DNA of 64,000 nucleotides, taken from positions 2,720,001 through 2,784,000 of the forward strand of contig CBDCTK010000002.1 in assembly GCA_965222225.1 (NCBI GenBank). The letters are read 5' to 3'. A model generated the notes under the pieces. It had not been told where the DNA came from. It ran no database searches and worked only from the letters and a program-made list of their open reading frames with translations. The position numbers and the translations under genes were made by a program. Shown here in pieces: positions 1 through 64,000 of this stretch (positions are counted from its first letter, which is position 1; every line of letters begins with the position of its first letter). The DNA is from Candidatus Poribacteria bacterium. Lineage in GTDB: Bacteria; Poribacteria; WGA-4E; JAJDTR01.

Positions 1-1090
1 AGTATTCGACATCTCCCCTCATCGGAACACCGAACAGTGATTGTTTTTTGAGATACGCCTCTACCAATTGCACATGGTTCTCATCTCTGCCAGTGAGTCG
101 AAGATAGCGCATCGCCTCATCGTCGGGCGGGAAGAAACCGATGGTCGCACCGTACTCCGGACACATATTGGAGATTGTGGCGCGATCGGGCAGGGAGAGC
201 GCCTCCACTCCCTCACCGTAGAACTCCACAAACTTGCCAACAACCTGTTTCTCCCGCAGCCGCTGCGTGACAGTCAGGACGAGATCGGTTGCGGTTACGC
301 CCTCCTTGACGGCACCGGTCAGATGCACACCGAGCACTTCGGGAGTCAATATGTAAACGGGCTGCCCCAGCATGGCGGCTTCCGCCTCAATGCCGCCGAC
401 CCCCCAGCCGACGACGCCGAGTCCGTTAATCATCGTCGTATGGGAATCCGTGCCGACCAAGGTATCGAAATAGGCGATGGTCTTCCCGTCGGTTTCGTCC
501 GCCATCACGCATTTCGCCAGATATTCGAGGTTGACCTGATGCACGATGCCAACGGAAGGCGGCACAATCTTGAATTTATCGAAGGCTTGTTGCCCCCATT
601 TCAGAAATTCATAGCGTTCTTTGTTGCGTTCAAACTCCCGTTTTGTATTGATCTGGAGCGAGTTTGCCGACCCGTATGAATCCACTTGGACGGAGTGATC
701 AATAACGAGGTCAACGGGAACGAGCGGCTCGATCATCATCGGGTCGCCGCCGAGTTCCTGTACCGTGGTACGCATCGCCGCAATGTCAACGACAAGCGGC
801 ACGCCGGTGAAATCTTGAGCGATGACTCGCGCCGGCTTAAACGGCAACTCGACAGTTTTCGGATTTGCGGCGTTCCAATTTGCCAAATCGGTGATGTCTT
901 GCTCTGTCACTTGGTGGTCGTCATAATTTCTCAACAGCGATTCGACTAGAATCCTTATGCTGACCGGAAGTTTGGAGATGGGACCGATTCCGCGTTCCTC
1001 CAAGCTGGGGAGGGAGTAGTAATGAATCTGTCGCCCGCCATTTTCAAAGGATTGAAGCGAGTCAAAAAGTGTATGTGTTGATTCCGGCAT
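1..1090 (-). CDS. acnA: Aconitate hydratase A, 5' part (runs off window start)
   Basis: Manual minus-strand translation from ATG 1090 (AAGGAG RBS): [18 protein letters not shown]...[15 protein letters not shown]...[15 protein letters not shown]. Not in the ORF track because the stop is outside the window. Confidence 0.93.
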
Positions 1091-1167
1091 TCTGTAGCTC
1101 CTTAGTCTCTCGGATTCTCGAGTAATCTTCTAATTTCTTGTGCGGAGTGTGCAAGGAGGGGACCTTA

Positions 1168-1554
1168 GAGCCTGTTTGAAAATTCATTTTTGTACACATT
1201 TCGCCTCAAAACCAAGGTTTTCATCAGGGCTCTTGTAGGGTGCGATCAAAGGAATGAATAATGACTGCGATAGAGATCCCCTGCGATCAAAGGAATGAAT
1301 AATGACTGCGATAGAGATCCCCTGCGATCAAGCGAATGAATAATGAGCGATCAAACGAGTGGATAACGAGTGCGATAGAAATCCCATAGAAATCCTACCA
1401 GCCTCTAAAAGCCCCAGAGGAGATCAAGCGAACGATCAACTGAGTGGATAACGAAGGCGATAGAAGATCCCATAGTGAGTGCGATAGGAATCCCACAGAT
1501 TATAGCACTCAACAGCTTCAAAATGGCTTTGCCGCCGATTATTCAAACAGGCTC
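1168..1554. mobile_element. MITE with GAGCCTGTTTGAA terminal inverted repeats, TTA target duplication
   Basis: GAGCCTGTTTGAA at 1168 and TTCAAACAGGCTC ending 1554, flanked by TTA on both sides; no ORF; interior filled with GATCAA-hairpin repeats. Confidence 0.8.
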
Positions 1555-1878
1555 TTAGGGAAGGGCTGCAATCAAGTCAATTTGGGGGAAAGATTTGAGA
1601 CGTTCATCTCAAGATAGTTCTGCCTAGCAACCCATTTTCGATGTGCCTCTCTTGCTCAGTCATTATCTCATACGATAGCGTCTAGATGCAATGGAAAACC
1701 CGTGAAACCACTTTGGTGTTGCCGTTGGATTTAGTGCTTGCTATCACTTACTACCATAACACACGTGAATTTAGCTCTGCAAGAATCTGACACCGGCGTC
1801 TATCGTACTACGTTGTATCTGGTATAACGCGCCTCAAATTAGGCACACTCTCAAGAAATTGCGACACGGAGGCCCATC

Positions 1879-2676
1879 ATGGCGAGCACAGTTCTGTTAC
1901 CGGAAGATTTTTCCAACTATTTGAGCGTCGAAAACGCAGCGCTCAGATTCAAAGAGGCTGCCGAGGTTGCCGAAAAGATTACGGCAAAGGGTGTCGAATT
2001 GTACCCCAACTTGGATCACGCGGCAATCTTCACTGATCCGCCCTATCTGGTGGCGGGACCGTTGAAGCAACTCGGGTACGTTTCCGGCTGGGATGCGCGT
2101 TGTTATCCTTCGCCGGTGGACGGTTGCGACTATATCAATGTTTCCGCGCGGCTTCCGCAGGAAAGCTCCGCCCGAGACAGGGGCTGGTTCGACTATGTGG
2201 CGGTGGTGCATCCCGTGGATGAGCCGGCATTGAAACACATGCTGAGCCAAGGTTACGGGAATCCGTTTATCCATCACCTCACGTGGGGGCTTGTGCCGCC
2301 GCGACGGACGGGCGAGGACAACTTTGTGTATGCGAGCCGCGTTGTGCCGTTCATGGTTGAGACGCGCAAGCTCATCGGCGAGGTGATTGGTGATGAGCCG
2401 GGAACGCTAATCATCGCCTTGCCGGAGGAGGTAATTGACCACTCAAGGTTTGGGGAGTCGTTGTCGTTCTGGCTTGATGGCATTAGTTCGGAGGAGTATC
2501 AGGTCGAGTCGATGGATGGCGGCGGTTTTCTCATTCAGTTCTTTGTTCTGACGGGCGGGAGAATCGAGGTTGCTCTGCGCGTTGATACCAAACAGACATT
2601 CAATCCGAAGAGTGTGCATAAGATATCCAAAGACGAGATTAGTACGGTTCAAGGTGAGAGCGTGCATGAAGAATAG
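1879..2676 (+). CDS. Hypothetical protein (265 aa)
   Basis: Long ORF with GGAGG RBS; no family recognised. Confidence 0.75.
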   Translation: MASTVLLPEDFSNYLSVENAALRFKEAAEVAEKITAKGVELYPNLDHAAIFTDPPYLVAGPLKQLGYVSGWDARCYPSPVDGCDYINVSARLPQESSARDRGWFDYVAVVHPVDEPALKHMLSQGYGNPFIHHLTWGLVPPRRTGEDNFVYASRVVPFMVETRKLIGEVIGDEPGTLIIALPEEVIDHSRFGESLSFWLDGISSEEYQVESMDGGGFLIQFFVLTGGRIEVALRVDTKQTFNPKSVHKISKDEISTVQGESVHEE

Positions 2677-3061
2677 TTGGCAAAGTGGTTAATGGAAGGG
2701 TGGAAGGGATGTAAATTGCCATGAATCGGGAAGGGAAGAGGGGAAGTCGAATCACGGATTGCGCGGATTGAGTGGAAGGGGGAAGGGTGGAAGATTGGAA
2801 GGAGGTGGACGGGATTTGATGATTGCAGGGAAGATTCCACATGGGGGATTGTTTTTGTTACGAAACCGAATAGCAATCGTTATTCATTACACGGAAGTAG
2901 AGGAACGGAACAGCGATTCGCAAGAAAAGACAGGAGATTGGGGATTTGATGATTGTCGATGGAGATTACGGGAGTTAGTCTTGTCGAGACAAGCTATGTC
3001 AATCCGGATAGCAATAAATTCCGGATGATGGAGTATCGTGTCTGTGACACGTAGCGGGAAG

Positions 3062-4465
3062 ATGATGGAGATGAAAAAGTACTGTATTGTAAGCGCGCTG
3101 CTGCTGGGGTTGAGTTTCTGTGCCAACGCCCATGAGATTCCGTCGTTTAAAGCGAATAAGGAGTCTCATACCGCTAAACCGGATTCGGATTTTCACCAAT
3201 GGGTGCTTGCAAACCAGCCGGATTTGCACTGGCACTTTGGCGACGATGAAGCGGGGGGTTGGGAGCATTGCGTCGCGGATGCGTATGATAATGTGAAGCA
3301 TGTTTACAATCTCATTGATGGCAACTGCGGGGAGTTGCCCCCGGGCAATGACAACAACGGAAATAACGGCAACAACGGAGACAATGGAGACAACGGAAAT
3401 AACGGCAACAACGGGAACAACGGAGACAACGGGAACAACGGAGACAATGGAGACAATGGAGACAATGGAGACAACGGAGACAATGGGGATAATGGCAACA
3501 ACGGCAACGGTAAGGGCAATGGCAACGGTAACGGAAACGGCGATGGAAACGGCAATGGAGGCAACGGCGGTAACGGTGGAAATGGTAGGGGCAATGGAGG
3601 CAACGGCGGTAACGGTGGAAATGGTAGGGGCAATGGAGGTAACGGCGGCTCGGGCAATGGCAACCAAGGGCGTTCAACGGGGGGCACGGGCGGCGGCGGG
3701 GGTTCAGTGCTGTGCGAGGATGGCAAAGGATATTCGATACCGGACGATGGTAACAATTGGCCAATTGAGACTGTTGTGGTCACAGAAGAAGATGAAGAAG
3801 ACGATACGGAAACCGATTCAACAGCTTCTTCCGATCCGGTAACCAAGACATCGGGAGAAAGATCAGATTCGACGCCGTATCTCACCTATACCATGGTTTT
3901 TCCGAAAGGGGTTAATTCGCTGCATCTACCCTTCAAGCCGTATAACGCTTTCTATTTCACCGATTTATTCGAACTGTTGGGGGATGAGAATGTCAACTCG
4001 ATTGCGGCATTACGTCCGACGGTACAGGTGTGGTCAATCATATCAAGCTCTACTTCACTTCATGATGAATGGATTTCCCGTTACCGCGGTTTCCTTATAG
4101 ACATGGAGGAGACGGTGGAAGTTACGTTTGTTCGCGATGCGTACAACTATGGGTACGATATGATGTACGTCAAGGATGGAATGAATTTGATTGGCGTGCC
4201 GCGGGATTCCGAAGATTTGGCGGTTGTGAGCAACTTCTTTGTGGTATTCGATTGTGTGGCATGGGTCGAGGTGATGATTGATGGTGAAACGCAAATCCTG
4301 TATCACCCGGCGTTGGAATCCATGCAATTGGAGAGCACGCTGGATGAGGACACCGAAATTTCGCCGACGCAGGGCTACATGTTGATGTCTCTGGACGATG
4401 ACGAGTACCCGGTCTGGGGGGAACCCTGGGGTGAAAGGATTGAGCCGATGGTCAGTGCCCAGTAA
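3062..4465 (+). CDS. Secreted protein with Gly-Xaa-Asn and Gly/Asn low-complexity repeat
   Basis: Signal peptide MKKYCIVSALLLGLSFCANA; (GNN/GDN)n then GN/GGN repeats; acidic linker; globular C-terminal part. Exact start uncertain. Confidence 0.8.
   Translation: MMEMKKYCIVSALLLGLSFCANAHEIPSFKANKESHTAKPDSDFHQWVLANQPDLHWHFGDDEAGGWEHCVADAYDNVKHVYNLIDGNCGELPPGNDNNGNNGNNGDNGDNGNNGNNGNNGDNGNNGDNGDNGDNGDNGDNGDNGNNGNGKGNGNGNGNGDGNGNGGNGGNGGNGRGNGGNGGNGGNGRGNGGNGGSGNGNQGRSTGGTGGGGGSVLCEDGKGYSIPDDGNNWPIETVVVTEEDEEDDTETDSTASSDPVTKTSGERSDSTPYLTYTMVFPKGVNSLHLPFKPYNAFYFTDLFELLGDENVNSIAALRPTVQVWSIISSSTSLHDEWISRYRGFLIDMEETVEVTFVRDAYNYGYDMMYVKDGMNLIGVPRDSEDLAVVSNFFVVFDCVAWVEVMIDGETQILYHPALESMQLESTLDEDTEISPTQGYMLMSLDDDEYPVWGEPWGERIEPMVSAQ
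3343..3665 (+). repeat. Intragenic 9-bp-period repeat encoding GDN/GNN, followed by GN/GGN repeats
   Basis: Repeated GGAGACAAY/GGSAACAAC units; later GGCAATGGAGGCAACGGCGGTAACGGTGGAAATGGTAGG duplicated. Confidence 0.9.
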
Positions 4466-4569
4466 TCGGTGGGGAGTAGGGAAGAGTGGAAGGCGAGGGG
4501 ACGGCAAGAGAAGAGAAAGGCGAAAAAGGCACGGGCTGGGGAATCTCGACCGCAGTCACAAAAATTTGC

Positions 4570-4599
4570 TTGCTTAAAACAATCAAAATATGTTAGAAT
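4570..4599 (+). promoter_or_regulatory. Putative sigma70 promoter of the pyr operon
   Basis: TTGCTT-18 bp-TAGAAT with extended -10 TG, just upstream of the PyrR leader. Confidence 0.55.
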
Positions 4600-4628
4600 A
4601 AAATTGTTGTTTGATAGGTGAAGTGGAA

Positions 4629-4746
4629 CCCTTTTAATCTAATCCAGCGAGGTTAGGAAAGGGATGTCAAAAAACATCCAATTACATCCGCATCAATCTT
4701 TCATCGTATTCTGTTTGCCTCCTTTTTTTGTCGGGGAGGTTTTTTT
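4629..4746 (+). promoter_or_regulatory. PyrR-binding attenuator leader
   Basis: CCCTTTTAA...AATCCAGCGAGGTT..GAAAGGG matches the PyrR binding loop consensus (CUUUAA, ARUCCNGNGAGGYU); terminator follows; pyrR downstream. Confidence 0.85.
4717..4746 (+). terminator. Attenuator terminator
   Basis: GCCTCC...GGAGGT stem followed by a T-run. Confidence 0.75.
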
Positions 4747-4773
4747 ATGCCTATTTTTCCCTCGCACGGCTAG

Positions 4774-5418
4774 ATGCGCCCGTCCTCAAGTTCTACCCAG
4801 ACTATTTTGGCACTAAACGCGCAAGCTATACTAGATTTTATCGAAGAGATTGGGGTGCTCAAGAACCTGCCGCGCACCGGTTGGCGATTTCAGGGCATCA
4901 AGGACGCGGAGAGTGTGGCGGACCACTGCTACCGCGTTTCGCTCTTGTCAATGATCCTGGCGGATTTGCTGGCAACGCATGATGTGCGCTTGGACGCCGA
5001 AAAGGTGATGCGGATGGCGCTGCTGCACGAAGTTGCAGAGGCACGGATTGGTGATATTCCGTTTCCGGCGCTTGAGTACATCCCTGAAGATGTGAAGGAG
5101 AACGGAGAGAAAGCGGCTGTCGAGTCCATGTTCGCGAGTTTCGGAATTGTCGGTGAGAAGTATATCGAAATTTGGAAAGAGTTTCAGGACAATAACTCCA
5201 TAGAGAGCCAATTGGTGAGAGCCGCCGACAAACTCGAATTGATGATTCAGGCGTATGAGTATGAGAAGATTGGATACCGCACCCTAGACAAATTCTGGAC
5301 AAACAGTTGGAACCGGCAGGGGGTTAAACAGTTCGCACATATCCAAGAAATAATGAATCTCCTAGTGGATCGAAGGAAAGAGGTCTTAGACACATGCGCG
5401 AAAAGGCAAGGGTCATGA
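4774..5418 (+). CDS. HD-domain phosphohydrolase (YfbR/HDDC2-like nucleotidase)
   Basis: LKNLPRTGW...ESVADHCYR...ALLHEVAEARIGD...ADKLE; the HD motif appears as HE. Confidence 0.85.
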   Translation: MRPSSSSTQTILALNAQAILDFIEEIGVLKNLPRTGWRFQGIKDAESVADHCYRVSLLSMILADLLATHDVRLDAEKVMRMALLHEVAEARIGDIPFPALEYIPEDVKENGEKAAVESMFASFGIVGEKYIEIWKEFQDNNSIESQLVRAADKLELMIQAYEYEKIGYRTLDKFWTNSWNRQGVKQFAHIQEIMNLLVDRRKEVLDTCAKRQGS

Positions 5419-5936
5419 CAGCCGAAGATGTCCGGCGGGCATTGATCCGAATTTCACACGAGATCTTGGAGCGAAACCATCGAGAGCTTGGTAATCTGGT
5501 GTCGATCGGAATTAAAAGCCGAGGCGATCACCTTGCGCTTCGGATAGCCAAGAACCTGGAGGAGATTGAGGGGATTAACGTGCCCGTTGGCGCTATTGAT
5601 GTCTACCTGTATCGGGATGACGTGAATCTCTATGATCAGGACGTTAAAGTGAACCACACGGACATCCCTTTCGATATCACCGGCAAACGAATCATTTTGG
5701 TCGATGAGGTCATTTATACGGGGCGCACGATACGCGCTGCGATGGATGCACTAATGGATTTTGGTCGCCCGGCTGCGATCCAGTTGGCGGTGTTAATTGA
5801 TCGAGGACATCGCGAGTTGCCGATTGCCGCCGATTACGTCGGCAAGAATGTCCCAACGTCGCGTAAAGAGATTGTTCGCGTGGAACTGGTAGAAGATCGG
5901 GGCAGCGATGGAGCCACCATTTTCGAGGTGGAGTGA
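5394..5936 (+). CDS. pyrR: Pyrimidine operon attenuation protein / uracil phosphoribosyltransferase
   Basis: LYRDD, LVDEVIYTGRTIRAA, LIDRGHRELPIAADYVGKNVPTS. Confidence 0.95.
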   Translation: MREKARVMTAEDVRRALIRISHEILERNHRELGNLVSIGIKSRGDHLALRIAKNLEEIEGINVPVGAIDVYLYRDDVNLYDQDVKVNHTDIPFDITGKRIILVDEVIYTGRTIRAAMDALMDFGRPAAIQLAVLIDRGHRELPIAADYVGKNVPTSRKEIVRVELVEDRGSDGATIFEVE

Positions 5937-5937
5937 G

Positions 5938-7224
5938 ATGGGACGGATTCTTATCCAGAATGGTCGTATCGTTGACCCGGTGAATCGGATTGACGCCAAA
6001 AGTGATATCCTGATTGCCGATGACAGAATTGAGCGGGTTGGTGGAAAGATTGAAGTCGCGGATAATCCAGCCGTTGACGTTATTGACGCGGAAGGGTTGA
6101 TTGTCACGCCTGGGTTGATTGACATGCACGTGCATCTGCGTGAGCCCGGGTTCGAGCATAAGGAGACGATTGCAACCGGAACCCGCGCCGCGGAAGCCGG
6201 TGGATTTACGTCCGTCGCATCAATGGCGAATACGAATCCGGCCTCGGATTCGCCGGAGGTTATCAAATTTGTCAGGACACGGGCAAGGGAATCGGGCTCG
6301 GCTAATGTTTTTCCGTTGGGGAGTATTACGAAAATGCTCGCTGGCGAGGAGCTGACTGATGTCCTCTCGCTGCTCGAAGCCGGCGCTGTCGCCGTGAGTG
6401 ATGATGGAAAAACGGTTATGAATGCCGAGCTAATGCGCCAGGCTTTGGCATTCAGCGCGGAACTTGATTTCCCGGTTATGGTTCACTGCGAGGAGCATAA
6501 TCTCAATTCCGGCAGCGTCATGAACCTTGGTGAAACCTCGCGGAAACTAAAACTGCCGGGGAGCGCGAATGCCGCCGAGGATATTATCGTTGCGCGTGAC
6601 ATTATGCTCGCCGAATTGACGGGTGGGCACATCCATATTCTCCACGTCAGCACGGCCGGGGCGGTTGAACTTGTGCGTTGGGGCAAGCGCAGAGGCGTGC
6701 GTGTGACGGCTGAAGCCATGCCGCATCACTTTACATTGACCGATTCGGAGATTGAGACACAAGGGACGAATGCCAAGATGCATCCGCCGCTGCGCACGGA
6801 GGCGGATGTCGAGGCGGTGATTGAAGGACTGTGTGACGGTACGCTTGACGCAATTGCCACGGATCACGCGCCGCACGCTCCATCTGAAAAGGCGTTGGGA
6901 ATGATGGAAGCGCCGCCGGGCATCGTTGGTTTGGAGACCTGCGTGCCGCTGGTTTTTACGCGCCTCGTCCTCACAAATCGGCTTTCCCTATCGGACGCGA
7001 TTGACAAGATGACGCGCATACCTGCGGAAGTCCTGCACATTGATCGTGGGACGCTGTCTGTCGGCGCTGTTGCGGATGTAACGCTAATTGATCCGGAGAA
7101 GGTTGCCACAGTTGATTCGACGCAGTTTCAGTCCAAAAGCCGAAATACGCCCTTCGACGGTTGGGAGTTTAAGGGCTGGCCTGTCATGGTGCTCCGCGGC
7201 GGTGTCCCAAGTGAGAAAAGATGA
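5938..7224 (+). CDS. pyrC: Dihydroorotase
   Basis: PGLIDMHVHLREPG, HCEE, KMHPPLR, ATDHAPH, SKSRNTPF; ATG 5938 follows the pyrR stop. Confidence 0.95.
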   Translation: MGRILIQNGRIVDPVNRIDAKSDILIADDRIERVGGKIEVADNPAVDVIDAEGLIVTPGLIDMHVHLREPGFEHKETIATGTRAAEAGGFTSVASMANTNPASDSPEVIKFVRTRARESGSANVFPLGSITKMLAGEELTDVLSLLEAGAVAVSDDGKTVMNAELMRQALAFSAELDFPVMVHCEEHNLNSGSVMNLGETSRKLKLPGSANAAEDIIVARDIMLAELTGGHIHILHVSTAGAVELVRWGKRRGVRVTAEAMPHHFTLTDSEIETQGTNAKMHPPLRTEADVEAVIEGLCDGTLDAIATDHAPHAPSEKALGMMEAPPGIVGLETCVPLVFTRLVLTNRLSLSDAIDKMTRIPAEVLHIDRGTLSVGAVADVTLIDPEKVATVDSTQFQSKSRNTPFDGWEFKGWPVMVLRGGVPSEKR

Positions 7225-7756
7225 GCGATTCAAGAATCTTCCCGTGCTCGAAACGAAGCGACTGTTTTTGAGATCGTCAGAACTAAGTGATGCCGAGGAT
7301 ACGTTTGAATTTATTTCTGATCCCGAAGTGACGAAGTATACCTTCTGGCGTGTTCACCACTCTATCGCGGATAGCGAGGAATTGCTCGCATGGCTATCGT
7401 GCGAGAATTTTGCGAGTTGGTCGATCGTGCACAAAGCGGATAAGAAAGTGATTGGGATGTGTTTTTTGCACAGTTTCAATTTCCATCACCGGCGAGCGGA
7501 AATGGCTTTCAACCTGTCAAGGCAGTATTGGGGGCAGGGCTATGCAACGGAGGCGGTATGTGAGATGATTCGTTTCGCATTTGAGCGGTGGGGCTTGAAT
7601 CGGATCGAGGGCACTTGTATGCTTAACAATATTGCCTCGGCGCGTGTGATGGAGAAGCTCGGAATGAAGTTCGAGGGGATTCTGCGGCAACACTCGTTCG
7701 CCAAGAATCGGTTTCACGATTTGAAGTTGTATTCGATTTTGAGGAGTGAGGTGTGA
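7211..7756 (+). CDS. RimJ/RimL-family GNAT N-acetyltransferase
   Basis: LETKRLFLR...YWGQGYATEA...NIASARVMEKLGMKFEG; GTG start overlapping the pyrC end is inferred. Confidence 0.88.
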   Translation: MRKDERFKNLPVLETKRLFLRSSELSDAEDTFEFISDPEVTKYTFWRVHHSIADSEELLAWLSCENFASWSIVHKADKKVIGMCFLHSFNFHHRRAEMAFNLSRQYWGQGYATEAVCEMIRFAFERWGLNRIEGTCMLNNIASARVMEKLGMKFEGILRQHSFAKNRFHDLKLYSILRSEV

Positions 7757-7920
7757 CAGGTTCGACAACGTGGGCGGTGTAGGATGCGTGATGGAATCAC
7801 TACGGATTCTATCGCACTCGCTCTTCGTTCGTTTGATCGTTTTATATCTTTGTAGGAAGCATGACCGTCAGACAGAAATTGACACGGTAGCGGCAACCTG
7901 GCGCGGAAAATCTCAACACT

Positions 7921-9033
7921 ATGAAAGCAATCTTGGCATTAGCAGACGGTACAATTTTTGAGGGTGAGCATTTCGGGGTGACCGGCGAGACATCGGGTGA
8001 GGTCGTGTTTAACACAAGTATGACGGGTTACCAAGAGGTACTCACAGATCCGTCTTACAAGGGTCAAATTGTGACGATGACCTATCCGTTGATTGGGAAC
8101 TATGGATGCAACGAGGTGGATGTCGAGTCTGCCAGGCCTCAGGTTGAGGGGTTCGTCGTGCGGGAGTATAGCTCTCGTTATAGCAACTGGCGGTCGAGTG
8201 GGAGCCTTGATGATTACTTCAAAGAATACGGCATCATTGGGATTCAGGAGATTGACACCCGCGCGTTAACCAGACGATTGCGCGTTCACGGCGTCATGAA
8301 CGGGGTGCTCTCGACGGAAGACTTGGTTCCCGAAAGTCTGGTGGCGAAAGCGCGAGCGTGGCCCGGTTTGATTGGAGCGGATCTCGCCGGACGGGTGACC
8401 TGCTCGGATTCCTACTCGTGGAGCGATCCCGGCACAGCGTTAGGTGAACAGCCCGAGGTTATACCCGAACCACGGTTTCGCGTCATTGCCATGGATTTCG
8501 GGATTAAATACAATATATTGCGCCAACTGACGCGGCACGGGTGCCAAGTTCAGGTGGTTTCGGCGCACACGTCCGCAGACGAGATTCTTGCCGCTGATCC
8601 CGACGGGATTTGCTTGTCAAATGGTCCGGGCGATCCCGAGCCGGTTGATTATGCGGTTGAGACGATTAGACAGCTCATCGGCAAAAAGCCGATGTTCGGC
8701 ATTTGTCTGGGGCACCAGTTGTTAGGGCTTGCCTTTGGCGGCACATCCTTCAAGCTCAAGTTCGGGCATCGGGGTGCGAACCAACCCGTGAAGCGGCTTG
8801 AAACGGGTCAGGTAGAGATTACGTCGCAAAATCACGGATTCTGTGTGGACATTGAGTCGCTGCCAAAGCCTGTGGAAATTACGCACATCAATCTAAATGA
8901 TCAAACACTTGAGGGAATGCGGCACACTGAGCACCCGATTTTCTCGGTACAGTATCATCCGGAGGCATCTCCCGGTCCGCATGATGCAAGCTATCTTTTT
9001 GAAAAGTTTACAGATCTGATGAAAGGAGAGTAG
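7921..9033 (+). CDS. carA: Carbamoyl-phosphate synthase small subunit
   Basis: [38 protein letters not shown]. Confidence 0.97.
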
Positions 9034-9106
9034 GGGCTAGGATGTATACGCCAGAAATCGGGCTTTCGACGGTGTGTGAACGCCTAGTTTTTATCCCTGA
9101 TTGATT

Positions 9107-12100
9107 ATGCCAAAACGGACTGACATCAACAAAATCTTGATTATCGGTTCTGGCCCTATCATCATCGGTCAAGCCTGCGAATTTGACTATTCGGGAACGC
9201 AGGCGTGCAAAGCATTGAAAGAGGAGGGTTACGAGGTCGTTCTTGTCAATAGCAATCCGGCGACGATTATGACCGACCCCGAAATCGCGGACCGCACCTA
9301 CATCGAGCCGATCACTCCAGAAGTCGTCGCGCAGATTATTGCCAAGGAACGTCCCCACGCTCTACTGCCCACGCTGGGGGGGCAGACGGGATTGAACGTT
9401 TCCGTGGCACTCGCGCAATCGGGCATCCTTGATGAATATGGCGTTGAGCTCATCGGAGCGAAACTCGACGCGATTCAGAAAGCGGAAGACCGGGAACTCT
9501 TTAAGAAAGCGATGCAGAAAATCGGGTTAAGCGTGCCGAAAAGTGGCGTCGCGCGTTCGTTAGAGGACGCCAACGCCATCATTTCCATAATCGATTTTCC
9601 GGCAATTATCCGTCCGGCATTCACCCTCGGCGGTACTGGCGGCGCGATCGCCTACAATATTGAAGAGTTTGAGAAAATGGTTGGCACCGGTTTGGCGTTA
9701 AGTCCGATAAGCGAAGTCTTGATTGAGGAGTCCGTGATTGGGTGGAAAGAGTTTGAGCTTGAGGTTATGCGCGACAGCGCCGACAACGTGGTGATAATCT
9801 GCTCAATTGAGAACGTCGATCCGATGGGGGTTCATACGGGGGACAGCATTACGGTTGCGCCGGCGCAAACGTTGACGGACAAAGAATATCAGTACATGCG
9901 GGACTCGGCGATCAAAATCATCCGCGAAATTGGGGTCGATACGGGCGGCTCCAATATTCAGTTCGCCGTGCATCCGGGGGACGGAAGGCAGGTTGTGATT
10001 GAGATGAACCCGCGAGTCTCGCGGAGTTCCGCGCTCGCCTCCAAAGCCACGGGATTTCCGATTGCCAAAATCGCGGCTAAATTGGCGGTCGGCTATACCC
10101 TTGACGAGATTCCGAACGACATAACTCGCCAGACGCCGGCGTCCTTTGAACCCACGATTGATTATGTGGTTGTCAAAATTCCGCGTTGGGCGTTCGAGAA
10201 GTTTCGAGGCACGGACGAGACGCTGACCATCCAGATGAAGTCGGTGGGGGAGGCGATGTCAATCGGCAGGACATTCAAGGAGGCGTTGCAGAAAGGCTTG
10301 CGTTCTCTGGAAACCGGGTGGCATGGGCTGGATAATCATGCACTCGAAGCGCTACCGCTTTCCGAATTCGATCAGAAATTCACCGTGCCGAACGTCGAAC
10401 GGATTTTTTACATCAAACAGGCGTTGCGGCAACGGATGAGCGTTGAACAGATTTACGCCTATACGAAAATCGATCCGTTCTTTCTTTATAACATCAAAGA
10501 GATTGTCGACTTCGAGATGGAACTTGAAGAAAAACTTCAGCACTGGACGCCGACTGAGCCAATGACGGAAGCAACGCGGAGGCTGGTTTATAAGGCAAAG
10601 CAGTTCGGGTTCTCTGATCGCCAACTCGCAAGTATTTGTGGTGCCTCCGAGGCAGAGATAAGAACGTGGCGCAAGGCGGCCGGGATTGAAGCGACATTTA
10701 AAACCGTGGATACCTGCGCCGCCGAGTTTGAAGCGGAGACGCCGTACTACTATTCGACCTATTCCAGCGAAGATGAGGTTCGACCAACGTCCAAGAGAAA
10801 GATTATGATATTGGGCGGCGGACCCAATCGGATTGGTCAGGGAATCGAGTTTGATTACTGCTGCGTCCATGCCGCGATGGCGCTTAAGGAAGACGGTTAC
10901 GAAACTATCATGGTGAACAGCAACCCTGAAACCGTCAGCACGGATTACGACACGTCAGATCGGCTCTATTTTGAACCGCTCACGCATGAGGATGTTTTGA
11001 ATATCGTTGACCGCGAACAGCCGGAGGGCGTGATTGTTCAGTTTGGCGGCCAGACCCCGCTGAATCTTGCGTTGGGACTGCAAGAAGCGGGTGTGCCAAT
11101 CATCGGTACGAGTCCCGATGACATCGCTCGGTCAGAAGATCGGAAACTGTTCAAAGAGGTGCTAGATCAGAATGGACTGGCTCAACCGCCTAACGGAATC
11201 GCAACCTCAATTGAGGAGGCGGCGCCTATCGCAGAGTCGATCGGTTATCCCGTCATCGTGCGTCCATCGTATGTTCTGGGTGGACGTGCAATGCAAATCG
11301 TCTACAATGAGGAGTTGCTGATGGGCTACATGCGTTCGGCGGTCGCCGCATCGCCGGAACACCCGATACTCATCGACAAATATCTGGAAGATGCCATTGA
11401 GGTTGATGTGGATGCAATCTCGGACGGGAATATCACCGTCATTGGCGGGATAATGGAACATATCGAAGAAGCGGGCATCCATTCGGGCGACAGCGACTGT
11501 GTGTTACCGCCCTATACGTTGGCAGAGGATCAGATTGACCAACTGAAAGAGTACACCTACGCCCTCGCAAAAACGCTCAACTTGTGCGGTTTGATGAATG
11601 TCCAGTATGCCATCCGCAACGATCGGATTTTTGTGCTTGAGGTTAACTCACGCGCCTCGCGGACGATTCCGTTTGTCAGCAAAGCCATCGGTGTTCCGTT
11701 GGCAAAATTGGCGGCGCGGGTTATGGCAGGGAAAACCCTTAGAGAACTAGGGTTTACCGCTGAGATAGTGCCCGAATATTTCAGTGTAAAAGCACCTGTC
11801 TTTCCGTTCGATCGTTTCCCGGGAGCAGACTCACGCCTCGGCCCCGAGATGAAATCGACCGGGGAGGTGATGGGAATAGATATGAACCTTTCTAAAGCGT
11901 TTGCCAAAGCGCAGGATGCGTGCGGCGACAAACTGCCGCTTGAGGGCACGGCGTTTATCAGCGTGAGGAACAAGGATAAACGTGCGATTCTGTTCATCGC
12001 CAAGAAACTTTGGGATATGGGATTCGAACTCATCGCAACCCACGGGACGGCAAAGGTACTTCGTCGAAACGGAATGGAGGTTACGTTGGTGCACAGTATC

Positions 12101-12343
12101 GGGAAGGGGCGCCCGACCATTTATGATTATATCAAGAATCACGCCGTGGCTCTCATCATCAATACACCTACGGGTGATTCGCACCATTCTAATGAGCGCC
12201 TGATCCGGAAGATGGCAATTGAGCATGACATTCCTCTATTTTCCACAATAGCGGGTGCCTCTGGCGCCGTCAACGGAATAGATGCGCTCCGCCGCGGCGA
12301 AATTTCCGTGTCGCCCCTCCAAAGTTACTATGAAAAGTATTGA
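9107..12343 (+). CDS. carB: Carbamoyl-phosphate synthase large subunit
   Basis: [30 protein letters not shown], duplicated ATP-grasp halves, MGS domain. Confidence 0.97.
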
Positions 12344-12596
12344 GAGTAACGCGCCTCGCGAGTTGGATAGCGGTGTTTAAATCGTTTTTATCTTTCAACC
12401 GGTAATCTTATTTCACATGGGACTCATACCGTTGAACGCCTTAGTGGCTTGTAATGTCTATTCGTTATGCGTAATGGGATAGAGATCCCTTGTGCTACAA
12501 AGGGGGCAACTTGCGTAAGTCCTATCACCTTGTAGATGCAGCCACAACTAGTGGGGTCGGGGATTATCGAATTGCCGATTTCTCCTCTTATTGAAA

Positions 12597-13397
12597 ATGA
12601 CGACTGAATCCATCAACAGCCATAGGCATCTGATACAGACGCTTGACGAAATTCTGAATGACCTCGAATTTGATGCTGATCATCCTATCAAAATCGTGCG
12701 AATGGCGGACGGTAGGGAGGTTATCACTGTGCGGCCAAACCCGTTTACCGTGTCGCGCATGTATACCTCCGGGCGCCCTGATGGGCGGAAGCCCCACGGG
12801 AAAAATTCGTACTACAACTACATCCAAAGTCGGATGGAGGACTATCAAAACTCGCACGGCAGCGACGAGGGTTTTGAGTTAACCCAAGAAGAGTGGCGAA
12901 CGCTGTTTGACGAATCGTATGACCGATATACCCGCTACCTGCTTTGCGCGGGCATTAAACGCTGGCATGATGTGAAGCGCGACACCGACACTAACTTGGC
13001 GGTGTCGAACTTAGCGAAAAAATTTGCCTCGTCCGAAACTGCGTGGCAGAGCTATCAGTACAAGGGGTATATGCTCATGATGAACAGCATCGCGTCCGCG
13101 GAATTGAGTCTGATGGAGGACAATCGGGCGGAGGCGTTAAGCCAAGTCAATGAGGGGATTCAACGGATTGGTCAGTTTTGCGGAGAGTGTTTGCGCGAGA
13201 ACCATGGCGAAGCCGAGAATATCACCCGCGACCGTTATTTGGCCAATCTAATCGAGTTTCGGACAGATCTTGAGTCTGTGGAGGCGGGATTGGAGGAGGA
13301 ACACGGGGATGATCGTCAGGAGGAAGGTGACGATGGAGATGGCACGGACATCTTAGAGGAACTCGAACAGTTACTCGGGGAGAGATCGAACGAGTGA
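12597..13397 (+). CDS. Hypothetical protein resembling the PVC-group 'UvrB/UvrC motif-containing' family N-terminal domain
   Basis: GRPDGRKPHG...YDRYTRYL...VKRDTDTNL motifs recalled from that family; acidic tail. Confidence 0.55.
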   Translation: MTTESINSHRHLIQTLDEILNDLEFDADHPIKIVRMADGREVITVRPNPFTVSRMYTSGRPDGRKPHGKNSYYNYIQSRMEDYQNSHGSDEGFELTQEEWRTLFDESYDRYTRYLLCAGIKRWHDVKRDTDTNLAVSNLAKKFASSETAWQSYQYKGYMLMMNSIASAELSLMEDNRAEALSQVNEGIQRIGQFCGECLRENHGEAENITRDRYLANLIEFRTDLESVEAGLEEEHGDDRQEEGDDGDGTDILEELEQLLGERSNE

Positions 13398-13541
13398 ATT
13401 GCGAGTGCGATAGAACTCCCGTAGGAGTCTTTTCCCTGTCGCGAGTAAAACTCGTTCCTACAGAGAATCTGTTGTAGTGAATTGCACTAGTAAAAAACCG
13501 AACTACATAACGCCTAATTGACTTATCTGTAGGTGTGATGT

Positions 13542-14030
13542 TTACTCCACGCCGTACTTGTCTCGGATGGTCTTTATGAGGTTGGTAGTGGACTTGCCCG
13601 GGACATTCAATCCAACCATTATTTTCCCACCGTTTGCCTCTACGACTTCTCGCTCGATAACCTCATCAATTCTGTAATCTCCTCCCTTGATGTGAATGTC
13701 CGGTTTCAGTTGGGACAACACTGCCGTTGCATCGCGCTCGGAGAATACCGTGACATAATCCACGCATTCGAGCCCTGCCAGCAGTTCGGCGCGTTCGGTT
13801 TCCGGGACAAGCGGACGGTCTGCGCCTTTTAATTCTCGTACCGAACTATCGCTGTTTACGCAAACGATGAGCAGATCGCCGACCTCGCGAGCCGCCTGTA
13901 GGTAACGCAGATGGCCGAGGTGCAGTACGTCAAAACAGCCATTGGTGGTGACGATAGTTTTGCCCTTGGTCTTGGCATCTTTAAGAATCTCCGCAAGTTC
14001 GGCGGAGAGATAAATCTTACGTCGTGGCAT
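13542..14030 (-). CDS. rfaE2: D-glycero-beta-D-manno-heptose 1-phosphate adenylyltransferase (HldE/RfaE domain II)
   Basis: TNGCFDVLHLGHLRYL, NSDSSVRELKG, KGGDY, KSTT. Confidence 0.92.
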   Translation of the reverse strand: MPRRKIYLSAELAEILKDAKTKGKTIVTTNGCFDVLHLGHLRYLQAAREVGDLLIVCVNSDSSVRELKGADRPLVPETERAELLAGLECVDYVTVFSERDATAVLSQLKPDIHIKGGDYRIDEVIEREVVEANGGKIMVGLNVPGKSTTNLIKTIRDKYGVE

Positions 14031-14219
14031 TTTCAGTACTCGAGAATGAAGTAAATTATCAGCCGTTAGTGCCGTTAGTCTTGCCGTGTGTCCGCTCTCT
14101 AATTTCCGCGCGCAGATCGTTCGTCACGCCACGATCGCATTGCATTCGGGACGTTGAAGGATACTTTGACTATACCAAATTCACACCGCTATTTCAACCC
14201 CCATTGTGTCCATCGCTAA

Positions 14220-14440
14220 GAGCCTGTTTGAATAATCGGTGGCAAAGCAATTTTTAGTCATTTGCCGGAAGTTTTTTCATTAGTTGGCTGCTACATACCT
14301 GTAGGATCTCTATCGCAGTCGCTATTCGCTTCCTTGATCCCACTCTGGGGCTTTAGATGCTGGTGCGCAGGGGATCTCTATCGCAGTCATTATTCATTCC
14401 TTTGATCGCACCCTACAAACTGTACTTTTCAAACAGGCTC
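14220..14440. mobile_element. MITE, second member of the GAGCCTGTTTGAA family (inverted), TAA duplication
   Basis: Same terminal repeats; TAA at 14217-14219 and 14441-14443; shares subterminal AATAATCGGYGGCAAAGC with the 1168-1554 copy. Confidence 0.8.
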
Positions 14441-14719
14441 TAAGGTAATCACGTCTGATTGGCGGGGGATGTGGAAGGATGGAAGCACGTTGGGCGGTGC
14501 ACACCCTACCACTACAACTCTACAATCAAGTGCAATTGCCCTGTTGCCGCGGTGATTCATCCTTGACAAGTGAGGTGTTGTCTGATAAATTTTACTCCAA
14601 TATAAACTCCAAGTAAAGAACCCTAACTGACGCATCAAGACGCGAAATTGACTCGCGATCCTCATATCGCCGGCAATCTATGCTTTGCCAATAGAAGATT
14701 CCATCTTAATTCAATGTAT

Positions 14720-15763
14720 TAGGAGTTACGCAGTTGAGTGAAAATAGGTTATAATTTGAGTATGAATCCCCCTAAATATACTGACACTGACTATATTGAT
14801 TTCTTGGTAGCCGCTCAGAAAAGTTACAGTTGTCTTGAATCGGAAAAAGTTCAACCCCAAGCTGATAATCCTCCGGCTCACGATTCGATAACACGGCTCT
14901 TGCATCGAGAGGAACCCGATACTGGCAAACTGTGGCAAGAATCGAGAAATCAGGTGAAATTAGAATCCGGAATTTTAGTTATAGATGACTCGACTCTGGA
15001 TAAACCTTATTCACAAAAGATTGAACTCGTGACAAAACACTGGTCAGGGAAACACCACCGAGTTGTGAATGGGATTAACTTGGTCACTTTGCTCTGGACG
15101 GATGGCGATAGACATATTCCGTGTGATTATCGAATCTATGATAAAGCCAAAGACGGCTTGACGAAGAATGAGCATTTCCGCGCCATGCTTGAAGAAGCGA
15201 AAACACGCGGTTTTGCTCCTGAATGTGTGTGTTTTGATAGTTGGTATGCCAGTCTAAAGAATCTAAAAGCGGTGCGAGGTCATGGTTGGAAGTGGCTTAC
15301 TCGTCTAGCTGCCAACCGACTTGTCAGTAAAGATTATTCCGGTAACCGTCCGGTGAGTACGCTTCCGAGTGAATCAACAGGTACAATTGTCCATCTCAAA
15401 GGCTATGGATTGATTCGAGTATTTAAGGTTGACACTCCAGAAGGTGACATTGAATATTGGGCAACGAATGATTTACAGATGGACGAATTGACGCGTCTCA
15501 AATATGCCGAATGGTCTTGGACAATAGAAGAATATCATCGCGGGATTAAGCAATTTGTTGGCATTGAACGCGCACAAGTGCGCTCTGCTCGCACTCAAAG
15601 AAATCATATCGGTTTAGCGCTGAGAGCCTTTCTGAGAATTGAGCACTATTGCTATCATACCGGTATCAGTTGGTTTGATGCAAAACTCTCTATTGTCAGA
15701 GATGCGGTACGGGCTTATTTGGCACAACCTCTTTATACGCTTCAGCCAACTGCGTAACTCCTA
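14720..15763 (+). mobile_element. IS701-family insertion sequence, copy 1 (transposase ORF 14738-15757)
   Basis: IRs TAGGAGTTACGCAGTTG; 5-bp TSD TGTAT; DDE motifs VIDDSTLDKPY, FDSWY, WTIEEYHRGIKQ. Confidence 0.92.
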
Positions 15764-15813
15764 TGTATAATGATGAATAAAAGATTCTACGGGTTTGTCA
15801 AAGAAAGACAATT

Positions 15814-16635
15814 ATGGATACCGTAAATGAGCTTCAATTCAAGCAAAGAAAATATATGCCGGTCTTTCCAAGAGCGAGCGGAAAACCGACGATCTACATT
15901 GAGGGATACCCGTGTGAGGACGATGAACCTATAGCAGCGACAGGATTTCACGCTGAGCAGATTACCACGTTTTCCGATCAACTTTCGCGATATTTTGAAA
16001 TTAACGCACTGATCTACATTGGAATTGACAGTTTCATCTTCTATCGCGAAGGGGACATCACAAAGTTCGTCGCCCCGGATGTTTACGTCGTTTTAGGCGC
16101 TAATAAAAATCCACAGCGGCGGAGTTTTTATACATGGTCGGAAGGCGCAGTTCCTACGGCTGTTTTTGAGTTTCTTTCCGACGCGACAGCAAATCAGGAT
16201 CGGTATGAAAAAGTCCGAGTGTATATGATTGATATAGGCGTTCAAGAATACTTCATCCATCAACCCGAGATGGAGAAGCCCCCGGAATTTCGTGGATGGC
16301 GGCGGATCCCTTCGGGTGGCATGGCGGAAATCGCGCCGGATGAACGGGGCGGCTTATTCAGCGAAGCGTTAAATCTCTGGTTTCGATGGGAGGACCAACT
16401 TAATACTCACGTCAGGCTTTTGCGCCCGTACCTGCCTGATGGCACGCCGATTACAACTTCCAGGGAGGAGCATCACCTTAGGGTGGAAGCGCAGGCGCTT
16501 GCCGCGGAGGAAGCAGAGCGGCGGCGGGACGCGGAAACGCTTGCCAGAGAAGAAGCAGAACGGCGACGAGAAGCGGAAGCGGAGCTGGAACGCCTCCGCG
16601 CGCAACTCGCTAACCGCCAAGAGGAAAGCGCGTGA
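15814..16635 (+). CDS. Uma2-family (DUF820) endonuclease with coiled-coil tail
   Basis: VAPDVYVV, VFEFLS, QEYF, EAERRR repeats. Confidence 0.85.
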   Translation: MDTVNELQFKQRKYMPVFPRASGKPTIYIEGYPCEDDEPIAATGFHAEQITTFSDQLSRYFEINALIYIGIDSFIFYREGDITKFVAPDVYVVLGANKNPQRRSFYTWSEGAVPTAVFEFLSDATANQDRYEKVRVYMIDIGVQEYFIHQPEMEKPPEFRGWRRIPSGGMAEIAPDERGGLFSEALNLWFRWEDQLNTHVRLLRPYLPDGTPITTSREEHHLRVEAQALAAEEAERRRDAETLAREEAERRREAEAELERLRAQLANRQEESA

Positions 16636-16931
16636 CAAACAGGTCGCTCAAGCTAACGTAGTTGAAAGTCTAACGGTTTGCGGTAAGGCAGTCTAGTACT
16701 AAATCAAGCGACAAAACAGGGAGCGATCAACTGAGCGAATAGTGAAGGCGATAGAAGATCCCGATAGAACTCCCCTCCACATTTCGACTTCCTGTTGCCG
16801 CGTAGGTCCTACGTTTGAAATATAACAACTAACTCACAAATTGGACATAGAAATTTTCGGATAAACGCACATTCCGTAATCTGTGTCATTGCCACGGCCA
16901 TCGGTCAACTAACAAGGAGAAGGTAGAATTC

Positions 16932-17987
16932 ATGAGTAAGCTACGGGTTGGAATCATCGGTTGCGGCGGAATCGCTCGCTCCCACTGCGATGCTATCGCG
17001 CAGCTGCACGATCGGGTTGAAGTCGTCGCTGTCGCGGACCTCTTTGAGGAAAAGCGGCGCGAGTACATGGAGAAGTACAACATTCCCAAAGGGTACGGCT
17101 CTCATACCGAACTCCTGAAGGACGACGAGATTGACGCCGTAGCTGTCACGTTGGGACACCAACTCCATCATCGCCTTACGGTGGACGCTTGCAATGCCGG
17201 CAAGCACGTGTTGGTCGAAAAGCCGATGGCGATTAGCTTGGAGCAGTGCGACAACATGATTGCCGCCGCGGCTGCCAATGATGTCAAGCTGATGGTCGGG
17301 CAGACACAGCACTTTTATGGCACCAGTCTAAAGGCGAAAGAGATTCTTGATTCGGGCGAGCTTGGACCGCTAATTACCGCCGTGTGCTACATGTCCAAGA
17401 AATGGGGTTTCTCGGGACGTCCTCCGCAGTACCGCAGCCGCTACCACGGCGGCGGGATGTGGTTATCGAACGGCGTTCACGTCGTCGATCGCCTGACGTG
17501 GGTGATGGCGTCGCAAGCGGTTTCCGTATCCGCATCTATCGGAACGCGGGCGCACTATCAGGCGGGCGATGATTCCGCTACGGCGTTCATTCGATACAAG
17601 AATGGACTGGCGGGCGTTGCAGTATCGGTAGGCTATGCGGACGGCGCACCGAGTTATGAGTGCCACGTTATCTGCGCCAACGGATCGCTGCGGTTCAGCC
17701 AGCACGGCGAAAAATTCGTCAAGATTGGAAAGAACGACAAATGGGAAGATGTGCCGTTTGACGATCCCCCCGCTCAGTTCCAGAACGAGTGGAAAGCGTT
17801 TGTCGAAGCAATTCAGCAGAACATAGAGCCGCCCGCGCACGGTGAGTGGGGGCGTCACATCATGGAGATTCTGTTCGCGGCAGAGGAATCGGCAATCACG
17901 GGTCAGGAAGTGTTGCTTGAAAGCGGTTTGAACTGGACGTCGCAACAGTCTGGCTCGCCGATAACGCGAGAGCACGGTTGGGTTTAA
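16932..17987 (+). CDS. Gfo/Idh/MocA oxidoreductase
   Basis: GIIGCGGIA, HVLVEKPMA, GVHVVD. Confidence 0.92.
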   Translation: MSKLRVGIIGCGGIARSHCDAIAQLHDRVEVVAVADLFEEKRREYMEKYNIPKGYGSHTELLKDDEIDAVAVTLGHQLHHRLTVDACNAGKHVLVEKPMAISLEQCDNMIAAAAANDVKLMVGQTQHFYGTSLKAKEILDSGELGPLITAVCYMSKKWGFSGRPPQYRSRYHGGGMWLSNGVHVVDRLTWVMASQAVSVSASIGTRAHYQAGDDSATAFIRYKNGLAGVAVSVGYADGAPSYECHVICANGSLRFSQHGEKFVKIGKNDKWEDVPFDDPPAQFQNEWKAFVEAIQQNIEPPAHGEWGRHIMEILFAAEESAITGQEVLLESGLNWTSQQSGSPITREHGWV

Positions 17988-18266
17988 GCGAATTGGAATA
18001 TTGAAGTTTATCTTCCGAGGCGGCTAGGAAGAGTGGGATTGGAAGGCTGGAAGCGTGGAAGCTTGGAAGATTCTCCTTGCACGTCACCCTTGAATGTAAA
18101 GTTTATTTTCTAGTATTTACGCAGTTGAACGCTCAAGTCCTCCTAGTTCGATGAATTTACTGTAGGGAATAACGTGCGATTTCTATGGGAATTCTATCGC
18201 CCTCCCTGTTCAGTCGGTTGATCGTAATATTTTTACAATTTTGCCTTAGAAAACGGAGTTTACTTT

Positions 18267-19316
18267 ATGTCCGAAAATCAGTTTCTATTTACCCGTCACC
18301 CCGGTCTGGAGGGATCTTGGCCGTTTGTCCACGAGCGTATGGTCACACGGCTTGATGAATTGGGTACCACGATTGTCCTCAACACGAAAAGTGACGAGGC
18401 GATTCATCAACAGATTGAGCTTGAAAATGTCGTGGGAATCGCCCGTTTCGGCGGTAAGTTAACGGCAGAGTGCATCGCCCATGCACCCAAACTGCGAATG
18501 GTTGGCTCAATGGATGACAATACCGGCGGGAGAGAACCGTTCGTGGAACTTCAGGCGAGGAATATCCCGCTTATTGAATCCACACGCGCGTGGTCGCAAT
18601 CGGTCGCCGAGTGCGCGTTCGGATTAGCCTTATCGGCACTGAGACGCACGGCGCAATGGCACCATCGGATGGCGAATAAGGAGCCGTTGTGGACGTACGC
18701 TTACGGTCAATACTGCGACGCGCCAGACTTTGTGAACGGCGATCTCGGAACAAAGCACATCGGGGTCGTTGGATTGGGACAGATTGGCAGAAAGATTGCC
18801 CAGTGGTGCCGCGCTTTCGGCGCGAAGGTCGACGGGTACGATCCCTTCGTGGACGAATCATCGTTTAAGGAGTGGGATGTGCGCCCGGTTGATATGGATA
18901 TGCTCGTTAGCGAAGCCGACATTGTGTTCATTGCGGTACCGCCGACACCTTCGGCACGCCACCTGCTCTCGCGCGAACGAATCTATCGCCTGCATAAAGG
19001 CGCCTTGGTCGTCGCGATTACACGCGCGTTCGCGGTAGATATGGACGCCTTGCGCGAACGTATTCTCGCCGACGAGCTGGCGGGGGCATTCGATGTCTAC
19101 GACGTTGAACCGCTGCCTGTGGATGACCCGCTGCGCGGACGCGACAACGTTGTCCATACCCCACACATCGCCGGGAGAACCAAGGATGCGAATCTTCGGG
19201 TTGCCGATATGATTGTGGATGATTTTGCGCGTGTTTTGAATGGAGAAAAGCCACTCGGCGCATTGTCGCCCAAAGCCGCCGCCGTACGAACGCAGAATCT
19301 TGATTTGCCATACTAG
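18267..19316 (+). CDS. D-isomer-specific 2-hydroxyacid dehydrogenase
   Basis: GVVGLGQIG, DVYDVEPLP, TPHIAG. Confidence 0.9.
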   Translation: MSENQFLFTRHPGLEGSWPFVHERMVTRLDELGTTIVLNTKSDEAIHQQIELENVVGIARFGGKLTAECIAHAPKLRMVGSMDDNTGGREPFVELQARNIPLIESTRAWSQSVAECAFGLALSALRRTAQWHHRMANKEPLWTYAYGQYCDAPDFVNGDLGTKHIGVVGLGQIGRKIAQWCRAFGAKVDGYDPFVDESSFKEWDVRPVDMDMLVSEADIVFIAVPPTPSARHLLSRERIYRLHKGALVVAITRAFAVDMDALRERILADELAGAFDVYDVEPLPVDDPLRGRDNVVHTPHIAGRTKDANLRVADMIVDDFARVLNGEKPLGALSPKAAAVRTQNLDLPY

Positions 19317-19372
19317 GAGTTTTGTCACTTTTCTCGAAGACGAATCTCATACAATCTAGAGGAGAAAATTTC

Positions 19373-20467
19373 ATGGGTCAAAAAACTTATCGCGCCGCCG
19401 CCATCGGGCATACAGGCGCCGGAAATTACGGTCATGGGCTGCATGTCGCTTACAAGAACTTGGAAAATATCGAGTTTATCGCCGTTGCCGATCCGGACGA
19501 AGCCGGACGAAAGAAGGCGGTGGAGGAGACGGGAGCGTTACGCGACTACGCCGATTATCGCGACATGCTCGCCAAAGAGGAACTGGATATCGTAAGCGTT
19601 TGCCCGCGCTGGATTCCCAAACACCTCGAAATGGTGCCCGCCTGCCTTGACGCCGGCTGCCATATCTACTGCGAAAAACCGATGACGGCCACGCTCGCCG
19701 ATGGGGATGCCATCGTCAGCGCCGCGAAGGAGAAGGGGTTGAAAATTGCGGTGGCGCATCAGGGCGTGTATTCGCCGGTAACACAGGCGCTCAAAAAGGT
19801 GCTGGCAGAGGGCATAATCGGCGAAGTCCAAGCCATCTATGCGCACGGAAAGCAGGACGGGCGCGGAGGCGGCGAAGACATGATTACGCTCGGCACCCAT
19901 ACCTTCAACATGATGCGTTTCCTCGTCGGAGATGTCAAGTGGATGCACGCGCACATCACTGTCAATGGAAGGGAAATCACGATAGATGACGCTTGGGAAG
20001 GAACTGAGCCGGTGGGTCCGGTGGCAGGCGATGGCGTCAATAGCTATTTCGCCTTCAAGAGCGGTGTTTCCGGCTTGTATGATTCGCGGAAGGATCAGTT
20101 CGGGAGAGGCGGGATGGAGATACTTGGCAGCGAAGGCATCCTAATACCGGGCGGGGGGCCGAATTCGGTGACGATCTATCCGGATGCGGGCTGGTCGCCG
20201 CGCGATGAGTCGCAAGAGCGGAAACTTGTGGAAATCTGCGATCCGCCCTCGGTTGAAGGTGACGGAATAACGAGCGGCAACCAACTTGCCATCATTGACC
20301 TGATTGATGCGATCGAGAATGATCGGAAGCCTGTTTCTAGCGCCGAAGACGCTGTCGCCGCCTTGGAGATGATTGTGGGAGCGTACGAATCGCAGCTTAC
20401 GGGCGGGCGCGTCGAATTTCCGATTAAGAATCGGGAACACCCTTTGAAGCGGGGCGGGTCGGCTTAG
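19373..20467 (+). CDS. Gfo/Idh/MocA oxidoreductase
   Basis: HIYCEKPM, LGTH; AGGAG RBS before ATG 19373. Confidence 0.9.
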   Translation: MGQKTYRAAAIGHTGAGNYGHGLHVAYKNLENIEFIAVADPDEAGRKKAVEETGALRDYADYRDMLAKEELDIVSVCPRWIPKHLEMVPACLDAGCHIYCEKPMTATLADGDAIVSAAKEKGLKIAVAHQGVYSPVTQALKKVLAEGIIGEVQAIYAHGKQDGRGGGEDMITLGTHTFNMMRFLVGDVKWMHAHITVNGREITIDDAWEGTEPVGPVAGDGVNSYFAFKSGVSGLYDSRKDQFGRGGMEILGSEGILIPGGGPNSVTIYPDAGWSPRDESQERKLVEICDPPSVEGDGITSGNQLAIIDLIDAIENDRKPVSSAEDAVAALEMIVGAYESQLTGGRVEFPIKNREHPLKRGGSA

Positions 20468-20497
20468 GAAAGGAAGTAACTGTCTAGTTCAGCCTGT

Positions 20498-21000
20498 GTA
20501 AGAGTAATGAAATCTATGCAGGATTGGGTACAGTTGCTGGCTACGGAGGATTCAACACAATCAATAATGACGAATACAAGGGAATGACAGTTAATTGCTC
20601 GTATTGCTGAATTAGAAGCTGAAAATCGGACATTACGCACCCGTATAGCCGAATTGAAACGGCAGGTGCCGAAACTGTTAGCTACCCCCACTTCGCTTCC
20701 AGAAATGCCTGTCCCCGGATTTTTCAAACCGAAACAACAAAAACGTCGTCGCAAAAAGCCGGGAAAAAAACCGGAGACATGCCGGCAGTTACCGACATCG
20801 TCCCACCAAAGCTGACAAAATTGTTGACATACCTATAAAGGATTGTCTCCATTGTCATGGAGTGATTGAAAATATCACAACACATCAACGGTATGTTGAA
20901 GAGGTCACTCCGGCTCAGACAACAGTTGTCTGTTATCAGACACAGAGTGGATATTGCCCAAACTGCCAAAGGCGGGTGAAAAGCCATCACCCGCAACAGA
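20498..21000 (+). pseudogene. IS66-family transposase N-terminal remnant
   Basis: Broken frames read IARIAELEAENRTLRTRIAELKRQ, KRRRKKPG, CLHC, YCPNCQRRV (leucine zipper plus Zn finger); GTAAG start resembles an IS66 end. Confidence 0.65.
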
Positions 21001-21103
21001 GGTGCACCACATTTCTAATATCATAAGCGATTTTCTGCATTCACGTTAGGAATCCAATCGTTCAGTCTGGAAGGAACGGAGTCGTGTCTTTGAGGGATAC
21101 CGG

Positions 21104-23758
21104 ATGTTGTTGCGGTTAGTTCAAATGGGAATTGGGAATCTGTTTGTCCTGGGCGTCGTCATTCACCTCTTTCGACTCCTACGGACAACCGTTCCTCATC
21201 TGGATATTCCAATCTTCGGTTTCCTGTGGATATTCAGCGCCACCTTGTTCACCTTTCTTCTCGGTATATTCGGGTTTCTCGCGCCGATGCCGATGGCTGT
21301 CGTCAGCCTCATCGGATTGTTACTGATGGGGCTGGACGCCTTCCGGCAGGGCAGACGCTACGTTGCCACCTTCGAATCTCTCCGCGAGAGGTTCAAGCAC
21401 CCACGAGTCACGGTTGTGAGCGGTCTCCTCGCCGCCGCGGCGCTCGTCCAACTCGTGCGCATCGCCTTCTATGTCTGGTATACCCCGCCCTATGTCCACG
21501 ACACGCTGACCTACCATCTACCCAACGTTGCCGAATGGGTGCAAAAGGGACGCATTCACGCCATCTCTACTCCTGTGCTCAGGAGTTATTGGCCCGCGAC
21601 CTTCGAGGTGTTCGAGTCGTGGTTCGTCGTTTTCCTGCACAACGACCTCCTGATTCAACTCGGCTGCGTCTCCTGCTATCTACTCGCCGTCACATCGGTA
21701 TATGCCATTTGTCGTGGACTAAACTTTGGAAAGTATCTCTCGGCAGGAGTTGCTCTGCTTTATGCGTACACCCCATCAGTAGCGATTCACGCGACCTCTT
21801 GCAAAAACGATATGGCGGTTGCAGGGATGTACCTGTTTGCAATGGCAATCCTCGTTGACTTGCTGCGAAAGGGCGACTACCGAAGTTTCCCTCTGTCTTG
21901 TCGTTTTTTGTTCATCGTCATGGCATTCGGCTATGGAATCGGCACCAAGGCGTACGCCGTCTTTATCACGCCCGGCTTAATCCTCCTCGGCATCGTCGCT
22001 CTGGCGAAACATCGGTTGTTCAAAACGGCAATCCTCAGTCTACATCCCAAGAATTTCCTGTCAACCAGCCGACTTGCCCTTTATACGAGTCTCACGCTTT
22101 GCAGCGGAGTTCTGGCGTTGTACTGGTACGTGCGCAACTATGTAATCTTCGATAACCCGTTCTATCCCGCAGATTTTAAGCTATTCGGACACCTGATTTT
22201 CGGAACGGGCGCCACGCCCGACCCCGGCACCTCCGCACAACCCTCATTCAGTTTTCACTCCATGTGGCAAAACGCCCAAAACCTCGTAACGTTCAAGATA
22301 CTCGATCGATTCCGCATCTACACCGATCTGAACCGCATCACCGGCTGGGGCTGGTTCAATTTTGCCTGCGGGGTTTCGGCGGTAATCTACGGTCTGCTAT
22401 TCGATAGACGGGTACGACTCATCATTCTCTGTTTTGTCATATCGTTGTTGTCGCTGTTGGGTTGGGTGTTCGTTGATGACTGGCACGGTCGATTCCTCCA
22501 TTTCTTCCCCCCGGTTTTTGCCATCGCTTTCGGGGCGCTGTTGATATGTCTGCGAATCAGATGGGCTACGGCGCCTCTGGTAGCGCTCGCCGTTATCTGC
22601 AGCCTGTCCAATTATCTGGCGGTGCTCAACGTTGGCGTATTTTCCAAAGACGACCTGCAACGTCTCATGGCGCTCCCGCCTCTTCAACGCTCGTTGGTTA
22701 ACGCAAATCTCAATTACGGGTGGGTAACGGGCCGCGCATATCGGGAGGTGTTGAAACATGTCCCCGAGGACGAAATCCTCGGATACAGCTTGGGAAAAAA
22801 CGATGTCATTTACCCGCTTTACGGCAGCAATCTGTCGCGTCGGTTGCACTATCTTCCCGATCCTCCCGCTAGCCTGGCTGACTCTATGAACTCACTCGGC
22901 ATCCGCTACCTCTATTTCCCCAGAGCGGCGAAACGATTTATTGGGGGTTGGATATATCCGCACGGCGCGCATCAGATTGGCGTTCGTAACGGGCAAATGG
23001 CAACCTGGATCAACCTGCAATCGCGCAATCACGAATACAACGCGGGAGAGGTTCAACCCGGCAAATGGACGCATATTGCGTTCACATACAGCGGAGAGGA
23101 GGCAATCTCCTATGTGAACGGTGAGACCGTTGTCACACTCGACTATCAAGGGGAGATCGGGTTTAATCGAACCCCTCACTTCGTGATTGGAGAGCGGTCA
23201 AATGTAATAACGGGCGAGCCCTTCGGGGGCATGGTTGACGAAGTTGCGCTGTTTCATCGGGTATTGACACAGGCGGAGATTCGCGAGGTCATGAACCGGG
23301 GAATCTCACTGACAGAACATCCCGAGAACCAATCAGTTACCACCTCGGATGGCTTGGTAGCCTACTACCGATTTAACGGAGATACCAAAGATCTGTCCGG
23401 GAATGGCCACGACGGGTTACTGATTGGGCGCGCCAAACTTGCCCCGGATAGCGGTGCTCCGGTTCCCGGTGCAAAGGGATGTGTCCGATTTCCGGGGGTT
23501 AGTGGAAACAGCGTGGATTGCGGGGAATCGCCGGAGTTTCGAATCGCCTCCAACCTCACGCTGATGGCGTGGGTCAATCCGGACAGCGTTGATGGCACCC
23601 ATTTCGTGGCGGGAACACCTTACAACGGTGGCGAATGGTGGAGGCACTCGAGAATCGCAAAGGTGATTCGAGAAGATAAACTTATTCAGATAACGAGGCA
23701 TCTCTATGCACTCAAAACGGCTGGCGTTAATCGTCGGACTGGGGATTCTGGCGATTAA
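21104..23758 (+). CDS. Polytopic GT-C-like membrane protein with inserted LamG domain
   Basis: Many TM segments, DTLTYHLP, KND, WYVRNY...NPFYP; LamG motifs WTHIAFTY, DEVALFHRVL, LVAYYRFNG, LTLMAWV. Confidence 0.8.
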   Translation: MLLRLVQMGIGNLFVLGVVIHLFRLLRTTVPHLDIPIFGFLWIFSATLFTFLLGIFGFLAPMPMAVVSLIGLLLMGLDAFRQGRRYVATFESLRERFKHPRVTVVSGLLAAAALVQLVRIAFYVWYTPPYVHDTLTYHLPNVAEWVQKGRIHAISTPVLRSYWPATFEVFESWFVVFLHNDLLIQLGCVSCYLLAVTSVYAICRGLNFGKYLSAGVALLYAYTPSVAIHATSCKNDMAVAGMYLFAMAILVDLLRKGDYRSFPLSCRFLFIVMAFGYGIGTKAYAVFITPGLILLGIVALAKHRLFKTAILSLHPKNFLSTSRLALYTSLTLCSGVLALYWYVRNYVIFDNPFYPADFKLFGHLIFGTGATPDPGTSAQPSFSFHSMWQNAQNLVTFKILDRFRIYTDLNRITGWGWFNFACGVSAVIYGLLFDRRVRLIILCFVISLLSLLGWVFVDDWHGRFLHFFPPVFAIAFGALLICLRIRWATAPLVALAVICSLSNYLAVLNVGVFSKDDLQRLMALPPLQRSLVNANLNYGWVTGRAYREVLKHVPEDEILGYSLGKNDVIYPLYGSNLSRRLHYLPDPPASLADSMNSLGIRYLYFPRAAKRFIGGWIYPHGAHQIGVRNGQMATWINLQSRNHEYNAGEVQPGKWTHIAFTYSGEEAISYVNGETVVTLDYQGEIGFNRTPHFVIGERSNVITGEPFGGMVDEVALFHRVLTQAEIREVMNRGISLTEHPENQSVTTSDGLVAYYRFNGDTKDLSGNGHDGLLIGRAKLAPDSGAPVPGAKGCVRFPGVSGNSVDCGESPEFRIASNLTLMAWVNPDSVDGTHFVAGTPYNGGEWWRHSRIAKVIREDKLIQITRHLYALKTAGVNRRTGDSGD

Positions 23759-24294
23759 TCTGTATCTGCTCTCGGTCTACATCTCCACGCAGGCGAAGTT
23801 GACATTCGAATTCATCCTGACCTTAATCAATCCTTAGTCCGGAAGGCTCGCATCGCACCTCAGGCCTATAGGGTGGACAATCGTTGACTCTATACTTTGT
23901 ATTGGGATTTGGATGGTGGACTGTAGGAGCGATCAAACTAGTGGATAACGAGTGATCAACCGACTGAATAAGGAGGGCGATAGAGCTCCCATAGAGATCC
24001 CTCTCCCAATCGCGACATTTGTTCAACCGTTTGGCGTTACCTGTATTATGTCTACTCTCAATCACACCTTTCGAAGTTATGAAGGATGCGCACTTGGATG
24101 GTGGGCGCTGCCCACCATCCAAAGGCTCTGTATTCGTGATCGTTCGTGTCCCGTCCCATCTTCCATCCTTCCGCCTTTTCCCAGCATCCCCGACCCTAAG
24201 AGATTTTACTTGGATCAGTGCGAAAGAAGTGGTAAAATGGATCTAGATTACGTAAGCTATACCAAACGCCGGAATCAAACAATCGAGGACACCC

Positions 24295-25488
24295 ATGAAA
24301 GTGGACCGAGAAAAATTTATCAATGATGGTTTCCTTATCATACGGAACTGCATTCCTCCGGAACAGCTAGACCAGCTCCGTGATAGTTTTGAAGTATTGG
24401 TTGAGCGTCAAAAAGCCAACTGGGCTCGTGACCGAGCGCCCGATGATCCGCCGGGCGGCGCATGGGAGACCAGCGGGCAGCCGCGATTATCGGGTTATGA
24501 AAAACTCATCGACTCCACGACTGCCGACACCGTCGAGATCTGCCTGCATGAGAACACCATGGGTGTGTGTAAACAACTGATGCGTGCTGCCGAGGCGGGA
24601 GCACAGAATAAGATGTTTATGTGCAGTCCTGTGCGCGATCATGGACCTGCGAGTTGGCATCGAGATATTCACCCGGTAGACCAAGCGCCGCTGCGGGGAT
24701 TGCAAATGGACCTTCTGGAAAATGCGCCCGGTTATCTCCAGTGGAACATTCCGCTCTACGAGGATAACGTGTTGTGGACGGTGCCCGGCAGCCATCGCAG
24801 AGGCAACACCGAAGCCGAGAACAAACAACTGAGTGAGAATTCACGGGCGCCGCTGCCCAATAGCATTCCGGTGGAGATGAAAGCGGGCGATGGCGTCGTT
24901 TACACTAACACCATCTTTCATTGGGGCAGCAACTACAGCACCAAACTGCGGCGGACAATTCACTTGGGCTACCGCTCTTTCGGCGGTCCAATTTTTCCTT
25001 ATGTATGCCACTTTCACCGCGATCTGGATTTTACCCGACACCTTTCTCCGGATGCCCGAGCCGTATTTGAACGCCACGCCCAATTATACCGCGAAGAATG
25101 CGACGTGATTGAATCCACCTTCCGTGCAATCATCGACAAGAATGCGTATGCCTTCCGCGAAGGTCTTGCAGTAATCCATCCCGGCGAGCCCGGACGGATA
25201 GTGTGCCTTATACTTCTGTCCAAAGTGGCATACAAAATGCGGTTTGCATCGCATCCTGCAAGAGCGGCTTTCGGCGGCGACATCTCGCAAGATATAGATC
25301 TCGCACCACGCTTTTCACCGGCTGAACGTGATATACTCTGGGGACGATTTGCAACACTGGATGAAACGATTCAATCGCACAAAGAGGAATATATCCCGGG
25401 CTTTCAATCCGGACCGATGCGCTACTTATTCGAAGAGATGCCGACGAATTTCGACGTGGAAGACTTCATTGCAAGTTGGGAGACGTAA
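24295..25488 (+). CDS. Phytanoyl-CoA dioxygenase (PhyH) family protein
   Basis: WHRD, VPGSH, HWG...RRTIH. Confidence 0.88.
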   Translation: MKVDREKFINDGFLIIRNCIPPEQLDQLRDSFEVLVERQKANWARDRAPDDPPGGAWETSGQPRLSGYEKLIDSTTADTVEICLHENTMGVCKQLMRAAEAGAQNKMFMCSPVRDHGPASWHRDIHPVDQAPLRGLQMDLLENAPGYLQWNIPLYEDNVLWTVPGSHRRGNTEAENKQLSENSRAPLPNSIPVEMKAGDGVVYTNTIFHWGSNYSTKLRRTIHLGYRSFGGPIFPYVCHFHRDLDFTRHLSPDARAVFERHAQLYREECDVIESTFRAIIDKNAYAFREGLAVIHPGEPGRIVCLILLSKVAYKMRFASHPARAAFGGDISQDIDLAPRFSPAERDILWGRFATLDETIQSHKEEYIPGFQSGPMRYLFEEMPTNFDVEDFIASWET

Positions 25489-25544
25489 TCGGGAGTTGCT
25501 TGACGTTTGTACGGAAGAACTCGGAGGTTTGCAGGAGGGGTACC

Positions 25545-26252
25545 ATGAATCTTGACGATGCCAAACTTCGACTGGATGAGGAAGGGCACTACATACTGGA
25601 AGATTTGCTCGATCCGCATGAAGCGGAACGATTGGATTCGGCAGCACGGTGCTTGATGGAACCTAGAGCCGAACCGAATCAAGGATATTTGAGCATGGAG
25701 GACTCCCTCAATACCATTCCCGGTCTGGCGCCGCTCTGCACCCACCCGGCAATCCTTGAGCTGGCTGAATCGGTGCTTGGAGAAAAGTTCATTCTGGCGA
25801 ACACGGTCGCCATGAAGTGGTGCCGACCCGGCGCCGGCGCTCGCGGATTGCATGCGGATTGGCCACTCAACGCGGGTATTCCCCAACCTTGGCCCGTGCT
25901 GTCAACAGGATTTCAGGCGTTCTGGATGCTCACGGATTTCACGCCGGATAACGGCGCAACCACCATCGTCCCTTTCAGCCACCATAGCAGGCGCCCTCCG
26001 ACGCAATCAGAATATCCGCACGAAATGTCCCTCATCGGGAAGAAGGGGTCCGTGGCTGTGTTTGTCAATGGCACCTGGCATCGCAGCGGCGCGAATACGA
26101 CGACAGATCAGCACCGGATGGCAGCCAACATGTTCTACATCCCCGGTTTCCTGAATCGACCGAGAATCGGTTGGCCCCTCGTGAAACGCGAGATTTATGA
26201 CCAGTTTTCGCCTCGCCTGCAAGAGTTGCTTGAGCGGTCTGTCGAATGGTGA
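25545..26252 (+). CDS. PhyH-family dioxygenase
   Basis: LHAD, LTDFTPDNGAT, WHRSGANTT; GGAGG RBS. Confidence 0.88.
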   Translation: MNLDDAKLRLDEEGHYILEDLLDPHEAERLDSAARCLMEPRAEPNQGYLSMEDSLNTIPGLAPLCTHPAILELAESVLGEKFILANTVAMKWCRPGAGARGLHADWPLNAGIPQPWPVLSTGFQAFWMLTDFTPDNGATTIVPFSHHSRRPPTQSEYPHEMSLIGKKGSVAVFVNGTWHRSGANTTTDQHRMAANMFYIPGFLNRPRIGWPLVKREIYDQFSPRLQELLERSVEW

Positions 26253-26444
26253 TTCTTACGAATCCGCAACCTTCTCCTACGGCGGTAGGAGCGATCAAAC
26301 GCGTGGACAACGATCAAGGAAACGATTAGCTGAGATCAAGCGAGTGGATAGCGAGCAGGATTTACTATAGGAGTTCTATCGCACTCATTATTCATTCGCT
26401 TGATCCCTCCTACAGCGGTAGTAGAGCCGATCTGCTTAAATACT

Positions 26445-27161
26445 ATGGACTTAAAGGAAGTCAAATTACGACTGGACGAACAGGGTTACGCTATACTGGA
26501 AGGCCTTCTTGACCCGCGCGAAGCCGAGCGCCTTGATGCGATGGCGCGTCCCATCATGGAGGTTCCACGGGACAATATCTGGGGCGCAAACGGCTATGTC
26601 AGCATGGAAGGGTCGTTAAACTTTATCCCCGATTTGGCGCCGCTGTGCATGCACCCAACGATTCTGGAACTCCTCGACATGGTTCTTGGAGAGAATTACT
26701 TTTTGGCAAACAACGTCGCCTTGAAGTGGTGCAAGCCGGGCACACACGTCGGAGGCCTACATTCTGCCGGAGGTTCAAAGCCCGCCCAAACCTTTACCGG
26801 TTACCCCACGGATCTGCAGGTCTTCTGGATGCTCACCGACTTCACGTATGAAAATGGCGCCACAATGATTGTGCCGTTCAGCCATCATACACGCCGCTCC
26901 CCGACTCGCGCGGCGTACCCGCAGGAGATTCCCGTCCTCGGTAAAAAGGGCTCCGTGTGCGTTTTCTACGACAGCCTCTGGCATCGCAGCGGCGCGAATA
27001 CAACCACCGACCAGCATCGCATGTCGGCAAATGTATTCTATCTCCCTTGGTTCATCCACCGATCCGATGGGCAGTGGCCGCGGGTGAAGCGTGAACTATA
27101 TGCCCAATTTCCTCCACGCTTACAGGAGTTGCTCGTGTGCTCCGTCGAAGATCCAACATAA
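26445..27161 (+). CDS. PhyH-family dioxygenase (paralog of the upstream gene, HxD altered)
   Basis: LTDFTYENGAT, WHRSGANTT; LHSA replaces LHAD. Confidence 0.85.
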   Translation: MDLKEVKLRLDEQGYAILEGLLDPREAERLDAMARPIMEVPRDNIWGANGYVSMEGSLNFIPDLAPLCMHPTILELLDMVLGENYFLANNVALKWCKPGTHVGGLHSAGGSKPAQTFTGYPTDLQVFWMLTDFTYENGATMIVPFSHHTRRSPTRAAYPQEIPVLGKKGSVCVFYDSLWHRSGANTTTDQHRMSANVFYLPWFIHRSDGQWPRVKRELYAQFPPRLQELLVCSVEDPT

Positions 27162-27412
27162 CGGTTTGTAGTGGCATAATTTACCGTGCGTCTTCCGTAG
27201 GAGCGAGTTTTACTCGCGACAGGGAGAGAATCACTTTCGCACGCGCTTTTCACTTGCTTAATCTATTCCCGTGCTTGATTGTTATTCCCTACTAGAGCCC
27301 TGCAATATGAAATCATTGCAGAAAATTATTACTTCCGATTCTTGCGCAAGTACTGTTTAGCTTAGCAATCGACAGGTATTTCCAAGCTACGTCGTTACCA
27401 CAAGGAGACAAA

Positions 27413-29710
27413 ATGATGTCTACCCGAGAGATTCTGGAACGGAACGACTTAGTCTACAAAACCCTTCCACCCCGATGGGTGTTCGGATTGCCCATCGGCA
27501 ACGGTCAGGTCGGCGGCATGATTTGGGTGGAAGATGACACCAAGGTTGTCGTCACGCTTGACAGCGTCTGGGCGTGGGATCTCCGCCAAACGCCCAAGGA
27601 TATCACCTACGCCCATTTTCGGGAACTCATGGCGGCGGAAAAATACGAGGAAATCGGTGCACACCTTAACACCGGCGAACCCCTGCCAAGAAAGACATAC
27701 GTGGGCAGGCTCGTCATTGATGTGGGGCGGAAAATTTCGGGGGAGGGACGGTTGCGCCTGAATAATGCCGAGGTTGAGCTTGATCTTCGCACCGGTGATG
27801 GCGACGCGATCCATCTGAAGTTCGTTGCCTATGCAAATCTTCCCGCCATCGCCGTAGATCACCCTCAAACCAGCATCAAAGAGATTCGGCTCGAACGACT
27901 TTCGACAGAACGCGTCGGCTTGCACGGCGCGCCCGAATACATACAGGGCACTTCGGCGTCAATTGAGTGGATTCGCCAAGACATTCCCGACAGCCCCTCC
28001 ATTGTGCTCGGGCTGCGCCGTGGAGAGGCACAATCCTTTGCGACAGTCCAAGCCACGCGAAACGGGTACGGCCCGCTTGAAGAAGCCGTCAGCGTACTTG
28101 AGAGGGCGTCGGCAACCCCCGACGAGCACCTCGAAGAGCATCGCGCTTGGTGGGGAGGCTTTTGGAAGAAATCGAGCGTTCAAGTACCGGACGAAAAGAT
28201 TGAATCGCTCTGGTATATGGGGTTGTACATGCTTGCGGGCGCAAGCCGCAAAGGCGGGTGCGCAGCTAGCCTGCACGGGGTCTGGTCGCCTGACAATTGC
28301 ATCCCGCCCGCGCACGGTTTCTACATCTGGGACTTCTACTCGCAACATTGGGGACTTTACACGGCAAACCATCTGGAACTTGGCGAGCCCTTCTGTGACC
28401 ATTTTCTCTCGATTCTGCCGCGCCTCAAGGAGCAGACCCGGCAGTTCTACGAGTGGGATGGTGTCTTTGTCCCCGGCGTCATGAGCGTTGACGGATCGTG
28501 GATTCGCGTCGGGCACAACGAGTTGCTGCTCTGGCCCGGCACCACGGCGTGGGTCGCTCAAGCCTTCTGGTGGCAGTATCTCTATAGCAACGACACCGAA
28601 TTCCTCCGGGAGAAGGGGTATCCGTTCATGCGCGAGTGCATGCTGTTTTACGAACAATTACTCGAAAAGGGGGACGACGGAAAATACCATCTGAACGTTG
28701 CCTACGCGCCCGAGTTTAAGAGTTGGACACGGGACGACACACTAAGTTTATCGCTTATTCGTTATCTCTTTGACGGAATGTTGAAAGCTGTCGAGGTTCT
28801 TCAAATTGACGAGCCTCACGCCGAGACTTGGAGAGAAATACTTGAGGACCTCCAAGAATATCATGTTGATGATTCGGGGCTGTGCTTTGCGGAAGGATTA
28901 CCATACTCGGAGTCTCACCGCCACATGTCGCACCTCGCCGCTGTCTATCCCTGTGATGACCTGAATATTGACGGTTCGTCGGAAGAACGCCAACTTATCG
29001 ATCGGACAATCAACAACGTTATTCTGAAGGGGTACGGCACCTTCGTCGGCTGGGCATTTGTCTGGCTCTCGGCAATCGCCGCCAGAGCCGGGCGCGGCAG
29101 AATGGCGTGGTGGACGCTCAAGCAGTGTGCGGATGCGTTCGTCTGCGGCAACACATACAACCTGAACTTGGATTGGGAGCGGAACGGAATCTCCACCCAG
29201 CCCGACACCCTCTGCGTGGACGGCAACATGGGAGCGGTCGACTCCCTCAACCAGATGCTGCTGCAGAGTTGGGGCGGGCGTATCCGCGTGTTCCCGGCGT
29301 GTCCCAACCATTGGCGCGAGATTCGGTTCGATAACCTGCGGAGCGAGGGAGGGGTCGAGGTCTCCGCGGTGCGTGCGGATGGACGCACATTGGGTGTTCG
29401 GTTGCAATCCGCGTCGGCGACGAGCGTCCGACTGGTCAATCCATTCGGCGAATCGGGCGGTTACCTCGGCGGGAATCAGATCCAGCCCACGACCAATGGA
29501 GATTTGGAAGTCGATCTCAGCGCCGGGGATGCGGTCTGGTTAACAGCGGCTCCCGAGATTCAGCCCGCTGACTTGGAGAATTTTGCTGTTGAACGCCCCG
29601 AAGTCCTGCGCAATCCGTACGGTCTCAAATTTGTCGACCCGGATTGGTTAATCGACAGCCCGGACATTGCAAAAGTCCATCCGCACTTCCGTGGTTCCTT
29701 CATAGAATAG
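27413..29710 (+). CDS. GH95-like glycoside hydrolase (alpha-L-fucosidase-like)
   Basis: LPIGNGQVG, HRHMSHL, VDGNMGA...MLLQS, LRSEGG. Confidence 0.85.
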   Translation: MMSTREILERNDLVYKTLPPRWVFGLPIGNGQVGGMIWVEDDTKVVVTLDSVWAWDLRQTPKDITYAHFRELMAAEKYEEIGAHLNTGEPLPRKTYVGRLVIDVGRKISGEGRLRLNNAEVELDLRTGDGDAIHLKFVAYANLPAIAVDHPQTSIKEIRLERLSTERVGLHGAPEYIQGTSASIEWIRQDIPDSPSIVLGLRRGEAQSFATVQATRNGYGPLEEAVSVLERASATPDEHLEEHRAWWGGFWKKSSVQVPDEKIESLWYMGLYMLAGASRKGGCAASLHGVWSPDNCIPPAHGFYIWDFYSQHWGLYTANHLELGEPFCDHFLSILPRLKEQTRQFYEWDGVFVPGVMSVDGSWIRVGHNELLLWPGTTAWVAQAFWWQYLYSNDTEFLREKGYPFMRECMLFYEQLLEKGDDGKYHLNVAYAPEFKSWTRDDTLSLSLIRYLFDGMLKAVEVLQIDEPHAETWREILEDLQEYHVDDSGLCFAEGLPYSESHRHMSHLAAVYPCDDLNIDGSSEERQLIDRTINNVILKGYGTFVGWAFVWLSAIAARAGRGRMAWWTLKQCADAFVCGNTYNLNLDWERNGISTQPDTLCVDGNMGAVDSLNQMLLQSWGGRIRVFPACPNHWREIRFDNLRSEGGVEVSAVRADGRTLGVRLQSASATSVRLVNPFGESGGYLGGNQIQPTTNGDLEVDLSAGDAVWLTAAPEIQPADLENFAVERPEVLRNPYGLKFVDPDWLIDSPDIAKVHPHFRGSFIE

Positions 29711-29715
29711 GGGAA

Positions 29716-29751
29716 GCGAAACCGAGTTTTTTTTCGCAAAACTCGGTTTCT
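29716..29751. repeat. GAAACCGAGTTTT...AACTCGGTTTC palindrome (second copy at 43591-43622); likely terminator or REP-like
   Basis: Near-identical inverted repeat just downstream of two genes. Confidence 0.65.
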
Positions 29752-29887
29752 ACAAAGGCCTAGCCCGTAGGAACGATTCGCAATCTCCGAATCTCCGCTT
29801 TCCTTCTTCTCTTATCTTCTATGTGAATACAACGACCAACGTTCAAACGGGCACTAACAACCCATGAACTCAACAGGAGGCTGTATC

Positions 29888-30814
29888 ATGAAGATTTTAG
29901 GACTAGTTTTGGCTCTTGCGCTATGCTGCAATCTTGTGATAGCGCAAGAGGACATCTACACGATTCAGAAAGGTGATACGCTTGAGAAAATAGCCGAAGA
30001 TAAGTTAGAGGATGCCTCTCTATGGATGCAGCTCGCAAAATACAACAGCATCTCAAATCCTAATCTGATTAAAGCAGGGCAAGAGATAGTCATCCCTGCT
30101 AAAGCGCAATTACTCGTAAAACTCAAGCAAAGGGAGAGTCTTGAAGCGAGAGTCGAATCACTTGAATGGATGTTTTCTCAACTGCAAGCTAGCCGCCGCG
30201 AAACGCTGTTTGAAGACAACTTTGAGGACGAGACGAAAATGGAGGAACAGAAAGAATGGATCTTCCCTTCCGGCGGAAAATGGGGTATCTCTAACTTGGG
30301 CAGCCGCGTATTGGAACAGTCGGATAGACAGGCGTACAACAGCGCCGCATTGGTTGGGGAAAAAGGCTGGTTGAGCTACATCGTTCAAGCGGAACTCCGG
30401 ATAGAGCATTCCGGTGATGCCGGCGTGTTTGCTTATTGGAACTCCTCTCTCAAGAACTACAGGCTGCGAACAACCCATGTCCACAGAAGGCTTCAGATTG
30501 CCAAACGCGTTCCGAAGGGGCAAGAACGGCATGATGCCCTCTCGTTGAACGAGACATCCTTTCACCTCGAAGATGGTCGATGGTATGTTTTTAAATTCGA
30601 GGTAACAACCCACGACACTTACACCTATCTGAGGGGAAAGGTATGGAGGAAAGGAGAAACCGAGCCGGGAACGTGGTTGTTGGAAGCTTCCGACCACTCT
30701 CCCGAGCGCTACGAGAATGGTCAAGCCGGCGTCTGGACGATAAAAAGCGGATCCTCCTACCGAGGCGCCAAATTCGATAACTTCAAAGTATTCAGGAATA
30801 CTGGAGTTTATTGA
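29888..30814 (+). CDS. Secreted LysM plus ConA-like beta-sandwich protein
   Basis: Signal peptide; YTIQKGDTLEKIA...NPNLIKAGQEIVIP; LFEDNFED...AKFDNFKV. Confidence 0.85.
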   Translation: MKILGLVLALALCCNLVIAQEDIYTIQKGDTLEKIAEDKLEDASLWMQLAKYNSISNPNLIKAGQEIVIPAKAQLLVKLKQRESLEARVESLEWMFSQLQASRRETLFEDNFEDETKMEEQKEWIFPSGGKWGISNLGSRVLEQSDRQAYNSAALVGEKGWLSYIVQAELRIEHSGDAGVFAYWNSSLKNYRLRTTHVHRRLQIAKRVPKGQERHDALSLNETSFHLEDGRWYVFKFEVTTHDTYTYLRGKVWRKGETEPGTWLLEASDHSPERYENGQAGVWTIKSGSSYRGAKFDNFKVFRNTGVY

Positions 30815-30845
30815 CCCGCCTTGAACGCCGCCAAGGATTTAGGAT

Positions 30846-32495
30846 ATGAGTTTCTTTCAAGAAGTGCTTGATAGAAACGATCTCATTTACAACGTGCTTC
30901 CACCGCAGTGGGTCTTTGGTCTGCCTATCGGCAATGGGCAGCTTGGCGGTATGGTCTGGGTCGAGGATTGAACGAAGGTGGTCATTACGTTAGATCACGT
31001 TTGGGCGTGGGATCTCCGCCAGCATCCCCGTGAAGACCCGGACAAACTCCGTTACGACAACTTGGTCGCCTTCAGAGGGCATCTGTTGCGAAAGGATCGA
31101 CTGTCCGACATTGTGGCGGGCAAGATTCCAATCGAGGCAGGCTTTCTGACGGACATTCTCTGCTCGGTGGATTGGAGTCTCTCGCTCCAAACGAAGACAC
31201 ATGTCGGGCGAGTTGTCATGGAGTTTGCCGAGAAAATCTCGGGGTCGGCGCGTCTTCATCTCCACGACGCTCAAGCTGTGCTCGAAATCCGCACTGAATC
31301 TGAAGATAGCGTTCACTTGGGTATCCGCGCCGATGCAAATTTGCCTGCGATTGTCATATCCCACAATTGCCGGGATGCCATTGAAGACATACGGATTGAA
31401 AGGGTATCGTCTGACGATTTGGTGCCGCATCTTCAATCCGTCGAACCCATCCCCGAGTGGTATAGACTCCCGGACTACGAACGAGGCAGTCAAGGGGAAA
31501 TCCGGTGGATTCGGCAGAACATCCCGGGGAGTCCGTCACTGGCGATCGCGCTGCTGCCGGGAGATAGCCAATCCTGCGTAACCGTACAAGCGGCTCTCGA
31601 CGCAGCCGATCCGGTCAACAGCGCCATAGAGGTGCTTGAGCAGGTCGTTTCAACCCCCGAACATTGCTTGGTGGAACATCGTGGCTGGTGGCGACGGTTT
31701 TGGGAGCGTTCCAGCCTGCAACTACCGGAGGCTAAAATCGAATCCCTCTGGTACATGGGGCTGTACCTTCTGGCGTCCTCCAGCCGTGAGAGCGGGGCGT
31801 CAGTGAGTTTGCATGGGCTATGGCAGCCGGACACAGCCAAATGCCGGCTTCACTGGGACTCTACATCTGGGACTTCTATCCGCAGTATTGGGGAATCTAT
31901 GGCGCAAACCACTTGGAATTGGGGACGGCGTACTACGATCACTGACTCTCAATCTTGCCGCGTCTCAAAGAGGAAACAGAGAAATTCTACGGATGGAAAG
32001 GGGTTTATGTTCCCGGGCAGATGGCGATTGATGGCTCCTGGCTTTTGGCTCCGTGGCCGCACGTGCTATTCTGGCCCGGAACGAGCGCTTGGGTGGCGCA
32101 GGCTTTCTGGTGGCACTACCTTTTCAGCGCTGATGAGGATTTCCTCAAGGAAAAAGCCTACCCCTTCATGCGGGAATGTATGCTGTTCTACGAAGGGTTC
32201 TTGAAAAAGGAAGATGATGGGAAGTATCATGTCCATCCCACGCAATCGCCGGAAGCCGGCGGCTGGGGACGAGATGATACGCTGACGCTCTCTCTTCTTC
32301 GCTACCTCATCAAGGGACTGTTAGAAGCTGTGGAAATTCTTGAGTTGGACGAACCGCATCAAGAAATCTGGTCAGAGATTCTTGAGAACCTTCCGGAATA
32401 CCATAAGGATGAGACAGGTTTTCATCTGAAAGAAGCTACCGCATACACGCAATGCCATCGCCACCTTTCGCATCTCGCGCCCATCTACCCCGAAG
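30846..32495 (+). pseudogene. GH95-like paralog, disrupted and truncated
   Basis: Homologous to 27413-29710; in-frame TGA at 30969, frameshift near 31850, homology ends after HRHLSHLAPIYP. Confidence 0.8.
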
Positions 32496-32811
32496 GAATC
32501 AGCTCAATCTGTCCAACCACAAAGCAAAAGATTATTCCCCAGCGTGGGCAGTGGATAATACAACAATTGCTTTTGTTTCCGAGCGAGATGGTAACAAAGA
32601 GATATATATCGTAGATGCCGAGGCGAAACTCCAGCCCCGTAACCTAACCAATCATCCGAGCGATGACGCAAGTCCTGCCTGGGTCCCGGTGTCGTCTCTG
32701 TCGGTATCTCCCACAGACAAGCGACCCCTCATGTGGGGTGAACTGAAAAAGTCAAAACTAGAGGGAACGACCGCCCCAGAGACCGATGAACCCAATGCAC
32801 GCGAGGATTGA
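32496..32811 (+). pseudogene. 3' fragment of a TolB/PD40 beta-propeller protein with WGELK C-terminal motif
   Basis: SPAW...IAFVSERDGNKEIYIV...RNLTNHPSDDASPAW...SVSPTDKRPLMWGELKK. Confidence 0.75.
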
Positions 32812-32998
32812 CGCCTGCAAAATATGACACATCAGAATTTATAAACACAGATTAGGAACGCGAGCAATTGGCATCACATCGAAATCTCGCCCGAAGAGGG
32901 CGGAAACAGCGCATTATCCGCTGAGCTGTGTACTTTGCAGGCGATCGACCTGCCAGCATTCCTCTTATCCGTCATAAACCGTCAGGCTTGCCAGCGCG

Positions 32999-34937
32999 AT
33001 GACAACTCCCATCTCACGACAAAGTGTCACCCTCCGCGCGGTACTGATTGCGCTGATTCTCACCGTCCCGAACGCCTATTGGCTGATGATTAATTGGGGA
33101 CCGGGGGGCTATGACACGGGCCAGAGTTTTCCCACCGTCGTCTCGCTGTACTTCAACGTTATTTTCATTATACTGTTGTTAATTGGCTGGAACTACCTCG
33201 CTCGGCTCTTCGCCCCACAGGGACAGATCGGAGACGGTGAGTTGATGGTCATCTATCTGCTTCTGGCAGTGGCATCATCCTTGGCAGGGCATGACATGCT
33301 CCAGATTTTCTGGCCCCTCATGACGCAGTCAATCTGGTACGCCACCCCCGAGAACGAGTGGGTGAAGTTATTCCATCACCACACCCCCGACTGGCTGACG
33401 ATTAAGGACCGAGATGCGCTCGCTTCGTTCTATCACGGCGAATCGAGCCTTTACATCTGGAGTAACCTGCGACTCTGGCTGAGGCCTGTGCTCTGGTGGT
33501 CCGCGCTGCTTATTGTCCTGACGGGGATGATGCTCTGTCTCACGGTGCTCATCCGTCGCCAATGGATTCGCCATGAGCGATTGACATACCCAATCATCCA
33601 GATTCCGCTCCTACTTACTGAACGGAGTGGCGGGGGGTTATTTTCAAACAGGCTGTTTTGGATCGGGTTCATCGTCGCAGGGATGATAAACCTGGTCAAT
33701 GGTATCCATTTTCTATTCCCGGTTGTGCCCAGTGTTGGCGGGATTGGCCACAATCCGTTTGAAATGGGCTATGACCTCGGACAGTTTTTTACCGAAAAGC
33801 CACTCAGCGCAATCGGTTATACTCCTGTCGCTTTTTATCCCTTCGCTATAGGGTTGAGTTTTTTTATTCCCCTCAGTCTTTCATTTTCACTCTGGTTCTT
33901 CTATCTGTTCCACAAAGTGGTTCAGGTCTGGCAAACCACATTAGGACTTGAACGGCTGGTGTCGAGTTTTGGACCTCAAGCGCAACTGTTTGGCGCATGG
34001 TTTGGCATTGGTATTGCTGCGCTGTGGGCAACCCGCCGATTTCTGGTACAGCAGTTCAAGCTTGTCTTTCGGGATAATGACGAAGACGATCAAGAAGTTC
34101 GTATGGTGAGACACGCTCTGGTGGGCTTGACACTGGGTGGGGTGTTTGTTTTGTTCTTCTGTATCAGCGCCGGGGTATCCGCGTTCCTCGTGCTGGCGTA
34201 TCTCGTCCTGTTTCTTGTGCTTGCGCTTGCCATTACGCGGGTGCGCGCCGAAGTTGGACCACCGACGCATGATGCACTCTGGAATCCCGGCAACGTCTTG
34301 GTCATCTTTCTGGGCACCCGCCGTTTGGCTCGAATGCTCTATCGCTGTTCATAATGTTTCGGGGCTTCAACCGATCATACCGCTGTCACCCAATGCCGGT
34401 CATGCTTGAAGGTTTCAAAGCCGCCGAATTGCGTTATATGTCTCTACGCCGGCTTGTGCTTGCTATCATGCTGGTAACAGTCGTCGGTATCATCTCATCT
34501 GCGTGGGCTTTTTATTCACAAGGTTATCGCTACGGTGCCGGAGCCTACGGCGAGCACTGGGGCATCGGTGCCTTTAATCAGTTGCGCGCATGGTTGGTAA
34601 CGCCTCAGTCGCCGTCCTCGGTAGAAATTACGATAGCAGTCTCGTCGCTCACCTTTACAGGGCTGCTGGCGGGATTTCACAGGCGTTTTATCTGGTGGCC
34701 CTTCACCCCGCAGCATACGCCATCGGGATTGGGTACCCAACCATGCATTGGTACTGGTTCTCAATCTTCATGAGTTGGTTGGCCAAGTTAATTCTGTTTC
34801 ACCTTGGCGGGGTGCGCGCCTATCGGAAAGCAGTGCCGCTTTTCGCCGGACTTGTCATTGGTGAATTCGTTGGCGGCGCGCTCTGGGCTTTGATTGGCAT
34901 TGGTCTGGAAAACCCGATGTACCGCTTTATGTTTTAG
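32999..34937 (+). CDS. Polytopic membrane protein (OPT-like DUF6785/DUF6784 family) with two apparent -1 indels
   Basis: TPENEW, ERLTYPI, RVRAEVGPPTH, WWPLHP; three ORFs join if one G (~34327) and one C (~34699) are added to homopolymers. Confidence 0.75.
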
Positions 34938-35113
34938 GCGTGAGATGATGAAGCATGTAGTTGTGAGTCTCCCAGGTTCGCCACAGCGCGGCTTGACCCC
35001 ACCAGTCTACCACATATGATACGGAATTTTGGGTAAAATCCCAGCATTCAATCGCCAAACTGATGAAATAAAATCGCGTCAAGCATCGTAGTCACGAAAA
35101 GGAGGGCAAATTA

Positions 35114-36400
35114 GTGAAGTTTACCGAAGACATATTACAGCGAAATGATCTGGTTTACAAAGTCTTTCCACCCCGCTGGGTGTTCGGACTGCCCATCGGC
35201 AACGGTTAGGTCGGTGGAATGATTTGGGTGGAAGACGAAGCCAAGGGGTTGTTGTCACGCTTGGCAGCGTGTGGGCGTGGGACCACCGTCATGGCCCTGT
35301 AGGTGCTACCTATGCCCGGTTTCGAGAACTCATGGCAGCGGGAAAAGAGGAGGAGTTACGCCAAAATCCCAACCGTGGCGATATTCTGCCGAGGAAGACG
35401 TACGTGGGTCGCCTCGTGATCGACGTGGGTCAAGAGATATCGGGGAAAGCCCGACTGCGTCTGCGAGATGCCGTGGTCGAACTTGAGGTTCGCACCGGCG
35501 ATGGCGAAGCAATCCATCTGGAGCTCGTTGCCTATGCAAATCTCCCCGCCATCGCCGTAGATCACCCTCAAACCTGCATCAAAGAGATTTGGCTCGAACG
35601 ACTCGGTACCGAAACTGTTGGCTTGCACGACGCTCCTGAACACATATATGGCAGGTCGGAATCGGTTGAGTGGATTCGCCAAGACATCCCAGAGAACTCC
35701 TCAATTGTAATTGGGCTGCGCCGTGGAGAGACACAATCCTTCACAACAGTCCAAGTTACGCGGAACGGGATTGATCCGGCCGAAGAAGCCGTAAACGTAC
35801 TTGAGAGGGCATCGGCAGCTCCCGACGAGCACCTCGAAAATCATCGCGCCTAGTGGGGACGCTTTTGGGACAAATCCGGCGTTCAGGTGCCGGAACGAGA
35901 AGATTGAATCGCTCTGGTATATGGGGCTATATATGCTCGCTTCCTCAAGCCGCGAAAACGGATGCGCGGCAAGCCTGCATGGGCTCTGGTCACCCGATAG
36001 TTGCATCCCCCCGCGCACGGTTTCTATATCTGGGACTTCTACTCACAGCATTGGGGACTTTACACAGCAAACCATCTGGAGCTTGGCGAGGTGTTCTGTG
36101 ACCATTTTCTATCAATTCTACCGCGTCTCAAAGAACAGACCCGGCAGTTCTACGGATGGGATGGCGTTTTTGTCCCCGGCGTCATGAGCGTTGACGGATC
36201 GTGGATTCGCGTCGGGCACAACGAGTTGCTGCTCTGGCCAGGAGCTACCGCATGGGTAGCGCAAGCTTTTTGGTGGCAATATCTCTAGTCATGACACCCA
36301 TTTCCTTAGGGAGAAGGCATATCCATTTATGCGCGAGTGTATGCTGTTCTATGAACGGTTGCTCAAAAAGGGGGAAGACGGCAAGTATCATCTCTACACC
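35114..36400 (+). pseudogene. Third GH95-like copy, pseudogene
   Basis: DNA closely matches 27413-28700; TAG stops at ~35207 and 35851, several frameshifts, 3' truncation. Confidence 0.85.
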
Positions 36401-36625
36401 CGCGGGGCGCCACGAAATTTGTGTGATGCTTAAGACATCTGTTGCACCTCTGGTGCTTGTGTTTATCTGGTTGCGTGTCCTCTATACACCTTCCGCCTCT
36501 CCGGGGCTTTTACTGTATCGTGCATTTTGTCGCGTGTGATCGGCCATCGTGAAATCATCAATTTCCACTCGTATCTTCAAGGTGTATAGAACTACCAACC
36601 CGCCTTACCCCAAAGCACCTTGCGC

Positions 36626-37432
36626 CTAACCCAAATCCTGCAAATGACTTACGGCTCCCGTATTCCCGAACCCCAAATCAATCGCTCCCTGGAGCATCTT
36701 CCGACGCCGCGGACCTGCCGTAGAAATTAGGCGATCGCTGTAAAACCGCCCCCACCCTCTTGTTTCACCGGCAAGGAAGCCAACGAGCCAATCAAGATGC
36801 TCTTGGTTCTTCTCGGCGCTCGTGTTCTGCACACAGTTGATGTGGATGGCGCGCCGCCCCGGCGTATCACTCAGCGACGAGTGAAATGTCTTGTGATTCA
36901 TAAAGATTATATCGCCCGGCTCGTTGATGAGAGGATACCGACCCGGAATGTCCTCCGGCTTAACGCCAATTTCGTTCATGTGCCGTGCCAGGGATTCCCG
37001 ATACTCTTTGAAGTGGCTACCCGGAATCACGTTAAGGCACCCGTCGTCGGGATCGAGTGGATCCAAATACATCGCCGCTCTCATACTGAAGAATCCCTCC
37101 GGACCGCAGGCATCATGATGCCATCCGCTGCCCCCGGTATGCAGAATTCCCTCGCTAACCGTCAGGATGAAGTCCTCACCCATCAAGGTTGAAAAAACAT
37201 CCATAGTTCGTTCGTCATCCAGAAAGGGGTAGAACGTTTCAGGATCATAGTCGAAGAACGGAACGACCTGTTGTCTCGGCTCACCGCTTACCGGTGCCTG
37301 AGCGCCTTTACGCGCCCGCTCCATCGCGCTATCGAAAGCCGAGGAAAGTTTATCAACCTCCTCCGGCGAAAAGAACTTCCTATAATGGACAAATCCCAAC
37401 GTTTCGAAATGACGAATCTCTTCCTGAGTCAT
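36626..37432 (-). CDS. PhyH-family dioxygenase
   Basis: WHHD, CLNVIPGSH, FHSS. Confidence 0.87.
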   Translation of the reverse strand: MTQEEIRHFETLGFVHYRKFFSPEEVDKLSSAFDSAMERARKGAQAPVSGEPRQQVVPFFDYDPETFYPFLDDERTMDVFSTLMGEDFILTVSEGILHTGGSGWHHDACGPEGFFSMRAAMYLDPLDPDDGCLNVIPGSHFKEYRESLARHMNEIGVKPEDIPGRYPLINEPGDIIFMNHKTFHSSLSDTPGRRAIHINCVQNTSAEKNQEHLDWLVGFLAGETRGWGRFYSDRLISTAGPRRRKMLQGAIDLGFGNTGAVSHLQDLG

Positions 37433-37460
37433 AAATCTCTGCTCCTTTCTACGAGTTGAT

Positions 37461-38612
37461 TCAGCGTCGCCGGCTGTATCGGCTATCCCACATTCTTCCT
37501 TCCAGCGACCACGGTGACGATTGATGAAGTTTTGAAAACAAAGCTTTTGCCTCTACTGATTCCTTCAGTGGCAGCTTGACGGTTGCTCCACGCATCACGG
37601 AAAGATATGCCGCATTGACGATTTCAACAACCGCCCTTCCATCTGCGCTATTAGGCTGCGGCTCCTCATCGTTCACAATACATTCGCAAAAGTGTTCCAG
37701 CGCGCGGAGATATTGCCAATCTTCGCGGATTCTTTGGCTAGGATGCCACGGAGCATCAAGGGTGAGATCTGTCGCTGTGCGACTGTTCTCGTATAGTGTC
37801 ATCAATGCCGGCTCCAGCGTGGACGTGCTGTGAGACAACCAACGCATTACGAGGGTGCCGTGCGTGCCGAAAATCTCGTAACTTTCTTCACCCACGGCAT
37901 GCGTCAGTCCAGTAACCTGCAACGTGCTCATCGCGCCGCTTTCATGTCTCAGCACCACACAACCCACATCCTCGGTCGGATGATGCTCCGGTGCAGCAAT
38001 CATCGCGTGTGCGGTCACCTCGGACACGTCGCCCAACCACCAGCGGCACACATCAAACGGGTGTGAACCGTCCTCCTGAATCATGCCCCCGCCGGATTCG
38101 ACCGTCATCCGGAATGCCTCGCCGCTAGGTCCTCTGACCTTGACATTGTCCCACCGCGCTCTCACCTCAAAAACCTCCCCTAGCCGCCCCTCCTCTATCA
38201 ACTCCTTTACTCGCTGAAACGACCAGTTGAACCTTTTCATGAAGACGGTCATCAGCTTTACACCGCCTGCCTCGCAAGCGCCAATCATTTCGTCCGCACC
38301 CTCTAGCGTAGGCGCCATCGGTTTCTCGCAGAAGATGTGTTTTCCCGCCTTCGCTGCCGCGACGACCGGCGCCAGGTGATGCTGCGGCGGCGTGAGTACC
38401 ATCACCCCATCTACGTTCCCATCATTTAAGATTCCATCCAAATTCGTGTAGACGCGCTTGACCCCGTGACGTTCCTGTAGGACTTTCACTCGCTCTGCGT
38501 TTAGGTCCATGACCGCGGCGAGTTCACCCTTCTCCATGTATTCAAATGCCGGACCATACAGGATGTCGGACGCCAAACCGCAACCAATAACGCCTAGCTT
38601 TACTTTTCCCAT
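37461..38612 (-). CDS. Gfo/Idh/MocA oxidoreductase
   Basis: GVIGCG, HIFCEKPMA, DGSHPFD. Confidence 0.92.
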   Translation of the reverse strand: MGKVKLGVIGCGLASDILYGPAFEYMEKGELAAVMDLNAERVKVLQERHGVKRVYTNLDGILNDGNVDGVMVLTPPQHHLAPVVAAAKAGKHIFCEKPMAPTLEGADEMIGACEAGGVKLMTVFMKRFNWSFQRVKELIEEGRLGEVFEVRARWDNVKVRGPSGEAFRMTVESGGGMIQEDGSHPFDVCRWWLGDVSEVTAHAMIAAPEHHPTEDVGCVVLRHESGAMSTLQVTGLTHAVGEESYEIFGTHGTLVMRWLSHSTSTLEPALMTLYENSRTATDLTLDAPWHPSQRIREDWQYLRALEHFCECIVNDEEPQPNSADGRAVVEIVNAAYLSVMRGATVKLPLKESVEAKALFSKLHQSSPWSLEGRMWDSRYSRRR

Positions 38613-38672
38613 TCGATTATCCTTGATTCGATTATCCTTGATTTCCCAATCTTGAGTAGTCGGCGACTTCGC

Positions 38673-39617
38673 TTAGCGCGGAGCGCATTTTTCAACGTAT
38701 GCCTTTAGTCCCTGTTCTAATGTATATTCAGGTCGGTACCCCAATTCCTCGTATGCTGCGGAGCAGTCCATTTTAAGGGCTTCCGCGGTTTTCATCGTCG
38801 ACGGCATCGGCACATCGCCGAATTCGATATCCGCAGCCGGCAGCAGAGCCTTCAAAATCGCCGCCATATCTCCCAAGGTGTACGGTTCCTCTCCGCAGAC
38901 GTTAAACACCCGTCTCTCCGTTTTTGGAGCAGTCAAGGCAAGCGTCATTGCTCTTACGTTGTCGTCGGCATAAACCCAATGAAAGCCAGTTGACTCATGG
39001 AAGGGAATGACAACCGAATTTCCAAGGGCGACCTTTTCGACGACATCAAGAACCACTGCCGACGCATACTCCCGCTCCAGTTCACCCGCCATCAGACGCC
39101 CCCTAGCCCCATAGTTCATCCCGAAACGCAGACCGATGGTATCGAGGCCAAATTCGTTATGGAAGTGATTTCCCATCACCTCATTGAGGCGCTTGAGGTG
39201 GCCATAAAGCGTCGTGGGACTGCACGGTGCGTCCTCCTTTGGACCGAGTGGGTTGACCGCGTCGGTAGTTGCATATACAACACGCTCGAGGCCCATAATC
39301 CGAGCGACTTCAAAGATGTTGTTCGTGCCTTCCCCGTTAATCTGAATAGCCAATGTCGGATCTTTGCGAATCGCGGCTTCGGGCAGATACGCTGCGAGGT
39401 GCATAATGTGGCTGACTGCGTGGGTCTCAATCGTCTCAAACAATTTCACAGTGTCGCGGATGTCCCCACGGACAACTTTTATCTTATCTTGGATCTCCAC
39501 GACTCTCGCGGGCGTCGGATTCAAATCGTAGGCGACTACCTCGTTCCCCCTCGCAACCAGACCCTTAGCCAAATTTGAACCGATGAAACCTGTTCCTCCA
39601 GTAATTATGACCTTCAT
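38673..39617 (-). CDS. NAD-dependent epimerase/dehydratase
   Basis: TGGTGFIG, YGHLK. Confidence 0.9.
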   Translation of the reverse strand: MKVIITGGTGFIGSNLAKGLVARGNEVVAYDLNPTPARVVEIQDKIKVVRGDIRDTVKLFETIETHAVSHIMHLAAYLPEAAIRKDPTLAIQINGEGTNNIFEVARIMGLERVVYATTDAVNPLGPKEDAPCSPTTLYGHLKRLNEVMGNHFHNEFGLDTIGLRFGMNYGARGRLMAGELEREYASAVVLDVVEKVALGNSVVIPFHESTGFHWVYADDNVRAMTLALTAPKTERRVFNVCGEEPYTLGDMAAILKALLPAADIEFGDVPMPSTMKTAEALKMDCSAAYEELGYRPEYTLEQGLKAYVEKCAPR

Positions 39618-40401
39618 AATTGACACCCTTTTCGTTATCTTTCAGACTACACCGAACTCGTGGCGCCGCATCTCGACTTGCACAAGCACGATTTTATGAC
39701 AATTTCAGACTGCTGTCAAGCAATCAGTGTTGGAAGATTGGGAAAGCACTTCCTGATTCTTGAGGATCTTCAATCGTCAAATCATTGATTTACCCACTTT
39801 TCTATCTCCACTCATGTAAAATGCTTTAGGACTTACCCGCCTCAGACTGTAGGGATCAAGGGAACGATCAACTGAGTAGATAGCGAAGGAGCAACTGACC
39901 GATCAACCGAGTGGACAGCGAGGGCGATAGAGATCTTCTAGAGAAGGCGGTAGAGATCCCATAGTAAATCCCACAGTGACTACGATATAGGTTCCTAGGC
40001 AGATCTGTGCGTTCCCTACTCTCTACTAACCATTGCTCTTACCAATTTCCATTGACAATCATCAGATCGCCAATTTCCCTTCTTATCTTCATAATGTATG
40101 ACAAGGCCGTAACCCCGAACACTTGTAGGAGCGATCTCCCGATCGCGACTTCCTGTCGCAAGTACAGAAAAGGGGAAATCGACAATTTGATAGTCGAAAA
40201 TCGCACCTAAAGAAGACGCGGAATGAATTACATTACTACAAACCAAACTGCGTGAGCTCTATATGTATAATTCTTGGTTGCAATAACTATAGATGTGCTT
40301 GCCGTGCCTTCGGTCATTATAGATTTTGACAATCCTAACGGAAACTGATATAATCCACAATCGTCTTCACTAAATTCTTGGCGGCCAAGGCACAGGAACA
40401 A

Positions 40402-42150
40402 ATGCACGAATCCAAACAAAACAAACGAAAACCCGATTCCTCAATCTCTCGTCGGCGTTTCCTGATGATGACGGGGACTAGCGTTATTGCCCTCGTTGTC
40501 CCGCCGGCGAGCGATGGAGAACGAATGGGGACAACCATTATGCCCACCGAACCCGAAACTCGCATCCCCGACACGTTGGATTTGGTAGAACGCGCCGACT
40601 TCGTGATTAACGCCATCACGCGATGCACCAACCCGGAAGCGGAACACGCCGTTTACTTCTACACAAACCTTAATCGCAATCCACCAGTGATGGTCCGCCA
40701 AATCCCGCTGTACGGAAAGTTCATCGAAGGCCTCTCTCTAGCGCGGCTGATGACCGGCAGCACTTTCAATGAACATGTGGATTGCATCTGGCAGGAGGCG
40801 CTGTTACGGAAATTAGACGAAGAGAAACCCGTGCTCTTGGGACCCGAGGGTGGTAGACAGACGGCGTGGCTGGGAATTCAGTATGCAATCTCCAAAAATT
40901 CCAAGTGGAAAGAGCTGGGCGAGAGCGCTATTCGACGCGCACTCGACGCCGCGGTACATAAAGACGACTACTGCTACTTCCCCCACGACCCGGCAACCAT
41001 GCCGACCGGGTGGGCGGCAACCCTTCAGGGATGGACACTCCAAGGTGTGACGCAATTTTACAACGCCACAGGTTCCGAATTTGCCCTGGAGCTCGCAGGA
41101 AAACTCGCGCGTTACCTGAAAGATTACGCCCAAGTCTTCGACGCCGAAGGCAAGTTTCTCTCGCGTCACGACGTATCGATTCCGCTGAGTCCCGAGTCTC
41201 CCCTAGGGCCGGCGCTCCATTTTCATCACAACGGCAACGCTATGGACGCCCTGGCGGAGTATGCCTTGGCAACCGGCGACGCCGAATTCACCGAGTTCGT
41301 AAAGAAGAGTTATCGCTACGCCCGCTCGCTCAAGGATTCCTCTCCGCTCGTCGGCTTTTTCCCCGAATACATCGAGGACTGGCCCGATGAGCGTGGAGTC
41401 GTTGATAGCGAGGGCTGTTGTGTCGTTGATATGCTACTGACCGCGCTCTGGTTGACCAAGGCGGGTGTGGGCGATTATTGGGATGATATTGACCGCTACC
41501 TAAGAAACCAATTCGCGGAGATGCAGATGACCTCCGGTGACTGGATAACGCACATGGCAGAGAAACGACCGCCTCAACCCATTGGAGAGGACGAAGTTGC
41601 GGTCGGAGCCCCGGACCGATGTGTAGGCAGTTTCGCGGGATGGTCGTCCGCCAACGATTTCTACGTCGGTGCGGGAAACGGAATCATGCACTGTTGTACC
41701 GGCAACGGCGCGCGCGCGCTGTATTACCTCTGGGATAACATGATTGATTTCAGAAAGGGCGAGCTTCACCTGCACCTGCTCGTCAATCGTGTCTCACCTT
41801 GGGCGGAAGTCGCAAGTTATATTCCGCATCAGGGGCGTGTTGACTTCAAATTAAAACAGGAGTGTACCCGCGTCATCCTGCGTGTCCCCGAATGGATTGA
41901 AACTCGGAATTCGGCGATATCCTGCAAACTCAACGGCGCTCCGCACAATTTAGGTTGGGACGGACGTTATGTCGCTGTGGAAGGCGCATCGCCGGGCGAT
42001 ACAATCCAACTGAACTTTCCCATCCCCGAGCGAACAGTTGAGGAAACAATCGGTGAGGTAGACTACACGCTCAGGTTGAGAGGCAATAACGTGGTTTCAA
42101 TCTCGCCACCGGGAAAAAATTACCCCTTCTATCAGGCAGGTAGCGAATGA
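40402..42150 (+). CDS. Tat-exported GH127/GH146-like (alpha/alpha)6 glycoside hydrolase
   Basis: SRRRFL twin-arginine motif; EGCC and HCCTGN motifs; LRVPEW. Confidence 0.7.
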   Translation: MHESKQNKRKPDSSISRRRFLMMTGTSVIALVVPPASDGERMGTTIMPTEPETRIPDTLDLVERADFVINAITRCTNPEAEHAVYFYTNLNRNPPVMVRQIPLYGKFIEGLSLARLMTGSTFNEHVDCIWQEALLRKLDEEKPVLLGPEGGRQTAWLGIQYAISKNSKWKELGESAIRRALDAAVHKDDYCYFPHDPATMPTGWAATLQGWTLQGVTQFYNATGSEFALELAGKLARYLKDYAQVFDAEGKFLSRHDVSIPLSPESPLGPALHFHHNGNAMDALAEYALATGDAEFTEFVKKSYRYARSLKDSSPLVGFFPEYIEDWPDERGVVDSEGCCVVDMLLTALWLTKAGVGDYWDDIDRYLRNQFAEMQMTSGDWITHMAEKRPPQPIGEDEVAVGAPDRCVGSFAGWSSANDFYVGAGNGIMHCCTGNGARALYYLWDNMIDFRKGELHLHLLVNRVSPWAEVASYIPHQGRVDFKLKQECTRVILRVPEWIETRNSAISCKLNGAPHNLGWDGRYVAVEGASPGDTIQLNFPIPERTVEETIGEVDYTLRLRGNNVVSISPPGKNYPFYQAGSE

Positions 42151-43568
42151 TTACGAACGATACCACTGGGGGAGAGCGTTTTATCTATCGCTGTCTGCTG
42201 AAGATCTTATGTTGCTTCTTAACGGTTGGATTCCCCATGGCACCCGACCCAAAAGCCGATGACAAAACTGATATGATTCAACTTGTGGATTCCGATCTCA
42301 ACGACAAAGGTCACAATTCTCCCTTTCAGAGACCAATGGAGGTTAAGGTGTCTAGCGAATTGGCGGACAATCGCATCGGAGGCGACTACGGGAGCGATCA
42401 TCCGGGCTCCGAAGAGGGAATCTATCGACTGGGGCTAAAATGGTTGCGGATCGGATTTTGGGACAGCTCTCTTAATTGGCAGGAGGTGGAGTCCCGTCCG
42501 GGCGAATATAGCATTCCACCCGAACGAGATGCTTTCGTCCGCGACATGGTGGAAAATGGCGTCACTCTTGTGCTTTGCCTTAGTGTCGGATCAGGCAAAA
42601 ACCGACTGGATAGCACAAAATTCAAATCGGACGATGATATTAACCGCTACGCCAATTACGTGCGCTTCATGGTGCGGCATTTCAAGTCGTTCATCAGATA
42701 CTATGAAATCTGGAATGAGCCGGATACCGATACGCCTTGGGGAGGCATCGCCGTTGAAGACTTTGCCCGACTCATCAAGCACGTCATCCCTGTTATCCGA
42801 GAGGAGTATCCCGAAGCCAAAATCGTTGCAGGCGCCACCGGCGGTTATTGGGTATCCGGATTCCCCGGATACGGGAAGTTTTCACGTTACACCCTGGATC
42901 TTGATTACCTGAAAACGCTTCTAAAATCCGGGATAGCGCCGCTGATAGATGTGATTTCGTGGCACCCCTTCTACGGTCATACTCCCGACGATCCGTACTA
43001 CCAAAATTATCCGCAAATGGTGGAAGAACTCAAAGCGTTGGGGGCAGCCGAAGGCTTTAACGGAAAATACTTGGTAGAGGAGATGCTATGGAGAACCGAA
43101 CGGGCGGATGAACCTCAACAGTCAGTATCAGCGATTGTCTCGGCAAAATACCTTGCCAGAGCCATCCTGACACATCTCGGGTTGGACGTTACTGCCAGCG
43201 TCTCCGGCATGTTTCCCGGTGAATGTCCCCACTTCGTGCGGCGATTATGCACCGTTATGGCTGGCGCCGCGCCAATCAGCCTTCCTCTCGAGATCGAGAG
43301 CGCCGCCGCCAATATAAGGCACTACGGATTCTCTCTACCTAACGGCGATAGACTCCTCGCGCTTTGGACCAACGGCGTCGCCGTTGACGAAGATCTCGGC
43401 GTGCAAGCTGACCTACTGCTTCGGGGGCTTTCAGCTCAAAACGTGGTAGGCGTGGACATCCGAAATGGGGTGGAACATGAGATCCTGACAAGCGCGCAAA
43501 ACGGGAATCTAACGATTCGGGGCCTTCTCGTTAAAGATTATCCCATCATCCTTCGCCTGCTTCAATAA
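42147..43568 (+). CDS. Clan GH-A TIM-barrel glycoside hydrolase (GH39/GH5-like)
   Basis: YYEIWNEP, SWHPFY; ATGA overlap with the upstream gene. Confidence 0.75.
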   Translation: MITNDTTGGERFIYRCLLKILCCFLTVGFPMAPDPKADDKTDMIQLVDSDLNDKGHNSPFQRPMEVKVSSELADNRIGGDYGSDHPGSEEGIYRLGLKWLRIGFWDSSLNWQEVESRPGEYSIPPERDAFVRDMVENGVTLVLCLSVGSGKNRLDSTKFKSDDDINRYANYVRFMVRHFKSFIRYYEIWNEPDTDTPWGGIAVEDFARLIKHVIPVIREEYPEAKIVAGATGGYWVSGFPGYGKFSRYTLDLDYLKTLLKSGIAPLIDVISWHPFYGHTPDDPYYQNYPQMVEELKALGAAEGFNGKYLVEEMLWRTERADEPQQSVSAIVSAKYLARAILTHLGLDVTASVSGMFPGECPHFVRRLCTVMAGAAPISLPLEIESAAANIRHYGFSLPNGDRLLALWTNGVAVDEDLGVQADLLLRGLSAQNVVGVDIRNGVEHEILTSAQNGNLTIRGLLVKDYPIILRLLQ

Positions 43569-43737
43569 TGTCAATCTCCTAGCAAAACAGCGAAACCGAG
43601 TTTTTCTTCACAACTCGGTTTCTCAACTCCCCGGTAAATGGAAGCCACTCAATCCAGACCGTCCGCGTTTCCGATCTTACGGAATCGACAACCAGCCACT
43701 GCGTGCCCTCATACAGTTCAGTCCCTCTACGCTAGTC

Positions 43738-44820
43738 CTAAGCTTCGTGGGACGTTACCGCTAACGAACGGCTCAAATAATCGCGATAGTCTTGTGCCTT
43801 GGTGTGACTATGCACACCAAGAAAATCATTCAGCGGTAGGCTCCCTAGCAGTTTCAACTCGTTGGATATCACTTGGCAATCTACCGGCGATTCCTTCTTC
43901 CAACCCCCGATGATCGCCCGCTCCAACGGCGAAACGCCATCAAGTCCTTTGGCATCCCTTTGTCGTTTGAGGTCGAGATTAAGCACATAGAGATTGACAA
44001 AATTGGCGTTCAAATAATCAATCGTCGCCTTATCGCCGAGGACAACTGCCCTCAAGATTTTTCCGCTTCCTCAGCACGACTCGCCCATGAAGGTACCATC
44101 CGCCGAAACAACATGGATAGGACGATCAAGCGCTTTTGCCATCTCTGCTGCCTCTTCCAGCGTTACCCATTCAATGGATTGCGCAGGATAAAACTGCCTC
44201 GCTAATCCAAGTCGTGCCTCTTCCATGGGGATTTCTTCGGAGTAAGCCAACGCTTGAGTGACTTCTTCGCCGACAGTCATCTCAATTCGGCAAACACCGC
44301 ATTCGGTGACGGTGAGTTCGTCATCCCGTTTCCTGTGGGCATCAAAGTTAAGCGTGCTCGGTGGAACGGACATCTCAAAATATATCAATTCCTCCAAGCG
44401 CCGGTCAATAATCAGGGTTCCAGCAAGTTGAGAGGGTGTAAACTTCCCATCCTTGAACGTGAACACCGTGTGGATGCGGAACACTATCTCAGCGTAGTTG
44501 TCGTTGAATCCGCGAAGGGATGCCCACTGGCCTATGTCCTCATGATTCCACAGTTCAAGTTGCGGCTCTTCGGCGAGTTGCTTCAATAGCTGAAGTGCGG
44601 ATTCGGGGTCGATTTTCCAGTGTTCGCCGACAGAGACCGCCTTCCGCGGGAGAAAGCCTTGAAATGTCGAGGCGGGATAGTTTCTTTGTGCTTCAACCTC
44701 TCTCAGCGTCGCAAGCGGCTCCCAGTCCACATGAAAGCCGGCTGTAGTAAACGTAATTGGGGGAATAGATGCGTTAACGGAAATCGGCTCAGGTCCATTT
44801 AGCTCAAGCTAAATTTTCAT
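43738..44820 (-). pseudogene. Selenoprotein N-like gene, copy 1 (UGA 44071-44073); TAG at codon 4
   Basis: GESC-TGA-GSGKILRAVVL in frame with ORF 43738-44055; ATG AAA ATT TAG at 44820; could restart at GTG 44730. Confidence 0.7.
44038..44053 (-). promoter_or_regulatory. SECIS-like hairpin, copy 1
   Basis: GAGGGC-AGUU-GUCCUC, 17 nt after the UGA. Confidence 0.7.
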
Positions 44821-44854
44821 TGTTTTTTCCTAAGAATCATTCTTTTTGCTTCCC

Positions 44855-45085
44855 GCGCAAGTCCTAACATAACTGGCATCCTCTTTTCCGTCTAGCGGAA
44901 CAGGAGTGCCGATATAATAATCAAAAGTCTCTCACTTGTACACAATTTCGGATGCACTTTACAACTTTCTCACATCGGATGCTGCCAGGCGAACACAGAC
45001 TCTTTTGCATTCGGTCTAGCTCGCCAAATTCACGAATCGCCAATCAATTGACGACACACCTCCCGTTACTTCGTGCAAGTCCTAC
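44855..45085. repeat. Intergenic spacer duplicated at 46196-46426
   Basis: About 110 bp identical, the rest similar; partial third match near 47720. Confidence 0.9.
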
Positions 45086-46160
45086 ACTTCTGGAGGCGTT
45101 TCCGCTAACGAATGCTTCAAGAATTTACGATATCCCTGAGCCTCGTTGTTAACGTTCTCGTCAAGAAAATCATTGAGCGGTATGCTCCCTAGCAGTTTCA
45201 ACTCGCTAGAAATCACTTGGCAATCTACGGGTGAATCCTTGTTCCAACCGCCGATGATGACGCGTTCCAAGGGCGAAACGCCATCAAGTCCTTTTATGTC
45301 CCGGTGCTGTTTGAGGTCAAGATTGAGAACCCAGAGGTTAACAAAGTTGGCGTTTAAATACCCAATCGTGTCTTTATCGCCGAGGACAACTGCCCTCAAG
45401 AATTTGCCGCTCCCTCAGCACGACTCGTCCATGAAGGTGCCGTCCGCCGAAACAACATGGATGGGGCGGTCAAGCGTTTTTGCCATCTCTGCTGCGTCTT
45501 CCAGCCTTACCCATTGAATGGATTGCGCGGGGTAAAACTGCCTCCCAAGCCCAAGGCGTGCCTCTTCCATCGAGATTTCTTCGGAATAGGTTAATCCTTG
45601 GGTGACTTTTTCGCCGGCAATCATGTCGATGCGACAAACACCGCAATCTGTGATACCGCGATACTCATCGTAGTTCTTAATAACATCAAAGTTCAACGTA
45701 CCGGGAGGAACGGACATCTCAAAATAAGCTAATTCCTCCTGGCGCCGGTCATTGTTAACCGACCGGAAAACTGTGAGGGTGTAAACCTTCCATCGTCGAA
45801 CACTAACACCGTATGGATACGGAACACAATCTCCGCGTAATCGCCATTGAAGGCGCGAAGCGATGCCCACTGTCCTCCTTCATCATTCTGTAATTCCAGT
45901 TGTGGCTTTTCGGCGAGTTGCGTCAGTAGCTGGAGTGCGGCTTCCGGGTCAATTTTCCAGTGTTCGCCTACAGAAACCACCTCTCGCGGGAGAAAGCCTC
46001 GAAATGTTGAGACCGTATAGTTTCTTTGCGGTTCAACCTCTCTCAGCGTCGCAAGTGTCTCCCAGTCCACATGAAAGCCAGCTGTAGTAAACTCAATTGG
46101 CGGAATGGATGCGTTGACTAAAATCGGTTCCGCACCGTTTATCTCAAGCGGTATCTTCAT
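45082..46160 (-). CDS. Selenoprotein N-like protein, copy 2 (UGA 45415-45417), one -1 indel near 45751
   Basis: DESC-TGA-GSGKFLRAVVL in frame; ACA AT GAC lacks one base relative to the IIDRR of the paralogs. Confidence 0.75.
45382..45397 (-). promoter_or_regulatory. SECIS-like hairpin, copy 2
   Basis: GAGGGC-AGUU-GUCCUC, 17 nt after the UGA. Confidence 0.7.
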
Positions 46161-46422
46161 CGTTTATTCCTAAAGAATTATTCCATTTGCTACTTGCGCA
46201 AGTCCTAACATAACTGGCATCCTCTTTTCCGTCTAGCGGAACAGGAGTGCCGATATAATAATCAAAAGTCTCTCACTTGTACACAATTTCGGATGCACTT
46301 TACGATCTTCTCACATCGGATTCTGCCAAGTGAACGCGAACCTTTTTGCTTTCCGTCGAAATAGCCGAATTCACGAATCGCCAATCAATTGACGGCACAT
46401 CTCCCGTTACTTTGTGCAAGTC

Positions 46423-47505
46423 CTACGATTTTGGGGACGTTTCCGCTAACGAATGCTTCAAGAATTTACGATATCCCTGAGCCTCGTTGTTAACGTTCTC
46501 GTCAATAAAATCATGGAGTGGTAGGCTCCGGAGCAGTTTCAACTTGCTAGAGATTACCTCACAATCAACAGGTGAATCCTTATTCCAACCCCCAATGATG
46601 GCGCGTTCCAAGGGCGAAACGCCATCAAGTCCTTTTATGTCCCGGTGCTGTTTGAGGTCAAGATTGAGAACCCAGAGGTTAACAAAGTTGGCGTTCAAAT
46701 ACTCAATTGTCTTCTTGTCGGCGAGGGCACCTGCCCTCAAGATTTTTCCACTTCCTCAGCACGACTCATCCATGAAGGTGCCATCCGCCGAAACAACATG
46801 GATGGGACGGTCAAGCAACTTAGCCCTCTCTGGTGCTTCTTCCAGCTTTACCCATTCAATGGATTGGGCAGGATAAAACTGCCTCGCTAATCCAAGTCGT
46901 GCCTCTTCCATGGAGATTTCTTCGGAGTAAGCCAACGCTTGAGTGACTTCTTTGCCGGCAATCATCTCAATTCTACAAACACCACTCTCCGCGGCCCAGA
47001 AACCTTCATCGAATTTCCTACCAGCATCAAAATTCAGCGTACTCGGCGGAACAGACATCTCGAAGTAAGCTAATTTCTCCAAGCGGCGGTCGATAATGAG
47101 ACTTCCGGCAAATTGTGATGGCGTAAAAAACCCATCCTTCCACGCAAACACGGCGTGGAAGCGAAACACAATCTCCGCATAATCGTCATTGTAGGCGCGA
47201 AGTGATGCCCATTTGCCTTCGTCATCACCAATCCGCGGCTCTAGTCTCGGATTTTCAGCGAACTGCTTTAGTAACTCAAGCACAGTCTCAGGATCAATTT
47301 CCCAATGTTCACCCACAGCAACTGCCTTCAGCGGCAGGAAACCACGTAGGGTTGAGATGGGGTAGCTTTTCTGCGATTCTACCTCTCGCATCGTTGCAAG
47401 CGACTCCCAGTCCACATGATAACCGGCTGTAGTAAACTCGATCGGGGCAATGGATGCGTTGACTAAAATCGGATCCGGTCCATTTAATTCGAGGTGAATT
47501 TTCAT
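46423..47505 (-). CDS. Selenoprotein N (SELENON)-like selenoprotein, copy 3, intact, 360 aa with Sec at UGA 46756-46758
   Basis: ORFs 46756-47568 and 46423-46740 are in one frame joined by TGC TGA GGA AGT GGA; FRFHAVF, TPSQF, EEA...YP and SCUGSG..LR match the SelN pattern on both sides of the UGA. Confidence 0.85.
46723..46738 (-). promoter_or_regulatory. SECIS-like hairpin, copy 3
   Basis: GAGGGC-AGGU-GCCCUC, 17 nt after the UGA, G in the apical loop. Confidence 0.72.
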
Positions 47506-47644
47506 CGTTTTCCCCAGTAACTTGCCTGACCATTCAAAGCGCAGGGAATAACGATCAAGCAAGCGCACACCGAGTGCGATAGAAATCCCTCGTTAATCCC
47601 TATATACGAATTAGACCTTGCTTTTTTGTTCCTTTCTATGAATC

Positions 47645-47684
47645 AGGCAAGTAGGGGACGCAGATCTGCGTCCCCTACTTGCTT
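47645..47684. repeat. GTAG-type REP palindrome
   Basis: GCAAGTAGGGGACGCAGATCTGCGTCCCCTACTTGC; other GTAG REP-like units at ~13421, 27198, 29767, 40125. Confidence 0.7.
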
Positions 47685-47800
47685 GCTGAAGTGCGTAGGT
47701 CCTACAGTGTTTCCAAATATACACAATTTCGGATGCACTTTACGGTTTTCTTAAATCGTCAATGATAATCGGTTTCACTCCGTCCCAAACTCAAAATTCT

Positions 47801-48625
47801 TCAACCCCTCCACTTATCCAACCCCAGCAGCTTCCTCCCCAACGGAGTGAGTTTTGCGGTCTTACCCTCCCCGTTTTCCTTCTCCTCACGCTCGCCGGTA
47901 AACCCTGCCCCGCGGTTGCGCCACCCGTCAATCCGTTTTGCTCGGGCTTCCTCGCTTTCCTCTTCGGCGGGAAACATCGTGATATATTGCGCCACGCGAG
48001 GTTGGTCGGCGCTATTCGGGCCCGCCCCGTGAGGCAAACTGCTGTGCCAGATTATCAGATCCCCCGCCTTCCCCGCAATCGGCTCTGCGCCCAAACTTTC
48101 CAAGTCCTGCTGCTTCGGATCGGCATCCTTCGGGAGGGATTCCAGCCACGCTTCCATCTTGTGATGAAACCCGGGCACGCAGGTGAACGCGCCCTGATTA
48201 GCCGCCGTGTCCGTCAGATACAGCACGCCTTGCACACCTAATTTAGCTGGCGGATTAAAGGGATTTCTATCCCAATGCAGCCCGGCATCCGTACGGTTCC
48301 AATTCGGCGGACGATTGGGCGGACTCATGCTTGCCCGATCAAAGCTTACCCACAACTGCTCCGTATCCCAGATTTCGGCAAAGGCTTGATGTACGCGCGG
48401 GATTTGACGATTGTCCCATAGCGCTTGATGCTGGTAAATCTCCACCATGATACTGGAGCGCGGCGGGTCAGGATACCAACTCTCCCTATCCTTCGCATCC
48501 ATCTCAAGAAATTCCCAAACCGCGGCCTCAGCCGCTTTCGTATTCACCGGTGATACCGCGTCATGAACGACAACGTAACCATGCTCTTCCCAGAAGGCGC
48601 GGTCTTCCGCACTTAAAACGGGCAT
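47801..48625 (-). CDS. PhyH-family dioxygenase
   Basis: LHWD, QGVLYLTD, VPGFH, LPHG. Confidence 0.88.
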   Translation of the reverse strand: MPVLSAEDRAFWEEHGYVVVHDAVSPVNTKAAEAAVWEFLEMDAKDRESWYPDPPRSSIMVEIYQHQALWDNRQIPRVHQAFAEIWDTEQLWVSFDRASMSPPNRPPNWNRTDAGLHWDRNPFNPPAKLGVQGVLYLTDTAANQGAFTCVPGFHHKMEAWLESLPKDADPKQQDLESLGAEPIAGKAGDLIIWHSSLPHGAGPNSADQPRVAQYITMFPAEEESEEARAKRIDGWRNRGAGFTGEREEKENGEGKTAKLTPLGRKLLGLDKWRG

Positions 48626-48805
48626 AATCTCTCCTCTTGATAGGCACCTAAAGCGATAACATGAAGGTTGGTACGCAGTGGTGATCCTCGACTACCGATT
48701 CAAGGCTTGTCTTTGCCAAGTTCGGGGCTGTCTGAACTCGGTCATGAATCGAACAACGACCAAAGTTTACAATCTACTGAACCCGATTACAACAGTTTTT
48801 TGCGC

Positions 48806-48833
48806 TTGACATAACCGCCGTTTGCCGTATAAT
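48806..48833 (+). promoter_or_regulatory. Consensus sigma70 promoter for the PfkB operon
   Basis: TTGACA-16 bp-TATAAT. Confidence 0.75.
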
Positions 48834-48918
48834 GTGCAAAATTTCCGCGCGGTGAGACGCGGCAATTATGCCGTCATCACCTACTCGCAGGCGGATCTGC
48901 TGAAAGGTTTGTAGAGAC

Positions 48919-49833
48919 GTGAAAACGCCCGATTTGGTTTGCATCGGTCATGTCATTTCCGAGACGATTTACTTCCCGAATGCCGTCAAGGGACCATTCT
49001 TGGGCAGCCCTCCCGCATACTGCTCCGTGGCGGCCTCGCGTCAGAACACCAAGACGGGGTTATCCACGAAGATTGGATCGGACATGCCGCAAGGGTTGCT
49101 TCAACCCCTAATTCAAGCCGGGGTGGATGTGACCGGTATACAAACAACCGATCGAACCACAACCACCGAGCTGATCTACAATGAACATGGGCACAAGGAG
49201 ATTCGCTATCCGACCAAGGCTTCGCCAATCACCGTTGAAGATATACCGAAATCATACCACGGATGCCGGTTGATCTATGTGTGTCCAATGGATAACGATG
49301 TACTCCCGGAAGATTTGGCGGATATCGTGGCGCTGGGAGAAGTCAGCGCTGTCGACCTCGGCGGATACGGCGGCGTTCACATGAGCGTCGCCAATCGCGA
49401 AGCCACTGCCTCTCTCGAAGACCTTGCCTGTGACGTTGCCGAGCACTTCGATATCGTCAAAGCCTCCGATGAAGATGCCGCGACCATCTTCGGATGGGAT
49501 AATCCGAACGAGGCGGCACAGCGGTTGCTGGATCGCGGGGCAAATGTCGCTGTCATTACGCTCGGTCCAAAGGGAGCGCTTGTCCTCACACGGGAGAAGC
49601 GTTGGGAGGTCCCACCGCTGTCGGGAAATGTAACGGACACGACCGGAGGCGGCGATACCTTTATGGCGGGCTTTTTGTCGGAGTATCTCCGCAGCGCTGA
49701 TCCGCTCAGAGCGGCGCAATGGGGGTGCGCTACCGCTATCTGTGTCATTGAGCAAAGCGGCGGCGTCTCTTTAGAGCGTATGCCGACACATAAACAGGTT
49801 GAAGAGCGCGTACATCTTGGTTATCATGAGTAA
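48919..49833 (+). CDS. PfkB-family carbohydrate kinase
   Basis: VITLGPKGA, DTTGGGDTFMAGFL. Confidence 0.92.
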   Translation: MKTPDLVCIGHVISETIYFPNAVKGPFLGSPPAYCSVAASRQNTKTGLSTKIGSDMPQGLLQPLIQAGVDVTGIQTTDRTTTTELIYNEHGHKEIRYPTKASPITVEDIPKSYHGCRLIYVCPMDNDVLPEDLADIVALGEVSAVDLGGYGGVHMSVANREATASLEDLACDVAEHFDIVKASDEDAATIFGWDNPNEAAQRLLDRGANVAVITLGPKGALVLTREKRWEVPPLSGNVTDTTGGGDTFMAGFLSEYLRSADPLRAAQWGCATAICVIEQSGGVSLERMPTHKQVEERVHLGYHE

Positions 49834-49858
49834 CGCCAGTTATTGAAAAGGGGAAAGA

Positions 49859-51034
49859 ATGTCAGACGTAAGAATGGGAGTTGTCGGTTGCGGCAGCATT
49901 GCCGAAATCGCACACCTGCCGTCAATCACCCAACGCAAAGAGGCGAAACTGGTTGCCGTTTGTGATTCGGATGACGATCAGGTAAAAGCAGCCGCGGCAA
50001 AATGGGGGGCTGAAAGACATTTCACCGACTACCGAGCGATGTTTGAACACGCAAAACTCGACGGTGTCGTGATTGCAACCCCAAACAACCTGCACCGCAA
50101 CATCGCGGTTGCGGCAGCGCAAGCGGGCGTACATGTGGTGGTTGAAAAACCTCTCGCCGTCACGAATACCGAAGCATGGGACATCGTCAACGCCTGCAAG
50201 GAAGCGGGCGTGAAGCTCATGGTCGGCTGTGACCGCCGATTCTGGACGCATAATCAGTGGGCGAAGCAACTCATCACGGAGGGGATCATAGGCAAGCTGC
50301 TGATGAGTCGAGGAAGCCTTCATGAACACTGGTACAATTATCAGAATCACGTTGCAAGGACGGAGTTTCGCCTAGACTGCAAGGTTGCCGGCGGCGCTGC
50401 CCTGAACGACACCGGCGCCCATGTGATAGATTTATTGACGTGGCTCAACGACAGCAAGGTCAAGCGCGCGGTTGGCGTCGCCCGACGTTTGGCGATGCCG
50501 GAAAGCTACACACTCTGCGATGATACCGCGCTAGTTATGGTCGAGTTCGAGAACGGCGCGGTCGGCACGGTCAGTTGCAACCGATTCTCGCCTGCTGTCA
50601 ACCAGATGACCGAACTGTGCGGCACGGAAGGCACAATCTTCACCGCCACCGATGCCACCAACCCCTTCCAGAGCTGGCCCATGGCGGTGTATACGAACAA
50701 GGACTTTACCGTAGACACCCTGCCCGAAGTGCTGAGCGATTACCGTTGGCCCGAACTGTTCTGGGTGGAGGATATTATAGATGAGCACGTCCGTAAGCGT
50801 TGGATACCCATCTGTCCGCCGCGCCGACCGAACAATTATGAGCGAATGACCGAGCACTTCTTGGATTGTATCATTAACGACAAGCCGCCGTTGATTAGCG
50901 GCGAGGATGGAGCACATGCCGTGGAAGTCATGTGCGCGACGTGGAAGAGCATGGAAACCGGTGCGTGGGTCGATTTGCCGCTCACCGAGGAAGTGACACC
51001 GCCATACTACGAACCGCTGCCGAAGGAGGCATGA
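49859..51034 (+). CDS. Gfo/Idh/MocA oxidoreductase
   Basis: GVVGCGSIA, VEKPLA, DTGAHVID. Confidence 0.92.
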   Translation: MSDVRMGVVGCGSIAEIAHLPSITQRKEAKLVAVCDSDDDQVKAAAAKWGAERHFTDYRAMFEHAKLDGVVIATPNNLHRNIAVAAAQAGVHVVVEKPLAVTNTEAWDIVNACKEAGVKLMVGCDRRFWTHNQWAKQLITEGIIGKLLMSRGSLHEHWYNYQNHVARTEFRLDCKVAGGAALNDTGAHVIDLLTWLNDSKVKRAVGVARRLAMPESYTLCDDTALVMVEFENGAVGTVSCNRFSPAVNQMTELCGTEGTIFTATDATNPFQSWPMAVYTNKDFTVDTLPEVLSDYRWPELFWVEDIIDEHVRKRWIPICPPRRPNNYERMTEHFLDCIINDKPPLISGEDGAHAVEVMCATWKSMETGAWVDLPLTEEVTPPYYEPLPKEA

Positions 51035-51039
51035 ATTCC

Positions 51040-52026
51040 ATGAAAGACGTGCTAGTCACCGGCGCCACCGGATATGTCGGACGTGAACTTGTGCGGCAGC
51101 TCTTGGAGATGGGGATAGCGGTCACGGGGCTCGGGCGAACCCGATCCAAAGGGAACATCCCTTTCATCCAAGCGGATCTGACCGATGCCGAGGCACTAGA
51201 CCGGGCTTTGGACGGCAGTTCATTCGATTGTATCATGCACCTCGCCTCACGGCCCGGCGATACCGGCAATCCGCTGCAGATGGTCGAACTGAATATCAAC
51301 GGCCTGCAGAACCTACTTGAATACGCCCGCCGCGTCGAGGTGAATCGGTTTGTACAAGCCAGTAGTGTATCTGCTTATGAGTGGTATCCGGGAACAAAAT
51401 TTAATCCTCCCGATTACATGCCGGTGGATGAAAATCATCCGTGTCGCCCAAAGGATATTTATTCCACCACCAAGCGGATGCAGGAGGAGTTGGCGCTAAC
51501 GTATTACCATCAGTACGAAGTCCCGACGACGGTACTGCGGCTGACAGCCGTTGTTGGCCCTCACGGACAGGGTGGCGGGCGTGGCTGGCGCGAGATCGCC
51601 GCTCAACTGGCTGAAGGCGTGAAGGTTCAAATACCGCATTTCTCGACCGAGGAACTTTGCCACTACGTGGACTATCGCGATGTCGCCCGAATGCACATCG
51701 CTGCCGGGGAGCACCCGGGCGCCGTGGGCGAGATTTTCAATTGCTGCGGCGCCAGTCCCACCCGAGGCTCGGAATTTGTCGAAATCATCAAAGGCATCTT
51801 GCCCGATATTGAGGTGGAGTGCGGCTTTCCTTGGAGCATGGCACAAGGGGAGGAGGTGTCTTTCGATATGTCCAAGGCAAAAACCCTTATCGGGTTTGAA
51901 CCTGCCTACACATTGGCAGACAGCATCCGGAGCATCAAGGATTGGGTTGATGCCGGCGGGCTGACGGCGGAAGCGTCCACCGGCGACGGATCCTTCAGTG
52001 CCGGGGTTGAGCAGTCGGAGAGATAA
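51040..52026 (+). CDS. NAD-dependent epimerase/dehydratase
   Basis: VTGATGYVG, YSTTK. Confidence 0.9.
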   Translation: MKDVLVTGATGYVGRELVRQLLEMGIAVTGLGRTRSKGNIPFIQADLTDAEALDRALDGSSFDCIMHLASRPGDTGNPLQMVELNINGLQNLLEYARRVEVNRFVQASSVSAYEWYPGTKFNPPDYMPVDENHPCRPKDIYSTTKRMQEELALTYYHQYEVPTTVLRLTAVVGPHGQGGGRGWREIAAQLAEGVKVQIPHFSTEELCHYVDYRDVARMHIAAGEHPGAVGEIFNCCGASPTRGSEFVEIIKGILPDIEVECGFPWSMAQGEEVSFDMSKAKTLIGFEPAYTLADSIRSIKDWVDAGGLTAEASTGDGSFSAGVEQSER

Positions 52027-52191
52027 TTCCTCGTTCTCCCTCGTTTTGCATCTTACGCTTCACGAATTACGCAGCATCTTTCCCCACCCCCAAAATCAAT
52101 TTTCATTTGCCATCCGCTCAAACAATCGTGTACAATTTAGCGCCAACTTCTGAGAAACCCGTAACTCAGACACATCGTTAGCATTTCATGA

Positions 52192-52267
52192 TCTCCCGTA
52201 GCTCAGTTGGTAGAGCAGGTGGCTGTTAACCACTTTGTCGGCGGTTCGAATCCGTCCGGGAGAGCCA
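52192..52267 (+). tRNA. tRNA-Asn (GTT)
   Basis: 76-nt cloverleaf TCTCCCG...CGGGAGA-G-CCA, anticodon loop CTGTTAA, TTCGAAT T-loop. Confidence 0.96.
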
Positions 52268-52365
52268 TATTTTTTCCGATTGCCAACGTGGGCAACCCGT
52301 TGGCTAACACAAGACCCCGAGAGGATACCCCATCGGGGTCTTGTCGTATCTGGGGTTTTTTCAAC

Positions 52366-55077
52366 GTGAACTACGACAATCCGACTACCAAAGTAAATGA
52401 TTCCATTGCTAGGGCGCTCAAATTGCCGCGCGGCGCCACATTCCACCGTTGCGCGTTACGCGTTAACTCCTATGGTTGCAGCGGCAGCGTCCGGGAGCAG
52501 AGCAGTATCTCGGATGCCGAAACGCACGCAAAACACATTATCGCAAAGGCCGTGGAGTTACAGGTTGCCGTCCTAGCGATAACTGACTACAATGATGTTA
52601 GAGGTGTACCGGTTTTTCAGGATGCCGCCGCCCGCCACGAGATCCACGTATTCCCAGGATTCAAGCTTTCTTCAAGCGAGGGAGTGCCTGTCTTGTGCAT
52701 TTATCCCGAGGATACCAACAACGAACTGGATAACTTCCTCGGCGAGTTCGGAATTACACAGCCGGGGCAGTCTACAGACCTTTCGACCAGGAGTTTCATT
52801 GAGATTCTGCGCGTAGTTCGACAGCAGGGCGGTGTCACCATTGCTGCGCCTGCCGTGAAGGGCAATCTTCGCCTTGGCAACCTTGGGGATCAAGCAAAGA
52901 TTCAAGCGTGGAAAAACGAGAATCTAGTCGCCATCCAGATTCCGGGTCAGATTGAACATTTACCGCAGGATGTACGCTCAATTATTCAAAACGCGAACGA
53001 CAGATACCGGCGCGACCATCCCGCAGGCGAGGAAATGGCGATAGCGGTCGTCAATGCCAACAACATCGTGCAACCCGAAGACTTAGAACACCCCTCGGCA
53101 ACCTGCTGGATAAAGATGTCCGAAATCAGCGTTGAGGGTTTGAGACAGGCGTTCTTGGACCCGGGTTCACGTATCCGCCTTAACCCTCAAGACGAGTCGG
53201 AAAAACACGCCGAGTTGGTTGCAATAGCCTGGGAAGGAGGATTTCTTGATGGCGCGGCGGTGCATTTCAACCAAAACCTCAATGTTCTCGTGGGTGGGCG
53301 CGGCGCCGGTAAGTCCACAGTCATTGAAAGCGTGCGCTATGTGCTAGGTTTGGAGCCTATTGGCGAGGATGCACGCAAAGCCCACGAAGGAATCGTTCGC
53401 CAAGTGCTACGCAGCGGGACGAAAATTTCCCTTCTCGCGCAATGCATTCGCCCGACACCACATAAATACACAATTGAGCGCACGGTTCCGAACCCGCCAC
53501 TAGTTCGCCTTGAGGAGGGCGAGATATCGAACCTTCTTCCTGAAGAGGTTCTTCCTCGAATTGAAGTCTATGGGCAACACGAGATCTCGGAACTCACCAA
53601 CAGCCCGGAGAAACTCACGCGGCTCCTCAATCGATTTGTGGAGCGTGATGGGTCTCTGGAGCGGCGGAAGGCTGAGTTGCGCCGGGATCTGGAGAAAAAT
53701 AGGCGGTCGATTGTAGATGTACGCGACGAGCTGGGACAAATTGAAGATCGGCTGGCAACTCTTCCCGCCCTAGAAGAAACCCTTGAACGCTATAAGCAAG
53801 CCGGATTTGAAGAGCGTTTGAACGAGCAGAGTCTCTTGGTGCGCGAGGAGCGCGTGCTCGACTCAATCCCCGAGCGGCTGCGGACATTTGACGAATGCCT
53901 TGACCTTCTGCGACAGGAGATTCCCATTGATCGCGCATTCTTGTCACCGCGTGCGCTCAGTGACCTGCCCGGAAGGGAGATACTCACTGATGCCAATCAA
54001 GTGCTGGAGCACCTGAATCGTGACATTGCCCAGATTGTGGACCGACTCGAGGAAGCACTGAGACTTGCTAACGAAGGGATTTCCGAGATCAGGTCTCGTT
54101 GGAACGTGCGGGTGCGCGAGGTGCAGACCGCATACGAGAGTATCCTTCGCGACCTGCAGGCATTGGCAGTCGACGGAGAAGATTTCATTCGCCTGCGGCG
54201 CGAAATTGAAGGACTTCAACCCTTGCGACAGCGCCAATCCCTGTTGCAACGGCTCCAAAATGAGTACGTGACGCGTCGTCGGACGCTCCGCGATGAGTGG
54301 AAAAATTTGAAAGACGAAGAGATAGAGCTCCTCCGCCAAGCCGCAAGAAATGTTGGGAAAAAGCTCCCTGACCGCGTCCAAGTGGAGGTCACCGAGGCAG
54401 GCGATCGAGAGTCGCTGTTCCAGCTACTTCGTGATGAGATTGGGGGCCGCCTCTCCGAAGCTATTGATGCACTTAGGCAACCACAGAAACTCTCCCCACA
54501 AGAGTTAGCTAAGGAATTACGCGCAGGCACGGAAGCCGTGCAAAGAATCTACGCAATCCCATCCGGCCAGGCGGAGCGTCTCACGAAAGCCTCGGAGGAG
54601 GTTTTTATGAAGATCGAGGAGTTGGACTTGTCCCCAACAACGGCAATCCAACTCAACACCGCCCCAGCAGGAAAACCGCCCAACTGGCGAGCGCTCGAGG
54701 ACCTGTCAAAGGGCCAGAAAGCCACCGCCGTTCTCCTGCTCCTGCTGTTGGATTCCGATGCGCCATTGATTGTGGACCAACCGGAGGACGACCTTGACAA
54801 TCGCTTCATCACTGAGGGCATAGTCCCCAAGATGCGGGAGGAGAAACTTAGGAGGCAGTTCTTGTTCTCGACCCACAACGCCAATATCCCGGTTCTCGGC
54901 GATGCCGAACTCATCCTCGGACTCACGGCGATAGGTGAAGCCATCCAAGGAATGGCACAAATCGCGGCTGAACACATGGGATCTATTGACTCACAATCGA
55001 TTCAAGAATTGGTTAAGGACCTACTGGAAGGCGGTAAGGATGCCTTTGAGACACGGCGGTTGAAGTATGGCTTCTAA
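52366..55077 (+). CDS. PHP-domain plus SMC-like ABC ATPase (TrlF/Ppl-like defence protein)
   Basis: N-terminal PHP-like region, GGRGAGKST, coiled coil, LSKGQ, IVDQPEDDLDN, STHNAN. The ORF-track start overlaps the tRNA, so GTG 52366 is inferred. Confidence 0.85.
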   Translation: MNYDNPTTKVNDSIARALKLPRGATFHRCALRVNSYGCSGSVREQSSISDAETHAKHIIAKAVELQVAVLAITDYNDVRGVPVFQDAAARHEIHVFPGFKLSSSEGVPVLCIYPEDTNNELDNFLGEFGITQPGQSTDLSTRSFIEILRVVRQQGGVTIAAPAVKGNLRLGNLGDQAKIQAWKNENLVAIQIPGQIEHLPQDVRSIIQNANDRYRRDHPAGEEMAIAVVNANNIVQPEDLEHPSATCWIKMSEISVEGLRQAFLDPGSRIRLNPQDESEKHAELVAIAWEGGFLDGAAVHFNQNLNVLVGGRGAGKSTVIESVRYVLGLEPIGEDARKAHEGIVRQVLRSGTKISLLAQCIRPTPHKYTIERTVPNPPLVRLEEGEISNLLPEEVLPRIEVYGQHEISELTNSPEKLTRLLNRFVERDGSLERRKAELRRDLEKNRRSIVDVRDELGQIEDRLATLPALEETLERYKQAGFEERLNEQSLLVREERVLDSIPERLRTFDECLDLLRQEIPIDRAFLSPRALSDLPGREILTDANQVLEHLNRDIAQIVDRLEEALRLANEGISEIRSRWNVRVREVQTAYESILRDLQALAVDGEDFIRLRREIEGLQPLRQRQSLLQRLQNEYVTRRRTLRDEWKNLKDEEIELLRQAARNVGKKLPDRVQVEVTEAGDRESLFQLLRDEIGGRLSEAIDALRQPQKLSPQELAKELRAGTEAVQRIYAIPSGQAERLTKASEEVFMKIEELDLSPTTAIQLNTAPAGKPPNWRALEDLSKGQKATAVLLLLLLDSDAPLIVDQPEDDLDNRFITEGIVPKMREEKLRRQFLFSTHNANIPVLGDAELILGLTAIGEAIQGMAQIAAEHMGSIDSQSIQELVKDLLEGGKDAFETRRLKYGF

Positions 55078-55086
55078 GGAGGCAGA

Positions 55087-56307
55087 ATGAACAAAAGCGA
55101 GCTACAGGAGCTTATTCACAATCCGGAAGATTCAGGTGTGGAGTTCAAGCGCGACGATGTTGCAAACCACGACTTAGCCAAGGAACTCGTCGCATTCCTG
55201 AACCTCGAAGGTGGAACCGTTCTGCTAGGAGTCGAGAAGGACGGATCAATCACGGGCACCACACGCGAAAACCTTGAAGAGTGGGTTGCGGAACTTTGCC
55301 GGGTAAAGATTGATCCGCCGATAATTCCGTTTCTTTCTTGGGTGAGGGAGGCACTGCCGGGCCGCGATGTTCTCGCCGTTAGAGTGCCTATAGGACCAGA
55401 TAAACCCTACGCTCGGGTTCACAATGGTCGTACGACCTATTTCATCCGCGTCGGAAGCACTTCACAGGAGGCGAGCCGGGACGAACTTGAGCGTATGTTC
55501 CAGGCGTCGGGACATCTGCACTACGGCGTGAAACCCGTGCCGGGTGCCGGATTCGACGGTTTAGATTATCGCCGACTACGCGATTACCTGACTCGCGTCC
55601 TCGGCGGACAGGAGCCCGCAGATGTTGATTCTGAAGGCTGGCAGACTTTGCTTCTGAATCTAGATCTGATGACGCTGTCGGCAGGGATGGCGCTTGCTAC
55701 GATTGATGGGTTGCTTCTCTTTGGAAGAACGCCGAAGAGATTCCTGCCGCAATCCGGCATTCGCGCCGTTTGCTTTCCGGGAACTGAACCCGATTACGCG
55801 ACACGCGCCGACGAGAACTTACGCGGGCCAATGGTTTCGTTGCGCGCCGCAAACGGCGACATCATTGAAGCCGGTCTCGTCGAACAGGCGTGGGACTTCG
55901 TTCGGCGTAACACCACACCAATAGCTAACATAGAAGACACACAGAGGGTTGATTCCTGGCAATACCCCGAGAGTGTGGTCCGCGAAGCTGTCGTGAATGC
56001 CCTCGTTCATCGCGATTACAGCATCGCGGGTACCGACATAATGCTGGAAATCTATTCTGATCGCTTGGAGATCGCCAGTCCCGGGCGACTCCCCAACACA
56101 ATAACCCCGGACGGAATGAAAGCGGGGGCACGTTACGCTCGCAACCAAATACTGGTTAATATCATGCGTGACTACGGTTACGCCGAGGCAAGAGGCATGG
56201 GCGTTCGAAACAAGATTATTCCCGGCATGTTCGCCCACAATGGCACCGAGCCAGATCTGATAGCTGAGACAAATCGTTTCATCGTACGGTTGTGGATGGA
56301 GTCCTGA
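55087..56307 (+). CDS. AlbA_2 (Schlafen-like) plus HATPase_c_4 protein
   Basis: EDSGVEFK, AFLNLEGGTVLLGV, REAVVNALVHRDY, SPGRLP. Confidence 0.88.
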   Translation: MNKSELQELIHNPEDSGVEFKRDDVANHDLAKELVAFLNLEGGTVLLGVEKDGSITGTTRENLEEWVAELCRVKIDPPIIPFLSWVREALPGRDVLAVRVPIGPDKPYARVHNGRTTYFIRVGSTSQEASRDELERMFQASGHLHYGVKPVPGAGFDGLDYRRLRDYLTRVLGGQEPADVDSEGWQTLLLNLDLMTLSAGMALATIDGLLLFGRTPKRFLPQSGIRAVCFPGTEPDYATRADENLRGPMVSLRAANGDIIEAGLVEQAWDFVRRNTTPIANIEDTQRVDSWQYPESVVREAVVNALVHRDYSIAGTDIMLEIYSDRLEIASPGRLPNTITPDGMKAGARYARNQILVNIMRDYGYAEARGMGVRNKIIPGMFAHNGTEPDLIAETNRFIVRLWMES

Positions 56308-56526
56308 AGCAAGCTAGTCTTAACCAATGTAATGTCTGGGCGGGACAGAGCACAGTATTGGGCTTACCTCGCTGAGGGAAACGAGCGAGGTTGACGTGTA
56401 GATCTACCCCAAACATATGGGACAGGCCGACTCGCTACCGATACAACTTTCGGCTAATGATTTCCGCGAAGATAGGACGGATGCTCTTGAGACATGACGA
56501 TTTAACGACTGTTACTGAGGACGGCC

Positions 56527-57762
56527 ATGAACAGCACTGAATTGAACGAACTGATTCGCAACGGAGAAAATTCGGGAGTTGAATTCAAGCGTGACGAGAT
56601 TCACCCGGACGAACTGGCTAAAGAACTCTCAGCAATGCTCAATTTCGAAGGCGGGAAGATTTTGCTTGGGGTTGAGGATGATGGCAGCATCACAGGATTG
56701 ACAGGGAGCCGTGAGAAGGCGGAAGAGAGGGTAATGAACATTGCACGCCAAAACCTGCAACCCGGGATTATCACATCATGGTCTTGTATAACGCCAGACG
56801 ATGGCAAGGTTGTCGGTGTAGTAGAACTGCCCGCCGATGGTCCCGGTAAACCGTACAAAGCTAGGCGCGGTAAGGCCTGGGTGACCTTTATCCGAGTGGG
56901 AACCACATCACGCGAGGCAACGCGTGACGAGGAAACGCGTCTTTATCAAGCAAGCCGCTTAATTCGGTACGATATTAGTCCCGTTCCCGACACAGGGCTG
57001 GATAGCCTTGATCTCGATCGGATCGAGAACTACTTTCGCGTCATCCTACAACGGGATGCTCCTGCGGTTGAAGATAGCGAAGCTTGGCATCAGATCCTAG
57101 TGAACATTGACCTGCTTACTGAATCAGGGAGAGCCACCGTGGCTACGGTAGCAGGAATGTTGATTTTCGGCGAATATCCAAATCGCAGACTGCCTCAGGC
57201 TGGCATTACGGCAACGGCTTTTCCGGGCCAAGAGAAAGACTACGACACGATTGACGAGGAACTCATCAGAGGACCTTTGGTCTCGCTTTTATCGGCAAAA
57301 AAGCGCCCAGTGGAAAAGGGCGTTATCGACCGAGCGGTGGACTTCGTTGAACGCAACATGGGTACAAGTGCCTGGCTTGAAGGGGGCCGACGTCGGCGGA
57401 AGAAGGCACTTCCAAAGGATGCCATCCGTGAGAGCATCGTGAACGCGGTCGTCCACCGAGACTACACACTTATCGGCACGGATATTGAAATTTCGCTGTA
57501 CCAGGATCGCTTTGAAGTCATTTCACCCGGTCGGCTGCCCAACGGCGTGAACGTGGAGAAGATGAAGGAGGGGCTGCGGGCAGCCAGAAACGAACAGCTA
57601 AAAGAAATCCTGCGCGACTATGGTTACGTGGAACACCTCGGCATGGGTGTCCGCAACCGAATTATTGGGTCCATGCGTGTGCATAACGGCACCGAACCCG
57701 ACCTGATTGAGGATGAAAGTCGTTTCATCGTCCGTTTGTGGAAGAAACCTAAAGGCACATGA
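56527..57762 (+). CDS. AlbA_2 plus HATPase_c_4 protein, paralog
   Basis: ENSGVEFK, RESIVNAVVHRDY, SPGRLP. Confidence 0.88.
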   Translation: MNSTELNELIRNGENSGVEFKRDEIHPDELAKELSAMLNFEGGKILLGVEDDGSITGLTGSREKAEERVMNIARQNLQPGIITSWSCITPDDGKVVGVVELPADGPGKPYKARRGKAWVTFIRVGTTSREATRDEETRLYQASRLIRYDISPVPDTGLDSLDLDRIENYFRVILQRDAPAVEDSEAWHQILVNIDLLTESGRATVATVAGMLIFGEYPNRRLPQAGITATAFPGQEKDYDTIDEELIRGPLVSLLSAKKRPVEKGVIDRAVDFVERNMGTSAWLEGGRRRRKKALPKDAIRESIVNAVVHRDYTLIGTDIEISLYQDRFEVISPGRLPNGVNVEKMKEGLRAARNEQLKEILRDYGYVEHLGMGVRNRIIGSMRVHNGTEPDLIEDESRFIVRLWKKPKGT

Positions 57763-57853
57763 TTTCTAACGAATTCTAGCATCTGTCACAGGCCGCGCGT
57801 ATCGGGCGTCTGCGCTCTGCTCAGGTCCCGACGCTACAAGGTGATAGCTGACT

Positions 57854-58035
57854 ATGGCACTGAAGAAATCCCAAATCTACGCCTCTCTCTGGCAAAGTTG
57901 CGACGCGCTCATTGACTCCCTGACGGCGGTGGCTTTGCCGACATGGTGAAGCTAAACGGTGACATTGAGATTGACGACAAATTCAACAAGATTATCGGCA
58001 AGTTCGCCGAGGCAAACGAACTTAAGGAGGTCTTG
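57854..58035 (+). pseudogene. hsdM: Type I R-M methyltransferase (HsdM) N-terminal remnant
   Basis: MALKKSQIYASLWQSCDAL joined to GGGFADMVKLNGDIEIDDKFNKIIGKFAEANELKEV; internal deletion and truncation. Confidence 0.65.
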
Positions 58036-58108
58036 TCGTATCTGGCACCCGTTCAACGGGTTGTGTCCCCTCAAACAACCGATAATTCCTAACGTAGAGG
58101 CATGATCA

Positions 58109-58453
58109 ATGATCAAAGGTGTGCACACGATGTTCTACTCTTCGGAGCCGGAGGCGTTGCGCGAGTTCCTCCGCGACAAACTTGGCTTCGACTCCTATAC
58201 GGACGTTGGCGGTGGATGGCTCATCTTCGATCTGCCGGAGGCGGACATGGGGGTGCACCCCGCCGATCCGAGCGGCGAACATGGTGCACCCGCCGGCACC
58301 CACGACATCTCCTTCTACTGCGACGACATCAATGCCACGGTCGCGGAGTTAGGAAGCCGTGGTGTGGTCTTTGATGGTGAGGTAGTTGATGCCGGATTCG
58401 GTCTGGTGGTACACTTCGAGATGCCGGGCGGTGTGCGTGTGCAACTCTACTAG
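58109..58453 (+). CDS. VOC/glyoxalase-family protein
   Basis: HTMFYS, GGGWLIF, ISFYCDDI; may be shortened by a TAG before PHYEK. Confidence 0.82.
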   Translation: MIKGVHTMFYSSEPEALREFLRDKLGFDSYTDVGGGWLIFDLPEADMGVHPADPSGEHGAPAGTHDISFYCDDINATVAELGSRGVVFDGEVVDAGFGLVVHFEMPGGVRVQLY

Positions 58454-58588
58454 CCCCATTACGAAAAAGGTACGGGCTGAAGCGCGACAGGCAAAGATAT
58501 TGGTTTGCTGCCGGCGCCATTCTTAAACTGTTAGGCAAGGACACCTAGGCGCTTTACCCATCTCACTAAGCACAAGGAGAACAGAATC

Positions 58589-59026
58589 ATGCATGAAGTC
58601 AATCTTCTGGCGGTGCTGGCTGCCGGAATCGTTCCGATGGTTGTCGGCGCCCTCTGGTATGGCCCGCTATTCGGCAAACGGTGGCTCGAACTGATGGAAA
58701 CCACCGCGGAGGAGATTCAAGAAGGTTTCAACCCGTTGAAGACGTATGGTGTGAGTTTCTTGCTGGCGTTGGTTACCGCGTTTATCTTGGCGCAGTTGTT
58801 CGCCGGGATGGGTGGAGCCGAGCCCGTCGTCTCAATCACCGGCAAGAGCGGGGACGCGCTGGCGGGCGTTTACTTGGCGATCATGGCGCTGATTGCTTTC
58901 ATCCTCCCGGTCGGCTACCAGTCGGTCGCTTTTGAGAAGCGGAAGGCGGGGCTCTTCTGGCTCAACCTGGGTCATAACGGAGTGGCGCTTCTCGGGCAGG
59001 CGGTGATAGTCGCTGCCTGGAGTTGA
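58589..59026 (+). CDS. DUF1761-like membrane protein
   Basis: VGALWYGPLFGKRW and four TM segments. Confidence 0.8.
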   Translation: MHEVNLLAVLAAGIVPMVVGALWYGPLFGKRWLELMETTAEEIQEGFNPLKTYGVSFLLALVTAFILAQLFAGMGGAEPVVSITGKSGDALAGVYLAIMALIAFILPVGYQSVAFEKRKAGLFWLNLGHNGVALLGQAVIVAAWS

Positions 59027-59177
59027 TCATGAGGTCTAGTTTGTCGTTTGACCTCTGCGCCGTGGTCGAAGAAGCCGTACGTTTCCGGAGCGAGAACTGA
59101 AGGATTGTAAATTGGCTAGCCTAAGACAATCTGGAGAGGCCAATTGGGACGACGATAAAGCTAGACAAGGTTGGTTT

Positions 59178-59504
59178 ATGATGAAACGAGAACTAGACCA
59201 GAGCACGTTGGACGATATCATTCGGCGCGTAGTTGAGGTAGCCCAGCCGGAGCGAATCATACTCTTTGGGTCCGCCGTTCGAGGCTTGATGGCACGGAAT
59301 AGCGATGTCGATCTGCTCATCGTCAAAGAGGGGGGCGACGCGAAGAATCTCAGGGCACGGATTTACGAGAACCTCTACGGAGTGCGTGTTGCGGTCGATG
59401 CGATACTGGTTTCGCCGGCGGATCTTGAGCGATACAAAGACAGCCACGCTTTGGTCATCAAGCCCGCCTTGCAAGAAGGTAGGGTCGTGTATGAAGCCTC
59501 CTGA
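59178..59504 (+). CDS. MNT-family nucleotidyltransferase (antitoxin)
   Basis: IILFGSAVRG...SDVDLLIV. Confidence 0.88.
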   Translation: MMKRELDQSTLDDIIRRVVEVAQPERIILFGSAVRGLMARNSDVDLLIVKEGGDAKNLRARIYENLYGVRVAVDAILVSPADLERYKDSHALVIKPALQEGRVVYEAS

Positions 59505-59559
59505 ACGATTTCCGCCCGATGATCCGCGAGAGTGGTTAAACCGCGCCAGTGTCCCGTGA
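59491..59559 (+). pseudogene. HEPN partner gene, truncated after about 20 codons
   Basis: MKPPERFPPDDPREWLNRA overlaps the MNT stop and resembles HEPN N-termini. Confidence 0.6.
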
Positions 59560-61151
59560 AGGTCCCAGCGTAACTGTGTTTGTATCCGGTCGGGAGAGGC
59601 ACTTACCGGGACGGGTTAGAAAATCTCGGTTTTGGTGAACAGTGGACATCGGAAAATCGGACTCTTCCAGAATCTTCACGAGTGATCGAACCCGGAGCGG
59701 TAATGCATGCGATGCTAAACGGTAGCCGTCATAATTGCGGTTGGTCGCTCGTGAATGGTTTACATCCATTGCCTAAATAGCGCCGAATTCACATTTGCAG
59801 GCACGTACCACTTCTTTTTGAACGGATCCCACCGTCCGCCGAGTTTCTTGCACTCATCCTTGTCGGAATAAGGGCAGTTCAAATAGATACGGTCTTCAGA
59901 CTGCGCGGTAAAAATTTTTGCTTGATTCTGTTCCTCAATCAGTTTTGTCGGCGGGGCATCCTTACCTTTGCAAAACCGGCACACCCTCCCATGTCCTCCT
60001 TTGCCTTTCTTCAACTTCTGATCGAAGAAGTCGGCTAGCGGTTTGATTTCGCCGCATCGGCTGCAGACCTTGCTATTCTTCTTGTTGAGAGCCTCCTGAA
60101 GTTTCTTTTGTTCCTCAATGAGCTTTGGCGGTTCGCGCTCAATATCGATTTTTGCGAGCATCTTTCGCAAGCGCTCATCGATCGTTTTGACCGGGTCATC
60201 ACCTATTGTGAACCGGTTGATTCGAAGAAAGCGGTATCCATACCCTTCCAAAATTTTCTGACGTTCGACATCCTCAGGCTTCATGTAGAATTCATAATTA
60301 GTCTCATCAACTTCGTCGAGATGGTCGAAGTGCTCCTTGAAGCCGTCATATTCGATAACAATCTTAGCAGTCTCGCGCTTGCCGCTTACCTTGATTAGGA
60401 AATCGACCTTGTAATTTGGGTGCATGTAGCTTGGATCGAGCTGGCGGAGGTAGGCACCGAGTTCAAACTGAGCATCGATTTCCACACGCTCGCCGAGTTC
60501 ATCCAAGAGCGGAACCCCACGCAGCCAGTTCAGGACCTGAAGTTCCATAGGTGAATTTGGATCCACTTCATCGGCCTCCGGTCCCTTACGGCCCTTCTCC
60601 AAAACTCCACGATAATGCGACAATGCAACCTGGATTCCCCCCTGCATGCCTTCAATGGGCTTCGAATGAAAAATGATTATCCGTTCCTTCGCGCGGCTGA
60701 ACCCGACGTTCAGGCGCTGAAGGCGAAGTTTTTCTTCGACATCATGGTCGTGGGTAATGTCTTTTGCGAAAATGTAATTAAGCCGATCACGGAGTGGCGT
60801 TGCGACCATTGAATAGATACAGACCTCAGCTTCCTCTCCTTGGCAGGTGTCAAAGGTGAAGACTCGAAGCCGGAGGCTGTCACTTAGATCGTTTCCATCT
60901 GGTAGTTCCCGCACACGTTCGAGAATAAGTCTCTGCTGCTCGTTGAATGGCGTAATCACACAGACATCCGGCGGGTTGTCGGATTTGCCAAGAGTTTTTA
61001 GGTAATCAATGACCGCGTCTGCTTCAAGCCGATTCGTGTTCCCCTTAATTTCGTGCAAGCCGTCATGCTCAAGTTCTACGAACTCAATGACCTCATCAAT
61101 CGGTTTACCTCGGATCTTCACAGCCTGCAGAGACCCGCCGTAAAAATACTT

Positions 61152-62400
61152 CGGAATTAGTAGCTTGTAGCTTTTAGACTGACGACAAACATAAAACTTG
61201 GTACCCTGTCGTAAATCTTTTCGTCACACGTAGATGTCCATAGTGACTATTCTTCTCGTAGGAGTTTGCTATGGACATTTTGAATCTTATGAAAGAGTTT
61301 CCAAATCAAGAATCTTGTCTCAGATTTATAGAGGAAAAACGTTGGAAGGACGGTGTTTGCTGTATCCACTGTGGCAGTGAAAAAGTTGGACGCAAGAACA
61401 AAAACGACATTACTACTGGTTGGAATTGCTACGATTGTGAATCTAGCTTTTCGGCTACAGCAGGAACCATCTTCCATGGTACCAAGATACCTCTCCAGAA
61501 ATGGTTTTTGGCTATCTCAATTCTTTCCAATGCCAAGAAAAGCATATCGAGTTGTCAGCTTGCTCGTGACTTGGACATGAATCAAAAGTCCGCTTGGTAT
61601 ATGGCAATGCGCCTCCGTGAGAAAATGAGTGATAGTGATGAATTGCTGAAAGGGATAGTTGAAGCGGACGAAACCTATGTCGGCGGCAAACCCAGAGCAA
61701 AATCTAAGAGAGGTAGAGGCACAAATAAATCTCCCGTCATCGGCGTAGTCGAGAGAGGCGGTCGGGTGGTTGCTAAATTCATGAAGGTTCTATCTGGTGA
61801 AAATATCAGAGAATTCATCCTTAGCAATGTCTCACCCGATGAGTCTATTCTTATGACTGATGAATTTCGCTCTTACAATAGTCTGGACGAAGATATCGAA
61901 AGACATGTTATCCATCACCAAGAGAGATATGTTTCTGAGGACGGCGTAACTCACACCAACACCATCGAGTCGTTTTGGGCTTGTGTCAAGAGGTCATTCT
62001 ACGGAACGCATCATCACTACAGCAAGAAGTGGCTGCCACTGTATATCATGGAGTCTTGCTGGAAATATAATCGCAGAAAAGATGATGAGATTTTCATAAG
62101 ATTTTTTGATGAATGCTTCACCTGAGCCACATGAATTGTTTGGCTATCGGTATATTCTGTCAACGACAACATCATGGTGTGCTGAAAATCCCATAGTGTT
62201 GGAAATTAAAATCCCGCAGATAACCCGCAATGCTCCCGCGAGCATGTACAAACGCTTGGTCAACATGATATGCCTCCATTTCTCTCTTATAGAGATGTAT
62301 TTTAGTGTGAATCAAGATTCCGAACACTGTCTAAAATGATTGTACATTAAGAAGAGAAAAGCAAGCAAATCGACCAAAAAGCAGTTAACTACTAAGTCCC
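61152..62400 (+). mobile_element. IS1595-family (ISXO2-like) element, transposase ORF 61271-62125
   Basis: Zn ribbon, VEADETYVGG, MTDE, HTNTIESFW; imperfect IRs CGGAATTAGTAG/CTACTAAGTCCC; 8-bp TSD AAATACTT. Confidence 0.92.
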
Positions 62401-62409
62401 AAATACTTT

Positions 62410-63453
62410 TAGGAGTTACGCAGTTGGCTGAAGCGTATAAAGAGGTTGTGCCAAATAAGCCCGTACCGCATCTCTGACAATAGAGAGTTTTGCATCAAAC
62501 CAACTGATACCGGTATGATAGCAATAGTGCTCAATTCTCAGAAAGGCTCTCAGCGCTAAACCGATATGATTTCTTTGAGTGCGAGCAGAGCGCACTTGTG
62601 CGCGTTCAATGCCAACAAATTGCTTAATCCCGCGATGATATTCTTCTATTGTCCAAGACCATTCGGCATATTTGAGACGCGTCAATTCGTCCATCTGTAA
62701 ATCATTCGTTGCCCAATATTCAATGTCACCTTCTGGAGTGTCAACCTTAAATACTCGAATCAATCCATAGCCTTTGAGATGGACAATTGTACCTGTTGAT
62801 TCACTCGGAAGCGTACTCACCGGACGGTTACCGGAATAATCTTTACTGACAAGTCGGTTGGCAGCTAGACGAGTAAGCCACTTCCAACCATGACCTCGCA
62901 CCGCTTTTAGATTCTTTAGACTGGCATACCAACTATCAAAACACACACATTCAGGAGCAAAACCGCGTGTTTTCGCTTCTTCAAGCATGGCGCGGAAATG
63001 CTCATTCTTCGTCAAGCCGTCTTTGGCTTTATCATAGATTCGATAATCACACGGAATATGTCTATCGCCATCCGTCCAGAGCAAAGTGACCAAGTTAATC
63101 CCATTCACAACTCGGTGGTGTTTCCCTGACCAGTGTTTTGTCACGAGTTCAATCTTTTGTGAATAAGGTTTATCCAGAGTCGAGTCATCTATAACTAAAA
63201 TTCCGGATTCTAATTTCACCTGATTTCTCGATTCTTGCCACAGTTTGCCAGTATCGGGTTCCTCTCGATGCAAGAGCCGTGTTATCGAATCGTGAGCCGG
63301 AGGATTATCAGCTTGGGGTTGAACTTTTTCCGATTCAAGACAACTGTAACTTTTCTGAGCGGCTACCAAGAAATCAATATAGTCAGTGTCAGTATATTTA
63401 GGGGGATTCATACTCAAATTATAACCTATTTTCACTCAACTGCGTAACTCCTA
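62410..63453 (-). mobile_element. IS701-family insertion sequence, copy 2
   Basis: Protein identical to copy 1; same IRs; 5-bp TSD ACTTT. Confidence 0.93.
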
Positions 63454-64000
63454 ACTTTGATGAAAAACCAATGATTTCAGGATATCCTCTGAAATGCTTC
63501 TTCAACATTATTTTCAGATTTGCGATCCGCTCGACAAACTCAAGTATAGAGGTCTTAATGTCGAACATCTTAATTTGATTAAGGAGTGCAACATCCGGCG
63601 ATTCTTCCTGTCTGAATTGCTCGACAATCCTTGCCTTGTAGGATTGATTTATCATCTTTGAAGCATTTGCAGTTTTGACGTTCGAAAACTGATTGCGGTC
63701 GCCAAGAACTAGTATCTTCTTGGCTCGAACGAACGCGGGTAGCGCTCGAGCGATGGAAACCTGGCTCGCCTCGTCAATAATAATTAAATCGAATAGCTCT
63801 CGCTCTAAAGGAACATACTCAGCGTAATCACGAATACCAGCAATCATTACAGGAAATGCCTCTCGGAGATCGGCAAAAAGATCTTTTGGGAACTTCTGTT
63901 TCTTCTGAATAATGGTCTTTATCTGTGCTGCTGTGTTTCTCTTTTCGTTCGCGAAAGCAACGACACGGCCGTCAAGGGTGTCGGCCAATCGCCGGGTATG

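Follow-up and report, generated by a model that had tools for sequence, protein, structure and literature searches.

Selenoprotein N (SelN; SELENON/SEPN1) is the product of a human muscle-disease (myopathy) gene, and its chemistry is poorly understood, with redox substrates that are still debated. In eukaryotes it is a protein of ~560-590 aa with an N-terminal transmembrane segment and an EF-hand, together with a beta-rich and then a thioredoxin-like domain, and its selenocysteine (Sec) is signalled by a SECIS element in the 3'-UTR. Reviews give the SelN motif as SCUG, at Sec 458/462, and draw a parallel with the GCUG motif of mammalian thioredoxin reductase (PMC12839072). For prokaryotes, a 2026 review lists 119 selenoprotein families without a SelN-like entry; the only ones that it gives as common to prokaryotes and eukaryotes are SelD, GPX, deiodinase-like, SelW-like and MsrA (PMC13188914). 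Among open-access papers, we found no report of a bacterial SelN.

Here we describe three tandem genes in a 64,000-nucleotide stretch of DNA (the window) from a Candidatus Poribacteria bacterium of sponge-symbiont type. They are likely members of a large bacterial family, so far without annotation, that shares the catalytic core of eukaryotic SelN and in which UGA would be read as Sec via an in-frame SECIS and the products would be oxidoreductases. Both forms have the beta-rich domain ahead of the thioredoxin-like domain, and S-C-U-G at the same column. However, the bacterial form is shorter (~360 aa), without the transmembrane segment and the EF-hand, and it has a candidate in-frame hairpin just past the UGA in place of the 3'-UTR signal. 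Furthermore, the bacterial genes form tandem arrays, a genome having up to a dozen or more copies, and in some relatives the protein is fused to an ECF sigma factor or to LRR domains, unlike eukaryotic SelN.

The first-pass annotation had described three minus-strand paralogs, each split at TGC-TGA-GGR with the frame open for 110 codons past the TGA, and this layout was confirmed (Table 1); the strings it quoted, i.e., TFMDESC*GSGKILR, FRFHAVF, TPSQF, EEARLGLARQFYP, YLNANFVNLW, SPVD and YRKFLK, are all present in the translations. Its description of the triplet as selenoproteins of ~360 aa holds for copy 3, the sole intact copy in this genome (100% match over 1-360, with one TGA inside, U250), but copies 1 and 2 are broken, which it had missed. 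In copy 1, codon 4 is TAG (44811-44809) and the rest of the frame is open. Copy 2 has lost one nucleotide between 45751 and 45750, which puts its N-terminal part in another frame, and it also has a 3-nt in-frame deletion.

Table 1. Features of the array, in window positions
Feature	Position	Strand	Details
Copy 3, SelN-like selenoprotein gene	46423..47505	-	360 codons + TAG stop; Sec = codon 250
Copy 3 Sec codon, in-frame UGA	46756..46758	-	context TGC-TGA-GGA
Copy 3 candidate bacterial SECIS hairpin, GAGGGC-AGGT-GCCCTC	46723..46738	-	stem from 17 nt past UGA
Spacer, copies 3/2	46161..46422	-	same repeated segments; AGGA-type ribosome-binding site ahead of next ATG
Copy 2, broken paralog	45082..46160	-	UGA 45417-45415; hairpin 45397-45382
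Spacer, copies 2/1	44821..45081	-	repeat of spacer 46161-46422; direct sequence reading
Copy 1, paralog	43738..44820	-	UGA 44073-44071; hairpin 44053-44038

A contig from sequencing run X1 spans 45523-46225 of copy 2 with no gap and no difference; this run bears out the lesions of both copies, but may itself be the source sample, and in runs X3 and X17 codon 4 of copy 1 is CAG. Under translation table 11 each gene falls into an upstream ORF ending in ...ESC (44071..44730, 45415..45870 and 46756..47568 for copies 1, 2 and 3) and a 105-aa downstream ORF (43738..44055, 45082..45399 and 46423..46740, respectively), and with TGA read as U copies 1 and 3 each become one frame with one recoded codon apiece. 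Since one spacer repeats the other, a tandem duplication unit of ~1.34 kb is indicated, through which the array would have arisen. Contigs from the RNA libraries of runs X17 and X19, which as contigs cannot prove transcription, fall in 19 and 21 of 30 bins across the locus, and among the contigs listed none bridges a UGA with 31 letters on either side.

An AlphaFold2 model of the window protein (pLDDT 88) places C249-U250 at the active-site position of a thioredoxin fold, with the column, in the context ESCUGSGK, at the N-terminus of helix 1. The predicted fold straddles the UGA, and the beta-rich domain ahead of it in the model has no clear PDB match. In agreement with the earlier statement that the copies have no transmembrane/EF-hand N-terminus, copy 3 (start MKIHLELNG...) contains no hydrophobic segment, nor does its upstream in-frame extension, and Pfam found no EF-hand. 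What the analysis establishes is the conserved UGA, the Cys homologs, the Sec machinery, the constraint on the codons past the UGA, the fold, and homology in sequence to a protein of SelN architecture; that Sec is inserted and that the hairpin works as a SECIS we infer, as we do the redox chemistry, the substrate and the localisation of the window protein. In the mechanism we propose, the core would consist of a beta-rich N-terminal domain and a thioredoxin-fold domain with a Cys-Sec active site (E-S-C-U-G-S-G-K), the UGA would be decoded as Sec by the SelA/SelB/tRNA-Sec/SelD of the genome, and the intra-coding hairpin 17 nt downstream, with its G/U-containing loop, would act as a bacterial-type SECIS that directs this decoding. 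The protein would most likely be a thiol/selenol oxidoreductase cycling via a C249-U250 selenenylsulfide, and it is probably cytoplasmic, because in this genus it has no signal peptide, transmembrane segment or EF-hand.

Some other known proteins also invite comparison. DsbH/Thioredoxin_7-type and AGR/ERp18-type proteins (2ju5, 7tkv, 3ph9, 1sen) have just 12-20% identity to the window family and no profile match, their redox pair is CxxC or CxxS where the window family has adjacent Cys-Sec, and they lack the additional N-terminal domain, of 200 residues, that it has. Mammalian thioredoxin reductase is alike in its adjacent Cys-Sec, for which a selenenylsulfide is possible; however, its motif sits on the flexible C-terminal tail of a flavoenzyme, whereas that of the window family lies inside a thioredoxin fold, with no flavin or NADPH domain. 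SaoC, SaoL, HgcA, KCU-star and MbdU are likewise bacterial, with Sec adjoining Cys and a bacterial SECIS (Table 1 of PMC13188914). All five have NCBIfam models, and no description of them mentions a likeness to SelN; P0001, the window-family query, matches none of them.

The UGA in the window copies is best read as a Sec codon, because the genome carries selA, selB and tRNA-Sec(TCA) (selC) with a Sec-type selD, all over curated cut-offs; because 237 of 248 fetched homologs stop exactly at the Cys preceding the column; because natural relatives have Cys at the column; because the frame past the UGA shows purifying selection (dN/dS 0.196 downstream vs 0.247 upstream); and because the downstream hairpin overlies codons with frozen synonymous sites. 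The column is TGA in all 47 family DNA sequences (35 loci from related genomes), with TAA or TAG in none, and no stop occurs within the 96 codons past the TGA in any of the 47, so the in-frame UGA with its open frame is not a matter of chance. Cys occupies the column in P0122, P0125, P0127, P0128 (DESCCGSGK), P0138 and P0216, as well as in an ORF from a Poribacteria genome, L056 (ESCCGTGK). Homologs cover the sequence on either side of the UGA, and among the bacterial ones, including the natural Cys forms that read through, similarity goes on past the column (LNAxFVNTWVLN, SPVD). The checks that the first-pass annotation had set out as possible refutations, on homologs across the UGA, on Sec machinery in the genome and on TAA or TAG at this codon, all turned out to support it. 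SelA is present in 171 of the 176 genomes of the phylum, and its co-occurrence with the family is for that reason not discriminating; no SelA match was found in two genomes with family hits, G076 (95% complete) and G113 (81%).

The candidate SECIS, GAGGGC-AGGU-GYCCUC, has a 6-bp stem in which 97.8% of cells pair, and in its loop G28 and U30 never vary. Covariation is thin, with one pair changed on both sides (2 cells), and the observed level of pairing was attained by 18 of 500 shuffles. The control was a single Cys-form DNA, L056, the sole locus from a Cys-form profile scan of genome contigs; it keeps the stem and only its loop is altered, to AUUU, which means that the stem may in part be a product of the L-R-x-x-V-L codons. 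An Rfam search of 43600-47700 gave no match.

Public gene calls imply another reading, i.e., that the TGA is a true stop and that a 249-aa protein is followed by a separate ~105-aa protein starting from a TTG six codons on, and most database homologs are indeed 249 aa, with separate ~105-aa C-terminal pieces also on record. We find this barely credible, given that the residues encoded by codons +1 to +5, which separate the TGA from the TTG, show 94-100% conservation, that Cys homologs run as single chains through the site, that the UGA lies within the predicted thioredoxin fold and that the genome has Sec machinery. Scarcely more credible is that near-cognate decoding or a local reassignment puts in a standard amino acid (Trp, Cys, Gly or Arg), as might be suggested by the few relatives with Trp (P0120, SCWGT) or Thr (P0091) at the column. 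TGA terminates 16 of the 36 long frames in the window, the exchange of Sec and Cys at the column is like that of known selenoproteins, and the complete sel system is joined by a SECIS-like hairpin in which synonymous sites are frozen, all of which argue for Sec.

The family comprises 302 clusters and occurs in 131 of the 176 genomes of the phylum. Most of the clusters look bacterial and are unannotated, which runs counter to the first-pass view of a family known mainly from eukaryotes. One public gene call, a hypothetical protein of Candidatus Poribacteria, is cut at residue 249, and the records show that such cuts number in the hundreds. Sequence searches of Pfam, NCBIfam and PDB with P0001 and profile A1 returned nothing useful: the family has neither a Pfam nor an NCBIfam model, no NCBIfam family was matched by P0001 at E up to 1, and no sequence relative of the family was found in PDB. 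The clusters of 20 homologs carried no informative names, and a homolog search among proteins of 973-2775 aa found nothing. In a profile search of proteins of similar length, Poribacteria filled the matches listed, with no named eukaryotic SelN among them.

The relationship to SelN, which the first-pass annotation had put forward, now has an alignment behind it. In P0247 the shared domain comes together with a transmembrane segment and an EF-hand, and the sequence ends in ...DDQSC, at the Sec codon; P0247 is itself unnamed, and its identification as SelN rests on this architecture and on its Atlas neighbours, the nearest clusters being chordate and one of them named "selenoprotein N", as leads without E-values. 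P0001 matches P0247 with a phmmer E of 1.9e-14 (1.8 billion representatives) and a BLASTP value of 7e-22, at 30% identity over residues 49-249. The homology of the bacterial family with SelN is thus supported by a comparison of the part up to the Sec codon. The family offers small soluble proteins without a membrane anchor, and natural Cys forms, for structural and enzymatic work; if SelN is an offshoot of the bacterial family, as tentatively suggested below, the soluble bacterial Cys forms could model the poorly understood biochemistry of the human myopathy protein. The inventories of the prokaryotic selenoproteome would also be corrected, as a SelN-like family is missing from the 119-family list (PMC13188914), and, should the family be confirmed, these sponge-associated bacteria would use far more selenium than their annotation implies.

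A thioredoxin-fold Cys-Sec family might resemble SelN by convergence, given that the link hangs on P0247 and Atlas feature scores and that no entry in Pfam, NCBIfam or PDB ties the family to SelN. We consider this improbable, since the alignment runs for ~200 residues, takes in most of the N-terminal beta domain as well as the redox motif, and finishes on the same Cys ahead of the stop, and since two independent Atlas queries reached chordate SelN clusters. A recent transfer between Poribacteria and animals (sponges), rather than descent of SelN from a broad bacterial family of long standing, is unlikely too, although less so than convergence. Sponges have a SelN (PMC3473315), P0247 has its best identity (36%) to P0121, a member of the window clade, and an AU test, which took in P0247 as a single, long-branched eukaryote-type sequence, did not reject a tree joining it to the 16-row window-protein clade (p-AU 0.506), the constrained tree scoring 0.49 lnL higher. 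In the free tree, however, P0247 sits on a long branch (2.03) among DDQSC-motif sequences, far from the window clade, and P0001 is nearer to Cys forms of non-Poribacteria type (35-38% identity) than to P0247. The much wider bacterial diversity and architectures, together with the bacterial-type in-frame hairpin of the genes, also speak against recent transfer. An initial quick-tree reading, that SelN has no specific relationship with the Poribacteria clade, was withdrawn as the AU test did not reject the joining.

The bacterial family provides a direct route to the question of SelN origin. We tentatively suggest, giving it slightly less than an even chance, that the animal SelN core is an offshoot of an old, very diverse bacterial selenoprotein family that was missed through the UGA cuts and that was amplified in Poribacteria, to a dozen or more copies with Sec in each genome. 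Under this tentative scheme, the core domain would in other lineages be the part of membrane-anchored ECF sigma factors that faces outwards, and so would be both a redox sensor and an effector.

Under translation table 11, every unit of the array is read as two ORFs, the upstream one ending ...ESC and the downstream one 105 aa long. When TGA is read as selenocysteine (Sec, U), copies 1 and 3 each give one frame with a single recoded codon, and identity among the three copies is 89% per alignment column. The first-pass annotation had described three minus-strand paralogs cut at TGC-TGA-GGR with the frame continuing past the UGA, which the translations bear out; its ~360-aa protein holds for copy 3, but not for copy 2, which has lost a nucleotide, or for copy 1, in which codon 4 is a stop. 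Copy 3 alone is intact, and the breaks in the other two are recent. The N-terminal 143-aa ORF of copy 2 lies in another frame because of its 1-nt deletion. Contigs of X1, a sequencing run that may be the source sample, span both lesions with zero differences. In X3, a run of another study, and in the RNA-library run X17, contigs have CAG (Gln) as copy-1 codon 4, so the nonsense change is strain-specific and the pseudogene state polymorphic among populations.

Coordinates of the SelN-like copies and associated features (C2, contig of the window, which occupies C2:2720001-2784000; other positions are those of the window)
Feature	Position	Strand	Reading
Three paralogous units, ~1.34 kb each	43738-47505	minus	ORF reading
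In-frame TGA codons	44073-44071, 45417-45415, 46758-46756	minus	context TGC-TGA-GGR in all three
Copy 1	43738-44820	minus	codon 4 = TAG, 44811-44809
Copy 2	45082-46160	minus	1 nt missing between 45751 and 45750
Copy 3, intact	46423-47505	minus	360 aa, U250; translation with TGA = U
selA, selB, tRNA-Sec, side by side	C2:1590469-1593758		
selD with own in-frame TGA	C2:2933348-2934274 (L010)		
Distant paralog	C2:5461994-5462947 (L025:1069-2637)	minus in L025	522 aa, DDESCUANAK, one TGA
Second distant paralog	C2:3545968-3546762 (L026)		one in-frame TGA

Reading the UGA as Sec presupposed Sec machinery elsewhere in the genome, and selA, selB, tRNA-Sec (76.1 bits, cut-off 47; anticodon TCA by ARAGORN) and selD were all found. 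The selD gene, with its in-frame TGA, itself encodes a selenoprotein and has its own hairpin with a GGG loop, CUGGAUCC-GGG-GGAUCUGG, 9 nt past the TGA, with the stem starting from the 13th base when the U of UGA is counted as the first. At the DNA level, pattern hits in loci of related genomes numbered 52; with 5 spurious ones removed, the family set comprised 47 sequences (35 loci), and all 47 carry TGA at the Sec column, so that TAA or TAG, which would have spoken for simple termination, occurs in none, and no stop follows within 96 codons. For 21 sequences of the same genus, the median dN/dS was 0.196 after the UGA (209 pairs), compared with 0.247 before it (210 pairs). Two genomes of the same order, G076 (95% complete) and G113 (81%), have TGA-bearing family matches and no SelA match, which could be an assembly gap or real loss.

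Two other readings of the codon were weighed, i.e., a reassignment of TGA and two genes encoding separate upstream and downstream proteins. TGA terminates 16 of the 36 long frames in the window, therefore it is not reassigned. The two-gene reading agrees with how homologs are deposited: a word-indexed search returned 117, of which almost every one aligns to exactly 69% of the query (residues 1-249), an exhaustive search gave 302 clusters at E <= 0.001 (170 of these at E <= 1e-10), and of 248 fetched homologs extending to the Sec column, 237 terminate exactly at the preceding Cys. The family is systematically truncated in public annotation. Among the remaining 11, six sequences (five clusters in the non-redundant set) have the Cys at the Sec column that the first-pass annotation had proposed looking for; they read DESCCGSGK (P0122, P0125, P0127 and P0128), CCATGK (P0138) and CC (P0145). 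Additional Cys forms are CCFGT (P0216) and ESCCGTGK (an ORF of the Poribacteria locus L056). Sec/Cys pairing at one column is a classical mark of a true selenoprotein. Other residues at the Sec column are Trp (P0120 and its cluster mate) and Thr (P0091). An AlphaFold2 model built from a 10-sequence alignment (pLDDT 88.2, pTM 0.83) places C249-U250 in a loop joining strand 235-240 to helix 251-258, the site at which thioredoxin-fold enzymes bear their redox motif; the UGA thus falls mid-domain, a position that the two-gene reading does not accommodate. Pfam, NCBIfam and PDB sequence searches with the protein gave no matches, and from the modelled fold and the motif it is predicted to be a Cys-Sec oxidoreductase.

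Past the UGA, a candidate SECIS hairpin has a 6-base stem (GAGGGC) starting 17 nt on, a 4-base loop A-G-(G/U)-U and the 3' arm G-Y-C-C-U-C. Across 45 distinct sequences, standard pairs fill 97.8% of cells; sliding the 3' partner by 1-3 columns lowers this to 49-72%. G28 and U30 of the loop do not vary. Covariation is thin, with a single pair changed on both sides (2 cells) and the observed pairing reached by 18 of 500 shuffles. Support from codon usage is stronger: codons +7 to +11 are nearly fixed synonymously (AGG 45/47, GCA 44/46, GGT 30/30, GTC 28/29, CTC 45/46), whereas equally conserved residues elsewhere (L+20, R+36, R+38, G-8, A-26, V+29) use 4-6 codons, the commonest at 29-46%. In four runs, contigs of paralogs or relatives match a sole block of 48 nt (45382-45429; UGA -12 to +35, as far as the hairpin's 3' end) and are divergent to either side of it, with depth in the block several-fold higher in X3. 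Against a SECIS role, L056, the sole Cys-form DNA compared, keeps a perfect stem (GAGGAC/GTCCTC) with only the loop altered, to AUUU. No Rfam model matched the hairpin, which is nevertheless likely to be a SECIS.

The SelN-like identity claimed earlier was upheld by a 387-aa protein from short contigs, P0247. Its copy of the shared domain ends ...LLWGALDDQSC; besides that domain it carries an EF-hand (EF-hand_5, 31.9 bits, cut-off 25.9) and, close to the N-terminus, a hydrophobic segment. This is the layout of SelN in the available text of reviews, where SelN is a membrane protein of type II that contains an EF-hand and has its SCUG motif at Sec 458/462 (PMC12839072, PMC8148124). P0247 aligns with copy 3 (P0001) at 30% identity over residues 49-249 (E 1.9e-14 library-wide; pairwise BLASTP 7e-22), taking in most of the beta domain and the beginning of the thioredoxin domain. 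In the Atlas, the clusters closest to P0247 are chordate, one of 431 aa (0.97) and one of 568 aa named 'selenoprotein N' (0.85). Independently of P0247, the top cluster for P0122, a bacterial Cys form, is 'Selenoprotein N' (Eukaryota 98%; 0.93, 207/256 features). Unlike SelN, the window proteins are without the TM and EF-hand parts, as had been noted. Post-Sec similarity continues among bacterial homologs, including Cys forms. By these alignments, the family appears to consist of bacterial-type selenoproteins homologous to the SelN core, with the eukaryotic-type comparison spanning pre-Sec residues 49-249. We consider the SelN-like selenoprotein finding real and its earlier interpretation correct.

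In a tree of the pre-Sec region (109 sequences, thinned so that no pair exceeds ~72% identity), the window protein falls in a well-supported clade with other Poribacteria-type sequences, and the long branch of P0247 (2.03) arises among DDQSC-motif sequences. Joining P0247 to the 16-row clade of the window protein is not rejected by the AU test (p 0.506; constrained tree 0.49 lnL higher), and the sequence closest to P0247 in identity (36%) belongs to that clade.

A 2026 review of the prokaryotic selenoproteome gives 119 families, with a domain model for each; in its available text, families common to prokaryotes and eukaryotes are SelD, GPX, deiodinase-like, SelW-like and MsrA, and a SelN-like entry is absent (PMC13188914). 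P0001 matched no NCBIfam model. Searches of the main text of open-access papers gave no description of a bacterial SelN; prior mention elsewhere is possible.

Named database homologs are hypothetical proteins of Candidatus Poribacteria, where the family is greatly expanded, as first proposed: matches occur in 131 of 176 genomes of the phylum (103 of 133 high-quality genomes), many carrying 8-12. Among the matches listed, each spans ~2-355 and contains exactly one TGA; a further 675 matches lie beyond those listed. Same-genus genomes have tandem arrays of 2-4 copies, e.g., four at G020:C41:67829-72347. The two distant paralogs in the window's genome show 37% identity, with Sec motifs DDESCUANAK/ANGK, and the first has a ~150-aa C-terminal extension common to P0091 and P0120. 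Many relatives (P0070, P0096, P0128) have signal-peptide-like or lipoprotein-like N-termini that are absent from the window's copies, and in P0212 the domain lies behind LRR repeats. In L056:2020-4119 (+), P0125 and P0248 it is C-terminal to an ECF sigma factor (Sigma70_r2/r4) and a membrane segment; these fusions, occurring as Cys forms and as Sec-truncated forms, suggest a sensing role in some lineages.

The neighbours of the array, i.e., a PhyH dioxygenase, a PfkB kinase and a 473-aa ORF directly downstream (42147-43568, plus strand; no Pfam match at E <= 0.001), give no hint on function. For ~90 nt past the hairpin region (45260-45350 and 46600-46690; alignment columns 801-900), copies 2 and 3 are near-identical and copy 1 differs, a pattern that suggests gene conversion inside the array.
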